A stretch of DNA of 48,576 bases from Thermodesulfobacteriota bacterium (lineage in GTDB: Bacteria > Desulfobacterota > BSN033 > UBA1163): contig JBEKDJ010000002.1 in assembly GCA_050014415.1 (NCBI GenBank), positions 1 to 48,576 of the forward strand, in the 5' to 3' direction. Positions 1 to 48,576 of this stretch are shown one piece after another (position 1 is the first letter of the stretch; every line of letters begins with the position of its first letter). The position numbers were made by a program, and so were the translations under genes. The notes beneath the pieces were generated by a model, which did no database searches, was not told the origin of the DNA, and saw only the letters and a program-made list of their open reading frames with translations.

Positions 1-1311
1 TGTTTCGTGGGTCCACCAGGGGTCGGGAAGACCTCTCTGGGCAAGTCGATTGCCCGGACCATGGGCCGCAAGTTTATTCGGATCTCCTTAGGTGGAGTTC
101 GAGATGAAGCCGAGATCCGAGGTCATCGAAGGACATATGTAGGCGCCCTGCCGGGTCGGATCATTCAAGGAATAAAGAAATCGGGCTCGAATAACCCTGT
201 CTTCATGTTGGACGAAGTCGATAAGATCGGAATGGACTTTCGCGGGGATCCCTCCTCCGCACTGTTGGAGGTTTTAGACCCGGAGCAGAACTTTTCTTTC
301 TCAGACCACTATATCGATGTCTCCTACGATCTGTCGAAGGTGATGTTTATCACCACGGCGAATGTACTCGATACCATTCCTCCGGCCCTTCGGGATCGCA
401 TGGAGACCCTCGAACTCCCCGGCTATAGCGAAGACCAGAAGATGATGATTGCTAAGGAGTTTCTCATTCGCAAGCAGATCAATGAGCATGGGTTGAGCTC
501 AGAATTCATCGAATTTCAAGATGATGCCCTTCAGGTGATTATCAGTTCGTATACGCGCGAGGCAGGGGTCAGAAATCTGGAAAGAGAGATCGCTGCCACG
601 TGTCGTGGGGTGGCCAAGGACGTGGCCCGGGGGATTACGGAGAAGGTTGTGATCTCTCCGGAGAATTTGCACAAGTTTTTGGGGGCTGTCAAATTCTTTC
701 CCGAAGTGGCGGAGCGGACCTCTGATCCAGGAGTGGCCACAGGTCTGGCCTGGACGCCTACTGGAGGGGATATCATCTTTGTGGAAGCGACGAAGATGAG
801 AGGGGAGAAGGGATTGACACTGACGGGGCAATTGGGAGATGTGATGAAAGAATCCGCTCAGGCTGCGTTGGCCTACGTCCGATCCAAGGCAAAAGAACTC
901 GGCATTGCAGAGGACTTCTTTGAAAAGAACGATATCCACATCCATGTGCCGGCGGGTGCGATTCCAAAAGATGGACCTTCTGCAGGAATAACGATGTTTG
1001 TGGCCTTGACGTCCCTGCTGACGAACAAGCCCATCCGAAACGATGTTGCCATGACAGGGGAGATTACATTGAGGGGCTTGGTTCTGCCTGTGGGAGGGAT
1101 CAAAGAGAAAGTTTTGGCTGCGATGCGGGCAGGGATAAGGACAGTCATCCTTCCCAAGAAGAATGAGAAAGACCTGGAAGAGATCCCGGAGCGGATTCGA
1201 AATGAGATGGATTTTAAGTTCATCCAGAGAATGGATGAAGCCATTGAACTTGCCTTGAAGCCAATGGAGCCACGCCTCGCGGAACGAGAGGCCGCTAGTG
1301 CGATGGTTTGA
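1..1311 (+). CDS. lon: ATP-dependent Lon protease, C-terminal ~436 aa (5' end outside window)
   Basis: Frame open from base 1. Walker [10 protein letters not shown] at window edge, AAA+ module, then Lon proteolytic domain with PKDGPSAG (Ser) and [10 protein letters not shown] (Lys) motifs. TGA at 1309-1311. Confidence 0.95.
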
Positions 1312-2569
1312 CAGAAGGCCCACCTTTTTTCCCTGGCAGTCCGTGGAATATCCCAAACTGAGAGATATTAACATCTTCCCCGTCCAGAGTTCAGGTCAGA
1401 CCCTGCTCTGTCTTCAGGATCCACTGAACGTCAGCGAGAGAACGCTTTTCTTACCGCCTTCCCTCCATTTCATTGTCGCACTTTTTGACGGCCTCCATTC
1501 GATCTTGGATATCCAAACTGAATACATGAGGAGATTTGGGGCGTTCCTTTTCACCGAGAAGATTCAGGAAATTGTCAGTCAACTGGACGAGAACCTCTAT
1601 CTCGAAGGAGAGCGGTTTCAAGCGGCATGGAAGGAAAAAGAGGAGAGGTTTAAGAGGGCACCGATCAGGGAAGCCGCATTTGCCGGAAAGAGTTATGAAA
1701 AGGACCCTGAACGCTTGAGGGTTCAACTTGAAGGGTATTTTATAGGATCGGATGGCCCCGGCCCTCCTAGTAGGAGGGTGGGTGCGAACGGACTGAAGGG
1801 CGTGGTGGCCCCGCACATCGATGTCCAAAGGGGAGGGTTCTGTTACGCCTTTGCCCACCGGGAGATTTGGGAGAGGAGTTCCTCTCACTGCTTCATCATC
1901 TTTGGGACAGCGCACGCCCCGATGAAGCAGCCCTTCTGTCTAACCCGAAAGGACTTGGGGACGCCCTTAGGAAATTTGAGCGTCCATACGGAACTGATCG
2001 ATGCGATCCAATCCCAATGCTCCGACGACCTATTTAGAGACGAAATCGTTCATCGGAGCGAGCATTCGATTGAGTTTCAATGTCTCTTCCTCCGATACCT
2101 GTACCCAGAACCTATCCCTCTGAAGATCGTTCCCATCTTGAGCGGACCACTCCATGAAGCCATTGAGAAGGGAATCTCGCCGATGGAGATCAAACCGATC
2201 CGTCAGTTCATCGACGTCCTAAGAGATTCTGTCTCTTCATTGGGAGAGGAAGTCTGTTACATCGCCAGCGCTGATCTTTCCCATATGGGCCATCAATTTG
2301 GAGATCGGGAAGGGATAAGGGAGTACGATCTCAGGGGCCTGAGCGAAGAGGATGAGGAGATGTTAGGATATGTGGAGAGGATGGACGGGGAAGGGTTCTT
2401 TTCATCAATTTTGAGAGAGAGGGATCGGAGGAGAGTCTGCGGGCTCCCAGCCATCTATGCTATGCTCAAGGTTCTCGAGGCCAAAGAGGGCAAACTGATC
2501 AAATATGGTCAGGCGTATACTCAAGAGACCCAATCGGTCGTCTCCTTCGCCAGCCTTGCCTTCTACTGA
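1298..2569 (+). CDS. MEMO1 / AmmeMemoRadiSam system protein B family protein with ~150-aa N-terminal extension
   Basis: 423-aa ORF. C-terminal two thirds carry MEMO-type motifs ([32 protein letters not shown]). GTG start overlaps lon by 14 nt; true start uncertain. Confidence 0.8.
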
Positions 2570-2573
2570 AATT

Positions 2574-2678
2574 TTGGAATCTAGATTGCGGAATGCGGAG
2601 TTGAATTCCGAAACCTCAATCTACTCTTCGTTCATATGGATTCAAAATCATTTGTTCCGGAATTCGCATTTGAAATCG
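2574..2678. repeat. type I heptad-word array (GCGGAAT / ATTCCGN words) between convergent genes
   Basis: ttggaat-ctagatt-gcggaat-gcggagt, then complementary ttccggaattcgcatttgaaatcg. Shares exact ATTGCGGAATG (2585-2595) with 35839-35849. Confidence 0.5.
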
Positions 2679-2679
2679 A

Positions 2680-2919
2680 TTAGGAAGGTTTCTGCTTGAT
2701 CTTTTGGAGGGCAGGGTAAAGATCGGAGAGTTTTTTCTCCACGTCCTGTGGAAGCTCGACCTGAAGGTTCAGAACCTTTTCTCTCAAGAGGGCCAAGGTT
2801 CCTAACTTCTCACTGACTTCTTTGGGCGTCACACGACTCAGTCTTTTCGATACCTCTTTTACCTCTTCATTGAGGAATTCGATCAATTTCAGAATCTCCG
2901 AGATCTTCTTCTGCGCCAT
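2680..2919 (-). CDS. hypothetical small charged, probably coiled-coil protein (79 aa)
   Basis: ATG ORF, K/E/L-rich, no recognisable family. It is the only ORF filling this gap. Confidence 0.4.
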   Translation of the reverse strand: MAQKKISEILKLIEFLNEEVKEVSKRLSRVTPKEVSEKLGTLALLREKVLNLQVELPQDVEKKLSDLYPALQKIKQKPS

Positions 2920-3094
2920 TCACATTCCCTCTTTAGAAGTTCGCTTTTACCATACACGATTTGAAACGAGATTTCAAGTTGAAAAATAGTCCCAAGGCCT
3001 ATCCATTCTTGATGGACCTGGTATTGCTTGCAAAGACTCGATATGGTATGAGGATGAATCATCGGTGCGACGATCAAAGGGGGCGAAGTCGGAG

Positions 3095-3499
3095 ATGATT
3101 CAGAGTTTTCAGGTAAGGACCAGAGCAAAGACAGAGCTGATCGATATCACTCGCTCCGTCCAGCAGGCTGTTCAAAAAACAGGGATAAAGGATGGGATCT
3201 GTTTTATCTTCGTCCCCCACACCACAGCAGCCGTTACGATCAACGAGAATGCGGATCCCAGCGTGCCTCAGGATATTGTCATGGAGTTGAATAAGATGGT
3301 CCCCTTCGAGGATCGGTATCACCACCAGGAGGGGAATTCAGCGGCCCATATTAAGGCCAGTCTCTTGGGGTGTTCTCAGGCCGTCTTTGTCGATTCAGGT
3401 AAGTTGATCCTTGGGACCTGGCAGGGAATCTTCTTCTGTGAATTCGATGGGCCGAGAAACCGGGAAGTCTATGTCAAGGTGGTGAAGGCCGAGGAATAG
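3095..3499 (+). CDS. yjbQ: YjbQ/UPF0047 family protein (secondary thiamine-phosphate synthase family)
   Basis: MIQSFQVRTRAKTELIDIT, FVPHTTAAVTINENADP and GNSAAHIKASLLG are typical YjbQ motifs. ATG 3095 preferred over GTG 3065. Confidence 0.85.
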   Translation: MIQSFQVRTRAKTELIDITRSVQQAVQKTGIKDGICFIFVPHTTAAVTINENADPSVPQDIVMELNKMVPFEDRYHHQEGNSAAHIKASLLGCSQAVFVDSGKLILGTWQGIFFCEFDGPRNREVYVKVVKAEE

Positions 3500-3501
3500 A
3501 C

Positions 3502-4272
3502 ATGGCATGGGAAGGTCTTCTTGAGGAAATGGTGAGAATATTCGAAAAGGAGTCTCGATTGATCCATCTTCCCTCACAGGGAAAGGTCGTCTTTGTCGGC
3601 GATACTCATGGAGATCTGGATGCCTCTCAGGAAGTCATCCATCGGTACCTTGAGAAGCCATACCGAATTGTCTTCCTCGGAGACTATGTAGATCGGGGCG
3701 ATCAAGCTGAAGAAAACATCCACTACCTGCTGCGCAAGAAAAGGGAACATCCGAATGAGATTTTCCTCCTGGCAGGTAATCACGAGGGATTCCAGATAAA
3801 AGAGTTTTATCCTGCTAGTTTTTGGGGGCGCCTTTCCTCAGATGAAAAAGAGACCTATGGTCTTCTTTTCTCCAAATTCCCCATTGCCGCTACCTCTCAA
3901 AATGGGATCTTGGCCGTTCACGGCGGGTTGCCCGACCTGAAATCCCTGGACGAGATAGACCGGATCGAATGGGGAGATGTCCATTGGGATCGAACCGTCT
4001 GGGGAGATTTCGTAGAACGAGAGGGCGAGGTGTTGGAAGACTGGGGTGGGAGGCCCCAGCTCGGGCAGCAGTATTTCGAGCGGATAATGGACCGGTATCG
4101 AAAACGGATCTTGATACGATCCCATCAACCCCATGCACATCCGCTGATGTTTAAGAAAAGGTGTATTACCATCTTCACTTGCAATGCCTATGGGCCCATC
4201 CGTACCATTGCGCTCGTCGATATGGAAAAGGAAGTGTATTCTGCAGAAGATATCGTCATCGAAAGGATATGA
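3502..4272 (+). CDS. metallophosphoesterase (PPP-type Ser/Thr phosphatase-like)
   Basis: GDTHGD, GDYVDRG and GNHE motifs in canonical order. ATG 2 nt after the yjbQ stop. Confidence 0.85.
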   Translation: MAWEGLLEEMVRIFEKESRLIHLPSQGKVVFVGDTHGDLDASQEVIHRYLEKPYRIVFLGDYVDRGDQAEENIHYLLRKKREHPNEIFLLAGNHEGFQIKEFYPASFWGRLSSDEKETYGLLFSKFPIAATSQNGILAVHGGLPDLKSLDEIDRIEWGDVHWDRTVWGDFVEREGEVLEDWGGRPQLGQQYFERIMDRYRKRILIRSHQPHAHPLMFKKRCITIFTCNAYGPIRTIALVDMEKEVYSAEDIVIERI

Positions 4273-4303
4273 ATCCAAATTACGGATTTGTTCGAGATTT
4301 GAG

Positions 4304-4990
4304 ATGCCTAAGTTCATCTCCTTCGACATGGACGGGACGCTGATCGCCTCGGATTACACGGATTGGGTCTGGGGCCATGGTATCCCCACGCTTTATGCTG
4401 AGAAGACAGGACTTCCTTTCGAGGAGGCAAAAGCATTGGTGGAGGAGGAATACCGGAAAGTCGGGGAAGGTGCGATCGAGTGGTATGACATCAAATACTG
4501 GTTTCAGTTCTTCCAACTCGGAATCGAGTGTCGGTACGACAATCGTTCCGATTCGTGCCAGATGGGAAGAAGTTGGAAGGCATTGATGGAACAGTTCGTC
4601 GATAAGATCCGTGTCTATCCGGACGTCGACCCTATACTGGATCGTCTAAAAGGTAGATTTCCATTGGTTCTTACTACTAATGCAGGAAGGGAATTCATCG
4701 ATGTCGAGATGAAAGCCACAGGTCTTAGGAGGTATTTCGATCGGATTTTTTCTGCGACCACTGACTTTGGCGAGGTGAAGAAGACGGCTCGTTTTTACCG
4801 CCGGATCTGTCAGGTCCTTCGGACTGATCCGGCGGAAATGGTCCATGTCGGTGACCACTATGAGTTTGACTATCTAGTCCCCCGGAGACTAGGGATCCGT
4901 GCCTTCTATTTGGATCGGTCAGGTCAACAGAAGGGCGACTTCGTCATCCGGGATTTGGGAGATCTGGAGAAAAGACTCCTGAAAATGTGA
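4304..4990 (+). CDS. HAD-superfamily hydrolase
   Basis: Motif I FDMDGTL directly after ATG 4304; later LVLTTNA and VGDHYEFD motifs. The upstream ATG 4184 overlaps the preceding gene and was not used. Confidence 0.8.
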   Translation: MPKFISFDMDGTLIASDYTDWVWGHGIPTLYAEKTGLPFEEAKALVEEEYRKVGEGAIEWYDIKYWFQFFQLGIECRYDNRSDSCQMGRSWKALMEQFVDKIRVYPDVDPILDRLKGRFPLVLTTNAGREFIDVEMKATGLRRYFDRIFSATTDFGEVKKTARFYRRICQVLRTDPAEMVHVGDHYEFDYLVPRRLGIRAFYLDRSGQQKGDFVIRDLGDLEKRLLKM

Positions 4991-5086
4991 TTCAGACAGG
5001 ATGACCTAGACCTTAAACATCAGACTAGATTAATTACTAATGAGTCCATAATTGAGAAGACATGTTCTGCTGGAGATCTCCCCTAA

Positions 5087-5170
5087 CCCCTCTTTGCCTG
5101 TCCGAAGACAGGAAAAGGATACCAAAGAGGGGAATTCCTCCCTTTTGTAAAGGGAGGGAAGGAGGGATTT
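5087..5170. repeat. REP-like double-hairpin element, copy A
   Basis: CCCCTCTTTG (5087-5096) pairs with CAAAGAGGGG (5123-5132). CCTCCCTTT (5137-5145) pairs with AAAGGGAGG (5149-5157). Followed by GGAGGGATT. Homologous to 32341-32396. Confidence 0.55.
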
Positions 5171-5242
5171 AATCTCTAATGTCCACACAATTATGGACTG
5201 ACTAGTAATTTTGGAACTAAGAGATTGAGGAATCATGAATTT

Positions 5243-5343
5243 AGGTTATCAGGAAGTGGATATCAAGAAAGCAGGGCATCAGGTTTTTCCTGAGATCCTG
5301 GTATTCTAATCCTCTGCATCCTGATTCACTGATATTCTGGTGA
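5243..5343. repeat. type III 8-bp word array (ATCAGG words, then CCTGAT words)
   Basis: AGGTTATCAGG at 5243-5253 (same 11-mer at 26730 and 26760). Right half has CTGAG/CTGGT/CTGAT words spaced 8 bp apart. Confidence 0.6.
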
Positions 5344-5649
5344 CCGAGCAATCCTAGATTCCTCAATTTCTAAAAGGAGAAGTCTGATGTCTAATCCTGC
5401 CTTGCCGAGACTGAAGCCAAGCGTCCGATATTTGAATTGCAGACCGAGAAAGAGAGATTGAAAGGCCTCTTTTTTTTATGGTAGGATGATTGGGGGAGTT
5501 CTGTGCCGCCACCAAAAGGGCACGCCCTTGGCCTTTCAGCATCACAGTACAAGGCCATTCTTGGGTCAATGTGCCGCCGCGTGGTTGGGATGTGGCCCCA
5601 CATGGATGTCAGCCAGGGAACATGAGTTCGGCTGTGGGGTCCATAGGTC

Positions 5650-7065
5650 ATGGGAGAAACGAGAGTGCCGAATCCAAGGATTTTGGTCATTGACGATGAA
5701 ATGATCGTTTGTGAGAGCTGCAAACGGATTTTGGAGGAGGATGGATATGAGGTGGAAACCGCACTCAGCGGGAAGGAGGCCTTTGCGAAAATGCGGGAGA
5801 ACCCTTTCGACATCGTCATTACCGACCTCAAAATGCCAGAGACCGATGGCATGGAAGTCCTGAGAACATTCCGTACGGAGTACCCGGATGTGATCGTCAT
5901 CATGGTTACGGGTTTTTCCACCGTAGAAACTGCAGTCGAGGCCATGAAATCAGGAGCCTTTGACTACATCCCCAAACCCTTCACGCCCGACGAGGTCTCG
6001 ATTGTTGTGAAGAAAGCAATCGAGAAGAAAAGTCTCTTGTTGGAGAATATCTATCTGCGTCAGGAATTACAGGGGAAATATGGGTTCCATAACATTGTGG
6101 GGAAGAGTAAGAGGATGCAGGAAATCTATCGAATGATTGCCAAAGTGGCGATCACCGACAGTACGGTCCTGATCTATGGTCAGAGTGGAACAGGGAAGGA
6201 GTTGATTGCTCGGGCCATCCATTTCAACAGCCCACGAAGAGATAAACAATTCGTCCCAGTGGACTGTGCCGTTCTCTCAGAAAACCTCTTGGAAAGTGAA
6301 TTGTTCGGCCATATCAGAGGCTCTTTTACCGGTGCCGTGACTACCAAGCCAGGGCTCTTCGAGGTAGCGGATGGAGGGACCGTCTTCCTCGATGAGGTGG
6401 GAAACATTAGCCTGGCCATTCAAGCCAAACTCTTGAGAGTACTGCAGGAAAGAGAATTCACACCCGTGGGAGGGACAAAGGCTAAGAAGGTGGAGATTCG
6501 GCTCATCGCCGCCACTAACAAAGACCTAGAGAAGATGATCAAGGAAGGGGCCTTCCGGGAAGATCTCTATTATCGGCTCAACATCGTTCCTATCACCCTC
6601 CCTACCCTGAAAGAGCGACAAGAAGATATTCCTCTTCTCGCCGTCCATTTTCTCAAGAAATACGCTGAAGAAGTTGGGAAGACTATCAAAGGGTTCACAC
6701 CTGAGTCAATAGAGAAACTGATGAGGTACCCCTGGCCTGGGAATGTTCGGGAATTGGAGAATATGATTGAACGAACTGCGGTGATGCTGGACGAGGAAAT
6801 GGTTCGAGTGGAACACTTTGTCCTTCCAGGTCAATTGGAGGGAGGAAGGTTGGAAGACCGCGTTCCGAAGACCAATGAAGAATTGAAGGAGATTAAGAAA
6901 CAGGTGAGAGAGAAGGCGGTTGAGGAAATCGAGAGGGCGTTTGTTCTCGAAGCATTGGAGCGGAATCATTGGAATGCGACCAGAGCCGCGGAAGAGGTGG
7001 GAATGCTTCGGCCGAATTTCCAGGCTCTGATTAGAAAGTATAACCTCCGGGCGAGAGAAGAGTAG
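5650..7065 (+). CDS. sigma-54-dependent response regulator (NtrC-family enhancer-binding protein: REC + AAA+ + HTH)
   Basis: ILVIDDE...DIVITDLKMP receiver, Walker A GQSGTGKE, GSFTGA (GAFTGA-type loop), C-terminal Fis-type HTH. Confidence 0.93.
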   Translation: MGETRVPNPRILVIDDEMIVCESCKRILEEDGYEVETALSGKEAFAKMRENPFDIVITDLKMPETDGMEVLRTFRTEYPDVIVIMVTGFSTVETAVEAMKSGAFDYIPKPFTPDEVSIVVKKAIEKKSLLLENIYLRQELQGKYGFHNIVGKSKRMQEIYRMIAKVAITDSTVLIYGQSGTGKELIARAIHFNSPRRDKQFVPVDCAVLSENLLESELFGHIRGSFTGAVTTKPGLFEVADGGTVFLDEVGNISLAIQAKLLRVLQEREFTPVGGTKAKKVEIRLIAATNKDLEKMIKEGAFREDLYYRLNIVPITLPTLKERQEDIPLLAVHFLKKYAEEVGKTIKGFTPESIEKLMRYPWPGNVRELENMIERTAVMLDEEMVRVEHFVLPGQLEGGRLEDRVPKTNEELKEIKKQVREKAVEEIERAFVLEALERNHWNATRAAEEVGMLRPNFQALIRKYNLRAREE

Positions 7066-7067
7066 AA

Positions 7068-7165
7068 AATGATCAGTTATCAATTTGCAATGCTCAATGA
7101 TCAACGGACAGTTATAAAGCCTGCGGCCGATCAGTAAGAATTGACAATTGACCATTGCCAATTGA
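7068..7165. repeat. type II heptad array (AATNNNC words, then NAATTGA words)
   Basis: 14 in-register heptads: aatgatc agttatc aatttgc aatgctc aatgatc ... gaattga caattga ccattgc caattga. Exact 18-mer AATGATCAGTTATCAATT shared with 34421-34438. Confidence 0.7.
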
Positions 7166-7183
7166 GAGCAGTCGAGGTTCTTC

Positions 7184-7390
7184 TTGTCAGATTTTTTTAA
7201 ATGGTTGATCGTGGGCTGGTCAATTGTCGTGGTAGGTATTGCTGCCCTTGGAACACTTCTGGTCATCAAGTATGGAGAGGTGAAAAAGATTGAGACCGAC
7301 GACGTGAGCCTCTGTTTCATCATAGCTTTTTTCTGTTGGTTGATCCCCATCATTGCCTTCTCTATTCTGGCCCGAACCCTGGGTTTTTGA
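7184..7390 (+). CDS. hypothetical small membrane protein (68 aa, two hydrophobic segments)
   Basis: TTG-initiated ORF with two clear TM-like stretches. Start and reality uncertain. Confidence 0.4.
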   Translation: MSDFFKWLIVGWSIVVVGIAALGTLLVIKYGEVKKIETDDVSLCFIIAFFCWLIPIIAFSILARTLGF

Positions 7391-7401
7391 GAAGAAAACT
7401 A

Positions 7402-7502
7402 GGTGTATAGTTTGCACATTTTTAGATAAATCCAAGTGTTTCGAATAATTATGAATGAAAGCCCCGTTCCTTTTCAAAATACGTATATACTGAATATACA
7501 CC
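7402..7502 (+). promoter_or_regulatory. candidate enhancer (UAS) region for the sigma-54 promoter
   Basis: GGTGTATA (7402-7409) and its complement TATACACC (7495-7502); self-complementary GTATATAC (7483-7490). AT-rich, roughly 110-205 bp upstream of the predicted start site. Confidence 0.3.
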
Positions 7503-7544
7503 AGTCCTTAAAACACCTTATTAAATTCATAAAATATCAAATAA

Positions 7545-7557
7545 AATCAATATATTA
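7545..7557 (+). promoter_or_regulatory. IHF-like site (AATCAA-tata-TTA) between UAS candidates and the -24/-12 promoter
   Basis: Matches WATCAA-N4-TTR. It sits where IHF sites occur in sigma-54 promoters. Confidence 0.4.
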
Positions 7558-7581
7558 GAACGTACAAATTTCCTTTGACCT

Positions 7582-7598
7582 TTGGCACGAGGAATGCA
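7582..7598 (+). promoter_or_regulatory. sigma-54 (-24/-12) promoter
   Basis: TTGGCACGAGGAATGCA versus consensus YTGGCACG-N4-TTGCW. GG (7584-7585) and GC (7596-7597) are separated by 10 nt. Lies 40 nt upstream of ATG 7637 and downstream of a sigma-54 activator gene. Confidence 0.7.
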
Positions 7599-7636
7599 GT
7601 CCACTGAGTAAAGACAAAGGAAAGGGGGAATGGGGT

Positions 7637-7936
7637 ATGGCAAAAGGCAATAAGAGAATGGCTGTAGGATTAATGGTCGGGTTGATGAGCCTGATGGCTA
7701 CACCGGCGTTTGCAAAATCGATCAGTCTGAAAGACGCTGGAGTTACCCTTTGGATTTTCATCATCATTGGGGCCATTATCGTCCTGCTTCAATTGGTTCC
7801 AGCTGTGATCCTCTTCTTTTCTTTCATCGGGACCACTTCGAGCATGGTTTTCAAGCAGAAGAAGGCACCAGAGGAAGCAACTGCCGAGGAGAAGGCTCTG
7901 CTTCCGGGGTACGAGGCTGCAACCGTTAAGAAGTGA
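7637..7936 (+). CDS. small membrane protein P1 (99 aa; signal peptide plus long hydrophobic core)
   Basis: Good SD (aaggaaaggggg). Signal-like MAVGLMVGLMSLMATPAFA. Core IIIGAIIVLLQLVPAVILFFSFIGT is paralogous to the next ORF. Confidence 0.7.
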   Translation: MAKGNKRMAVGLMVGLMSLMATPAFAKSISLKDAGVTLWIFIIIGAIIVLLQLVPAVILFFSFIGTTSSMVFKQKKAPEEATAEEKALLPGYEAATVKK

Positions 7937-7978
7937 GATAAGGGGTTATACCCGTAGACTCTTGGAGGGGATTCAACC

Positions 7979-8233
7979 ATGCGTGAGAAGATGAAGAAGA
8001 TATTATTCGTTCTTAGTTTGGCCCTGGTTCTGGCAATTGCACTCGTCTCTCTAGGGATTGCTTATGCAGGAGGGGTCAGAGGAGTAGGACTTTTGGGAGT
8101 CTGGTTTTTCTTCACCGGCGGAATCATCGTTGTCTTAGCACAATTGATCCCGGCAGGTGTTCTCTTTTCCTCCTTGATCGGAACGGCCTTCTCCTCTTTC
8201 CGGAAGGGAGAGATGCCTATCCGGGCAACGTAG
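7979..8233 (+). CDS. small membrane protein P2 (84 aa), paralogue of P1
   Basis: SD ggagggg. Signal-like N-terminus. Core GGIIVVLAQLIPAGVLFSSLIGT aligns with P1. Confidence 0.7.
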   Translation: MREKMKKILFVLSLALVLAIALVSLGIAYAGGVRGVGLLGVWFFFTGGIIVVLAQLIPAGVLFSSLIGTAFSSFRKGEMPIRAT

Positions 8234-8331
8234 CATAAAAAAGGAATACTCCCCCAACTGTCTTTCCTGTCTGGGGCTATCTAGAGAATATGGGGACAGA
8301 AGGGGGATTCTAACCAAGGGGAGAAATTACC

Positions 8332-8760
8332 ATGAAGTCAAAAACGATCCTCATCGCTTATCAGGATGATCTTTGGGTTAGGTCGCTCTCCACTTTTTTC
8401 CACGGCACAGGATATAGGGTGGAGACTGCTAAAATAGTGAGCGAAATGATTCGAAAAGTTCGAAGCGGGAATATCCATGTCGTCCTCCTCGACGACGAGA
8501 TCGAAGGAGTAAAGGCCTGTGACCTTGTTCCTCTTTTTAAGAAGATCGACGATAAGATTCAGATCGTCGTCATCTCCTCGGAAGCCTCTCTCGGACAGGT
8601 GAAACGCCTCCGAGGAGCTGGAATCTTCTATCAAGCCATGAAGCCGGTCGATCTGGTGGAGATCAAGTCTGCAGTGGAATGTGCTTTTGAAAAGATCGAA
8701 AGGGAGGGTTTGAGAGAGGGATTTTTCCCTTTTCTCATCCCAAGGAGGGTTCCGGCATGA
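8332..8760 (+). CDS. stand-alone receiver (CheY-like) domain protein
   Basis: ILIAYQDD, VVLLDDE (acceptor Asp position), VVISS and AMKP receiver landmarks. Stop overlaps the next start (ATGA). Confidence 0.8.
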   Translation: MKSKTILIAYQDDLWVRSLSTFFHGTGYRVETAKIVSEMIRKVRSGNIHVVLLDDEIEGVKACDLVPLFKKIDDKIQIVVISSEASLGQVKRLRGAGIFYQAMKPVDLVEIKSAVECAFEKIEREGLREGFFPFLIPRRVPA

Positions 8761-10022
8761 AGTTGAGAGTAAGAGGAAGTTGGATCCGGGCTGCCCTCGT
8801 GGGGGTGCTGCCTCTATTTCTGTTAGTGGGGCTAAAGGCTCAAGTCGCTTGCAGTGACAACTCTCTCTGCTTCGGCTGTCATCAGGATGAGTCTCTCAAG
8901 AAACAAGACGCCCGCGGAAGAAGTATCTCCCTTTTTGTATCCGAATCCGGGTACAAGAGTTCGGTTCACGGGAGTCTCTCCTGCTCAGACTGCCACACGA
9001 GCATTAAGGATGATGCTCATGCGGAAGGGGGAACGAAGGCTGTAGATCAAAGGGTGAATTGCGGGACTTGCCACCGGGAGGCGGAGAAAGAGTACCAACA
9101 AGGTCTTCATTCGAAGATGATCATGAAAGGCACGGAGAGGGCGGCTTACTGTGATGATTGCCATGGAAAACATAATGTCCTTCCAAGTAAGGATCCCAAA
9201 TCGATGACCCATGTCTCGAACATCGAAAAGACATGCAATGGCTGTCATAATAATCTTGAATTTGTCGAGCAGCATGCCTTGGGTGCAGTCATGCCGAGTG
9301 AGGAATTCAAGAGGAGTGTGCACGGAAGAACAGGGGAGGTGACCTGTACCAGTTGTCATGGGAGCCATAGCCTACGGTCGCTCATCGATCCAAAATCAAC
9401 GATCTTTCGATCCAATATTCCTCAGACTTGTGGTTCATGCCATCCCGAGATTACCAAAGAGTTTACTGAGAGCATCCACGGGGAGCTTGCTGCTAGAGGC
9501 AGGACGGAGTCTCCCACTTGCACCACCTGTCATGGCATCCATGGGATCAAAGCGAAGATCGATCCTGACTCTCCAGTCAATGAGAGAAGGATTGCGATGA
9601 CGACCTGCCCTCAATGTCATGGGGCAGAACGAATCTCGAAAGAATACAAGCTGACCACAACCCAAGTCACATCCTATTATGATAGCTTTCATGGGCTCTC
9701 TTACCGGGGTGGAGATACCTTTTCAGCTAATTGTGCCAGTTGTCACGGGGTTCATGATATTCGTCCTTCGTCAGACCCCAAATCGATGATTTACAAAGAC
9801 AACCTACAGAAGACTTGCGGTTCTTGTCATCCAGGAGCATCTGAGAATTTTGCGAAGGGGAAAATGCATTCAATCGCCTCGATTTCCGGGGAGGATTTCG
9901 GAGAGAAGGTGGTTGGATGGATAAGGGTCGTCTACATTGTCCTGATTGTAACCGTCATCGGAGGAATGACCCTTTTTAATTTTACGGATTGGCTCAGAAA
10001 AACAATTGATCATAGGCCATGA
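8757..10022 (+). CDS. undecahaem c-type cytochrome with signal peptide and C-terminal membrane anchor (CbcA-like)
   Basis: 11 CxxCH motifs counted. Repeated doubled-CXXCH pattern (CxxCHgxH...DPxS...CxxCH). C-terminal TM VVGWIRVVYIVLIVTVIGGMTLF. Confidence 0.92.
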   Translation: MKLRVRGSWIRAALVGVLPLFLLVGLKAQVACSDNSLCFGCHQDESLKKQDARGRSISLFVSESGYKSSVHGSLSCSDCHTSIKDDAHAEGGTKAVDQRVNCGTCHREAEKEYQQGLHSKMIMKGTERAAYCDDCHGKHNVLPSKDPKSMTHVSNIEKTCNGCHNNLEFVEQHALGAVMPSEEFKRSVHGRTGEVTCTSCHGSHSLRSLIDPKSTIFRSNIPQTCGSCHPEITKEFTESIHGELAARGRTESPTCTTCHGIHGIKAKIDPDSPVNERRIAMTTCPQCHGAERISKEYKLTTTQVTSYYDSFHGLSYRGGDTFSANCASCHGVHDIRPSSDPKSMIYKDNLQKTCGSCHPGASENFAKGKMHSIASISGEDFGEKVVGWIRVVYIVLIVTVIGGMTLFNFTDWLRKTIDHRP

Positions 10023-10040
10023 TGCAAGGAGTGAGAGGAT

Positions 10041-10871
10041 ATGACAAAGAAATACCTAAGAATGACACTGAATGAAAGGTTTCAGCATCTCAACCTTTTC
10101 ATCAACTTTAGCATCCTGGTTATCACGGGTTTTGCCTTGAAATATCCACAGGCCTTCTGGGTTTCTCCTATTACAGATGCTCCTTTGGGGATGACCTTTC
10201 GAGGGTTTCTGCATCGGCTGTGCGGCGTGGCAATTCTTGCCTTGGGTGGCTATCACATATTATACTGCGCCTTCAGCGAGAGGGGGAGAGGAATCATAAG
10301 AGATATGATCCCGGGCTTGAAAGATGCCAAAGACCTCTGGGAGGCATTGAAGAACAACCTCTTCATCAATCGGCCGGCCAAAGAGATCAAAATGGGGCGC
10401 TTTAATTTCCGGGAAAAGTTAGAGTATCTTGGCCTGATCTGGGGCACGATCGTCATGACGGTGACGGGTTTCATTCTCTGGTTTAAGACACAATGGTTGA
10501 TGTACCTTCCAATGTGGACCTATGATGTTGCTCGGGCGATCCATTTTTACGAGGCCATTTTGGCCACACTGACTATCATCGTTTGGCATTTCTATTCGGT
10601 TATCTTCAATCCTGAGACCTACCCGATGAGCTGGGCGTGGATCACAGGCAACCTTACTGAACATGAAATGAAGTTGGAACATGGCCTGGAGCTGGAGAGG
10701 ATCAAGGCCGCGGAGAGGGGAGAACTGAAGGAGTTTGGCGAGTCCGCCGCTGTTGGTGGTGGAAGGGTCTACCCATTGCCCGTGGGGAGAGAGAGGGGTT
10801 TTTCTTTCCGGCGGTTCATTGGTACGGTAAAGGACTTGAATGAGACGATGAAAGATTGGAAAGGAAAATAG
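10041..10871 (+). CDS. membrane b-type cytochrome (FdnI / PhsC / Ni-hydrogenase cytochrome b family; CbcB-like)
   Basis: Four to five TM helices with conserved His (RFQHL, FLHRL, GGYHILY, AIHFYE, VWHFY). Lies 18 nt after the multihaem gene. Confidence 0.85.
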   Translation: MTKKYLRMTLNERFQHLNLFINFSILVITGFALKYPQAFWVSPITDAPLGMTFRGFLHRLCGVAILALGGYHILYCAFSERGRGIIRDMIPGLKDAKDLWEALKNNLFINRPAKEIKMGRFNFREKLEYLGLIWGTIVMTVTGFILWFKTQWLMYLPMWTYDVARAIHFYEAILATLTIIVWHFYSVIFNPETYPMSWAWITGNLTEHEMKLEHGLELERIKAAERGELKEFGESAAVGGGRVYPLPVGRERGFSFRRFIGTVKDLNETMKDWKGK

Positions 10872-10894
10872 ATAAATAAATAGGGATTTGTCTT

Positions 10895-10959
10895 AGCCCT
10901 ATATATCCTCCGACTCCCACCATCCAAACCCCACCCAAACAGAGAGGATATATAGGGCT
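10895..10959 (+). terminator. 16-bp perfect-stem hairpin after the cytochrome b gene (possible terminator or RNA element)
   Basis: AGCCCTATATATCCTC (10895-10910) and GAGGATATATAGGGCT (10944-10959) with a 33-nt C/A-rich loop. No clean U-tract follows. Confidence 0.4.
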
Positions 10960-10980
10960 TCTTCATTCCTGCCGATGATA

Positions 10981-11024
10981 TTTGAAATTCCTGGTCTCAA
11001 ATTCAAAATCCGAATCTCAATCCC
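10981..11024. repeat. type I heptad-word array
   Basis: gaaattc ctggtct caaattc aaaatcc gaatctc aatcccg, in 7-bp register. Confidence 0.4.
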
Positions 11025-11384
11025 GCCTCGGCGGGAACGACATGGTCTCATCTTATTCGCATGTCGCCTGCCTTCGTCCCGCGAGGCGAGGCACCCCACA
11101 ACCAGGTGCCTCGGATCTTGAATCCCTGCATTCTTTGGGATCTTAGGTGGTATGGAATTGGACCCTATTCTTTGTTGTAAGGATCAACAGAAAGTGTTAG
11201 AATCCTGATCACTCGCAAGAAGGTGGGTGATTAGGGTGAACGATTCAATAAAGCGGTCACGGCGAAGAGTTCCGGCATGACGGGATTCGCAATGACGAGG
11301 CGAATGCTCACATCTTCTTGGCATTTCCTATAATCTTTGAGTACGGGTTGGACCGTGCGAGATGCTGGTACACAGAAGGTTAGG

Positions 11385-12830
11385 ATGATGGGATCGCGAA
11401 GAATATTCCTTTTTTGGGGGGTTACTTTTCTTATCTTCTTCATCCTCTTTGGAAGTTACATAGAAGGAACCCTGGCCATGACAACAGACGAGGAGAAGAA
11501 GCTAGGGAAGAAGATTCTGCTCGAGATGGAAAAGCAAGTAGAATGGGTCAGGGATCCCCACATTCAAAGTTTCGTAGATAGGGTAGGATATTCTATTGTG
11601 AGGGAGGTAGGTCCCGCCCCTTTCGAATTTAGGTTTTACGTGATCAAGGCACAGGATCCCAATGCCTTTGCCATTCCGGGTGGCTACATCTTCGTGACAA
11701 CCGGGCTGATCGTTTTGGCAGAGAGTGAGCAAGAAATTGCGGGTGTGCTCGGCCATGAGATTTCCCATGTGACCGGGAGGCATTTTGATCAGATGATGGA
11801 CAAATCGAAACGGCTTAACATCGCCTCGCTAGCCGCAATCCTCCTGGGAGCTCTCGCTGGCCGTGGGGGAAAAGCTACCGAAGCGGTTGCCGCGACGGCG
11901 ATGGCTACTTCGGAAGCCATGGCTCTGAAATACACCCGAGAAATGGAGACGGACGCAGATCAAAACGGCTTGTACCGCATGATTAAAGCAGGGTATGATC
12001 CAAATGGGATGATAACCTTTTTAAACAGAATCCGTAGGATAGAATTGTCCATGGCACCCCAAATACCCGTTTATTTAATGACCCATCCAGCCCTCGAGAG
12101 TCGAATCGCCCTTCTCGAGAACTTGATGGAAATTGGGCAGAAGCCGGCAGGTCCGTTCAAGAGGGTTGGGAATTTCAAACGGGTTCAGTCGGAGGCCTTT
12201 GTGGAGGAAAGAGAGGCGGATGTGGCGGTGAGCCATTTTGGATCCATGGTCAAAACGAATCCGCAAGATATTGACGGGATTTATGGTCTGGGCCTTTCTT
12301 TTAAGAAGATGGGAAGATTGGACAAATCGACCGAGGTTTTTCAAAGCGGTTTATCCCTATCACCCGAAGACCCTGACCTGTTAAGGGAACTCGGAATCGT
12401 CTATTTCCTTTCAGGAAAATTGGATCAAGCGGTTGAAAACCTCGAGGCTGCGCGGTCCGTTTCTGCGGCGGATCAAGGTGCTGGTCTATTGACTCTATAT
12501 TACCTTGGCAGGACCTATCAGGAAGAAGGGAATCTCGCCAATGCCTTGCCACTCTTTCTGAAGGTTCAGAAGGACATGCCTGAATTTCCCGACGTCTACA
12601 ACAACCTTGGATCGGTTTATGGAAGAATGGGTCAAACGGGGCGATCTCACTTCTATTTTGGAAAACACTTCAAATTGATCGGAGACAAAAGGAGTGCTCT
12701 CCTCCACTTTAGAGCCGCCGACCAAGGGCTGGAGAAGGGGAGCTCAGAGGAAGAGGAGACCCGGAAGGAGATCAAGGAACTCACGGAGACCAAAGAGGAG
12801 AAACAGGCTCCGGCATCACATTGGAGATAG
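11385..12830 (+). CDS. M48-family Zn metalloprotease with C-terminal TPR repeats (BepA/YfgC-like)
   Basis: N-terminal TM, HEISH zinc motif, TPR-like C-terminal half. ATG 11385 preferred over TTG 11337. Confidence 0.88.
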   Translation: MMGSRRIFLFWGVTFLIFFILFGSYIEGTLAMTTDEEKKLGKKILLEMEKQVEWVRDPHIQSFVDRVGYSIVREVGPAPFEFRFYVIKAQDPNAFAIPGGYIFVTTGLIVLAESEQEIAGVLGHEISHVTGRHFDQMMDKSKRLNIASLAAILLGALAGRGGKATEAVAATAMATSEAMALKYTREMETDADQNGLYRMIKAGYDPNGMITFLNRIRRIELSMAPQIPVYLMTHPALESRIALLENLMEIGQKPAGPFKRVGNFKRVQSEAFVEEREADVAVSHFGSMVKTNPQDIDGIYGLGLSFKKMGRLDKSTEVFQSGLSLSPEDPDLLRELGIVYFLSGKLDQAVENLEAARSVSAADQGAGLLTLYYLGRTYQEEGNLANALPLFLKVQKDMPEFPDVYNNLGSVYGRMGQTGRSHFYFGKHFKLIGDKRSALLHFRAADQGLEKGSSEEEETRKEIKELTETKEEKQAPASHWR

Positions 12831-12844
12831 GGGGAGGGGGGCCG

Positions 12845-15523
12845 ATGAAGCGATCAGATGAAGAGATGACAAGGCTCAATCAGGAGCTTTCGATTCTTAA
12901 TGCCATTAGCCAGACCGTCAATCAATCAATCGATCTTGATGAGATTCTGAATAACAGCCTGGACAAAATGATGGAGATAACGGAGATCCGTTCAGCGGGC
13001 TTCTATCTTCTGGAGGGAAAGTCGAATGATTTGGTCTATGTTGCCCACCGGGGATTTTCAAAGGCTTTTTCGAAAGGGATGAGAACCTTTAAATTGGGGG
13101 AAGGGGCGACAGGGAGGGTGGCCCTCTCGGGTGAACCGATGTTCATCGAAGATTATCCCAATCATTCGGAAGCCATTCCCTTGGCGGTTGAAGAAGGATT
13201 GAAATCCCTTGCAGTCATACCTCTGAAGTCAAGGGAGAAGGTCTATGGAACCCTAAACATCGCACGAAGAGAATCCTACAAGTTTACTCCCTCTGATAAG
13301 AACCTCCTCAACTCCATCGGGCAGATCATCGGCGGTGCCATGGAGAGGACTTCTCTCTATCGAGAGAACGTCAGACGACTGGAAGAACAGAAGACCCTCT
13401 ATTCCATCAGCCAGGAGATCGCCTCCCGGCTGGAATTGAAGGTGATCCTTCAGAAGATCGTGGATTGTGCCGTAAAGCTGTTGGAGGTGGAATCAGGAGA
13501 AATCACCCTTTGGGACAATCGGAAGCAGAATTATGCCATTTCTGTAGTCCACGGATTGCCAGACACTTTGATTGGGAGAGAGATTCTTCCTCCACTGAGC
13601 GGTATTGTGGGGGAGATTTGTGTAAAGAAAGGCCCTGTCCATTATCAAGACTACGAACACCATCCCAATCGATGGGAGGAGTTGGATTCCTTTCATTTTA
13701 AGGAGATCCTCGGAGTTCCTTTAGCCGTCAGACAGATGATCATTGGAACGATGGTAATCCGTACATCCAATCCAAATAGGCATTTTGAACAGGATGAGAT
13801 TGACCTCCTCTTCAACTTCGCTCAGCAGGCGGCCGTTGCCATTGGGAATGCCAAACTCTATGAGGAGTCTCTATCAAAGATCAAGCAATTGACGATTCTC
13901 CATGAGATTGGAAGAACCCTCTCTTCTACCCTTGACCTCGATGAATTGCTCAGGAAAGCCCTGGAGCTTCTAAGGGAGCACTTAGGTCATTCTTTATGCG
14001 GGATTTTCTTGTTAGATCGGGAGAAGGATGAATTGTATGTCAAACACATGACGGGTGTTGATTTCGAAAAGGTCAAGGATATGCGGTTCAGGGTCGGAAT
14101 CGATGGAATCGTTGGATGGGTGGCCAAGGCGGGTGAGCCTCTCTATGTCCCCGACGTGTCGAAGGACCCCAGGTATATCCCTGGATTGCCGGAAGGAAGA
14201 TCAGAGGCAGCCTTTCCGCTTAAGGTGCGGGACCAGGTAATCGGAGTGATGGATCTTGAAAGCGAAGAGATCAGAGGGTTTGAAGACGAAGATCTAAAAG
14301 CCCTCTCTTCCTTTGCCAACCAGGTCGGCATTTTTATTGAGAACGCTCGACTCTTCGCCGATCTGAAACAGACGCTCAAAGAATTGAAACAGGCCCAGGA
14401 TCGGATCGTTCAGGCCGAGAAATTGAAGGCGATGGGAGAGATGGCGAGCGGAGTGGCTCATGATTTCAACAATGTCCTTGCCGTCATCCTTGGAAATATC
14501 CAACTCCTCCGCCATCAATTTGATCAACTCAGTCCGGAAGCGATTCGGGAACGGCTGATGGCCATCGAGCGTTCGTCGAAGGATGGAGCGGAGACCATAC
14601 GCCGGATACAGGAGTTTACGGGGGTGAGAAAGGATAAGGAATTTGCTCCTTTATCCATCAATCAAATCGTAGACGATGTGGTTACCGTTACTCAGCCACG
14701 GTGGAAGGACCAGGCACAAAGGAGAGGCGTACAGATTCAGCTGGTTGAAAACTTAGGGAAGATCCCTTCGATTCTTGGAAATCCCTCTGAGTTGAGGGAA
14801 GTCTTGACCAATATCGTTTTCAATGCGGTGGATGCGATGCCCCAAGGGGGGAAGGTGACCATCACGACCCAACCCCAAACGGATGACTGGGTGGAGGTAA
14901 GGATTACCGATACAGGGGTTGGTATGACGGAGGAGGTAAAAGGGAGGATTTTTGACCCCTTCTTCACCACCAAAGGGGTCACCAATTCTGGGTTAGGCCT
15001 CAGTGTTTCCTACGGGATTGTAAAACGCCATGGAGGAGAAATACTCGTCGAGAGCGAACTTGGGAAGGGAACGACCTTCATCCTCCATCTGCCTATTGGC
15101 TACGAACAAGAAGAAGCAGAGAAGGCGATCAAACCTGTTCAGGAGGGACGCCTGGGACGAATCCTAGTGATTGACGATGAAGAGGCCGTCCGAGACATCC
15201 TCTTCCAGATGCTACACACCAAAGGTCACGAGGTGGTTCTCGCAGCCAATGGGGAGGAGGGAATTGAACGCTTCAAGAAGGAAGGATTTGATTTGGTCTT
15301 CACCGACCTCGGAATGCCGAAGATCTCTGGATGGGAAGTGGGCAAGACGATCAAGGGGATAGATCCCAAAGTCCCCATTGCCATGATCACCGGATGGGGA
15401 ATGGAGGTGAATCGAGAAAAGATGAGCGAAAGCGGAATCGATCTCATCGTCTCCAAACCCTTTGACTTTGATCAGGTGATTCAGCTCGTCTCCGAGGTCA
15501 TACAGCTGAAAGAGAAGATGTAA
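12845..15523 (+). CDS. hybrid sensor histidine kinase (several GAF domains + HisKA + HATPase + receiver)
   Basis: H-box SGVAHDFNNVL, N/G boxes, C-terminal ILVIDDE...FTDLGMPKISG receiver. ATG 12845 has a strong SD (gggggagggggg). Confidence 0.92.
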   Translation: MKRSDEEMTRLNQELSILNAISQTVNQSIDLDEILNNSLDKMMEITEIRSAGFYLLEGKSNDLVYVAHRGFSKAFSKGMRTFKLGEGATGRVALSGEPMFIEDYPNHSEAIPLAVEEGLKSLAVIPLKSREKVYGTLNIARRESYKFTPSDKNLLNSIGQIIGGAMERTSLYRENVRRLEEQKTLYSISQEIASRLELKVILQKIVDCAVKLLEVESGEITLWDNRKQNYAISVVHGLPDTLIGREILPPLSGIVGEICVKKGPVHYQDYEHHPNRWEELDSFHFKEILGVPLAVRQMIIGTMVIRTSNPNRHFEQDEIDLLFNFAQQAAVAIGNAKLYEESLSKIKQLTILHEIGRTLSSTLDLDELLRKALELLREHLGHSLCGIFLLDREKDELYVKHMTGVDFEKVKDMRFRVGIDGIVGWVAKAGEPLYVPDVSKDPRYIPGLPEGRSEAAFPLKVRDQVIGVMDLESEEIRGFEDEDLKALSSFANQVGIFIENARLFADLKQTLKELKQAQDRIVQAEKLKAMGEMASGVAHDFNNVLAVILGNIQLLRHQFDQLSPEAIRERLMAIERSSKDGAETIRRIQEFTGVRKDKEFAPLSINQIVDDVVTVTQPRWKDQAQRRGVQIQLVENLGKIPSILGNPSELREVLTNIVFNAVDAMPQGGKVTITTQPQTDDWVEVRITDTGVGMTEEVKGRIFDPFFTTKGVTNSGLGLSVSYGIVKRHGGEILVESELGKGTTFILHLPIGYEQEEAEKAIKPVQEGRLGRILVIDDEEAVRDILFQMLHTKGHEVVLAANGEEGIERFKKEGFDLVFTDLGMPKISGWEVGKTIKGIDPKVPIAMITGWGMEVNREKMSESGIDLIVSKPFDFDQVIQLVSEVIQLKEKM

Positions 15524-15580
15524 CACGGCGTGGCCGGAGCCAGATCCCGCCCGAGTTGGACGAATAGAACCCTCGAATAA

Positions 15581-15659
15581 GAAATGCCAAATCCCGAGTC
15601 AATCCCAATCTTCAATTTCAAATGGCCAAAACAGTTCCTTTTTGAGATTTGAGTTTCAG
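15581..15659. repeat. type I word array between convergent genes
   Basis: gaaatgc caaatcc ... aatccc aatcttc aatttc aaatgg, then tttgagatttgagtttcag. Confidence 0.4.
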
Positions 15660-17974
15660 TCATCGGAGGTTATTTGTGATCTTGTGCCGGTCATTGCTGC
15701 TCTGCCTGACCTCCTCACGAACCGATAGGTCGACCCTGCAGCGATCAGTAAAGGGATAACCCCTAAGAGAATGAAAATTGCATCGGCAGGCAAACGGATC
15801 CATTCGATCAGCGTGGTTACCCTTTGATTCAGAAAATCGGGGCTCCTTGCATGCCAGTATCCGTTCTTCAAACTATCCAGGAGTTGAAGCACCCCGCCCG
15901 GAAAGAGATTCAGAACGACCATCAGTGCCAGACCGACATTTAAGCCCCAGAAGGAAAGCCTGATATACTTTTCCACCGATGCCCATTCCCCATCTAGCAA
16001 TATCTGCCGGATGGCAAATACCATAAAAGAGATAGCAAACATCCCAAAGACACCCATCATTGCCGCATGGCCGTGGTTTGGTGTCAGGATGGTTCCAACT
16101 TCAAAGTAGCTGACGATGGGTAAATTGATGAGAAACCCGAATATTCCAGCACCGACAAAATTCCAAAACCCCACAGCCATCATGAAGTAAAATGTCCATT
16201 TATGGGGGATGGAGATCTCTTTGCCGCAGATGTCACATTTTCCACCGGACAATTTGATGAAATCCCAGGCATCCAGCGTCAGGAGAGTCAGGGGAACAAC
16301 CTCCATGGCGGAGAACATGGCTGCAAGGGCCATCGTGATGTTTGATTGTCCTGTCCAATACCAGTGGTGGCCTGTGCCGATGATCCCTGCACCGAGAAAG
16401 AGAATGGCATCCAGGTAGATGACTCGAGTCGCTGTCTGTCGCGATACCATCCCGAGTTTGTAGAAAAGGACAGCGACCATGGTCGTCACAAAGAGCTCAA
16501 AGAAACCTTCGACCCAGAGATGGATGATCCAGAAACGCCAGTTATCCACCACCGTGAAATGGGTGTTGCTATTGAAGAACATGGCGGGAAGATAGAACAA
16601 AGGAATGGCAAGGGCAGCCAACAGGAAGAGGGTGGAGATCTCACGCTCCTCTGGGTCTATCCTCGCTGGCCGAATCGCCCTGAACACCAAGATGAGCCAG
16701 AACACCAGTCCGATGGCCAGCAGGACTTGCCAGGCCCGTCCAAGGTCAAGGTATTCCCAACCTTGATGGCCAAACCAGAACCAGAGCTTTCCAAGGAGCT
16801 GATAGACACCAAGCATTTCACCGAGGAGACTACCCAAGGCAACGATGACGATGGCGAAGAACAGGAGGTTAACCCCTTTCACCTGGCCTCTCGGTTCCTT
16901 TCCTCCCAAGGAGATAGCCAGGAACAATCCGCCCGCGATATAGGCCGTTGCAATCCAGAAGATCGCCAGCTGCAAATGCCAGGTGCGAAAGATATTACCG
17001 GGGAAGAACCGGGACAGATTGATCCCGTAGAAACTCCCGGGGTCTGCGCGGTAATGGGCGGTCGCCCCTCCAACCAGTACCTGTGCTAAGAATAGCAAGG
17101 CCACAATAGCGAAATACTTGATCGTTGCCCTTTGGCTCTCCGTGCTCGTTCCCGGGACCATCTGGGGGTGGATATGTTCGCCACTGCCTTTCCAGCCAAG
17201 GAAATTAAACCTTCCGAAGGCGAAAAGAACCACGGCTGTCCCTGCAAGGAGCGTAATGAGACTGAGCGCACTCCAAAGAACAGCATCACTTGTGGGTGTA
17301 TTGCCAGCCATTGGATCGTAAGGGAAATTGTTCGTGTAAGAATAGGATTTGCCCGGACGATTCGCCACAGAAGCCCAGGCGGTCCAGGCAAAGAAGGCAG
17401 TCAGCTGCTGAAGCTCTTTGGAGTCCTTGATATGGTTGACCAGCAACCCCCGATTCAAAGAAGGTAGGGAAAAGTAGTTGGTCCACTTTTCAATTTGATC
17501 CCGAAATGATGCAGCTTCCGGCACCGTGAAGATCAACGTCTTCGTTTCCGAAGCATAACGATTCTCTTTCAATAATTGCTGGACTTCAGCATCGATGGCA
17601 GCTCTCTGAGCGGTTGAAAGCTCTGGCAAACTACGATGATAGTTTTCTTTGGCAAGCGTCTCTCCTGTCTGGAGGGCGAGGGTATGGAGGTACTCTGCAG
17701 AGAAGTCAGGCCCGAGGTAAGCGCCATGTCCCCAGATCGTACCATTCTCCATCAAGCCGTACCTCAGAAAAACCTGCTGCCCTCCAAGGATATCTTCACG
17801 GGTAAAAATCGTCTCCCCAGTCTGATCCAATACCCTTTCAGGAATAGGGGGAGCATTCTTGTAGCTCGTTGCAGCGACCCAGATCAAGACAGCAAACCCA
17901 ACCACCAAAATAATGATGACAGAATTTCTCCACCAGGGAGAAAGCCTTTCGGATGAAATCTTCTTGTTTTCCAT
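15656..17974 (-). CDS. norZ: quinol-dependent nitric oxide reductase (qNOR, single-subunit NorB/NorZ type)
   Basis: 772 aa with N-terminal NorC-like extension lacking CxxCH. Canonical catalytic landmarks IIHLWVEGFFE, GTGHHWYWTG and NHGHAAMMG. SD aggag precedes the ATG. Confidence 0.93.
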   Translation of the reverse strand: MENKKISSERLSPWWRNSVIIILVVGFAVLIWVAATSYKNAPPIPERVLDQTGETIFTREDILGGQQVFLRYGLMENGTIWGHGAYLGPDFSAEYLHTLALQTGETLAKENYHRSLPELSTAQRAAIDAEVQQLLKENRYASETKTLIFTVPEAASFRDQIEKWTNYFSLPSLNRGLLVNHIKDSKELQQLTAFFAWTAWASVANRPGKSYSYTNNFPYDPMAGNTPTSDAVLWSALSLITLLAGTAVVLFAFGRFNFLGWKGSGEHIHPQMVPGTSTESQRATIKYFAIVALLFLAQVLVGGATAHYRADPGSFYGINLSRFFPGNIFRTWHLQLAIFWIATAYIAGGLFLAISLGGKEPRGQVKGVNLLFFAIVIVALGSLLGEMLGVYQLLGKLWFWFGHQGWEYLDLGRAWQVLLAIGLVFWLILVFRAIRPARIDPEEREISTLFLLAALAIPLFYLPAMFFNSNTHFTVVDNWRFWIIHLWVEGFFELFVTTMVAVLFYKLGMVSRQTATRVIYLDAILFLGAGIIGTGHHWYWTGQSNITMALAAMFSAMEVVPLTLLTLDAWDFIKLSGGKCDICGKEISIPHKWTFYFMMAVGFWNFVGAGIFGFLINLPIVSYFEVGTILTPNHGHAAMMGVFGMFAISFMVFAIRQILLDGEWASVEKYIRLSFWGLNVGLALMVVLNLFPGGVLQLLDSLKNGYWHARSPDFLNQRVTTLIEWIRLPADAIFILLGVIPLLIAAGSTYRFVRRSGRAAMTGTRSQITSDD

Positions 17975-18006
17975 TGTTATCTCCTATTTAATCCCCTAAC
18001 CTCACT

Positions 18007-19283
18007 TCAGCAAAGGGCGGTTGAGGGATGACTATTTTTTTTTGTTTTTTCCCGCATTTCTTCGGCCATTTCCTTGATCTCTGTCAGATCCCTCTGCATC
18101 TTGCTCCAGCTATACCAAAATGCATAATCCGGGTTGGCATGAAAGGTCCCCTGGAATGTTCTCATCCGGTGTTCGAGAAACATCACAAACAGTTTCTGCT
18201 CAATCACCGTGGGGGCATCGTGGAAGGTGAGCAAGTCGGGGAATGGATAAACATAGTTCTTAGGTTTTGGCAGTATCCCGTCTTTATATAAAGCAGCAAT
18301 GGCACGAATTCCCTCTGCCATCAGGTGGTCGGCGGCTTTAATCATCTGGTCGCCTTTTGTCAGCTCTCCCTTGGCAAAATTGACGGAATGGTATTGGTTA
18401 CAAGTTTTGATCATCTTGTCGCGTTCTTTTTGCCAGTCTTCTTGAGTCAACCGAGCCACAGTCGCGGCTTTTACCACATCGAGCCGGTCAGTCGGTTTTC
18501 CTTCAGGATTGAGGACTCCGAGCGCCTGAAGAATGGTTACGCGGTCGGCTGCCCACTCTTTGTCCTCTGGCATCGGGAGACGCACTGCAAGGAATCCCCA
18601 GGCTGTTAGCACAGCGTGATTCCCCTCCTGCATGTGACAGGTTTGGCAAGTGGGTGCAGCAACATTTGGAGGAAGGGTCTTGATCTGTTTCAATCGGTAT
18701 TGAACCCCATGTTTCGAACCAGAATACATCTCCCATTGAGGGTGGTCGAAGCCCATATGACACGTCTGGCAGGCCTGGGGCTGCCTTGCTTCTTGGACTG
18801 AGAAGATATGCCGGGTATGGCAGGCATCGCATGAGGCCGATCCAAATCCCGCGCCCTCTTTTTTCAGTTCTTTGATATCCGCTTCACTTTTGAGTCCGAT
18901 TTTGTGACACCCGCCACACAACCTTTCATGCCTTCCGTCAATGCCATAGGTTGCCAGTGTATGGTTGGCATGGCTTCCATCGCTGCCCATGCGGCAGCAT
19001 GTTTCCCGGTCTTAAATTGCTTCACTGTTGCCTCGTGGCAATTTCCACAGGTCTCAGGTGTCGGAATTTGAGCTTTTGCGACATCTTGAGCAGACTTGTG
19101 TTGATCACCGTGACATTCTGAACAGTCAATCTTGTTTTGACTATGTTTGCTCAACTGCCAATCGGTAACAATATTAGGCGTCACCTTCTTGTGACAGTCC
19201 ACACAGAGCTTGGCTGAGGCAACAGATGCAGAAAGCGTGCTCCAAAAGATGATCAGAATCGTCTGGAGTATTGATCGTTTCAT
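18007..19283 (-). pseudogene. hao: hydroxylamine-oxidoreductase (HAO)-family octahaem cytochrome c, split by a 1-nt frameshift; 8th haem motif reads CNQYH
   Basis: N-terminal ORF (19283-18864): signal peptide plus CVDCH, CSECH, CGNCH. C-terminal ORF (18990-18007): CGGCH, CDACH, CQTCH, CQTCH, then CNQYH. The two frames overlap at 18864-18990. This could be a real lesion or an assembly indel. Confidence 0.8.
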
Positions 19284-19330
19284 GTTTCCCTTCCCTCGGA
19301 TTGAGACTCCCCTTTCGTTCAAGAAGGATC

Positions 19331-20398
19331 TTAGAATAGGCTGAACTTAAAATATTTCCCCGGATGCTCTTTGATATCTTTTAATACCGCATTCAATTCT
19401 TCAACGGTTCCTTTCAATTCCCTGGCCAGTTCCTGGTCCCTGATCAAAGCCCCTGCCAATCCCTCCCCTCTGTCTATCCTTGCCAGAATGGAGGAGAGCT
19501 GTGTGAAATCCTTGTTCAGGTTCTCATACAGTTCGGGATCTTCAATCAGTCTATCGAGGGTTCCGTGACTGTCGGCTATTCTCTGGCTGAATTCTTCTAA
19601 CCGCGAGACAACAGCCGATGTCTTTTCGTACAGAGATGGGTCTTCGATCAATCTCTTCAGGGTGCCTGGTTCCTTGAGCGTCTTGCTAAACTCCTCAATC
19701 GATGAACTGGCTGCTAGCAATCGGTTGTAGAGGGAAGGGTCTTCGATTAGCGATTTGAGAGTGCCATGCGAATTATTTGCATCTTCTAACATGACGGACA
19801 GGGTACGAGAGCTTCTCATCAAATTGTTGTATAGGGTTGGATCGTTGAGAAATCTGGCAATGGTCCCCTGTCCTTCTTCAATTCTTGTAACGAGGTTGTC
19901 CATTCTTTCCATAAACAGGGTTATTTTCTCGATCGCCTTGCCACTGGTTTCCATGACACCTGTCAATCCGACCTCTGTCTGCCCCTTAATCATCTCCCCG
20001 GAATGAATCGGTTCCGCCTCCGGCGAACCCGTGCTCAGTTCCACGTACTTGTCACCCAAAAGGCCCATGGTCAGGATGGTTGCATACGAGTCTTTTTTAA
20101 TAAATCTGAGAGCGCCCCTATTGACAGCCACGGTGACCATGACTCCATAGACCGAATCTAGACTTATGTTTCTTACTGACCCTTCCTCGATGCCAAGTAT
20201 CCAGACGGGAGCCCCTTTTCTCAGTCCTTCCACATCTTTGAATTGTATTCTTAAGACCTCTTCTTTTGAAAATATATTCTGGATGTTCCCTGCAAAGAAA
20301 ACGGCCACAACGAGAGCAAGAAAGGCAATGGTCATCACCAAACCAACTCTTAGTTTTGACCACCTGAGCTGTTTCTTGACATCAAACATGTTCGTCAC
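19331..20398 (-). CDS. mlaD: MlaD/MCE-domain protein with five ~34-aa C-terminal repeats
   Basis: N-terminal TM, MCE domain (GLRKGAPVWILGIEEGSV), repeated GTLxxLIEDPxLY units. Alternative ATG at 20389. Confidence 0.88.
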   Translation of the reverse strand: MTNMFDVKKQLRWSKLRVGLVMTIAFLALVVAVFFAGNIQNIFSKEEVLRIQFKDVEGLRKGAPVWILGIEEGSVRNISLDSVYGVMVTVAVNRGALRFIKKDSYATILTMGLLGDKYVELSTGSPEAEPIHSGEMIKGQTEVGLTGVMETSGKAIEKITLFMERMDNLVTRIEEGQGTIARFLNDPTLYNNLMRSSRTLSVMLEDANNSHGTLKSLIEDPSLYNRLLAASSSIEEFSKTLKEPGTLKRLIEDPSLYEKTSAVVSRLEEFSQRIADSHGTLDRLIEDPELYENLNKDFTQLSSILARIDRGEGLAGALIRDQELARELKGTVEELNAVLKDIKEHPGKYFKFSLF

Positions 20399-20563
20399 CT
20401 TAAGTCTGGGTCCTTTCTATTTAGGTTTGCTAAGAAGAGGTTTAATTCCGTGCCTCGGGGGCAGGATTCAACGTAGAGCGTGGAAGGTGGTCTTAGCCAC
20501 TTTCAGCCCTCTGCTTTCCCCTTTCATCCCATTGACCCGATGGGCCCTAGAATCCTCATGATC

Positions 20564-21304
20564 TTATGCGGGTAAGGGAGGATTTAACTCCCTCAGAAAT
20601 AACCGAATCTCCGGAATGGACGACCGGAACAACTGGTCTTTGTCACCGTCAAAAATGATCGAGCCACCGTTTAGAAACATGAATCTTTCCGCCAGCCTGA
20701 GGGCATCAAAGACCTTATGGGTAACGATAATAAAGCCTTTTTCATCTTTCGAAAGATCGAGAATCAGCCTGCATATAATATCGGCGTTGATAGGGTCGAG
20801 CCCGGTCGTCGCTTCGTCGTACAGAAACATCTGGGGTTCAAAAGCTACCACAGACCTCATGATTGCAACCCTTCTGTGCATTCCACCGCTCAATTCCTCG
20901 GGCATCAATTCCATCGCTTGCACGACCCCAACCTTATGGAGAAGGTCTCTTACTTTCTGGTCGATCTCCTCTTCGGTCAATTGTGTATATTCCCTTAAAC
21001 CAAAGGCGACATTTTCCCTCACATTCAGCGAGTCAAAGAGAGCTCCTTCTTGGAAAACAATGCTGAATTTCATTCTGATTTCCCTGAGTTCGTCTTCTCT
21101 TTTATTGGTGATATCTTCTCCATCGATGACAATTCTTCCAGAATCAGGCCTCAAAAGGCCCAATATGAGTCTGAGGAGGGTTGTCTTTCCGTCCCCACTT
21201 CCTCCAAGAATGGCAACCCGTTCGTTGAAGCGGATTGAGAAGGCGCTATTTTTCAAAACGTGATGTGTTCCATACGAAAATGAGACTCGGTCGAATAGTA
21301 TCAT
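20564..21304 (-). CDS. mlaF: ABC transporter ATP-binding protein (MlaF-like)
   Basis: Walker A GGSGDGKT, signature LSGGMHRRVAIMR, Walker B FLYDEATTGLD. 4-nt overlap with the permease gene. Confidence 0.9.
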   Translation of the reverse strand: MILFDRVSFSYGTHHVLKNSAFSIRFNERVAILGGSGDGKTTLLRLILGLLRPDSGRIVIDGEDITNKREDELREIRMKFSIVFQEGALFDSLNVRENVAFGLREYTQLTEEEIDQKVRDLLHKVGVVQAMELMPEELSGGMHRRVAIMRSVVAFEPQMFLYDEATTGLDPINADIICRLILDLSKDEKGFIIVTHKVFDALRLAERFMFLNGGSIIFDGDKDQLFRSSIPEIRLFLRELNPPLPA

Positions 21305-22065
21305 ATTGAAAAACCCAAAACATAGAACAGTACTCTTGTGAGGATAAAATCAGCAACAATGATCATGATAAACGACACGACCACCGCCCTCGTGGTTGAC
21401 CGCCTGAGACCGATGGCTCCGCCTTTTGTGGAAAGCCCCATATAACAGCTGATGCATGCGATCAGGTATCCAAAGATGAAAGGTTTGACAAAACCTGACA
21501 GAACATTCTCAAAGTTAAGCACACCTCGAATCGAACTCCAGTAGACCGCGCCACTTTGATGACTTATTGACACCGCTATGTAATAGCCGCCTAGGATTGC
21601 AACGGTGTCCCCTATGATGGTTAGGGCTGGGAGCATGATCAGCGAACCCAGTATCCTTGGGGTGACTAACTTTCTTACCGGGTCCACGCCAAAGACTCTC
21701 AGCGTATCCACCTGATGTCCAAGGATCATGGAACCGAGCTCCGATGCCATGCCAGAGCCTACTCGGCCGGCGAAGACCAGTGCCCCCATTACAGGACCAA
21801 TCTCCCTGACAATCGAAACCCCGACGATATTTCCGATATACATTTTGAAGCCAATGTTTGAGAGTTCAGCAGAAAGCTGAAGTGAGAGGGCCATTCCTAT
21901 GAAAAGAGAGACAAGGAGAATGATGAAGAACGACCCCGCTCCCGCGTAGTCCATCTGTTCGATGGCATCCTTCGAATAAAAAGGTTTTCTCACCAAACCT
22001 AAGAGTCCCTGGAAGGAGAGGAGATAGAAATCCTGGAGTTCACCGACCCACTCTCTTGTTCTCAT
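21301..22065 (-). CDS. mlaE: ABC transporter permease (MlaE-like)
   Basis: 254-aa polytopic protein with a typical MlaE/YrbE-type sequence (GPVMGALVFAGRVGSGMASELGSM). Confidence 0.9.
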   Translation of the reverse strand: MRTREWVGELQDFYLLSFQGLLGLVRKPFYSKDAIEQMDYAGAGSFFIILLVSLFIGMALSLQLSAELSNIGFKMYIGNIVGVSIVREIGPVMGALVFAGRVGSGMASELGSMILGHQVDTLRVFGVDPVRKLVTPRILGSLIMLPALTIIGDTVAILGGYYIAVSISHQSGAVYWSSIRGVLNFENVLSGFVKPFIFGYLIACISCYMGLSTKGGAIGLRRSTTRAVVVSFIMIIVADFILTRVLFYVLGFSI

Positions 22066-22126
22066 GATTCACAAGAAATGGATTCAATCCCGACAAAGGC
22101 GGGATGCAACGCCTTGAATCCTTATC

Positions 22127-22429
22127 CTAAAAAGCCACCGTTGAAGCCGAGGATACGGTCATAATGCTACATTTTTCGCCGTCTACAATGATGTTGTCCT
22201 CGTCACATACATAATTCTTGATCAGACGAATGTCGGAGGATGAATTAATCGTGCAACCCGGTATATCGAGAGATGCTAATGGCCTCGATGCTGTGTAAAA
22301 AGTTACTTTATGTTCTTCTCTGATGTACCAGCCGGTTGAACGCCCGAGATCCACACAGTCCGATGAGGCCAGGGTTGGAAGGAGCAACAGAATCGCCAAA
22401 CCCAATAGGATGATTGTTTTCACTGTCAT
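22127..22429 (-). CDS. hypothetical secreted 4-Cys protein (100 aa)
   Basis: Clear signal peptide MTVKTIILLGLAILLLLPTLASS. Four Cys. Lies 61 nt upstream of mlaE on the same strand. Confidence 0.55.
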   Translation of the reverse strand: MTVKTIILLGLAILLLLPTLASSDCVDLGRSTGWYIREEHKVTFYTASRPLASLDIPGCTINSSSDIRLIKNYVCDEDNIIVDGEKCSIMTVSSASTVAF

Positions 22430-22588
22430 CTTTTGACCCTTTTCTTTATCCTTATTCCTTTACCGCGATATCGGAATATTCATTTCTTCGACTTCCTCAG
22501 AGTTCCTTATCCTTCTTCGAGACGATGAATCGCACCACTTCTTCACCTGGAGCAGCAGTCTTCGATTTGGCTCAAGCTTCCCAACGAT

Positions 22589-22966
22589 CTATAGGACGGC
22601 GAGCGCAGTGGCAGTGTCAAGGTCCTGAGTGGGCTGGTGGCATCTGGAGACAGCCTGTGGCCTGCCCTGAAAAGATATGGGTAGCAGTCCGTCATCACCG
22701 GGTCCACAGATTGGCATTGTGCTGATGCCCCCACACATGACCAAGAGATTGAGGACATCCGAGAAGACCAACAAGAGGACGAGCATGGTGAAACAGAATG
22801 TGAGTCTTCCCGCGAATTCGACTGGCGATGTTTTTCTGGTATTCGTCCATTGTCCAGCGCTCCAAGCGAGCTTGCTCGAAGAAAGCAGTCTGGTTACAAC
22901 AGCTCTAATAGTTTGAGCGATGGCATAACCGATGGCCAAGATGGCAATTGCGTGGAGGAATATCAT
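22589..22966 (-). CDS. hypothetical membrane protein, possibly a decayed fragment
   Basis: Two TM-like segments in the first ~75 aa (AILAIGYAIAQTIRAVV is reminiscent of MscS-type N-termini), then low-complexity sequence. Confidence 0.3.
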   Translation of the reverse strand: MIFLHAIAILAIGYAIAQTIRAVVTRLLSSSKLAWSAGQWTNTRKTSPVEFAGRLTFCFTMLVLLLVFSDVLNLLVMCGGISTMPICGPGDDGLLPISFQGRPQAVSRCHQPTQDLDTATALAVL

Positions 22967-23005
22967 TCTTTCATCATCGCAGCCGCAGGCGGTTGTCAGC
23001 GATGG

Positions 23006-23299
23006 TTACTTAATCCATATCACAAGATTCTGCGTACCAAAAGGGTTGGAGACCAATTCTGGACCAGAAAGATCCTCAACCCAATCGTGGTCCACGAACA
23101 ACTTATATTCATAGCGTCCAGGGGGCAGCTTGATCTTTCTTTTCCAAACTCCGTTCTTGTCTTTTTTCATAGGGAGCGATTGGGTATCCCAAGAGTTGAA
23201 TTCACCTGCCAAGCAAACCTCCCGTGCCCCTGGAGCTTGAAAAGTGAATTCCGCCATCTTTTCAGGGGCTTTTTCTTTTTTCACCTTTTTCTTGATCAT
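23006..23299 (-). CDS. small glycogen-binding (CBM48 / AMPK-beta-like) domain protein
   Basis: FTFQAPGAREVCLAGEFNSWD...GVWKRKIKLPPGRYEYKLFVDHDWVED. ATG 23299 has SD aaggagg. The longer ORF start runs through a REP-like element. Confidence 0.8.
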   Translation of the reverse strand: MIKKKVKKEKAPEKMAEFTFQAPGAREVCLAGEFNSWDTQSLPMKKDKNGVWKRKIKLPPGRYEYKLFVDHDWVEDLSGPELVSNPFGTQNLVIWIK

Positions 23300-23563
23300 G
23301 TCACCATCCTCCTTCGCCCCAACCCCGTAAAGCCCGGTTCTTGCCCGGCCTCGCTCCGCGAAGCGGGGCGGGCAGAACAGGGACATAGGGATGCATCAAA
23401 ATATCTACCCCGCACCTTATCAAAGGTGCGGGATCTGTCTCAAAGAAAGCCCCGCGTCTTGACACGGGAGGCGAGAACTACTTCGTGTCATATCGAGCTG
23501 GCCGGCCACGAACTCTCTGGTCAGAATTTTCGCCCTTTCCAAGATGGGCTCAAAGCTTCCCTT

Positions 23564-24439
23564 TTATTCGTGATTCTTCAGACACTCCCTGGGAAGGGTG
23601 AATACGAAGTTTGATCCATCTTCTCTCGCCTCGTACCATATCTCGCCGCCGTGGTTCTCTATAATCCTCTTGATCAGATATAGCCCCAGACCCATGCCGT
23701 TGGCACTTTCGTTTTCGCTTTTTCCAATAGGTGCAAACTTGGTGAAGAGTTTGCCGCGGTTCTCTTGGGAGACAGGTTTCCCGCTGTTATATACGTTGAA
23801 GCGAAGAGACGAACCAGACTCTTCAAAACCAAATGAAACCTTTCCTTCCACGTCCCCATATTTGATGGCATTCTTGAGAAGGTTCCTGAAGATCGTTTTT
23901 AACCAAATCTTCCCTCCTTTGACGAAAAAACGGAAAGAAATAGCATCGAAGCAGTTGTGAATTTGGATATGGCGGTGTTTGATCTCTGAAGAAAACTCCT
24001 CTATGACCGGGTCAATGATATCCTGCTTCAAATCTAGTAATTCCTGATCCATTTCAAGATAATCATTGAACGAAAAGGTTCTGATCAGATGCTCCTCGGC
24101 CAACCCAATCAAGCCGATGGTCTTTGAAAGCACTTCCTTCAGGCAATTTGCCACGCCTTCTTCCATTCTCCCGTAATAGCCTCGGCTCAGAAGCTTCAGC
24201 GTGGCTGATAGAGAAACAAGAGATCCCCTGATATCATGAGACATGACCTTCAGCATGTTCAGGATATTCTCGTCCAGATTTTCTTCACGCATTTCAGATT
24301 GGAGATTCTCTCGTCCACCGGCTTGGAGCATATCTACCCGGCCGGTAGGCTCCGCGTTCTTGATGTGCTGGGGAAAAGGGAGATAAGTCTGCATTGGGTT
24401 GTCAGAGCCGGTGAAGACAGGAGGGGCTAACTTCTTCAT
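23564..24439 (-). CDS. soluble sensor histidine kinase (HisKA + HATPase)
   Basis: H-box MSHDIRGSL, N box LLKNAIKYG, G boxes NGMGLGLYL. No TM segment. Confidence 0.88.
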   Translation of the reverse strand: MKKLAPPVFTGSDNPMQTYLPFPQHIKNAEPTGRVDMLQAGGRENLQSEMREENLDENILNMLKVMSHDIRGSLVSLSATLKLLSRGYYGRMEEGVANCLKEVLSKTIGLIGLAEEHLIRTFSFNDYLEMDQELLDLKQDIIDPVIEEFSSEIKHRHIQIHNCFDAISFRFFVKGGKIWLKTIFRNLLKNAIKYGDVEGKVSFGFEESGSSLRFNVYNSGKPVSQENRGKLFTKFAPIGKSENESANGMGLGLYLIKRIIENHGGEIWYEAREDGSNFVFTLPRECLKNHE

Positions 24440-24650
24440 AGGGCCAGGCTCCTTTCAGAGTCTTATGAATTGAAGCTTCGTTTCTTTCTATGGTCATCCT
24501 AGTCTATTCTCTTGTAAAATGGTGTAAGATGTAAATCAGGCGAATCCTGTATTTTATGAGAAGAAATACGGTATTTTTGAAGCTGCCTTCCTCGGAATGA
24601 AGAGAATCTTCTTCATCTGAAGGAAGAAGAAAATGTTGGGGTTTCATGGG

Positions 24651-25037
24651 TCAGGGATTATCGAACTGCCGGTCTGACAGAATGGAATCGACCAATGCCA
24701 GAATTTCCGCCCTGGTCGATGAACCCTTCGAGAGAAAATAGTCGGCGCCATTTTGGAACGCAGCCTCACGATATTCCTGCAAATCATGGCTAGTAAGAAT
24801 GATGGTAATGAGTTGGGGATATTGGGCCTTGATTCTTTTTGTCAGCTCGAGACCATTCTCTCCGTGCAATTCGATATCCATGAAGACCAGGTCTACGTTG
24901 AAAGAGTCGATCTTCTGCAGGGCTTCTCTCCCATTGGCGGCCTCCAAGATCTCCATGGACGGGAATCGAGATTGTAAGGTTTCTTTAAGCAGTCGTCGAA
25001 AGAGGAAGCTATCCTCAACGATAAGCGTCCTGAACAT
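24651..25037 (-). CDS. single-domain response regulator (receiver), paralogue 1
   Basis: LIVEDS, LVFMDIEL, ILTSHD and LSKG landmarks. About half the residues are identical to the 26099-26509 product by eye. Confidence 0.9.
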   Translation of the reverse strand: MFRTLIVEDSFLFRRLLKETLQSRFPSMEILEAANGREALQKIDSFNVDLVFMDIELHGENGLELTKRIKAQYPQLITIILTSHDLQEYREAAFQNGADYFLSKGSSTRAEILALVDSILSDRQFDNP

Positions 25038-25136
25038 GGTTCCGGCTCTTGATCGAAAATTCTATTAAAACTACTTTACTAGAAGTCGGTATTATGGTAA
25101 ATAGACTCGGAACGGTATATTTTCAGTTATCATACT

Positions 25137-25150
25137 GTATTTCTCAGTAA
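25137..25150 (+). promoter_or_regulatory. operator-like word GTATTTCTCAGTAA in the divergent promoter region
   Basis: The exact 14-mer is repeated on the opposite strand at 26567-26580. It lies 22 nt upstream of the NarL-type regulator start and 100 nt upstream of receiver paralogue 1. Confidence 0.45.
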
Positions 25151-25171
25151 GAAGAAGGTAGGTGATTAACT

Positions 25172-25831
25172 GTGAAAGAGAAATACCGCGTTGTCATCGC
25201 TGAAGACTATACGATCCTCAGAGAGGGATTGAAGGCACTGCTCTCTTCAGACCCTGTGTTCGAGATCGTCGGAGAGGCAGCGGATGGCCGCGAGGCCATC
25301 CAGTGCGTTGAAAGACTGAAGCCTAATCTTGTCTTGATGGATCTCTCCATGCCGAGAATGAACGGGATGGATGCCATCAGGGAGATCAAGAAGCGATCTT
25401 CACCCACCAAAATCCTTGTCTTGACGATCCACAGGGCCGAAGAATACATTCTGGCGACCCTCAAAGCGGGCGCGGACGGGTACATATTGAAGGATTCTAC
25501 CCAGTCTGAGCTGATGATGGCCGTCAAGAGCGTTCTAGGCGGGAAACATTTTATTAGTCCCGGGATCTCAGAGAAGGTGATCGAGGGGTATTTGGACGGA
25601 AGAAAGATCCTGAAAACCCGAACATCCTGGGAGACCCTCACCCACCGTGAAAGGGAGATCCTAAAGCTGATTGCAGAGGGGTATAAGAACAAGAAGATTG
25701 CTGACCTCCTCGATATCAGCGCAAAAACCGTGGAGAAACACCGGGCCAACCTCATGCAGAAGCTGGACCTTCACAACACCTCAGCTTTGACGACGCTTGC
25801 ATTGGAGAAAGGGCTTATTTCCAGAGAGTGA
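25172..25831 (+). CDS. NarL/FixJ-family response regulator (receiver + LuxR-type HTH)
   Basis: VVIAEDY, LVLMDLSMP, C-terminal TxREREILKLIAEGYKNKKIADLLDISAKTVEKHRANLMQKL. GTG start. Confidence 0.92.
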   Translation: MKEKYRVVIAEDYTILREGLKALLSSDPVFEIVGEAADGREAIQCVERLKPNLVLMDLSMPRMNGMDAIREIKKRSSPTKILVLTIHRAEEYILATLKAGADGYILKDSTQSELMMAVKSVLGGKHFISPGISEKVIEGYLDGRKILKTRTSWETLTHREREILKLIAEGYKNKKIADLLDISAKTVEKHRANLMQKLDLHNTSALTTLALEKGLISRE

Positions 25832-26098
25832 TGGGGTGATTGAGAGGTCTTCAAATTGAACATTCAGCCCGCGAGGAAGAGTCCTTTTTCAAGGGGGGGT
25901 TAAAGAAATCGCTCTCGAAATTTTCAACGTGAACCTGGGGATGATATCGAACACGCCCTTTTCTTGCGATCGCCCATTCTCTGAGGTGGCAGGAGCAACG
26001 GATCGACCCATACTGGTTTCCCACCAATAATTGATTTGCCATACCCTGTCTGTGTACCATTGAGGTAGATACTCTCCCAGGCCAAGTGCTAAGAACGC

Positions 26099-26509
26099 TT
26101 AAGATTCCTTCTTTTTGCCCTCTGAGCCGGAGTCTCCTTTTTCCAAGAGGGAGTTGACAAGGGTCGTGATCGCCTCTCTCGTCACCGAGGCTTTTGAGAG
26201 GAAGTGATTGGCCCCGTATTGGCTTGCAGCCTGCCGGTATTCCAGAAAATCATAACTGGTCAGAATGATAATGCTCATCTCGGGATGCTCTTTCTTTATC
26301 TTCTTCGTGAGGTCGAGGCCGTTTCCATTCGGCAATTTGATATCCATGAAGATGAGATTGGGCAGGAAGGAATCGACTTTTTGCATGGCCTCCCCAGCAT
26401 CTGGAGCCTCCTCAATGGCCATGGAGGGAAATTGGGCATGGATGATCTCTTTCAGTGATTGCCGGAAGGCTATGTTATCCTCAACAAGTAATGTCTTGAA
26501 CATATCCAT
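26099..26509 (-). CDS. single-domain response regulator (receiver), paralogue 2
   Basis: LLVEDN, LIFMDIKLP, ILTSYD and LSKA landmarks. Confidence 0.9.
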   Translation of the reverse strand: MDMFKTLLVEDNIAFRQSLKEIIHAQFPSMAIEEAPDAGEAMQKVDSFLPNLIFMDIKLPNGNGLDLTKKIKKEHPEMSIIILTSYDFLEYRQAASQYGANHFLSKASVTREAITTLVNSLLEKGDSGSEGKKKES

Positions 26510-26550
26510 TTCTCCGCAGATGGTTTCGACTTGTCATAAAGACGCAGTCA

Positions 26551-26580
26551 TTCTCAGTAAACAACATTACTGAGAAATAC
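26551..26580. promoter_or_regulatory. perfect palindrome TTCTCAGTAA-N6-TTACTGAGAA (candidate operator)
   Basis: Arms at 26551-26560 and 26567-26576. 42-67 bp upstream of receiver paralogue 2. The right arm extends to the shared 14-mer. Confidence 0.5.
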
Positions 26581-26714
26581 CGCCTTTGGTCAATGGGGTA
26601 AACACTGTATTTGTTGTGATTTTATACTGTATTCGCGAGTGGCATTGAAGAAAGATAGGGTAGAAGCTTATCTCCTGTATGTTGATTTCCTCTTCCCCTG
26701 GCAAAGTATAAAGC

Positions 26715-26847
26715 GGTTATCAGAACATCAGGTTATCAGGCAATGACTATCAGGACACTAGGTTATCAGGTAAACAAAGAAATGATTCTTTTCCTGCTCC
26801 TCTGATTTCCCAGTGCTCTGCGTCCTGATTTCCTGATAACCTGAATC
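26715..26847. repeat. type III 8-bp word array (ATCAGG words, then CCTGAT words)
   Basis: AGGTTATCAGG at 26730-26740 and 26760-26770; reverse complement CCTGATAACC at 26832-26841. ATCAG and CTGAT words are mostly spaced 8 bp apart. Confidence 0.6.
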
Positions 26848-26856
26848 TACGCCTAT

Positions 26857-29800
26857 TCATTCCGATAAAGACCATGTTGCTGTGATCGTTGTTCCCTTTC
26901 CTTTGATCGACTCGATCGCAAAGGATCCACCTGAGAGCTCAGCTCGCTCTCTCATGCTGGTAAGACCTAATCCTCGCCTGGGCCTGTCCGCCGAAAGGTT
27001 TTTCTCAATATCGAATCCCACCCCGTTATCCCGTATCGTTAATTCCATCTTCTCGTCGGTTCCTCTCAACGAGAGATGAACCAGATCCGCTCCACTATGT
27101 TTGGTAATATTGTTCAGGGCCTCCTGCATGATTCTGTAGATGACCGTTTTGAGAGAATCTGGAACTTCGTCTTCTCTAACACCCACCTGGGTTTCAATGC
27201 TGATGCCAGGATAGGTCGTCTTGAACTCCCTGCAAAACCATGAAATGGTTGCTAAGATGCCCAGGTCATCCAGGACAGAGGGCCGCAAATCCATCTGTAT
27301 TCTGCGGGCTTCTTCAATGCTTTGCTGAACAATGGGGATAACGGTCTCCAGCGATTTGACCATTGTTTTTCGCCTGTTCTGACGCATTTCCTGGAGGATG
27401 TTCTCCACCCTGAATTTGATCGTAGACAGGGATTGTCCAAGGCTGTCATGGACTTCGCGCGAGATCCGTTTCCTTTCATTTTCCTGGACCGTCAAGAGCT
27501 GGGAAGAGAGAATCCTGAGCCGCTTCTCAGAATCCCGTATTTCGTCTTCGAGATCAAACCGGTGAAGCGCCTCTCCAATCAATGGCGCCACCGACTCAAT
27601 AAACTCCATCGCCTTAAAGGGTACTTGTCCTTCCCTTTCGTCGGCCAGATGGATTGCTCCGAGCACCTCTCCTCGGTAACGAATGGGAATAATGCTTACA
27701 GACGTAAACCCGTGCTCCAGACAGACACCTCGGAATCTCGATTTCTCCTCTTCTGAAAGCTGACCTACGAATTCAAATGTGTTGGCGCAATGGAAGGAGC
27801 CATGAGCGGTTGTCATGGAACTATCTTGGGGATCGGGATTTCCTGTGATCACTCGAATGCAGGCACACTGGTCTCGTGTGATTGAAAGCAAGTTCTCCGA
27901 TTCCCAGAATGGCTGGCTGAATCCGACATAGGATTCATAGGGAATGAACTTCTGTTCATCCAATACCCGGATGCCTACACATCGGCATCCACTCCAACTT
28001 TGAAGGAGATCGACGACGGCATCCAAATACTCCCTTCGTGCGGCCTTTCTTGAAAAGAGCTCAAGGAGGACGCTGGTCGCATAGGTTCGTCTTTCTATCT
28101 CCTTGCGCTCGGAAATGTCACCTACCGAAGCCACCCATCCGAGCGTCCTTCCTTGAGTATCTTTTAAAGACGAGACCATCACAAGAGCGTCGAAACGCTC
28201 CTCGTTCTTTCTGAGAAAGCGCACTTCGAAGCCTACGCTTGGCATCCGGCCTCTGAGCAGTGCCCGAAAGGATTCCGTTCGAACCTCTGAATCTTCCGGT
28301 GGCCAGAAGTTGAAAGGTGGGGCAGCTCCGATCAATTCCCCTTCGTTCCATCCCGTCATGCGACATAAGGCAGGGTTCACATGGGTGATCCGACCTTTTT
28401 TATCCACAACGAGGATGCCAGTGACAATGGAGTTCTCAATAGCCGCCCGCAGAGCATGCTCAGACTTCGCTTTCTCCTCAGCAAGTTTTTGAGCAGTGAT
28501 ATCTCGTGCGGCTGCAAAAACACCTTGTACCTCTCCTGCTTCATTCCGATATACCGTTGCATTGTACAGTACTTCGGTAATCTGTCCTGAGGTATGTCGG
28601 ATAGAGAGAGGATAATCTCTCACAGACCCTTCCGAGAACACCTGCTCGTATCCCTCTCTTGCCTTCTTGGGTTCGGTAAAGTAGTCCAAGAAATCGCTTC
28701 CGATTAAGTGATCACGGGAAACGCCGGTCGCAGATTCGGTCGCCCTGTTCACATCGGTGATCTTGCCATCGGAACTGATAGTGACAAGGGGGTCAGGGCT
28801 TGCTTCGATGAGACTGCGGTTGTATTGATGGGCGGCTCTCAGAGCCTCCTCTGCACGCTTACGCTCGGTAATGTCAATACCCATCTCCAGAATGAGTGTG
28901 GAGCCGTCTGTGTCGGTGAAGGGGAAGTCGAAGACATCATAAATGCGGCCGTCCGGGCCGGTCCACTCCCACTCATGGGGTACCATGGTTTTCAGAACGG
29001 TATAGGTTTCACAAGTCTCGCAGGGCTCGCTGCGCCCAAACAGATACTCAAAGCAGCGCCGGCCGTGGGATTCGCCGAAACGCTCCCGAAAGAAGTGGTT
29101 TGCAAAGGGCACGTGATAATCCCGTGTCAACAGCACCAAATAAGCCGGCAGTATCTCTAGGACGTCATTGACCCGCTGCCGTTCCGCTTTCACGGCCTCT
29201 TCGGCCCGCTTGCGTTCGGCGATATCCCGCGCAATAGTGGAAAGGAACTCCACCTCTCCATTCGGACCTTTATGTGCGAGGATGACCTGAGAAGCAGGGA
29301 TCTCCGTTCCATCACGGCTCAGAAAGGCAGTCTCGCCGTTCCAGAGACCTGTCTGCAAAGCGGTTGGAATGCCTTCATTCAGAACTACAGCCTTCGTCCA
29401 ATCAGGGTGGGTGTCAGGTATCCTCACTCCCGATATATCCTCCTCTTCGCTGAGGCCAAGCATCTTCCGACCGGCTTTATTTAAGTAGAACAACTGCCCG
29501 TCCAAATTTGCCATTCCTATGAGGTCGGACGTTGCTTCAACAATATGGGCAAGCTGGGTTCTTTCTTTCTCCGTTTGCACACGGTTGGTCACATCTTCCA
29601 ACGAGAAGACTAAGAACTCCACCTCACCCTTTTCGTCTAATATGGGGGTCAAGGTCCAGTCCCAATAGGTCTCTCCCCGCTTAGGATGATCTGGAAAGGT
29701 GAACGGTTGTGCAACAGCCTGATAGGGTATCTTTGTCTCTACGACTTGTCTAAACTTGGCTTCATTTTCCTCATGAGGATAGAATTCGAAATGATTGTGG

Positions 29801-31629
29801 CCAGCAAATTCTGAAACATCACGTTGATGGGATTTGGCATAGGCCGCATTGACTCTGATAAAATTGAGATTTTTGTCAAGAAAGACCAATGGGGTGATCG
29901 TGGAGGTGAAAAAGCCTTCTAAAATCCTCGATTGGTCTCTCAAGGCTTTCTCCGCTCGCATGTATCCAACCATTTCCCCAAGTTCAATGGCAATCGCATT
30001 GATAAGACCTCTTTCTTCCTTTAAGAAAGGTCCTTCATTACTTATCGGTTTTTCTTCTAAGTAATAAATCTCTACACTACCGATTATTTCATCATGGACA
30101 ATGATTTCGCTGGCCTGTCTCCAGGGCGTCTCCTTTAAGTTTTCGGTCTTATATTCCTTCCCATCAAGTAAGATTCGTGCGCAGGTTATTTCGGGATATT
30201 GCCATCCAGACGTAATGAGATTAACAATATTCTGGAGCTTTTCGTCCAACAGAGCATATTGTTTTCCGACATAGTAACTTATGGAATAAAGACAATTGAT
30301 CTCTTGAATTCGTTTATCGAGATCATAGGTCAGGTTTCGCAAAGCTCCTTCGGTCCGCTTCCGTTCAGCAATTTCAGCCTGTAACTCTTTGTTGGTTTTT
30401 AACAGCTCCAAGGTTCTTTCCTGAATACGAAGTTCTAACTCGTCACGGGATCTTCGGAGTTCTTCCTCGGCCTGCTTGCGCTCGGTGATGTCTCGAACTT
30501 GAACCAAATAACCGCTCTGGGCTTCTTTTTGCTCCAAACCCAAGGGGGTGATTAGAACATCAAGATAAATCGCCCCCGATTTTTTTGTGTCATACAATTT
30601 ATGCTCACTGACTTTTTCAAAATCAAAAGCAGCCTCATATCTAACAGATTCTCCCTTTTTCAGCTTCTCTCTTGCTTCATCTGCCAAATTGGGGTCATCA
30701 AAGAGTTTAAATCCTTTCACCTCTTCCGCATCAGATACACCAAAAATCTTAAGGGAGGCTTTATTTACTTCAAGCAATTGACCATCCGAATCATAAAGCT
30801 CAATGCCGATTGGGGATTCACCAAAAATGTTCCTGAAACGTTCTTCACTCTCCTTTAAATTTTTGAATAAGAGATTGTAAGGTTTTGAAAAACCCGTCTG
30901 GATAATGGCCTTATAGATAAAATAAAAAGAAAGGACCTTGAAGATATGGCCGATCAGATTAGAAAGACCATAAGCATCGATATAAAATGTAAAGGCCAAT
31001 TCAGAAACAATGGTCAGGAGAATGGACCAAACCACCCATTGCATGACCTCTCGCTCAAACTCCCTTCGATTTTTAAAAAGCAGGGCAATTGAACCTAAAA
31101 GAATCAGAGAGATGATATATTCACTGATCTTTTTAAACGGGGTTAATCCAAGCCCTTCGACGAAGCAAGTAGGGAAAATATTCCAGTAAAAGATGGACAA
31201 TAACAAAATGGAAGTAGCTAAGGCATATCCAAAAATTAAAGAATTTGCTTTCAACTTTCGCCTAAAAAATAAAGGGGCGATAAGAAGAGAGGTGCTTTCC
31301 ATGTATCGGGCAACAATCCATAGCTGGGTCGGTAAATTGGTTTCATACCCTTGAAATACGCCCATTCCTGTATAAGCCAATGTATGGGTTAGATCTAATG
31401 CGCCAACAAACAGATACGCAATACCAATAAAGAGAAGGTAATTGTTATCGAGAAATCGGCGTGCGTTCCAGGTGATTACGAAAATGCCGAAAGCGACAAC
31501 GATTGAAAATATTTCGGCAAGGCTATGGAAAAGAAGGTAACTGTAAAGACTGGTCAGGTATAGTCCAAAAAAGACCAGAATCCCTATCAGGAAATATGAA
31601 TATTTTTTAGTGTTAACGCCTTGTTCCAT
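26857..31629 (-). CDS. giant sensor histidine kinase (MASE3-like membrane module, about six PAS plus GAF domains, HisKA_3 + HATPase)
   Basis: 1590 aa. N-terminal ~250 aa polytopic. Repeated PAS C-terminal signatures (DITERK, DIAERK, DITAQK, DISERK). H-box REVHDSLGQSLS (NarL-partner type). HATPase C-terminus. Confidence 0.93.
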   Translation of the reverse strand: MEQGVNTKKYSYFLIGILVFFGLYLTSLYSYLLFHSLAEIFSIVVAFGIFVITWNARRFLDNNYLLFIGIAYLFVGALDLTHTLAYTGMGVFQGYETNLPTQLWIVARYMESTSLLIAPLFFRRKLKANSLIFGYALATSILLLSIFYWNIFPTCFVEGLGLTPFKKISEYIISLILLGSIALLFKNRREFEREVMQWVVWSILLTIVSELAFTFYIDAYGLSNLIGHIFKVLSFYFIYKAIIQTGFSKPYNLLFKNLKESEERFRNIFGESPIGIELYDSDGQLLEVNKASLKIFGVSDAEEVKGFKLFDDPNLADEAREKLKKGESVRYEAAFDFEKVSEHKLYDTKKSGAIYLDVLITPLGLEQKEAQSGYLVQVRDITERKQAEEELRRSRDELELRIQERTLELLKTNKELQAEIAERKRTEGALRNLTYDLDKRIQEINCLYSISYYVGKQYALLDEKLQNIVNLITSGWQYPEITCARILLDGKEYKTENLKETPWRQASEIIVHDEIIGSVEIYYLEEKPISNEGPFLKEERGLINAIAIELGEMVGYMRAEKALRDQSRILEGFFTSTITPLVFLDKNLNFIRVNAAYAKSHQRDVSEFAGHNHFEFYPHEENEAKFRQVVETKIPYQAVAQPFTFPDHPKRGETYWDWTLTPILDEKGEVEFLVFSLEDVTNRVQTEKERTQLAHIVEATSDLIGMANLDGQLFYLNKAGRKMLGLSEEEDISGVRIPDTHPDWTKAVVLNEGIPTALQTGLWNGETAFLSRDGTEIPASQVILAHKGPNGEVEFLSTIARDIAERKRAEEAVKAERQRVNDVLEILPAYLVLLTRDYHVPFANHFFRERFGESHGRRCFEYLFGRSEPCETCETYTVLKTMVPHEWEWTGPDGRIYDVFDFPFTDTDGSTLILEMGIDITERKRAEEALRAAHQYNRSLIEASPDPLVTISSDGKITDVNRATESATGVSRDHLIGSDFLDYFTEPKKAREGYEQVFSEGSVRDYPLSIRHTSGQITEVLYNATVYRNEAGEVQGVFAAARDITAQKLAEEKAKSEHALRAAIENSIVTGILVVDKKGRITHVNPALCRMTGWNEGELIGAAPPFNFWPPEDSEVRTESFRALLRGRMPSVGFEVRFLRKNEERFDALVMVSSLKDTQGRTLGWVASVGDISERKEIERRTYATSVLLELFSRKAARREYLDAVVDLLQSWSGCRCVGIRVLDEQKFIPYESYVGFSQPFWESENLLSITRDQCACIRVITGNPDPQDSSMTTAHGSFHCANTFEFVGQLSEEEKSRFRGVCLEHGFTSVSIIPIRYRGEVLGAIHLADEREGQVPFKAMEFIESVAPLIGEALHRFDLEDEIRDSEKRLRILSSQLLTVQENERKRISREVHDSLGQSLSTIKFRVENILQEMRQNRRKTMVKSLETVIPIVQQSIEEARRIQMDLRPSVLDDLGILATISWFCREFKTTYPGISIETQVGVREDEVPDSLKTVIYRIMQEALNNITKHSGADLVHLSLRGTDEKMELTIRDNGVGFDIEKNLSADRPRRGLGLTSMRERAELSGGSFAIESIKGKGTTITATWSLSE

Positions 31630-31884
31630 TTTCCTCTCCTAATCTTTGCAGTAACAGGGGTGCAGAACTATTATAGCACATGATTTGTATGGGCGCTGAA
31701 ATGGATGAACCTGAAACAACCCACTTACTACAGCCACCCGATTCCAATGCTACTCACTCTCAGGATACTTCTTAGATAAACCCAAAACGTCCAGAATACA
31801 ATATTTCTAACCCAGAAATACGGCATTTACCCTATTTTTTTTATGAGCTGTTCTAAGTAGGTTCAAATTTGGGAGGGAATACCT

Positions 31885-32022
31885 ATGTTAGAGACTCTTC
31901 TTCCAGGAGTGAAACACCTTCAGAACATTCATCCATTGGTGGTCCATTTTCCGATTGCATTTCTGATGGGTGCAGCACTTTTTTACGGGCTGGCGTGGGT
32001 TTTTGGAAAAAACAGCCTCTGA
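31885..32022 (+). pseudogene. N-terminal fragment (45 codons) of a DUF2231-type membrane protein
   Basis: SD gggaggg, ATG 31885, MLETLLPGVKHLQNIHPLVVHFPIAFLMGAALFYGLAWVFGKNSL, then stop. Carries the family hallmark HPxxVHFPIA, but the remaining TM helices are missing. Confidence 0.5.
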
Positions 32023-32060
32023 GTTACAGCCTTCTCATTTTGATGGGGTAAATCAGTAAC

Positions 32061-32783
32061 TCAGGGCTTTAGCTCTGATGAGTTAACCTTGAAAGGTTGA
32101 GGTACTGTCAAAAAGGTCTTGAGAACTTCCCATTTCTTTTCTCCGATTCCCTTCACATTTTTTAACTCTTCAACCGATCGGAAGCCTCTCCTTTTCCCTC
32201 GATAGGCGACGATTTCTCGGGCCAAGGATTCTCCGATCCCGGGAATCAAGCAGAGATCCTCCGCCGAGACTCGGTTGAGGTCTAGAGGTATGAAGAAGAT
32301 AAGTAGTTTGCTGGCCTCCATTCTTCCCAATTTTACTTTAGTTCCCCCATACCCCCCCTTATAAAAGGGGGGACATGGAGGGATTATACGGGATTCTTTC
32401 ACTACCGTGATCAGGGTCCCCGTTTCCAGGGCCTTTGAGGAAGCAGCGGTTTCGAGGAACTCAGCCTCCTTCAACCCTCCTGCTTTTTCAATCGCTTCCT
32501 TCAATGAGGGCGGATTCCGGAAAATGAAGATTCCAGGATTCGGCACGTCTCCTGACACTTCAACCGCACACTCTCCGACAATCTCTTCAGGAGGGGGCAG
32601 AAGGCGATGATAATAAAATCGAAAATAGAGAATACCGAGGAGAAATATGGCAACGATGAAGAGAATCCGTTGTTGACCAAGAGAGAAATGTTTGAATAAT
32701 TGAGGAGGGAGGACTGCGAATTGCGGATTGAATAAAGAAAGAAAAGATCTCAGTTTCTGTTTGCCAAATTCCGAAATCCGCAT
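32061..32783 (-). CDS. comEA: ComEA-type helix-hairpin-helix DNA-binding/uptake protein
   Basis: N-terminal TM, SLBB-like middle region, C-terminal LNRVSAEDLCLIPGIGESLAREIVAYRGKRRGFRSVEELKNVKGIGEKKWEVL. The start is uncertain because the 5' end runs through a repeat array. Confidence 0.8.
   Translation of the reverse strand: MRISEFGKQKLRSFLSLFNPQFAVLPPQLFKHFSLGQQRILFIVAIFLLGILYFRFYYHRLLPPPEEIVGECAVEVSGDVPNPGIFIFRNPPSLKEAIEKAGGLKEAEFLETAASSKALETGTLITVVKESRIIPPCPPFYKGGYGGTKVKLGRMEASKLLIFFIPLDLNRVSAEDLCLIPGIGESLAREIVAYRGKRRGFRSVEELKNVKGIGEKKWEVLKTFLTVPQPFKVNSSELKP
32341..32396. repeat. REP-like hairpin element, copy B, in frame inside comEA
   Basis: CCCCCCTT-ataa-AAGGGGGG hairpin followed by GGAGGGATT. 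Translated as PPFYKGGYGG in the linker. Homologous to 5137-5170. Confidence 0.55.
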
Positions 32784-32800
32784 TCCGAAATCCGAAATGG
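32711..32800. repeat. type I heptad-word array (inverted halves) spanning the comEA 5' end
   Basis: CGAATTGCGGATT (32717-32729) matches 40296-40308 exactly. Right half is attccgaaatccgcattccgaaatccgaaat. Confidence 0.55.
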
Positions 32801-32802
32801 TT

Positions 32803-34386
32803 CTATTCTTCTTCTTTGAGGAGTTTATAATCGATGGAGTCGACAAGAGCCTGCCAACTGGCTTGGATGATATTCTCGGAGACTCCAACCGTTCCCCACT
32901 TTGATTCTCCATCTCCCGATTCGATGAGAACCCTCGTTTGGGCCCCGGTTCCATCCTTCGTCGAAAGAATCCTGACTTTATAGTCCAGCAGTTTAACCTC
33001 CTTCAATTCAGGATAGAACTTCTCCAAGGCCTTTCGCAACGCATGATCCAATGCATTGACCGGGCCATTTCCCACCGCTGCGGTATGCTCGACCTGATCC
33101 CCCACACGGACCATGATGGTGGCCTCTGCAAGGGAAGGGGCTTCCTCCCTATCCTTTTCGACGATCACACGAAACCCCATCAGTTCGAAGAACTTCTTGT
33201 GCTGTCCAAGGGCCTTTTTAATGAGTATCTCAAAAGAACCTTCTGCTCCCTCAAACTGAAAACCCTCGTTTTCCAGGCGCTTTAGGTCGTCGAGGATCTT
33301 TTTCACCTTCGGATCTTTGCTCTTCAAATCGATTTTTAGCTCGGCGGCTTTGTAAAGAATATTCGATTTACCGGAGTAATCAGAGATAAGAACCCTTTGA
33401 CGATTTCCAACCCGCTCTGGAGGAACATGTTCGTAGGTGGCATCACTCTTTCGGATGGCGCTCACATGCAAGCCACCCTTGTGAGCAAAGGCGCTGTCCC
33501 CCACATAAGGGAGGTATTTATTGTGGGGGAGGTTGGCCAACTCTGAGATGAAACGAGAGACCTCAGTGATCTTTTTCAACTGATCATCCGTGATACAATC
33601 CATTTTCATTTTTAACTTGAGATTGGGGATGATGGAACAGAGATTAGCATTCCCGCATCTTTCCCCGTACCCGTTCATGGTGCCATGGACCATCAGGACG
33701 CCTTCCTTGACCGCTAAGATGGTGTTTGCTACGGCCATCTCCGTATCATTATGAACATGAATGCCCAAGGGAATGGTGATTTGTTTTCTTGTCTCTCTAA
33801 TGATGGTTTGAATCTCGTCAGGGAAGGTCCCTCCATTCGTATCGCATAAGACAATCCAATCGGCCTTGGCATCCTGTGCAGCCTTCAGCGTGGAGAGGGC
33901 ATACTGGGGATTGTTTTTGAATCCATCGAAGAAATGTTCTGCATCAAAAATAACTTCCTCGGCCTGACCCTTCAGAAACTGAATCGAGCTATGAATGATC
34001 TCGAGATTCTGATCAAGAGTTATATTTAATGCCTCAAGGGGATGAATATCCCAGGACTTTCCGACAATGGTTATCACCTTTGTGCCAGCCTCGATCAGAG
34101 CTTGGATATTTGCATCATTCTGGGGCAAAGTCCCTGCCCGGCAGGTGCTTCCAAAGGCCACCATCTTTGCCTGAGATAGGGGAACCAATTTGATCTCTTG
34201 AAAAAACTGGATGTCCTTTGGGTTAGAGCCTGGCCAGCCTCCTTCGATGTAATGAACGCCTAAATCATTCAACTTCTGCGCAATACGAACTTTGTCCTCT
34301 ACGGAAAAGGCGATGTCTTCCGCCTGGGCGCCATCCCGAAGCGTAGTATCATAGATCTTCACTGAATTTAAATGACTCAAAGCCAT
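32803..34386 (-). CDS. cimA: (R)-citramalate synthase (LeuA-family)
   Basis: [50 protein letters not shown]-terminus. 527 aa with a LeuA-type regulatory C-terminal domain. Confidence 0.88.
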
Positions 34387-34402
34387 ATGCCTCCATATGA
34401 AA

Positions 34403-34584
34403 GGTCAATCATCAGTGGTCAATGATCAGTTATCAATTCTCAATGATCATTAACCATTAGTCGTCGGCCATTGATTATTATTGATTGGCCACTTCCTATT
34501 GATTATAGGCTATCAATTACCAATTATAAATACTCAGTTCTGACCATTGAACATTGGTCATTGCCCATTGATTATTGATCATTT
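34403..34584. repeat. type II heptad array: 26 consecutive in-register 7-bp units
   Basis: ggtcaat catcagt ggtcaat gatcagt tatcaat tctcaat gatcatt aaccatt ... accattg aacattg gtcattg cccattg attattg atcattt. The left half has CAAT words and the right half ATTG words. Confidence 0.8.
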
Positions 34585-35817
34585 CTCTTCTGCCACAGAT
34601 GGCTTATCTAACTCAAAAGCATCATGGAGCGCTCGAACTGCCAGTTCGGTATATTTTGCGTTGATGATACAGGAGATCTTGATCTCTGAAGTGGAGATCA
34701 TGTTGATATTGATGCCCTCCTTTGCCAAGGCAGAGAACATCTGGGTGGCTACATGGGAGTGGCTCCTCATACCTACACCCACAATCGATACCTTGGCAAT
34801 GTTTTCATCGGCGGCGACCTCTTTCCCACCGAACCCTTTCATGGTCTCCTTGATGATCTGAAGGGTTTTGGTGAAATCGGACTTGGGAACGGTGAAGGCC
34901 ACATCCGCATAACCTTTCTCCGTGCTGGAGGTCTGGATGATCATATCCACGACGATATTGGCATCGGCAATGGGCTTAAACAATTTGGCAACCATTCCAG
35001 GAACGTCCGGAACACCCATGATCTCAATCTTCGCCTCATTCTTGTTGTAAGTGACACCGGAAACGACAACCCTTTCCATTTCTTCGTCCTCCTTGCAAAC
35101 GATCGTTCCAAGATTATCATTGAAAGATGACCTTACATGGATGGGGACATCATATTTCTTAGCAAACTCAACCGATCGTATCTGTAACACTTTGGCACCC
35201 AGGCTGGCCATTTCAAGCATCTCGTCATAAGAGATCTTGGATAACTTTCTCGCCTTCGGGCAGATGTTGGGATCGGTGGTATAGACTCCATCGACATCGG
35301 TGTAGATCTCGCAGACGTCTGCCTTCAAGGCGGCTGCAACCGCGACACCTGTCGTATCAGATCCCCCTCGACCCAGGGTGGTAATATTATCTGACTCATC
35401 CACGCCCTGAAACCCTGCTACCACCACCACCCTTCCGTTCTTTAGATCCTTAAGTATCTTCTCCGACTCAATGCCTGAAATGCGGGCCTTGCCAAAGGCG
35501 CTGTCTGTAGCAATCTTGATTTGAAACCCCAAGTAAGATTTCGAGGCACAGCCCATTGCTTTAAGAGCGATAGCAAGCAAGGCAATGGAGACCTGTTCTC
35601 CTGTGGAGACAAGGACATCCAATTCCCTCTCGTCAGGGGTTGGAGTGATCTGCTGGGCTAGGCGAATCAGCTTGTCCGTCTCTCCGGCCATTGCGGATAC
35701 AACCACCACAACATCATGGCCTTGATTCTTCGTTTTGATCACCCTGGAGGCCACGTTTTTAATTCGGTCAATATCCCCCACAGAGGTACCGCCATATTTT
35801 TGAACCACCAATGCCAT
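34579..35817 (-). CDS. lysC: aspartate kinase
   Basis: [14 protein letters not shown] start with SD ggagg. Kinase domain plus two ACT-like C-terminal domains. Confidence 0.93.
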
Positions 35818-35833
35818 TCGACTCCCCTCCCCC

Positions 35834-35921
35834 AATCCATTGCGGAATGTAGAATGCGGATTGCAGAATTAAGAACTTGAGATTATCACATTCCGCATTC
35901 CGCACTGCGAATTCCGAATTC
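35834..35921. repeat. type I heptad-word array, inverted halves (GCGGAAT words / ATTCCGC words)
   Basis: gcggaat gtagaat gcggatt gcagaat taagaac, then cacattc cgcattc cgcactg cgaattc cgaattc. The right half forms the tsaE 3' end. Confidence 0.6.
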
Positions 35922-36362
35922 TTTCAAAAGCTTCTCATAGTGTTTGCCTTTGCCAACGATTTCTATAGACCTGGTCTGCTTCCCTGTATAGCGGATTTGT
36001 ATCCAAATGAGTTCTCTTAGAAGAAGTGATGGAATTCTGTCTGCCCATTCAATCGCCGTGATCCCCTCACCCCCCAGATACTCCTCCAAACCCAGTTCCT
36101 CAGCCTCCTTCTCTTCTCTCAACCGGAAAAGATCGATATGGTAAAGGGGCATCTTTCCTGTGTACTCGTTGATCAACGTAAAGGAGGGGCTTGAAATGTA
36201 ACGGGTGTCCCGAACCCCCGCCCCTGCAGCAAGGCCTTTGATGAATTGGGTCTTTCCTGTCCCCAATTCACCCACCAAGGCGACCACATCTCCTCGCAAA
36301 AGAAGACTTCCAAGCCTTTTCCCAATTCGGATCGTCTCTGAGGTACTCCTGGTCTGGAAGGC
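35886..36362 (-). CDS. tsaE: tRNA t6A37 biosynthesis ATPase TsaE (YjeE)
   Basis: VALVGELGTGKTQFIKG P-loop, SPSFTLINEY, LYHIDLFRL, IEWADR. GTG 36362 preferred; the ORF to 36416 reads through a repeat array. Confidence 0.85.
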   Translation of the reverse strand, partial: AFQTRSTSETIRIGKRLGSLLLRGDVVALVGELGTGKTQFIKGLAAGAGVRDTRYISSPSFTLINEYTGKMPLYHIDLFRLREEKEAEELGLEEYLGGEGITAIEWADRIPSLLLRELIWIQIRYTGKQTRSIEIVGKGKHYEKLLKEFGIRSAECGM

Positions 36363-36370
36363 CACTTTTC

Positions 36371-36450
36371 CAATTTGAGATTTAGGATTTGGGATTTCAA
36401 ATTTCAGATTTTTCAATCTGCAATCTACAATCTGCCATTTGAAATTGCAG
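36371..36450. repeat. type I heptad-word array (NNATTTN x6, then AATCTNN x4-5)
   Basis: caatttg agattta ggatttg ggatttc aaatttc agatttt, then aatctgc aatctac aatctgc. Shares exact GCAATCTACAATC (36420-36432) with 40376-40388. Confidence 0.6.
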
Positions 36451-36451
36451 T

Positions 36452-36925
36452 CTAGGCCTTGTACTTAAAATCCTCCGGATTAAGATTTTCCAGCCATTCC
36501 TTCAATTGGTCGCCTTCCTTCTCCATGTCGATGGTCCGCGCCTTTTCGATCACCTGATCCGAGACAAAGATCGGAGCATCTACAGCGAGGGCGATGGCAA
36601 TTGCGTCACTGGGCCGAGAATCGATGATGATCTCTGCTCCTCGCCTCATAAGGTGGATCAATGCATAGTAGGTATTTTCCTTCAGGTCATTCACGATGAT
36701 TTTCACAACCTGAGATTCAAGGGTATTGAGAATACTATGGATCAAATCATGGGTCATAGGCCGATGGGAGCCTATCTTCTTCAATTTCATGGCGATCGCA
36801 TTGGCTTCAAAAGGTCCAATCCATATGGGAAGCCCCGTTTTATTCGATAGGTCCATCAAGAGGACGACGAATCCATTCGATGTGGAATCGAAAGTCAAGA
36901 ATTTCACTTTCATTTCGACAAACAT
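36452..36925 (-). CDS. bifunctional nuclease family protein (BFN / DUF151)
   Basis: LPIWIGPFEANAIAMKL, RPMTHDL, NTYYALIHL and IDSRPSDAIAIAL are hallmark DUF151 motifs. Confidence 0.85.
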   Translation of the reverse strand: MFVEMKVKFLTFDSTSNGFVVLLMDLSNKTGLPIWIGPFEANAIAMKLKKIGSHRPMTHDLIHSILNTLESQVVKIIVNDLKENTYYALIHLMRRGAEIIIDSRPSDAIAIALAVDAPIFVSDQVIEKARTIDMEKEGDQLKEWLENLNPEDFKYKA

Positions 36926-36977
36926 CCTCTTCTCCTTTCACAGACGAATTCCGATCAGACTCGTGCCCTTATCAGGA

Positions 36978-38123
36978 TCAACGAAATCTCAAAGCAGCGC
37001 CCACTCCGTCGCTCTCTCTTAAGATGGTATTCTCTTCAACCCATTTGACCTCTCCGTCCTGACGGAGGGTTGACCTCACCATCTCTTCTCCGAGGTTGAC
37101 AATCTTCATCTCTTCTTTGCAGAGTGGGCAATGGGCGGACGGGTCACCCGGAGAAGGGATCAGGACAAGAGAACTGCATCGGTGGCACTTTCCTCCTGAA
37201 TGAGAAAACGATGTCACGAGATAGAGTGTCTGGATCTGTCCTCCATTCAAGGCCTCCAATGTTCCGTTTAGACCGAAGGTGGACAACCCACCCTTGGGGC
37301 TCCTCTCCTTCAACTCCTCGATCTGCCTGGAGACTTCCTGGCTCTCCTTCTGGAGGAGACGTTCGAAAACCCGCTTCAACACTTTTGAACGTTCCTCTGA
37401 AAAATCGATGGAGAAAGTATCCGCGATCTGCTGTTTGATTCGTTCAGGAAGGAAGGCTCTAAAATTGGCCACGATCCGTTCTTGGCCGATCAGGACCACC
37501 CGTTTCCATTTCCCGGAATCGAAGAGTTCGGTGAGTTGCTCGGCCACCTCTCTGTGATGTTTATCCATATGATCTTTGATGTGACGCTGGTACCTCATCT
37601 GGGCCCATCCTCCTTGATCGTGGCGTCCGGGGACATAACTCTCGATGGAGGATTCGGCCATCAGACCCTCCAGCGAGACTTCAAACAGCTTAGCCGAGTC
37701 CGTATCCACCATGACAGCCAATGTACCTTGATACTGAGAAGACAGGCGGACAAGAGGTTGGAGGGCGGGGAGATCGGAGATAACGCATTCATTTTCAAAA
37801 GGGACGATTGAAGGGTAGGTAAGAAAAACCCCATTGCCACTACAGGAGAAGATCGCCAGCCCATTTACCCCCTCATCATAGGAACGTCGAACCAACCCCT
37901 CCACGTACTTCTCAATCTGTTTTTGGTCTTCGGCAAAGGTCTTTCGCCAATCCTCTCGATCTTTAAGTTGATCATGGATCCTCTTCAGCTGATTTTTCGT
38001 GAAAAGTCGTATCCGTTCCCGCTGTTGCTCGTCATCCTGTTTCGTATTGAGATAGAGGGACACGAAAGGATAGGGACTTTCTTCGATCCGGGCCAATCTC
38101 TTGATCTCACTCTTTATGTCCAT
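36978..38123 (-). CDS. bacterial eRF1/Pelota-like (baeRF-type) protein with C-terminal Zn-ribbon insert
   Basis: PGRHDQGGWAQMRYQRHIKDHMDKHHREVAE aligns without gaps to the eRF1 GGQ-loop region [30 protein letters not shown]; Gln is replaced by Trp. CHRC-x17-CPLC near the C-terminus. Confidence 0.75.
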   Translation of the reverse strand: MDIKSEIKRLARIEESPYPFVSLYLNTKQDDEQQRERIRLFTKNQLKRIHDQLKDREDWRKTFAEDQKQIEKYVEGLVRRSYDEGVNGLAIFSCSGNGVFLTYPSIVPFENECVISDLPALQPLVRLSSQYQGTLAVMVDTDSAKLFEVSLEGLMAESSIESYVPGRHDQGGWAQMRYQRHIKDHMDKHHREVAEQLTELFDSGKWKRVVLIGQERIVANFRAFLPERIKQQIADTFSIDFSEERSKVLKRVFERLLQKESQEVSRQIEELKERSPKGGLSTFGLNGTLEALNGGQIQTLYLVTSFSHSGGKCHRCSSLVLIPSPGDPSAHCPLCKEEMKIVNLGEEMVRSTLRQDGEVKWVEENTILRESDGVGAALRFR

Positions 38124-38196
38124 ATGGAACTCTCCGAGGAGAAAACAAGTCAGGTTCTGAGGCGAATGAATAACGACAGAGATTGAGGATAGTCTT

Positions 38197-38224
38197 ATTA
38201 TAATGAAGAATAATTGAAAATCAA
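38197..38224 (-). promoter_or_regulatory. near-consensus sigma-70 promoter for the eRF1-like/nuclease cassette
   Basis: Minus strand: TTGATT (38224-38219), 16-nt spacer, TATAAT (38202-38197). About 70 nt upstream of ATG 38123. Confidence 0.5.
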
Positions 38225-38345
38225 CTCAAGGGCTCTATCGGGCCCAAAGGCTCATAGCCAAATCCTGGACCGAAGGCTCGAAATTAATACGGAGCGACGC
38301 TTTTGACCCCACTCCCAAAGACCGGAGTTTGGCACCGCCGAAGCA

Positions 38346-39899
38346 TCAAATTCTTCTTTCAAGTAGGGCAGGGATTTTTTGAATAAGATCGGTCGCTATC
38401 AGAGATTTCTCTCCTTTTTCCAGAGCGATCTCATCGCCGGCCAATCCATGGAGATAGACAGACATCTGAAGGGAGGGAAGGATGTCAAACCCTTGGCAGA
38501 TCAATCCCCCGATCATCCCGGTGAGCACATCTCCTGTTCCCCCTGAGGCCATTCCTGGATTGCCTGACGGGTTGATAAAGATCTCCCCTTTGGGAGTGGC
38601 GATCAGGGTACGATGTCCTTTGAGGACGAGATGAACGTGTCGGGACTGGGAGAAGTTTCTGCTGATACCGATCCGATCTTCTTGGACTTCTCTGGGAGTG
38701 GATCCGATCAGCTTTGCCATCTCTCCAGGATGGGGTGTCAGGATGAGGGATCGGTTCATGGCAGGAAGGATTTTGGGCTGTGTTGCCAGAGCGGTTAACC
38801 CATCGGCATCGAGAACGATTGGGAGATTCAAGGTCTTGATCAGTTTGAGGATGAGCGACTGGGTTTCCTTAGTCGTCCCGATCCCCGGACCAATGATCAC
38901 AGCCTTCTTGTTTTCGCAGAGGTGAAGGATGGAGTTTAAGGCCCGGAGACTCAGGGTCTGCTTAGGGGTTTCGGGGAGAGGTTCTGTCATCACCTCAGTC
39001 AGTTTCACCTCCATGATTGCATTCAGGCTCTTTGGGATGGCTAGGGTGACCAGACCTGCCCCCATCCTGAGAGCAGCTTCACACGCCATGGCCGCTGCTC
39101 CGGTCTTGCCAACCGATCCGGCGATGACGAGAAGGTGCCCGTAATCTCCCTTATGGGTTTCCGGCCGTCGCTGCACCGAGAGCCATCTTCTAATGTCGCC
39201 GCTTTCCAGAAGAAACGTCTGGAATCTCTCCTCCTCTACCAGCCTCTTGGGGATGCTGATATCGATGATTTTTAACTCTCCTGTATAGTCGATTCCTGGA
39301 GAGATGAGATGTCCGACTTTCGGCAGACCGAAGGTAACAGTGAGCGAAGCCCGAATCGCCGTCCCGAGTGGTTTGCCGGTATTGGCATCTAACCCAGAGG
39401 CAATGTCGACTGCGACCATCGGCTTCTGAAGACTGTTGAGGTGGTCGATCACCTCTCGATAATAACCTCGGACCTCGGCATCCAGTCCCGTGCCGAAGAT
39501 GGAGTCGATCAGGAGATCAAACTTCTCCAGATCCTTCTTGATCTTTTGGTAATCTTTGGAAGAGGGAACAGAGACGACCTCTCCTTTCATGCGAAGGAAG
39601 ATCTGGAAATTGGTCTCTGCATCCCCTCGGAGAGCTTTCGGGTCAGCGAGGAGAAAGGCCTTCACCGGAATCCCTCGATTCAGAAGGTATCGACCGATCA
39701 CAAAACCATCTCCCCCATTATTTCCCTTTCCGGCGATGATCGCTGCTTTCTTCTTCAGAATATCCGGAAAGGCATTGGAGATGACCTCGGCGGCTCCTCT
39801 CCCTGCATTCTCCATCAGGACGATTCCAGGAATTCGGTATGTCTCAATGGCCTTCCGATCCAATTCTTGCATCTGCTCAGCGGTTGCGACCTTCATCAT
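38346..39899 (-). CDS. nnr: bifunctional NAD(P)H-hydrate repair enzyme (epimerase + ADP-dependent dehydratase)
   Basis: 517 aa. YjeF_N (GKGNNGGDGFV) and carbohydrate-kinase-type C-terminal half (GGTGDVLTGMIG). Confidence 0.92.
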   Translation of the reverse strand: MMKVATAEQMQELDRKAIETYRIPGIVLMENAGRGAAEVISNAFPDILKKKAAIIAGKGNNGGDGFVIGRYLLNRGIPVKAFLLADPKALRGDAETNFQIFLRMKGEVVSVPSSKDYQKIKKDLEKFDLLIDSIFGTGLDAEVRGYYREVIDHLNSLQKPMVAVDIASGLDANTGKPLGTAIRASLTVTFGLPKVGHLISPGIDYTGELKIIDISIPKRLVEEERFQTFLLESGDIRRWLSVQRRPETHKGDYGHLLVIAGSVGKTGAAAMACEAALRMGAGLVTLAIPKSLNAIMEVKLTEVMTEPLPETPKQTLSLRALNSILHLCENKKAVIIGPGIGTTKETQSLILKLIKTLNLPIVLDADGLTALATQPKILPAMNRSLILTPHPGEMAKLIGSTPREVQEDRIGISRNFSQSRHVHLVLKGHRTLIATPKGEIFINPSGNPGMASGGTGDVLTGMIGGLICQGFDILPSLQMSVYLHGLAGDEIALEKGEKSLIATDLIQKIPALLERRI

Positions 39900-40278
39900 T
39901 GCTCCCCTCTAACAGAACATGGGCCACGGCGTACGGCCGATCGTGGGAAAGGGTGATAAGAGCCTTCTGGATCCGGCACGTTTCGAGGACTCCCTTTGCC
40001 TTCCGATGGAAGGCGAGTAAAGGCTTCCCCATCGGATCGTTTTCCACCTCGATATCCGTCCACTGGATACCATGTCGGAGTCCCCAACCGATCGCTTTGA
40101 GAAAGGCCTCCTTGGCCGCGAACCGTGTAGCAAAACATTCTGGAGGTCTGGCCCGTCGCTGGCACCAGGCGATCTCCCTCTCCGTAAAGACCCGACCGAG
40201 GAAGAGGGTTCCCCAGCGCGTGATGAGGCGTTCGATCCGGTCGATGTTCACAATATCAATGCCTGTTCCGACAATCAT
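39877..40278 (-). CDS. acpS: holo-[acyl-carrier-protein] synthase
   Basis: MIVGTGIDIVNIDRI, FAAKEAFLKA, ITLSHDRPYAVAHVLLE. Overlaps the nnr start by 23 nt. Confidence 0.9.
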   Translation of the reverse strand: MIVGTGIDIVNIDRIERLITRWGTLFLGRVFTEREIAWCQRRARPPECFATRFAAKEAFLKAIGWGLRHGIQWTDIEVENDPMGKPLLAFHRKAKGVLETCRIQKALITLSHDRPYAVAHVLLEGSNDEGRNR

Positions 40279-40282
40279 CGCT

Positions 40283-40400
40283 AGATTTCAGATCTCGAAT
40301 TGCGGATTTCGGAATGAAAAACAGATCATTCTGCAATGGTGAATCTCAATTCAGAATTTCTTTTTCAATTATTCCGCAATCTACAATCCGCAATTCATTT
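40283..40400. repeat. type I word element bounded by 12-bp perfect inverted repeats
   Basis: GAATTGCGGATT (40297-40308) and AATCCGCAATTC (40385-40396), with heptad words in between (attccgc aatctac aatccgc aattcat). Confidence 0.6.
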
Positions 40401-41108
40401 AATAAGAGCGATCATCTCCCGAACGGCACGATCCAGGCCCACCAGGATCGCACGGGCGATAATGCTATGACCGATATTGAATTCTTCGATCTCTTTGATT
40501 TCTGCCATCCGTTGAACGTTGACATAATTGAGACCGTGTCCTGCTGCAATCTGGAGATCTCGGTGGGAAGCCTCCGCGACTGCATCGAGGATCTTCTTGA
40601 GTTCTTCATCTGCCTCGGCAGGGGTCTTCGCATCACAGTAGTGACCCGTATGAATTTCGATGGCACTCGCTCCCACCCGTTCGGAGGCCTTGATCTGGTC
40701 ACTTCTGGGATCGACAAAAAGGCTGACGGGGATTCCCCCTTTTTGGAGCCGCTGAATTGCTTTCTTAATGGACTGAAAGGATTTGATCACGTCGAGGCCG
40801 CCCTCGGTCGTCAACTCTTCCCTCTTTTCAGGCACAAGGGTCACGATGTTTGGTTTAGTAGCCAAGGCCATTTGGATCATCTCTTCTGTAGCGGCCATCT
40901 CCAGATTTAGACGGGTCTGTATGACCTCCCTGAGAAGTCGGAGGTCCCGATCCTGGATGTGGCGTCGATCCTCTCTTAGATGGGCGACAATCCCATCTGC
41001 TCCCGCCAATTCCACGATTGCAGCGGCGGCAATGGGATCAGGATACATTAACCCACGGGCTTGTCTCACGGTGGCCACGTGGTCGATATTGACACCCAGT
41101 CTCGGCAT
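40395..41108 (-). CDS. pdxJ: pyridoxine 5'-phosphate synthase
   Basis: LGVNIDHVATVRQARG, AHLREDRRHI, IEIHTG, GHGLNY motifs. Confidence 0.93.
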   Translation of the reverse strand: MPRLGVNIDHVATVRQARGLMYPDPIAAAAIVELAGADGIVAHLREDRRHIQDRDLRLLREVIQTRLNLEMAATEEMIQMALATKPNIVTLVPEKREELTTEGGLDVIKSFQSIKKAIQRLQKGGIPVSLFVDPRSDQIKASERVGASAIEIHTGHYCDAKTPAEADEELKKILDAVAEASHRDLQIAAGHGLNYVNVQRMAEIKEIEEFNIGHSIIARAILVGLDRAVREMIALIK

Positions 41109-41134
41109 CGTTCCTCCCAGAAATCTCTAATCTG

Positions 41135-42505
41135 CTATCGGCTACTAGCTTCCTTACCAATGTATTTCTTAACTAATTCCACAAGGTCCTGGGCATATTG
41201 ATGGAGCTTCGTCTCATCTTCACCCTCGACCATGATCCGGAGAAGAGGCTCAGTCCCTGAGTAGCGAATCAAGATTCGGCCGGACTGGCCCAGCGATCCC
41301 TCAATCTTCTTAATCCTCTCATCAATCGCCCGAGACTCGGAGAGGTCTTTTCTTTCTCTTACCTCGACGTTATAGAGTACCTGGGGAAGAGGTTCCATGA
41401 CTTTAGCCAATTCATCCAGCGGTCGTCTCTTTTGTTTCATGATGGCCAAAACCTGGAGGGCCGTGAGAATGCCGTCGCCGGTCGTATTATAATCTAAGAA
41501 GATGGTGTGGCCCGATTGCTCTCCTCCCAGGTTAAAATCTCCTCGGACCATCTCTTCGACAACATAACGATCTCCCACCCGGGTTCGAACCACTTTTCCT
41601 CCTGCTTCTTTTATGGCTCGATCCAGCCCCATGTTACTCATGACCGTAGTGACTAAAGTGCCCTTCCTCAATCGTTTTTTTGACAGTAGTTGAAGGCCGC
41701 AGATGGCCAGGATATGATCTCCATCCACCAGTTTCCCATGGCGATCCACAAAGACAATCCGATCCGCATCGCCATCGAGCGCCATTCCGATATCCGCCCT
41801 TTTCTCAAGGACGAGGCGACTGATTACCTCCGGGTGAAGGGAACCACAATCTGCATTGATATTCTCCCCATCGGGCTCTACGCCGATAGGGATTATCTCT
41901 GCCCCCAATTCCTCGAAAACGGCGGGTGCCACCCGATAGGCGGCCCCATTGGCGCAATCCAAGGCGATCCGAAGCCCATCCAGCGTCAGATCGTTAGGGA
42001 AGGTGTTTTTGAGGAAAACGACATACCTCCCAATCGCGTCATCGATCCGGTAGGCTTTTCCGACTTCGTTGGCAGTCGGTCGCAGGGAATGGAGGTGATT
42101 CGAGAGGACCAATTCTTCGATCTGATGTTCCATTTGGTCGGGGAGTTTGAAACCATCCTGGGAAAAGATCTTAATCCCGTTGTCATAATAAGGATTGTGG
42201 GAAGCTGAGATTACCACCCCAGCGTTTGCTCTCATACTGGTTGTGATGAAAGCAATACCGGGGGTCGGTAGTGGTCCTACCAGCATCACATCAGCTCCCA
42301 TCGAGCAGATGCCAGAGGCGAGAGCCGTCTCCAACATATATCCTGACAGTCGGGTATCTTTGCCGACCACAATCCGATGTCTTCCCTTGACCTCCTTAAA
42401 AAGGTGGGCAACGGCCCTACCGAGTTGCAAGGCTATTTCGCCGGTCATCGGGTCCACATTAGCGACGCCCCTTATCCCGTCTGTCCCGAATAATTTCCGC
42501 CTCAT
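41135..42505 (-). CDS. glmM: phosphoglucosamine mutase
   Basis: [13 protein letters not shown] start, active-site [29 protein letters not shown] 42505 preferred over the extended ORF to 42577. Confidence 0.93.
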
Positions 42506-42603
42506 CTCTTTCCCGTGCCTTCCAGCAGGCACCATGCCTCTCTTTTGAGACTTCTTCATCGTTACCATCGTTACCATAAATCCTTAGAAAAGGCAAGCAA
42601 GGG

Positions 42604-42689
42604 GGGTAAGAATAGGGACATATTCCATTTATTAGAATGAGGCCACCTGTTATTAGGATGAAAAATGGGATGTGTCCCTATTCTTACCC
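42604..42689. repeat. 17-bp perfect inverted repeat with a 52-nt loop in the folP-glmM spacer
   Basis: GGGTAAGAATAGGGACA (42604-42620) and TGTCCCTATTCTTACCC (42673-42689). The right arm contains the stop codon of the restored folP frame. Confidence 0.5.
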
Positions 42690-43830
42690 GGCTAGGCGAA
42701 TCGCATCGGCAACGGCAAGTGTCTTTTTTGCCTGGAGTACGTCATGGCATCGGACGATATGAGCGCCATTGAGAGCTGCGATGGCGATGCTTGAAAGAGT
42801 TCCCTGATGTCCCCAAGAGTATTGGTCTACCAAGTACCCGGAATTCCGAGAGATTTTTTATGATTTGGAGGTTGTCCTCAAGGGTCTTTCCAAAGCCAAT
42901 CCCTGGATCGATGATGATCTGTTGCGGGTCTAATCCGGCAGATTCTGCTTTGTGAATGGAGTCTTTCAGGTATTGGAGTATTTCAGAGAAAAGAGAGTCA
43001 TAGCGGACATCCTTCTGCATCGTTTCTGGGGTTCCTCGGATGTGCATCAGGATTAGGGGGATATCTCCCTTTGCAGCCACCTGAGCAAGCTCAGGGTCAA
43101 AGTGTAATCCAGTGATATCATTTATGATTTCAGCCCCTGCCTCCAAGGCTTTCCGGGCCACTGCCGATTTGTAAGTATCTACGGAAATCGGAATATCTAT
43201 CTCTTTGGCAAGGGATTCAATCACAGGCATAATCCGACGTAATTCCTCTTCCAATCCAAGGGGTTTTGAACCTGGCCTGGTGGATTCCCCTCCGATGTCC
43301 AAGAGATCCGCTCCCTCTTCGACCATTTTCAGACCATGAGCAATAGCCTTTTCCTTGATGAAGTAGAGGCCGCCGTCTGAAAAGGAATCAGGAGTGACGT
43401 TGAGAACCCCCATCAAGAGGGTTCGCCCTCCCAACGTGAATGTCCGCTTCCGACAGCGTATGGAGAAATGAGTTCTTGAGACATTGTCGAGGGTTTCCTC
43501 TAGGCATTGGCCAAGGGGCTGGAGGTGGGGATTTCGGTCCAATTTGAGGATCAGTTCTTCAAACTGATTTCGGATGCCCATGAGAATGACGTCGGTCGAT
43601 CCGATGCTACAGTCGAGCCCCCTCGCGTCGACAGCAGCATCGCCACCCAAGGAGAGCATCTCCTGTTTTAGAAGATTGGCAGTCCGCGGGTCGATCCCTT
43701 CCACCTTGAAATTGAATTGAAGGGTCTTTCCTTTCACCCACTCCATGCCAGTGGCATCCACCCCCACCTTTTCCATTTGATAGAGGGCGTCTCCGGCGTT
43801 GGTGATGTTAAGGCACCGTATTAAGTTCAT
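42684..43830 (-). pseudogene. folP: dihydropteroate synthase with N-terminal extra domain; 3' part disrupted by an out-of-frame internal deletion
   Basis: Core motifs LMGVLNVTPDSFSDGG, DIGGESTRPG and IIDPGIGFGK are intact. After LLGTS (42810-42805) the frame breaks. The conserved tail GTLSSIAIAALNGAHIVRCHDV...RLAG continues in another frame to the stop at 42684-42686. The SRKSF(IG...ER) segment is missing. Confidence 0.75.
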
Positions 43831-43936
43831 CGAACCAATCTAGCTGCTTGAAAAGAGCATGCCTCCGGCTGCCTCTAAGTGGCCTCTAATCGTGAAATTC
43901 CAACCTGTGGTTTTTTGGTGCTTGGGATTTGGAGAC

Positions 43937-45736
43937 TTACAATTCACCCCTTATGATGGATTCGATCTGGCTTCCGTCGAGAACCTCTTTTTCAAGAAGA
44001 GCATTCGCCAATTGATGGAGTGTGGCCAGATTCTGCTGGATGATGCTTCTTGCTTTTTGATAACTTCCGGTAACGATGGACCTGATCTCACCATCGATGA
44101 GATGAGCTGTCTCTTCGCTGTAATCTCGATGTTGAGCAAACTCCCTCCCCAAGAAGATCTGTTCCTCTTTTTTCCCGAAGGCTAGGGGACCCAGTTTCTC
44201 GCTCATCCCCCATTCGCACACCATCTTTCTGGCAATCTCGGTAGCCTGCTCAATGTCATTGCCTGCACCGGTCGTTTGACGGTTCAACACTAGCTCCTCT
44301 GCCGCCCTTCCTCCCATCATGATGGCGATATTGTTCAGGAGGTAGTCTTTAGGGTAGGTATGTTTTTCGTCGATGGGAAGCTGCTGGGTAAGACCAAGAG
44401 CTCGGCCGCGAGGGATGATCGTCACTTTGTGGATGGGGTCTGTTCCCGGGATCATCCTGGCTACTAAGGCGTGGCCTGCCTCGTGGTACGCAGTTATTCT
44501 CCGTTCTTCCAAAGGAATGATCATCGATCGACGTTCCACACCCATCAAGACTTTGTCCTTGGCCTGTTCGAAGTCGACCATCTCTACTCGCTCTTTTCCC
44601 AACCGGGCAGCCAAGAGGGCTCCTTCATTCACCAGATTTTCCAGATCGGCCCCGGTAAATCCGGGAGTTCCCCTAGCGAGAACCGCGAGAACGACGTCAT
44701 CTGCCAATGGCGTGCGTTTAGAATGGACCTTGAGTATCTTCTCTCTCCCTTTCACATCGGGAACGGGTACGACCACTTGCCGGTCGAACCGTCCGGGCCT
44801 GAGCAGGGCAGGGTCCAAGACATCGGGTCGGTTCGTCGCTGCGATCAAGATCACACCTTCATTCGATTCAAAGCCATCCATTTCAACCAATAACTGGTTC
44901 AGAGTCTGTTCCCGCTCGTCATGGCCTCCACCGAGGCCAGCCCCACGGTGCCTTCCAACCGCATCGATTTCATCAATGAAGATGATGCAAGGGGCGTTGC
45001 GTTTTCCTTGGAGAAAGAGATCCCGGACCCGGGAGGCCCCAACCCCAACAAACATCTCAACAAAATCAGAGCCACTAATACTGTAGAAAGGGACATCAGC
45101 CTCGCCTGCAATGGCCCGGGCCAACAGCGTTTTACCCGTGCCCGGAGCGCCGATGAGAAGTACCCCCTTGGGGATTCTCCCTCCCAGTTTCGTAAATTTC
45201 TTGGGCTCTCTGAGAAAGGAGATGATCTCCTGCAGTTCATCTTTGGCTTCTTCGATCCCGGCTACGTTTTCGAACGTCACTTGATGGGTTTCTTTGGTCA
45301 GGATCTTAGCTTTGCTCTTCCCAAAGGAGAGTGCCTTTCCGCCCCCAATCTGAATTTGTCGCATGAAGAAGAGAAAAACGCCGATCAAAAGGATCATTGG
45401 GAACCAAGACAGGAGGTATTGCCAGAATGGGGATTCTTCTTCTTTCTTGACGTTGATGACCACATGTTTCTCCCTGAGCATCTTGATCATCTCGGGATCC
45501 TCAGGGGCATAGGTTTTATAATGTTTGTCGTCGATGCCTTTCCAAGCGATATTTTTCCCTCTGACTTCTACTTCAAGGACCTGGTTATTCTCTACAGCAG
45601 AAATAAAATCGGAATAATTCTTATCTAGAACCGTTTGACGTGGTCTGTTGAAAAGGTTGAAAAGGAAGATCATGATGAGGATGATGATTCCCCAGAAGGC
45701 TAGATTTTTCGAAATTGAATTCAAACCTTTCTCCAT
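43937..45736 (-). CDS. ftsH: ATP-dependent zinc metalloprotease FtsH
   Basis: Two N-terminal TMs, [22 protein letters not shown], second region of homology, HEAGHAL zinc site. Confidence 0.95.
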
Positions 45737-45905
45737 CTGAAGGGAAACTACTGTATTCTAATAGCATAATACACCCATCATTTCAATATCATCTGCTCAA
45801 ACGGGAAAGGAAGAGGGAGTCGCACCGGCCATCCGCCTAAGGTAATAGAAGAGACATCTCTAGAGGAGGGAGTGGACACTTTTTGCTTGAAAAAAGAGGA
45901 GGAAA

Positions 45906-45927
45906 TTGATATTTGATATTTTATCAA
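45906..45927. promoter_or_regulatory. TTGATA-N3-TATCAA palindrome (plus tandem TTGATAT) upstream of the Crp-family gene
   Basis: Arms at 45913-45918 and 45922-45927; extra TTGATAT at 45906-45912. About 65 bp upstream of ATG 45991, in the ftsH/crp divergent region. Confidence 0.35.
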
Positions 45928-45990
45928 TTCCAGGAATCCTAGGTGTAAGAGACAATTTCCTAAATTTGTACCTGGAAGAGTTCGAGGAAT

Positions 45991-46680
45991 ATGTCCATAG
46001 ATCTATTAAGGCAATGCCCCCTTTTTGCTGGATTACAGGAAAGAGATCTAAGGAAAGTCAGGGCCATTACCTTGCCCAGAATGTACAGGAAAAAGGAGGT
46101 TCTCTTTTCCGATGGGGAGGAGGCAAAGGGTTTTTACGTCATCCTCTCAGGGAAGGTGAAACTCTACAAGATATCGCCAGAGGGCAAGGAGCAGATTCTC
46201 CATGTGGTTTCTGCACCCGACGCCTTCGCTGAGGCAGCCCTCTTTCTCGAAGGGACTTATCCCGCCTTTGCCGAAGCCCTGAGTGATAGTCAACTCCTCT
46301 TCTTTCCCAAGAGGAATTTCATCGAGCTGATCGAGAAGAATCCTCAGCTCAGTATCAACATGATCGTCTCGCTCTCACAATATCTGAAGAAGTTTGCATC
46401 GTTGATCGAGGAGCTCTCCCTTAGAGAGGTTTCCTCCAGGATCGCAAAATACCTGATCGATCTCTCATTGAAGTCATCGAAAGAGGGGAAGAGCCCCACG
46501 GAAATAGAACTGGACTTGAGCAAAACACAACTGGCCTCCAAACTCGGGACGATCAGCGAGACCCTTTCAAGAACTTTTGCAAAGATGAAATCGAAAAGGA
46601 TTATTGATGTCAGAAGGAATAGAATACTGATCCTCAATCGAGAGCTGTTGGGAGAAATGGCCTCAGGAATGAAAATCTGA
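45991..46680 (+). CDS. Crp/Fnr-family transcriptional regulator
   Basis: cNMP-binding-type beta-barrel (FSDGEEAKGFYVILSGKVKLYK) and C-terminal HTH (SKTQLASKLGTISETLSRTFAKM). No FNR-type N-terminal Cys cluster. Confidence 0.9.
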   Translation: MSIDLLRQCPLFAGLQERDLRKVRAITLPRMYRKKEVLFSDGEEAKGFYVILSGKVKLYKISPEGKEQILHVVSAPDAFAEAALFLEGTYPAFAEALSDSQLLFFPKRNFIELIEKNPQLSINMIVSLSQYLKKFASLIEELSLREVSSRIAKYLIDLSLKSSKEGKSPTEIELDLSKTQLASKLGTISETLSRTFAKMKSKRIIDVRRNRILILNRELLGEMASGMKI

Positions 46681-48576
46681 TTTCAGGATAATTGTGGCAT
46701 CTACGGCTATAGGCTCTCCGTCTACAATCAAGAGCGGGTTGATATCGATCTCCTCGATTTTTTCAAAGGTCTGAGCAAGCCATCCCAGCCTGATCAGCCA
46801 GTCACTCAGGCTTTTCATGTTCACGGGCTTTGAACCCCGATATCCTTTGAACAGAACCTGTCCTCTCAAATCCGATACCATCCCGGATACCTCTTCCTCA
46901 TTTAAGGGCGCCAGCCGGAAAACTACATCCCTGTAAACCTCGGTCCAAATTCCACCCAGGCCAAACATGACGGCAGGTCCGAACGAAGGGTCCCGGACGA
47001 TCCCCGCGATCAGTTCAAGATCGCTTTTCAACATCGGCTGAATCATGAAGAACTGAGGTTTGGATGTCAAGCTGAGCATTTCTTGATAAGCTGACCTTAG
47101 GTGACTGGGATTGTATAGATTAAGCTTAACGAAGCCAGCCTCGGTTTTATGGACTTGTCCTTCGACCCTTCCTTTCAGGACAACGGGAAAGCCCATCTTG
47201 TGAGAAGCCCTAAGGGCTGCTGCATAGCTCTTAACCATTTCTTCTTCGACCACTTTGAGGTTCAGGGCCTTGAGCCATTTCTTAGCCTCATGTTCATCTA
47301 AAATGGTAGCCCCCTGTTCGTCCGCCTGCCTGGATAGCTCCTTGAGTGAGGAAGTATCCTGAAGACTGAGATAAGGGACCTTCGATCTTTCTGTCGATTT
47401 CGCAGAACGCCACTGGTCTGCCGGCGGGCCCCCGTCTTCTCGCCTGGGATGCTCGAAGAGTTTGGCCATCACCGTGACTGTTCGATGGATCTCAGAAAAA
47501 GTCGGCCAGCCCTCTTCTTCCAAGGCCATTCGTGTGGCCTCACGGCTCTCCTCTGGTCCCATGAGCCAGAATAGAATGGGCTTCGCGGGCTTCTTGATGT
47601 CTAACATGATCTCTTTCATGTTTAGGAACCAGATTCCAGATCCAGCAAAGAGATGGACGATAATCCCATCCACCTCGGGGTCATCATAGAGGGCCTCAAG
47701 GCCGACCTTATAGGGTAATTCAATTCCGTGCTTCTCGATCGCTGGCCAAAAGTCTACGGGATTCCTGACCGGCATCCAGGGTGGGGACAAGTCCTCCAGC
47801 CGACGCAGCGTTTGGGAGGACAGACGGGCCAGGGTCAAGCCATTCTTCACCAAGTGGTCCGTAGTTACAATCCCCGCAGCTCCGCTATAGCTCAGAATGG
47901 CAATCCCTGGTTTCTTAGCTGGCGATTGTCGTATAAGAAAACCCTTTTCAAGGCTACGAGCAATATCCGTCATCTCAAAAAAGTCGTCTGCCAGGTGGAC
48001 ACCTGCCTGCCTCAAAACCCCCCTTATCAGTGCATCGTTTCCAGAAAGGGATGCGGTATGGCTGATCGAGGCCTCAGCGCCGAGCGAGGTCTTTCCTCCT
48101 GTGAGCACGACGATGGGCTTGGTCGCCGATGTGGCAAGTTCAAAAAAACGACGTCCGTGAATGAAAGATTCCAAATAGAGGCCGACCACCTTGGTCGCTG
48201 GATCATTGAGCAGGTATTCCAGGAGTTCGGTTTCCTCAACATCGCTCTTGTTTCCGATAGAGCAGACTTTGGCCAAGCCTAGGGTTCTATTTGCCATCAG
48301 GGTAGTGATGAAACGAGCTGACAGGAGACCACTTTGAACAATCAGCGAGACTCCGCCGGGATTCATCGCCCCTTTCCAAGCCTCAGTGGTGACAAATGAA
48401 AAGACGTATGGTTTCCATGTATCGATCAGACCCATGCAGTTGGGTCCCCATATTCGCAGTCCACCTTTACGGGCAATAGCGAGGCATTGATCTTGCAAGG
48501 CTTTTCCCTCAGATCCTATCTCAGCAAAACCACCCGATTGGATAATGACTCCCCGGACGCCTTTTATGACACAGTC
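46663..48576 (-). CDS. ADP-forming acetyl/acyl-CoA synthetase family protein (CoA-binding + ATP-grasp), N-terminus outside window
   Basis: Frame open to the window end. GPNCMGL and SGAAGIV ligase-CoA motifs, C-terminal ATP-grasp-like domain. The 3' end overlaps the crp-family gene convergently by 18 nt. Confidence 0.85.
   Translation of the reverse strand, partial: DCVIKGVRGVIIQSGGFAEIGSEGKALQDQCLAIARKGGLRIWGPNCMGLIDTWKPYVFSFVTTEAWKGAMNPGGVSLIVQSGLLSARFITTLMANRTLGLAKVCSIGNKSDVEETELLEYLLNDPATKVVGLYLESFIHGRRFFELATSATKPIVVLTGGKTSLGAEASISHTASLSGNDALIRGVLRQAGVHLADDFFEMTDIARSLEKGFLIRQSPAKKPGIAILSYSGAAGIVTTDHLVKNGLTLARLSSQTLRRLEDLSPPWMPVRNPVDFWPAIEKHGIELPYKVGLEALYDDPEVDGIIVHLFAGSGIWFLNMKEIMLDIKKPAKPILFWLMGPEESREATRMALEEEGWPTFSEIHRTVTVMAKLFEHPRREDGGPPADQWRSAKSTERSKVPYLSLQDTSSLKELSRQADEQGATILDEHEAKKWLKALNLKVVEEEMVKSYAAALRASHKMGFPVVLKGRVEGQVHKTEAGFVKLNLYNPSHLRSAYQEMLSLTSKPQFFMIQPMLKSDLELIAGIVRDPSFGPAVMFGLGGIWTEVYRDVVFRLAPLNEEEVSGMVSDLRGQVLFKGYRGSKPVNMKSLSDWLIRLGWLAQTFEKIEEIDINPLLIVDGEPIAVDATIILKSDFHS

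Follow-up and report, generated by a model that had tools for sequence, protein, structure and literature searches.

STRR-like inverted tandem-repeat arrays in the lysC-cimA spacer and other gene-end spacers of a peat and wetland bacterial lineage

The spacer between lysC and cimA (34403-34584, 182 bp, minus strand) is one of a set of STRR-like inverted tandem-repeat arrays in the window, that is, in the whole analysed stretch of 48,576 nucleotides from a Thermodesulfobacteriota bacterium. These arrays form a clade-specific, fast-turnover family located between stop codons and ribosome-binding sites (RBSs). The inverted tandem architecture and its placement are conserved in this family; the sequence and the strict 7-nt period are not. 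The identity of the lysC-cimA element is much more secure than its function. For the function, we have about even confidence in a combined reading, in which a slippage-built STRR-like array would act as an intercistronic stem-loop of the lysC-cimA mRNA. The main rival is a tolerated mutational by-product.

Architecture of the lysC-cimA spacer

Autocorrelation analysis of the spacer, which extends from the lysC stop codon to the cimA RBS, gave identities of 0.59, 0.57 and 0.58 at lags of 7, 14 and 21 nt, compared with 0.12-0.34 at other lags. The lag-7 identity of shuffled sequences was 0.27. When the left, middle and right blocks were each analysed, the observed periodicity was reached by 0 of 5000 shuffles. 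Tandem Repeats Finder detected arrays of period 7, 14 and 21. A sequence-only reading of this DNA had parsed the spacer into 26 heptads without any register slip. Our analysis supports the 7-bp period but not the uninterrupted register: CATTG is in phase 3 in the middle block and in phase 2 in the right arm, a shift of 1 nt, which indicates that the register is not constant across all 26 heptads. Nor is the 7-bp period, clear as it is in this spacer, exclusive, because a period of 8 was found at 26715-26844 and in several orthologous spacers.

The spacer is bounded by two inverted arms of 43 nt (34400-34442 and 34541-34583) that are 74% complementary, in agreement with the imperfect palindrome described before. 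The arms pair also in registers offset by 7 and 14 nt. The sense strand is organised as (CAATnnn)x6, a mixed centre and (AYTGAYN)x8, with a CAAT/ATTG core every 7 nt that is about 8-fold denser than the average of the whole window. Pairing of the arms comes mostly from the conserved 4-nt CAAT core. By hand count, the variable triplets of the arms matched at 10 of 18 positions in the best register and at 8 of 18 when shifted by 7 nt. The arms thus do not mirror each other exactly, and covariation at the level of base pairs is absent.

On the mRNA (minus) strand, the 5' arm (34541-34583) is a CAATnnn heptad array beginning on the lysC stop codon. This TGA (34579-34581, minus strand) is inside the first heptad and overlaps an ATG (ATGA). 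The array had been said to overlap the 'last codons' of lysC, which was an overstatement, since the overlap consists of the stop codon and one sense codon only. In the central segment (34445-34552, minus strand), short blocks of CAAT alternate with short blocks of ATTG, and there are small sub-hairpins. The 3' arm (34400-34442, minus strand) is an AYTGAYN heptad array that includes one TAACTGA and stops 5 nt short of the cimA RBS, GGAGG. Both this RBS (34390-34394, minus strand) and the cimA start codon (34384-34386, minus strand) are outside the arrays.

The identification of the flanking genes as lysC and cimA agrees with their domains. The lysC product is an aspartate kinase with AA_kinase and ACT domains, and the cimA product is a citramalate/isopropylmalate-synthase-type (cimA/leuA-type) protein with HMGL-like and LeuA_dimer domains, both encoded on the minus strand. 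The two genes are part of a co-directional string, pdxJ-acpS-nnr (NAD(P)HX repair)-baeRF-BFN-tsaE-lysC-cimA-comEA. The remainder of the window has ordinary chromosomal content, such as Lon, multihaem cytochromes, a NorB-like oxidase, Mla transport and two-component systems. No transposase, transposase-like domain or RAYT gene was found among the proteins of the window.

Several standard features were considered for the spacer and rejected. No terminator-like site was found in 34387-34600, the count being at shuffle expectation, and the spacer is not an intrinsic terminator because it has no U-tract. Promoter-like sites in the spacer region were not in excess and were likewise at shuffle expectation. 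There is a sigma-70-like match, TTTATA-17 nt-TATAAT (10/12), in the central segment on the cimA strand (34502-34530, minus strand); it would permit a cimA-only transcript from inside the element and may mean nothing, given the number of matches expected from shuffles. Rfam gave no match for the whole window at gathering thresholds and only chance matches over the spacer in E-value mode (E >= 0.3), and a cis-regulatory RNA (lysine riboswitch, T-box or leader) was rejected for want of a meaningful covariance-model match. The ATG overlapping the lysC stop codon (AAATGATC) opens a 21-codon ORF through the 5' arm (34518-34583, minus strand). A leader peptide was rejected because this ORF is not conserved in relatives: the ATGA overlaps in contigs L086 and L087 give ORFs of only 5 codons, so that no conserved peptide exists. 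A CRISPR array, which the sequence-only reading had rightly excluded, is incompatible with contiguous 7-nt units, as CRISPRs have 23-50-nt repeats with unique spacers. A link to phages was also rejected, because the exact 18-mer that the spacer shares with a second copy in the window had one chance match among viral contigs, in an AT-rich phage contig with no array. A blastn search of the spacer against a plasmid collection gave no match, and here the low-complexity filter probably masks the query.

Sister arrays in the window and orthologous spacers in relatives

Seven loci in the 48.6-kb window share the arrangement of direct array, loop and complementary array, six with period 7 and one with period 8. 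All seven are downstream of the 3' end of a gene, in non-coding DNA or at gene ends, and five of them occupy successive spacers along the pdxJ-to-comEA string. The unit differs from locus to locus (CAATGAY, ATTTCGG, ATGCGGA, GCAGATT or GGATTGC), and both CAAT-first and ATTG-first orientations relative to transcription were found. A window-wide scan with 21-nt windows detected seven segments at lag 7 and none at lags 5, 6 and 8-12 or in block shuffles. The lag-7 signal was absent from most other spacers of the window. Two of the three apparently divergent spacers have no arrays, and the third (7502-7636) has some lag-7 signal and uncertain flanking gene calls. This third spacer is AT-rich (35% GC) with a lag-7 excess of 0.43 (z 4.0) and no clear array call; the genes called beside it (7220-7501 and 7637-7936) have no Pfam match.

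The locus most similar to the lysC-cimA spacer is a CAAT/ATTG inverted pair after the stop codon of a sigma-54 response-regulator gene (7061-7184, plus strand). We found the second copy reported at 7068-7165 and, shared with it, both an exact 18-mer (7068 and 34421) and an 11-mer (7093 and 34439). The two loci align over 56 nt and have the same polarity to their upstream genes. Dispersal had thus been recognised correctly but its extent underestimated, since six further inverted tandem-array loci accompany the lysC-cimA spacer in the window. The period-8 inverted pair (TCAGGNNN / CCTGATAA) is located between sensor-kinase and response-regulator genes (26715-26844, minus strand). The other four loci, all on the minus strand, are inverted heptad arrays in the same gene string as lysC: GGATTGC / CCGCAAT between pdxJ and acpS (40296-40390), GCAGATT / AAATCYN between the BFN-nuclease gene and tsaE (36378-36450), ATGCGGA / CATTCCG between tsaE and lysC (35838-35921), and ATTTCGG / AATCCGC after the cimA stop codon (32711-32799), the last overlapping the called start of a comEA-like ORF.

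Two of these arrays extend into reading frames. The last ~12 codons of TsaE (...EFGIRSAECGM*) are encoded by a TTCGGAA/TGCGGAA heptad array forming the 5' arm (35886-35930, minus strand), and this arm inside the tsaE ORF is kept in contigs L004 (8491-8529), L086 (2559-2598) and L089. A 7-nt repeat within a reading frame, as at this 3' end of tsaE, is unusual. The comEA-like ORF (32700-32800, minus strand; 11568-11667 in L004) has its called ATG in or beside the 5' array and reads through the loop and the 3' arm. Contigs L087, L088 and L092 have an ATG downstream of the cimA-comEA hairpin (MKYFSLGQQ), and the window lacks that ATG (KHFSLGQQ). This leaves two options: translation of the cimA-comEA hairpin as an N-terminal extension of the protein, or initiation at a codon other than ATG.

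The exact CimA protein was found on metagenome contigs from ENA, JGI and Logan, and the stretch was present in metagenomic DNA runs from peat, wetland, soil and freshwater sediment. Among species-representative genomes, the closest, a MAG labelled 'uncultured delta proteobacterium', has a CimA with 87% identity, and the second closest one with only 65%. Eight related contigs, with CimA 80-88% identical, all show one and the same order at the lysC-cimA spacer: stop codon, direct array, loop, complementary array and RBS. The unit is CAATGAY in the window, in its strains and partly in L089, GAACGAT in L004 and L086, and an 8-nt GGAATAMT or GGAATGWY in L087, L088, L090 and L129. Each change of unit between relatives affects both lysC-cimA arms together. 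In relatives with CimA of 70% identity or less, the lysC-cimA spacer is 10-45 bp long and has no array. Other spacers of the same operon likewise have arrays with species-dependent units. The tsaE-lysC spacer of L088 and L129 has an ordinary non-repetitive inverted repeat in place of the arrays (read by eye from the sequence), which suggests that the stem-loop is the retained feature.

The density of lag-7 arrays in the clade was 19.6 per 100 kb, compared with 1.9 per 100 kb in 152 unrelated loci (1.83 Mb in total), an enrichment of about 10-fold. The arrays counted in the clade were 22 at lag 7, 3 at lag 8 and 2 at lag 6. The idea of a dispersed element had been staked on the presence of further copies and on enrichment over background; copies exist, and the ~10-fold enrichment is clade-specific. 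What is new here is a further host lineage for heptamer arrays and a comparative series in which one orthologous spacer, in nine related genomes, keeps its layout while unit and period are replaced. The architecture itself is already in the literature. Models of origin or function must explain both the conserved layout and the changing sequence and period.

Some unrelated genomes have period-7 arrays of their own, mostly inverted pairs. These were seen in Nitrospirota, Nitrospinae, Desulfonatronovibrio and Pelotomaculum MAGs and in an actinomycetotal bin (L009 395-519 and 4143-4245, L006 3724-3797, L010 2048-2150, L057 709-811, L080 9860-10222 and L047 2575-2702). Their units are lineage-specific, for example GGCAAAG/CTTTGCC. 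Inverted heptad arrays are phylogenetically scattered.

Comparison with known repeat systems

Records of heptamer tandem arrays in bacteria go back to the cyanobacterial STRR reports and to the genome papers on Geobacter. STRR1-3 of Calothrix and Anabaena are the canonical STRR unit sequences. Cyanobacterial STRR sequences are 'usually made up of 7 bp repeats', and in several genera they form a hupS-hupL intergenic hairpin, for which transcript stability or translational coupling was proposed (PMC2670836). According to the title of Vioque 1997, the RNase P RNA gene also contains STRRs. In Nostoc, GAC(C/T)AAT is repeated eight times upstream of recO, ATTGCGA arrays are present in 79 chromosomal copies and 26 copies on the alpha plasmid, and deletion of a heptamer array altered reporter output. 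In G. metallireducens, tandem hepta-, octa- and nonanucleotide repeats of 3-5 units (classes 1-3) occur as pairs on opposite strands at variable distance; they number in the tens per genome, and one site is the proB-proA spacer (Aklujkar 2009, PMC2700814). These paired repeats are absent from G. sulfurreducens, and the authors guessed, without experiments, that they are sites of an unknown global regulator of the IHF/HU type (PMC2700814). The sequence-only reading had stated that none of the standard feature types explains the lysC-cimA array. This statement does not stand, as both the STRR sequences (PMC2670836) and the paired sites of G. metallireducens (PMC2700814) had already been described.

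The arrays of the window resemble STRR sequences in their 7-nt tandem units, in their many dispersed and mostly intergenic copies, and in the presence of several unit families per genome. As in the hupS-hupL case, inverted arrays able to form a hairpin are located between genes, and lysC and cimA are presumably co-transcribed. The Nostoc word GAC(C/T)AAT occurs in the window as GACCAAT, the one word held in common with a Nostoc array, and ATTGCGA of Nostoc resembles the ATTGCGG unit of the array at 40296-40390. On the other hand, the host is an uncultivated deltaproteobacterial or Thermodesulfobacteriota-type peat and wetland lineage and not a heterocystous cyanobacterium. The lysC-cimA units (CAATGAY and similar) are more degenerate and not canonical, and the period is 8 at orthologous sites.

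The paired repeats of G. metallireducens share with our arrays the runs of 3-5 tandem units of 7-9 nt, the arrangement as opposite-strand pairs with varying distance, the multicopy occurrence and the position between operon genes. Their consensus sequences MTYCTGA, GTTGCTYN and TCTCCGTSY are, however, unmatched here, the nearest being the period-8 unit CCTGATAA. The Geobacter families are conserved enough for BLAST alignment, whereas every locus in this window has its own unit.

TAACTGA direct repeats have been described in marine Beggiatoaceae, some cyanobacteria and Bacteroidetes (MacGregor 2015, PMC4679880), and were proposed as sites for a periodic single-strand binder of the cold-shock-domain or S1 type. 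The likeness consists in a heptamer array just before a start codon, and the cimA-proximal arm ATTGATAACTGATCATTGACCACTGATGATTGAC has TAACTGA-like units. However, the sense strand of the spacer has a single TAACTGA (34426-34432), and the three in the whole window are never in tandem. The Beggiatoa arrays are mostly unpaired direct repeats that overlap the expected RBS position, whereas the lysC-cimA arrays spare the RBS.

REP sequences are single palindromes of 20-40 nt with conserved sequence, high copy number and a dedicated RAYT transposase. Our arrays resemble REP/BIME sequences as dispersed extragenic palindromic DNA after gene ends within operons. Membership in REP/BIME was rejected, because the arms consist of tandem units specific to each locus and the proteins of the window include no RAYT. 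REP/BIME and the intercistronic stabiliser stem-loops of selective RNA processing and stabilisation operons provide the model for the mRNA-punctuation role that we infer below.

Origin and possible role of the arrays

In the combined reading, replication slippage of 7-8-nt units would make the arrays grow and homogenise, and template switching across the hairpin, selection for pairing, or the two together may keep the arms alike. The slippage origin is suggested by one strain that was caught in the middle of unit homogenisation. In haplotype L085, CAATGGG is changed to CAATAAT, a copy of the adjacent unit. The same haplotype has a 4-nt partial-unit insertion, AATG, that creates one more CAAT. 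A general excess of heptamers points in the same direction: in most bacterial genomes they are more frequent than any other simple repeat with a longer unit (5-11 nt), and slippage was proposed as the reason (Mrazek 2007, as summarised in PMC4679880). Slippage-generated DNA, one of the candidates put forward from the sequence, is thus supported by the replacement of a heptad with a copy of its neighbour and by the turnover of unit and period between species.

According to the same reading, lysC and cimA would be on one transcript, and the spacer would fold between the cistrons into a long imperfect stem-loop with multiple registers. The stem-loop might punctuate the mRNA as a barrier to 3'-exonucleases or as a site for a double-strand RNase, with the cimA RBS left free. 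It would be a generic operon feature rather than a lysine- or isoleucine-specific regulator. We favour an mRNA stem-loop because of the placement, because the architecture is kept through replacement of unit and period, and because ordinary inverted repeats are found in relatives. The dispersed structured element or transcript punctuation suggested earlier likewise fits the anatomy of inverted arms, stop-to-RBS placement and seven window loci. Counting against the mRNA stem-loop are the strand-symmetric folding, the 74% complementarity of the arms, the neutral-rate drift and the distant relatives with no array.

The main rival is a functionless mutational by-product, in which slippage-prone 7-8-nt arrays and fold-back copies would accumulate wherever a spacer tolerates them, and the hairpin would be unselected and would result from their origin by template switching in quasi-palindromes. 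We consider this possible but rather unlikely. Compared with dinucleotide shuffles, a 221-nt stretch folded at -55.3 kcal/mol on the sense strand (z -2.0) and at -58.7 kcal/mol on the antisense strand (z -4.1), and the orthologous lysC-cimA spacers all out-folded their shuffles (z -1.9 to -6.1). Among 28 array hairpins whose gene orientation is known, the sense strand folded better in 12 and the antisense strand in 13, with 3 ties (Wilcoxon p = 0.56). As there is no strand bias, G-U pairing gives no signal of which strand matters, or of RNA versus DNA, and this symmetry favours a by-product. The pairing itself is harder to explain in this way, because it is systematic, being present in 7 of 7 window loci and 9 of 9 lysC-cimA orthologues.

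Comparison of strains gave evidence on both sides. Between two strains with an overall difference of 0.6%, the lysC-cimA spacer differs by 2.1% and an array-free spacer by 2.7%; the sequence of the lysC-cimA spacer drifts at about the neutral intergenic rate, which favours a by-product. Four of the five array spacers, on the contrary, are unchanged between these strains. In other strain contigs the coding flanks are identical, but the spacer either is a different one of ~140 nt or lacks the central 108 nt; in some, the central segment (34445-34552) is swapped for 22-29 nt. Such replaced or shortened spacers between identical flanks, the unit conversion in a haplotype, and the gain and loss between species with absence from outgroups are all consistent with tolerated DNA. 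Counting against a by-product are the ends of the arrays before the RBS and their position after gene ends, with no arrays in two of the three apparently divergent spacers.

A multi-site protein-binding array, recognised either as DNA by a nucleoid-associated protein or global regulator or as RNA by a cold-shock-domain or S1-type binder, would account for the 4-nt CAAT/ATTG core at each 7 nt and its ~8-fold density over the window. Analogy with other systems lends it some weight: the same or similar heptamers occur in distant phyla (GAC(C/T)AAT and ATTGCGA in Nostoc, TAACTGA in Beggiatoaceae), deletion of a Nostoc heptamer array changed reporter output, and the Geobacter authors interpreted their paired repeats in this way (PMC2700814). 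We nevertheless regard it as improbable. The unit varies by locus and, at one locus, by species, sometimes with period 8, so that one sequence-specific protein cannot read all arrays. In addition, neighbouring sites 7 bp apart point to different sides of the B-DNA helix, arrays can be CAAT-first or ATTG-first relative to transcription, and no candidate protein was identified.

A wider and decidedly improbable proposal is that 7/8-nt arrays are tracks for a dedicated periodic nucleic-acid-binding protein, or products of a repeat-extending activity, shared across phyla. If true, the system would be common to cyanobacteria, Beggiatoaceae, some Bacteroidetes, Geobacter-type deltaproteobacteria, the present peat lineage and some Nitrospirota and Nitrospinae MAGs. 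It would perhaps be horizontally transferred, and it would represent a genome-wide layer of post-transcriptional or chromosome-structuring control. The lysC-cimA result alone reveals no new mechanism.

A MITE- or REPIN-like miniature mobile element, with terminal inverted repeats made of heptad arrays, is extremely improbable, even though the two CAAT-type copies share 56 nt including the exact 18-mer in the same polarity to the upstream gene, and the element is missing or replaced in strain contigs. In peat metagenomes, three other array types reached a depth of 20-200 times the baseline with many different flanks, and some types were found in at least 14 different sequence contexts; high depth and many flanks mean that array units are widespread across the community, in part because abundant relatives carry conserved orthologous arrays. 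Against mobility, neither a target-site duplication nor conserved termini were seen, each locus has a separate unit family, divergence at orthologous loci is gradual and not a matter of one element being there or missing, the window has no transposase or RAYT gene, and the 18-mer has only its one chance match in viral contigs.

Three further observations concern this genomic region and its relatives. In contig L089, the lysC-cimA spacer (3760-3900) and the BFN-tsaE spacer (~1590-1680) have copies of another structured element, which contains GTCATTCCGGCGAAAGCCGGAATCCAG ... CTGGAC(A/T)CCGGTTTTCACCGG and resembles a MITE-like dispersed insert within, or replacing, the heptad hairpins. The bacterial eRF1-like gene (baeRF family 10, 36978-38123, minus strand) adjoins the BFN bifunctional-nuclease-domain gene (36452-36925, minus strand), and this pairing is present also in strain contig L001. 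The largest difference between the window and the near-identical L001 over 12 kb is in the intergenic spacer at 42578-42741, where L001 is ~150 nt longer and has numerous substitutions.

Follow-up and report, generated by a model that had tools for sequence, protein, structure and literature searches.

A Balon-type eRF1-like protein encoded between nnr and a resident DUF151 gene in a deltaproteobacterial clade

The window analyzed here, a 48,576-nucleotide stretch from a Thermodesulfobacteriota bacterium (contig JBEKDJ010000002.1, positions 1 to 48,576), encodes a 381-aa protein which, as judged from profile searches and a predicted structure, is a genuine bacterial eRF1-like protein of the Balon type, within the bacterial aeRF1 clade. 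The gene lies directly upstream of a DUF151 (BFN) gene, and a sequence-only reading had proposed that the two form a translation-surveillance pair. We find instead that the adjacency reflects chance gene order within a single deltaproteobacterial clade and no functional coupling; this corrects the appealing 'factor plus nuclease' model and places the gene in the recently characterized Balon family.

The locus and its eRF1-like gene

The features of the locus, with positions in the window and protein domains by residue, are as follows:

35886..36416 (−): tsaE, t6A ATPase subunit, downstream flank (Pfam TsaE, E = 1.1e-36, residues 23-150; TIGR00150 above cut-off)
36452..36925 (−): 157-aa BFN/DUF151-domain protein, TM0160 homologue (Pfam PF02577, E = 2.1e-37)
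36926..36977 (−): 52-nt spacer between the 381-aa gene and BFN, with a Shine-Dalgarno-like GGAGAAGAGG ahead of the BFN ATG
36978..38123 (−): 381-aa ORF, baeRF_family10, Balon-type, aeRF1-superfamily (ORF list, Pfam PF18854, AF2/Foldseek)
Residues ~1-130: N domain, NIKS absent
Residues ~131-255: M domain, loop G166-R-H-D-Q-G-G-W173-A-Q175-M-R-Y-Q-R-H181
Residues ~256-381: C domain, with an inserted four-Cys zinc ribbon (C313, C316, C332, C335)
38197..38224 (−): sigma-70-like promoter element TTGATT-N16-TATAAT (10/12 consensus matches, the best in the region)
38346..39899 (−): nnr, bifunctional NAD(P)H-hydrate epimerase/dehydratase, upstream flank (Pfam YjeF_N and Carb_kinase; TIGR00196, TIGR00197)

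The sequence-only reading had described the 381-aa and DUF151 ORFs as lying 52 nt apart between nnr and tsaE, with which the coordinates and the Pfam/NCBIfam assignments agree, including that of the downstream gene to DUF151. The first ~20 codons of the listed tsaE ORF are probably untranslated. The promoter-like element it had noted ahead of the pair reads from 38224 to 38197, ~75 nt upstream of the 381-aa ORF, and the two flanking genes are, as stated there, neighbors in E. coli, where nnr and tsaE are adjacent and overlapping. No Rfam match was found in the window.

The proposed relationship to eRF1 is borne out by significant profile matches. The 381-aa protein scores 99.1 bits against Pfam PF18854 (baeRF_family10; cut-off 27.1, E = 3.5e-28), a match in the M (RNase-H-like) domain that takes in residues 119-253 of the protein and positions 1-139 of the 143 in the profile, with further Pfam matches to eRF1_2 (E = 1.9e-8) and acVLRF1 (59.2 bits, above the cut-off and 40 bits under family 10). 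The family profile of the protein reaches 1.7e-30 against the aRF1 4af1 and ~7e-19 against human eRF1, and the best PDB sequence match is MSMEG_1130, aligned over its full length (E = 1.9e-9 for a single-sequence query, improving to 2.3e-39 when the family profile is used). A structure prediction had also been suggested, and the resulting AF2 model (pLDDT 94.7, pTM 0.90) superposes best on Balon/Msmeg1130, ahead of aRF1/eRF1 and Pelota. The top Foldseek match is Msmeg1130 on the ribosome (8v9l_z; TM 0.83-0.85 for 8v9l_z/8v9j_z), followed by Rv2629 (8v9k_z, 0.74-0.76), P. urativorans Balon (8rd8/8rdv/8rdw, 0.65-0.70), aRF1/eRF1 (<=0.55), and Pelota (<=0.42). The earlier statement that baeRF families are known only from comparative genomics is out of date because Msmeg1130, a characterized hibernation factor, scores as baeRF_family10 (124.6 bits on PF18854); Balon, Msmeg1130, and Rv2629 are all A-site hibernation factors with structures and biochemistry (Helena-Bueno et al. 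2024, PMC10901736).

As had been supposed, the 381-aa protein is a three-domain member of the eRF1/Pelota superfamily without the canonical GGQ: the sequence holds no NIKS, and the GGQ position reads GGW. HMMER alignments reproduce the ungapped alignment of its loop (PGRHDQGGWAQMRYQRH...) with the aRF1/eRF1 GGQ loop, in which W173 takes the place of the catalytic Gln and is followed at +2 by Q175. G172-W-A-Q175 formally fits GxxQ, and Q175 aligns with the +2 position of the aRF1 GGQSQ. The zinc ribbon noted near the C-terminus is present with both its CHRC and CPLC halves, although these are separated by 15 residues (C313-H-R-C316, C332-P-L-C335) and not the 17 first counted.

The GGW subgroup and the proposed function

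Among the sequences compared, a large subgroup, with hundreds of species from 10 or more phyla, is set apart by the Trp-for-Gln loop together with the four-Cys ribbon. The loop GRHxQGGW[S/A]QxR[Y/F]QRH shows almost no variation among 48 sequences with only 24-40% identity to the 381-aa protein, or over ~130 cluster representatives, and GGW together with all four Cys persists in 117 of 120 close homologues. The Pfam family of the characterized Msmeg1130 also holds this much larger, multi-phylum subgroup, which combines an aRF1-like loop bearing Trp for the catalytic Gln with the ancestral zinc ribbon. Our literature search found no experiment on any GGW + zinc-ribbon member.

We consider it likely that the 381-aa protein is a Balon-type, non-hydrolytic A-site factor used under stress and expressed from a housekeeping promoter, with the locus history given below. 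By homology to Msmeg1130, Rv2629, and Balon, the protein would enter the ribosomal A site in stress or stationary phase as a tRNA/release-factor mimic, its N domain, lacking NIKS, contacting the decoding center without a codon being read. The M-domain loop would reach the peptidyl-transferase center (PTC), where rRNA or the tRNA CCA end would be bound by the invariant Trp (GGW for GGQ) along with the Gln, Arg, and His beside it, without a hydrolytic water being positioned. The C domain would contact the factor-binding site and EF-Tu, with the zinc ribbon aligned to a stretch in which Msmeg1130 has none of the four Cys, and the expected outcome is a ribosome that is reversibly silenced and protected. 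The characterized relatives are known to bind the A site, associate with EF-Tu(GDP), inhibit translation, and cause a recovery defect when knocked out (PMC10901736), and a Synechocystis Balon homologue has been seen on hibernating ribosomes (bioRxiv 10.64898/2026.07.03.736309).

Further observations were weighed for this assignment. A stress context elsewhere was counted in favor: in Anaerolineae, the homologue has DnaJ-like and ClpB genes as same-strand neighbors. Counted against were the housekeeping context of the 381-aa gene, unlike the stress operons in which Balon genes are reported to lie, the low scores on the NCBIfam models of the mycobacterial hibernation factors (given below), and the near-invariance across phyla of an aRF1-like loop of catalytic type, together with the suggestion of retained catalysis in family 10 cited below. 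Hydrolysis is also not always abolished when the glutamine of GGQ is replaced.

A competing explanation, which we regard as unlikely, is that proteins of the GGW/zinc-ribbon subgroup are active enzymes that rescue ribosomes, by peptidyl-tRNA hydrolysis or as Vms1/ANKZF1-like CCA-end nucleases, resolving stalled ribosomes or 50S-peptidyl-tRNA and not hibernating ribosomes. A loop nearly invariant at 24-40% identity shows conservation typical of active sites. Family 10 has been singled out as possibly still catalytic (Burroughs and Aravind, PMC6514570), G-W-S-Q also fits GxxQ, and both the Pfam acVLRF1 score and the NCBI name of some members ('Vms1/Ankzf1 family peptidyl-tRNA hydrolase') point in this direction. 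However, Trp occupies the catalytic Gln position in every member, and Q175 is probably not a shifted catalytic Gln, because the +2 Gln is also found in the A. pernix aRF1 (GGQSQ), where it is non-catalytic; the Vms1-like GxxQ reading of G-W-S-Q was rejected as a primary model on this alignment. Moreover, the NCBIfam acVLRF1 score is far under its cut-off (27.9 vs 125), the nearest structures are non-catalytic hibernation factors, and Msmeg1130, from the same Pfam family, inhibits translation without peptide release (PMC10901736).

Beyond the preferred Balon-type reading, it is a rather speculative idea that the GGW + zinc-ribbon subgroup differs in function from the characterized Balon proteins, through a new PTC-blocking mode or residual release/rescue. 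The invariant Trp would possibly stack on A2602 or, in the P-site tRNA, on A76, while the rest of its loop keeps the catalytic geometry of aRF1. In this clade, a further tie to tRNA or rRNA processing could come from sharing a transcript with tsaE and the DUF151 gene. The subgroup is a natural target for learning how aeRF1 went from release factor to hibernation factor.

Gene neighborhood and locus history

The coupling of an A-site mimic to a nuclease, as the sequence-only reading had it, would amount to a surveillance module of two genes, the DUF151 protein being recruited or licensed by the factor and cleaving mRNA, tRNA, or rRNA where ribosomes have stalled; we consider this very unlikely. 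Speaking for it, the pair is found side by side and in the same orientation in ~28 species-level genomes, 21-117 nt apart, and no convincing terminator lies between them in the window (the only candidate, 37008..36990, has 3 GC pairs), such that BFN is probably co-transcribed with the upstream 381-aa gene. Terminator-like matches in the region did not exceed shuffles in number, and the RNA fold of the BFN-tsaE spacer was unconvincing (z = -1.8). The 157-aa protein preserves the Thr-His and Asp that are the putative catalytic residues of TM0160, and plant DUF151 proteins act as DNase and RNase in vitro. This activity, however, has been shown only for plant DUF151 fusion proteins (PMC7249048), and for no bacterial DUF151; apparent DUF151 fitness data in the literature concerned DUF1513.

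The neighborhood survey argues against such a module from both sides. Distant homologue loci were found with a profile from a 19-sequence alignment around QGGW[SA]Q[MAS]R[YF], and none of the 67 homologues outside the clade (<=48% identity) has BFN, nnr, or tsaE within 5 kb; conversely, the eRF1-like gene is present at 0/14 distant BFN loci and 0/~15 outgroup nnr/BFN/tsaE loci. A conserved two-gene module was rejected on this failure to recur in distant genomes (0/67 homologue loci and 0/~29 BFN loci outside the clade). In two MAGs, the closest homologue (48% identical) is on a different contig than nnr..BFN-tsaE (L036 vs L161 and L035 vs L157). The ~28 adjacent pairs all belong to one clade, and adjacency therein carries no independent information, because the whole nine-gene string is syntenic. 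Nuclease adjacency in relatives, which had been named beforehand as the refuting test, is not conserved in any relative outside this one synteny-conserved clade. Every lineage that lost the eRF1-like gene has also kept BFN, which is the more strongly conserved of the two (clade-wide identity 82-95%, dN/dS 0.02-0.04). PADLOC returned no match for either protein at E <= 0.01, which likewise speaks against an anti-phage defense or conflict system. Neighbor clustering for the 67 distant homologues gave no family-wide partner, the biggest clusters being clade-specific: a divergent FAD oxidoreductase (Vicinamibacterales), histidine kinases, a PHP-domain protein, and DnaJ/ClpB (Anaerolineae). BFN is a resident gene of the nnr..tsaE string, without specific association to the 381-aa gene.

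The string itself, glmM-pdxJ-acpS-nnr-[gene]-BFN-tsaE-lysC-cimA, was found in ~50 species-level genomes, in ~20 of which the eRF1-like gene is absent or decayed. BFN intervenes between nnr and tsaE at all 62 related loci with visible flanks (62/62), eRF1-like gene present or not, and at least 15 close relatives lack the gene at this locus; the reading of the pair as inserted is not supported. Among the related loci, the element TTGATTTT-N8-10-TCTTCATT-TAAGAT was seen at 10/28 loci with the eRF1-like gene and 15/21 without it, while a second promoter variant (TTGATTCC...GTTAGGAT) likewise occurs at both types of locus. By sequence comparison, the promoter-like element in the window is orthologous to the one just downstream of nnr in relatives lacking the gene. 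Of the promoter-equipped, two-gene cassette described as wedged between nnr and tsaE, the position stands, but only the 381-aa gene is variable, and BFN and the promoter-like element are resident. A mobile or inserted cassette with its own promoter was rejected, given that factor-less sites keep BFN and the promoter-like element and that the locus shows no GC anomaly, nor were any repeat boundaries noticed; recent horizontal insertion of the pair was rejected on synteny, the common promoter, and composition.

In a three-gene NJ tree, the absences fall inside presence clades. One relative (L149) retains a pseudogene remnant covering residues 1-73 and 249-380, and C- or N-terminal scraps persist in four others (L131, L129, L125, and L127). 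The eRF1-like gene looks to have been gained once and lost at least seven times in the clade. Comparison of the loci shows that it was acquired, in a Syntrophaceae-like clade, into the slot between the resident promoter that follows nnr and the resident BFN-tsaE-lysC genes, and it is therefore probably expressed with housekeeping genes. The locus is a clean natural experiment of one gain followed by at least seven losses, with promoter and neighbors unchanged, and this repeated loss marks the factor as dispensable and accessory in the clade. That this lineage merely carries along a gene that is decaying or without function, as the repeated losses and the remnants in close relatives might suggest, is very improbable, given an ORF that is intact in the window and in at least 25 species, a dN/dS of ~0.07-0.09, near that of nnr and indicating purifying selection where the gene is kept, and the conservation of GGW and all four Cys noted above. 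Neither the subgroup nor the locus history changes current understanding.

Comparison with known factors

Like the 381-aa protein, Msmeg1130 (M. smegmatis; 8v9j/8v9l) belongs to PF18854, has three aeRF1-type domains, and lacks both NIKS and GGQ. The two are, however, only ~18% identical, and the M-domain loop is degenerate in Msmeg1130 (GQAPQERAGQMREQRQ) compared with that of the 381-aa protein (GRHDQGGWAQMRYQRH); the loop of the GGW subgroup is closer to that of aRF1 (GGQSQxRY). Msmeg1130 also reads F-I-H-P-L where the 381-aa protein reads A-L-Q-P-L, and its gene lies in a hypoxia or stress context, whereas that of the 381-aa gene is housekeeping. Characterized Balon proteins carry an HP motif at the decoding center, a lasso loop and a bL27 trap at the peptidyl-transferase center, and a C-domain beta-hairpin insertion in contact with EF-Tu (PMC10901736), and a two-strand C-domain insert has been read as a degenerate zinc ribbon (PMC6514570). 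In the 381-aa protein, the C-domain insertion at the aligned position is the four-Cys zinc ribbon, and the Msmeg1130 segment there is Cys-free; we infer that this insert corresponds to the EF-Tu-contacting hairpin of PMC10901736.

Balon (P. urativorans) and Rv2629 (M. tuberculosis, 8v9k) share with the 381-aa protein the superfamily clade baeRF-1 and the overall architecture. The Rv2629 loop reads A-G-W, its Gly-Trp being common to both proteins, although Rv2629 belongs to Pfam baeRF_family2 and the 381-aa protein to baeRF_family10; for Balon, the match to the family profile is confined to the N-terminal ~150 positions (E = 2.3e-14). The 381-aa protein scores far below the cut-offs of the NCBIfam equivalogs NF052289 (Rv2629 family RHF, 79.9 vs 320) and NF052288 (MSMEG_1130 family RHF, 60.4 vs 480) and is therefore a homologue, not an orthologue, of either.

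The M-domain loop of aRF1/eRF1 aligns without gaps with that of the 381-aa protein (VPGKHKMGGQSQRRYER against VPGRHDQGGWAQMRYQRH), and Halobacterium aRF1 (4af1) has a zinc ribbon at the same C-domain position. The differences are the family-wide change of GGQ to GGW, the missing NIKS and stop-codon-reading motifs, a TIGR03676 (aRF1/eRF1) score of 61.8 against a cut-off of 234.7, and a bacterial host in which termination is by RF1/RF2. Pelota/Dom34, a non-catalytic A-site factor of the same superfamily, has similar M and C domains, but TIGR00111 gives 21.2 against a cut-off of 177.65, and Foldseek ranks the Balon and aRF1/eRF1 chains well ahead of Pelota. The Pelota N domain is an Sm-like barrel, unlike that of aRF1. 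As for the neighboring gene, the nearest known proteins are the bacterial stand-alone DUF151/BFN proteins TM0160 and Rv1829 and the plant BBD nucleases. The 157-aa protein has no UVR or HCR domains; it matches TM0160 (PDB 1vjl/1sj5) over the whole domain (E = 3e-27) and keeps its proposed active-site residues (site proposal: PMC7249048).

Locus layout and identity of the factor

The 381-aa eRF1-like protein (hereafter, the factor) and a 157-aa DUF151-domain protein (BFN) are encoded 52 nt apart and flanked by nnr and tsaE, with all four genes on the minus strand within a long housekeeping string (ftsH-folP-glmM-pdxJ-acpS-nnr-factor-BFN-tsaE-lysC-cimA). The pair does not stand out in GC content, neither protein was matched by PADLOC, and an Rfam scan of the window returned no matches. 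The features of the region are as follows:

38346..39899 (-): nnr (Pfam YjeF_N and Carb_kinase; NCBIfam)
38224..38197 (-): sigma-70-like site TTGATT-16-TATAAT (10/12 consensus matches, the region's top site)
36978..38123 (-): factor ORF, 381 aa (ORF listing)
36452..36925 (-): BFN ORF, 157 aa (PF02577 BFN/DUF151 domain, E = 2.1e-37)
35886..36416 (-): tsaE (Pfam; TIGR00150 above cut-off)
26857-31629 (-): sensor histidine kinase, 1590 aa (MASE3 membrane domain, many PAS, HisKA_3/HATPase_c)

The histidine kinase gene follows the housekeeping string on its downstream side and has no bearing on the factor. The Pfam TsaE match begins at residue 23, so that translation of tsaE probably begins later than listed. 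Short repeats (AGATTG three times, AAATC several times) and a small hairpin (CAGATTgaaaAATCTG) occur in the AT-rich stretch formed by the BFN-tsaE spacer and the ~20 first codons of the listed tsaE ORF (36370-36450, -), whose RNA fold has a z-score of only -1.8.

The observations of the sequence-only reading were mostly confirmed, while its interpretation was partly supported, on protein identity, but not as to a cassette, a module, or novelty. The eRF1 likeness of the factor was borne out by Pfam, PDB sequence matches, and Foldseek. The factor scored 99.1 bits against baeRF_family10 (cut-off 27.1), overlapped by weaker matches to acVLRF1, baeRF family 2, and eRF1_2. Among PDB sequences, it best matched Balon/MSMEG_1130, a ribosome hibernation factor, over the full length (E = 1.9e-9), with A. 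pernix aRF1 second (1.8e-7). A 48-sequence family profile matched MSMEG_1130 (2.3e-39), Halobacterium aRF1 (1.7e-30), Rv2629 (1.5e-26), and human eRF1 (about 7e-19). The AlphaFold2 model computed from the 48-sequence family alignment was very confident (pLDDT 94.7, pTM 0.90), and in Foldseek searches of the PDB, ribosome-bound Msmeg1130 ranked first (TM 0.83-0.85), with lower scores for Rv2629 (0.74-0.76), P. urativorans Balon (0.65-0.70), aRF1/eRF1 (<=0.55), and Pelota/Dom34 (<=0.42). Using sequences reconstructed from printed alignments, Pfam placed Msmeg1130 in baeRF_family10 (124.6 bits) and Rv2629 in family 2.

The GGW/zinc-ribbon subgroup

The factor lacks the NIKS and GGQ motifs and carries a conserved GGW loop, with Trp (W173) at the GGQ position of the M domain, and a zinc ribbon. 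The four-Cys ribbon noted earlier stood, but its x17 spacing did not, the actual arrangement being C313-H-R-C316, 15 residues, and C332-P-L-C335. Among 48 sequences sharing 24-40% identity with the factor, G172 and W173 are invariant, G171, Q175, R177, Q179, R180, and H181 are >=90% conserved, and the consensus includes all four Cys; over about 130 cluster representatives (50% identity), the loop consensus is GRHxQGGW[S/A]QxR[Y/F]QRH. HMMER aligned this loop without gaps to that of aRF1/eRF1 (GGQSQRRY or GGQSALRF), with Trp facing the catalytic Gln. The Gln two residues later (Q175) faces a Gln also present in A. pernix aRF1, which rules it out as a displaced catalytic residue.

The subgroup is large. 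A representative library contains 2726 clusters at E <= 1e-3, of which 189 reach E <= 1e-30, and bacteria sampled at one genome per species have at least 598 loci, across Thermodesulfobacteriota, Acidobacteriota, Chloroflexota, Actinomycetota, Nitrospinota, Melainabacteria, Latescibacterota, and others. Our literature search found no study characterising a GGW-type member. The neighbours of distant factor homologues are heterogeneous, and the sole functionally suggestive pattern is that of Anaerolineae, with a DnaJ-type gene before the homologue and ClpB after it, in the same orientation:

L060, 4006-4959 and 6054-7522 (+): DnaJ-type co-chaperone gene and clpB flanking a GGW-type family-10 gene (also L068, L073, L074; L-numbers denote related loci in other genomes)

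These flanks suggest heat-shock or proteostasis co-regulation there, and they fit the stress operons in which Balon genes have been described (PMC10901736). At 11 acidobacterial loci (L062, L063, L067, L069, and others; Vicinamibacterales/Acidobacteriota), a divergently oriented FAD-dependent oxidoreductase gene (DAO family) lies immediately upstream of the family-10 gene, probably as clade-level synteny.

History of the factor-BFN adjacency

The window derives from a Syntrophaceae-like, deltaproteobacterial lineage. With the factor as the query, the order glmM-pdxJ-acpS-nnr-factor-BFN-tsaE-lysC-cimA was identical in 19, then 13 species-level genomes (factor homologues 64-79% identical). With BFN as the query, many equally close genomes shared the string without the factor (e.g., L113, L116, L119-L122, L128, L133, L134, L140, L142, L144, L146, L148, L150), BFN always lying between nnr and tsaE, so that the proposed two-gene cassette falls apart. 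Remnants of the factor persist in L149 (residues 1-73 and 249-380 around an internal deletion), as C-terminal scraps in L131 and L129, and as N-terminal scraps in L125 and L127. In a rough neighbour-joining tree (nnr, lysC, and BFN), the deepest in-group branch carries the factor and absences are nested within presence clades, implying one gain and at least seven losses.

Nor is the promoter-like element part of a cassette, as TTGATTTT-N8-10-TCTTCATT-TAAGAT directly follows nnr at 10/28 loci with the factor and 15/21 without it, and a second variant likewise occurs in both classes. BFN and the promoter are therefore resident, and the factor gene alone is variable. The factor is missing from the nnr...BFN-tsaE string of outgroup genomes (BFN 57-72% identical), some of which have a BpsA-like polyamine synthase gene in the slot:

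L161, 3928-4932 (+): BpsA_C protein, branched-chain polyamine synthase-like, 334 aa (Pfam E = 5e-61)

Because outgroups hold a different gene there, the nnr|BFN junction appears to be a site of repeated gene insertion behind a resident promoter. The gap is about 1.2-1.5 kb in L159, L161, L162, and L163 (Syntrophobacterales-like outgroup).

Both genes are under purifying selection (approximate dN/dS, with dS saturated: factor, about 0.07-0.09; BFN, 0.02-0.04). The sequence-only reading suggested that the pair may be a novel factor-plus-nuclease module; we consider this very improbable, as the adjacency inside the clade is inherited synteny and BFN, nnr, or tsaE lay within 5 kb at 0/67 out-of-clade factor homologue loci (<=48% identity). 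The factor was likewise found at 0/14 distant BFN loci, and two MAGs have BFN-tsaE and the factor's closest homologue from outside the clade (48% identical) on separate contigs (L036 vs. L161; L035 vs. L157).

T. maritima TM0160 is closely homologous to BFN (E = 3e-27), which keeps the Thr-His and Asp residues of the proposed TM0160 active site (PMC7249048). The "nuclease" label of DUF151 is inherited from plant BBD proteins, and the literature demonstrates nuclease activity or a role for no bacterial member. Every genome of the order-level group (L102-L166) has a stand-alone BFN gene directly before tsaE-lysC-cimA, and it is the string's most conserved gene (82-95% amino-acid identity vs. 57-76% for tsaE); the BFN-tsaE link is absent from distant BFN loci (L167-L180). 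Strongly constrained, and sharing a housekeeping operon with the gene for a t6A tRNA-modification subunit, BFN may merit separate study.

Proposed role and comparison with known hibernation factors

By homology, the factor would bind the A site independently of mRNA and extend its M-domain loop to the peptidyl-transferase centre, where the Trp would stack instead of supporting hydrolysis, while the zinc ribbon would replace the EF-Tu-contacting hairpin of Balon in the C domain. Ribosomes may in this way be reversibly silenced and protected under stress. The main alternative, that the GGW subgroup is still catalytic and acts in release or rescue, is kept alive by the extreme conservation of the aRF1-like loop; Burroughs and Aravind (2019), who defined family 10, also allowed that catalysis is possibly retained (PMC6514570). 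We regard it as unlikely beside reversible silencing, and the subgroup as a reasonable yet modest lead.

The earlier statement that such proteins are known from comparative genomics alone is outdated. Balon, Msmeg1130, and Rv2629 have been characterised; they occupy the ribosomal A site without dependence on mRNA, associate with EF-Tu(GDP), and lack NIKS and GGQ, and both mycobacterial homologues were assayed for translation inhibition in vitro (Helena-Bueno et al. 2024, PMC10901736). In a later preprint, hibernating ribosomes of Synechocystis were seen to carry a Balon homologue (10.64898/2026.07.03.736309). The existing cryo-EM map of Rv2629, an A-site binder of Pfam family 2 (8v9k), could already reveal Trp contacts. 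In the alignment with chain z of that entry, the Rv2629 loop reads A-G-W where the factor's subgroup has G-G-W. Msmeg1130 shares the factor's Pfam family (baeRF_family10), but its loop is degenerate and it has no Cys at the ribbon positions, whereas the factor has the conserved GGW loop and four Cys.
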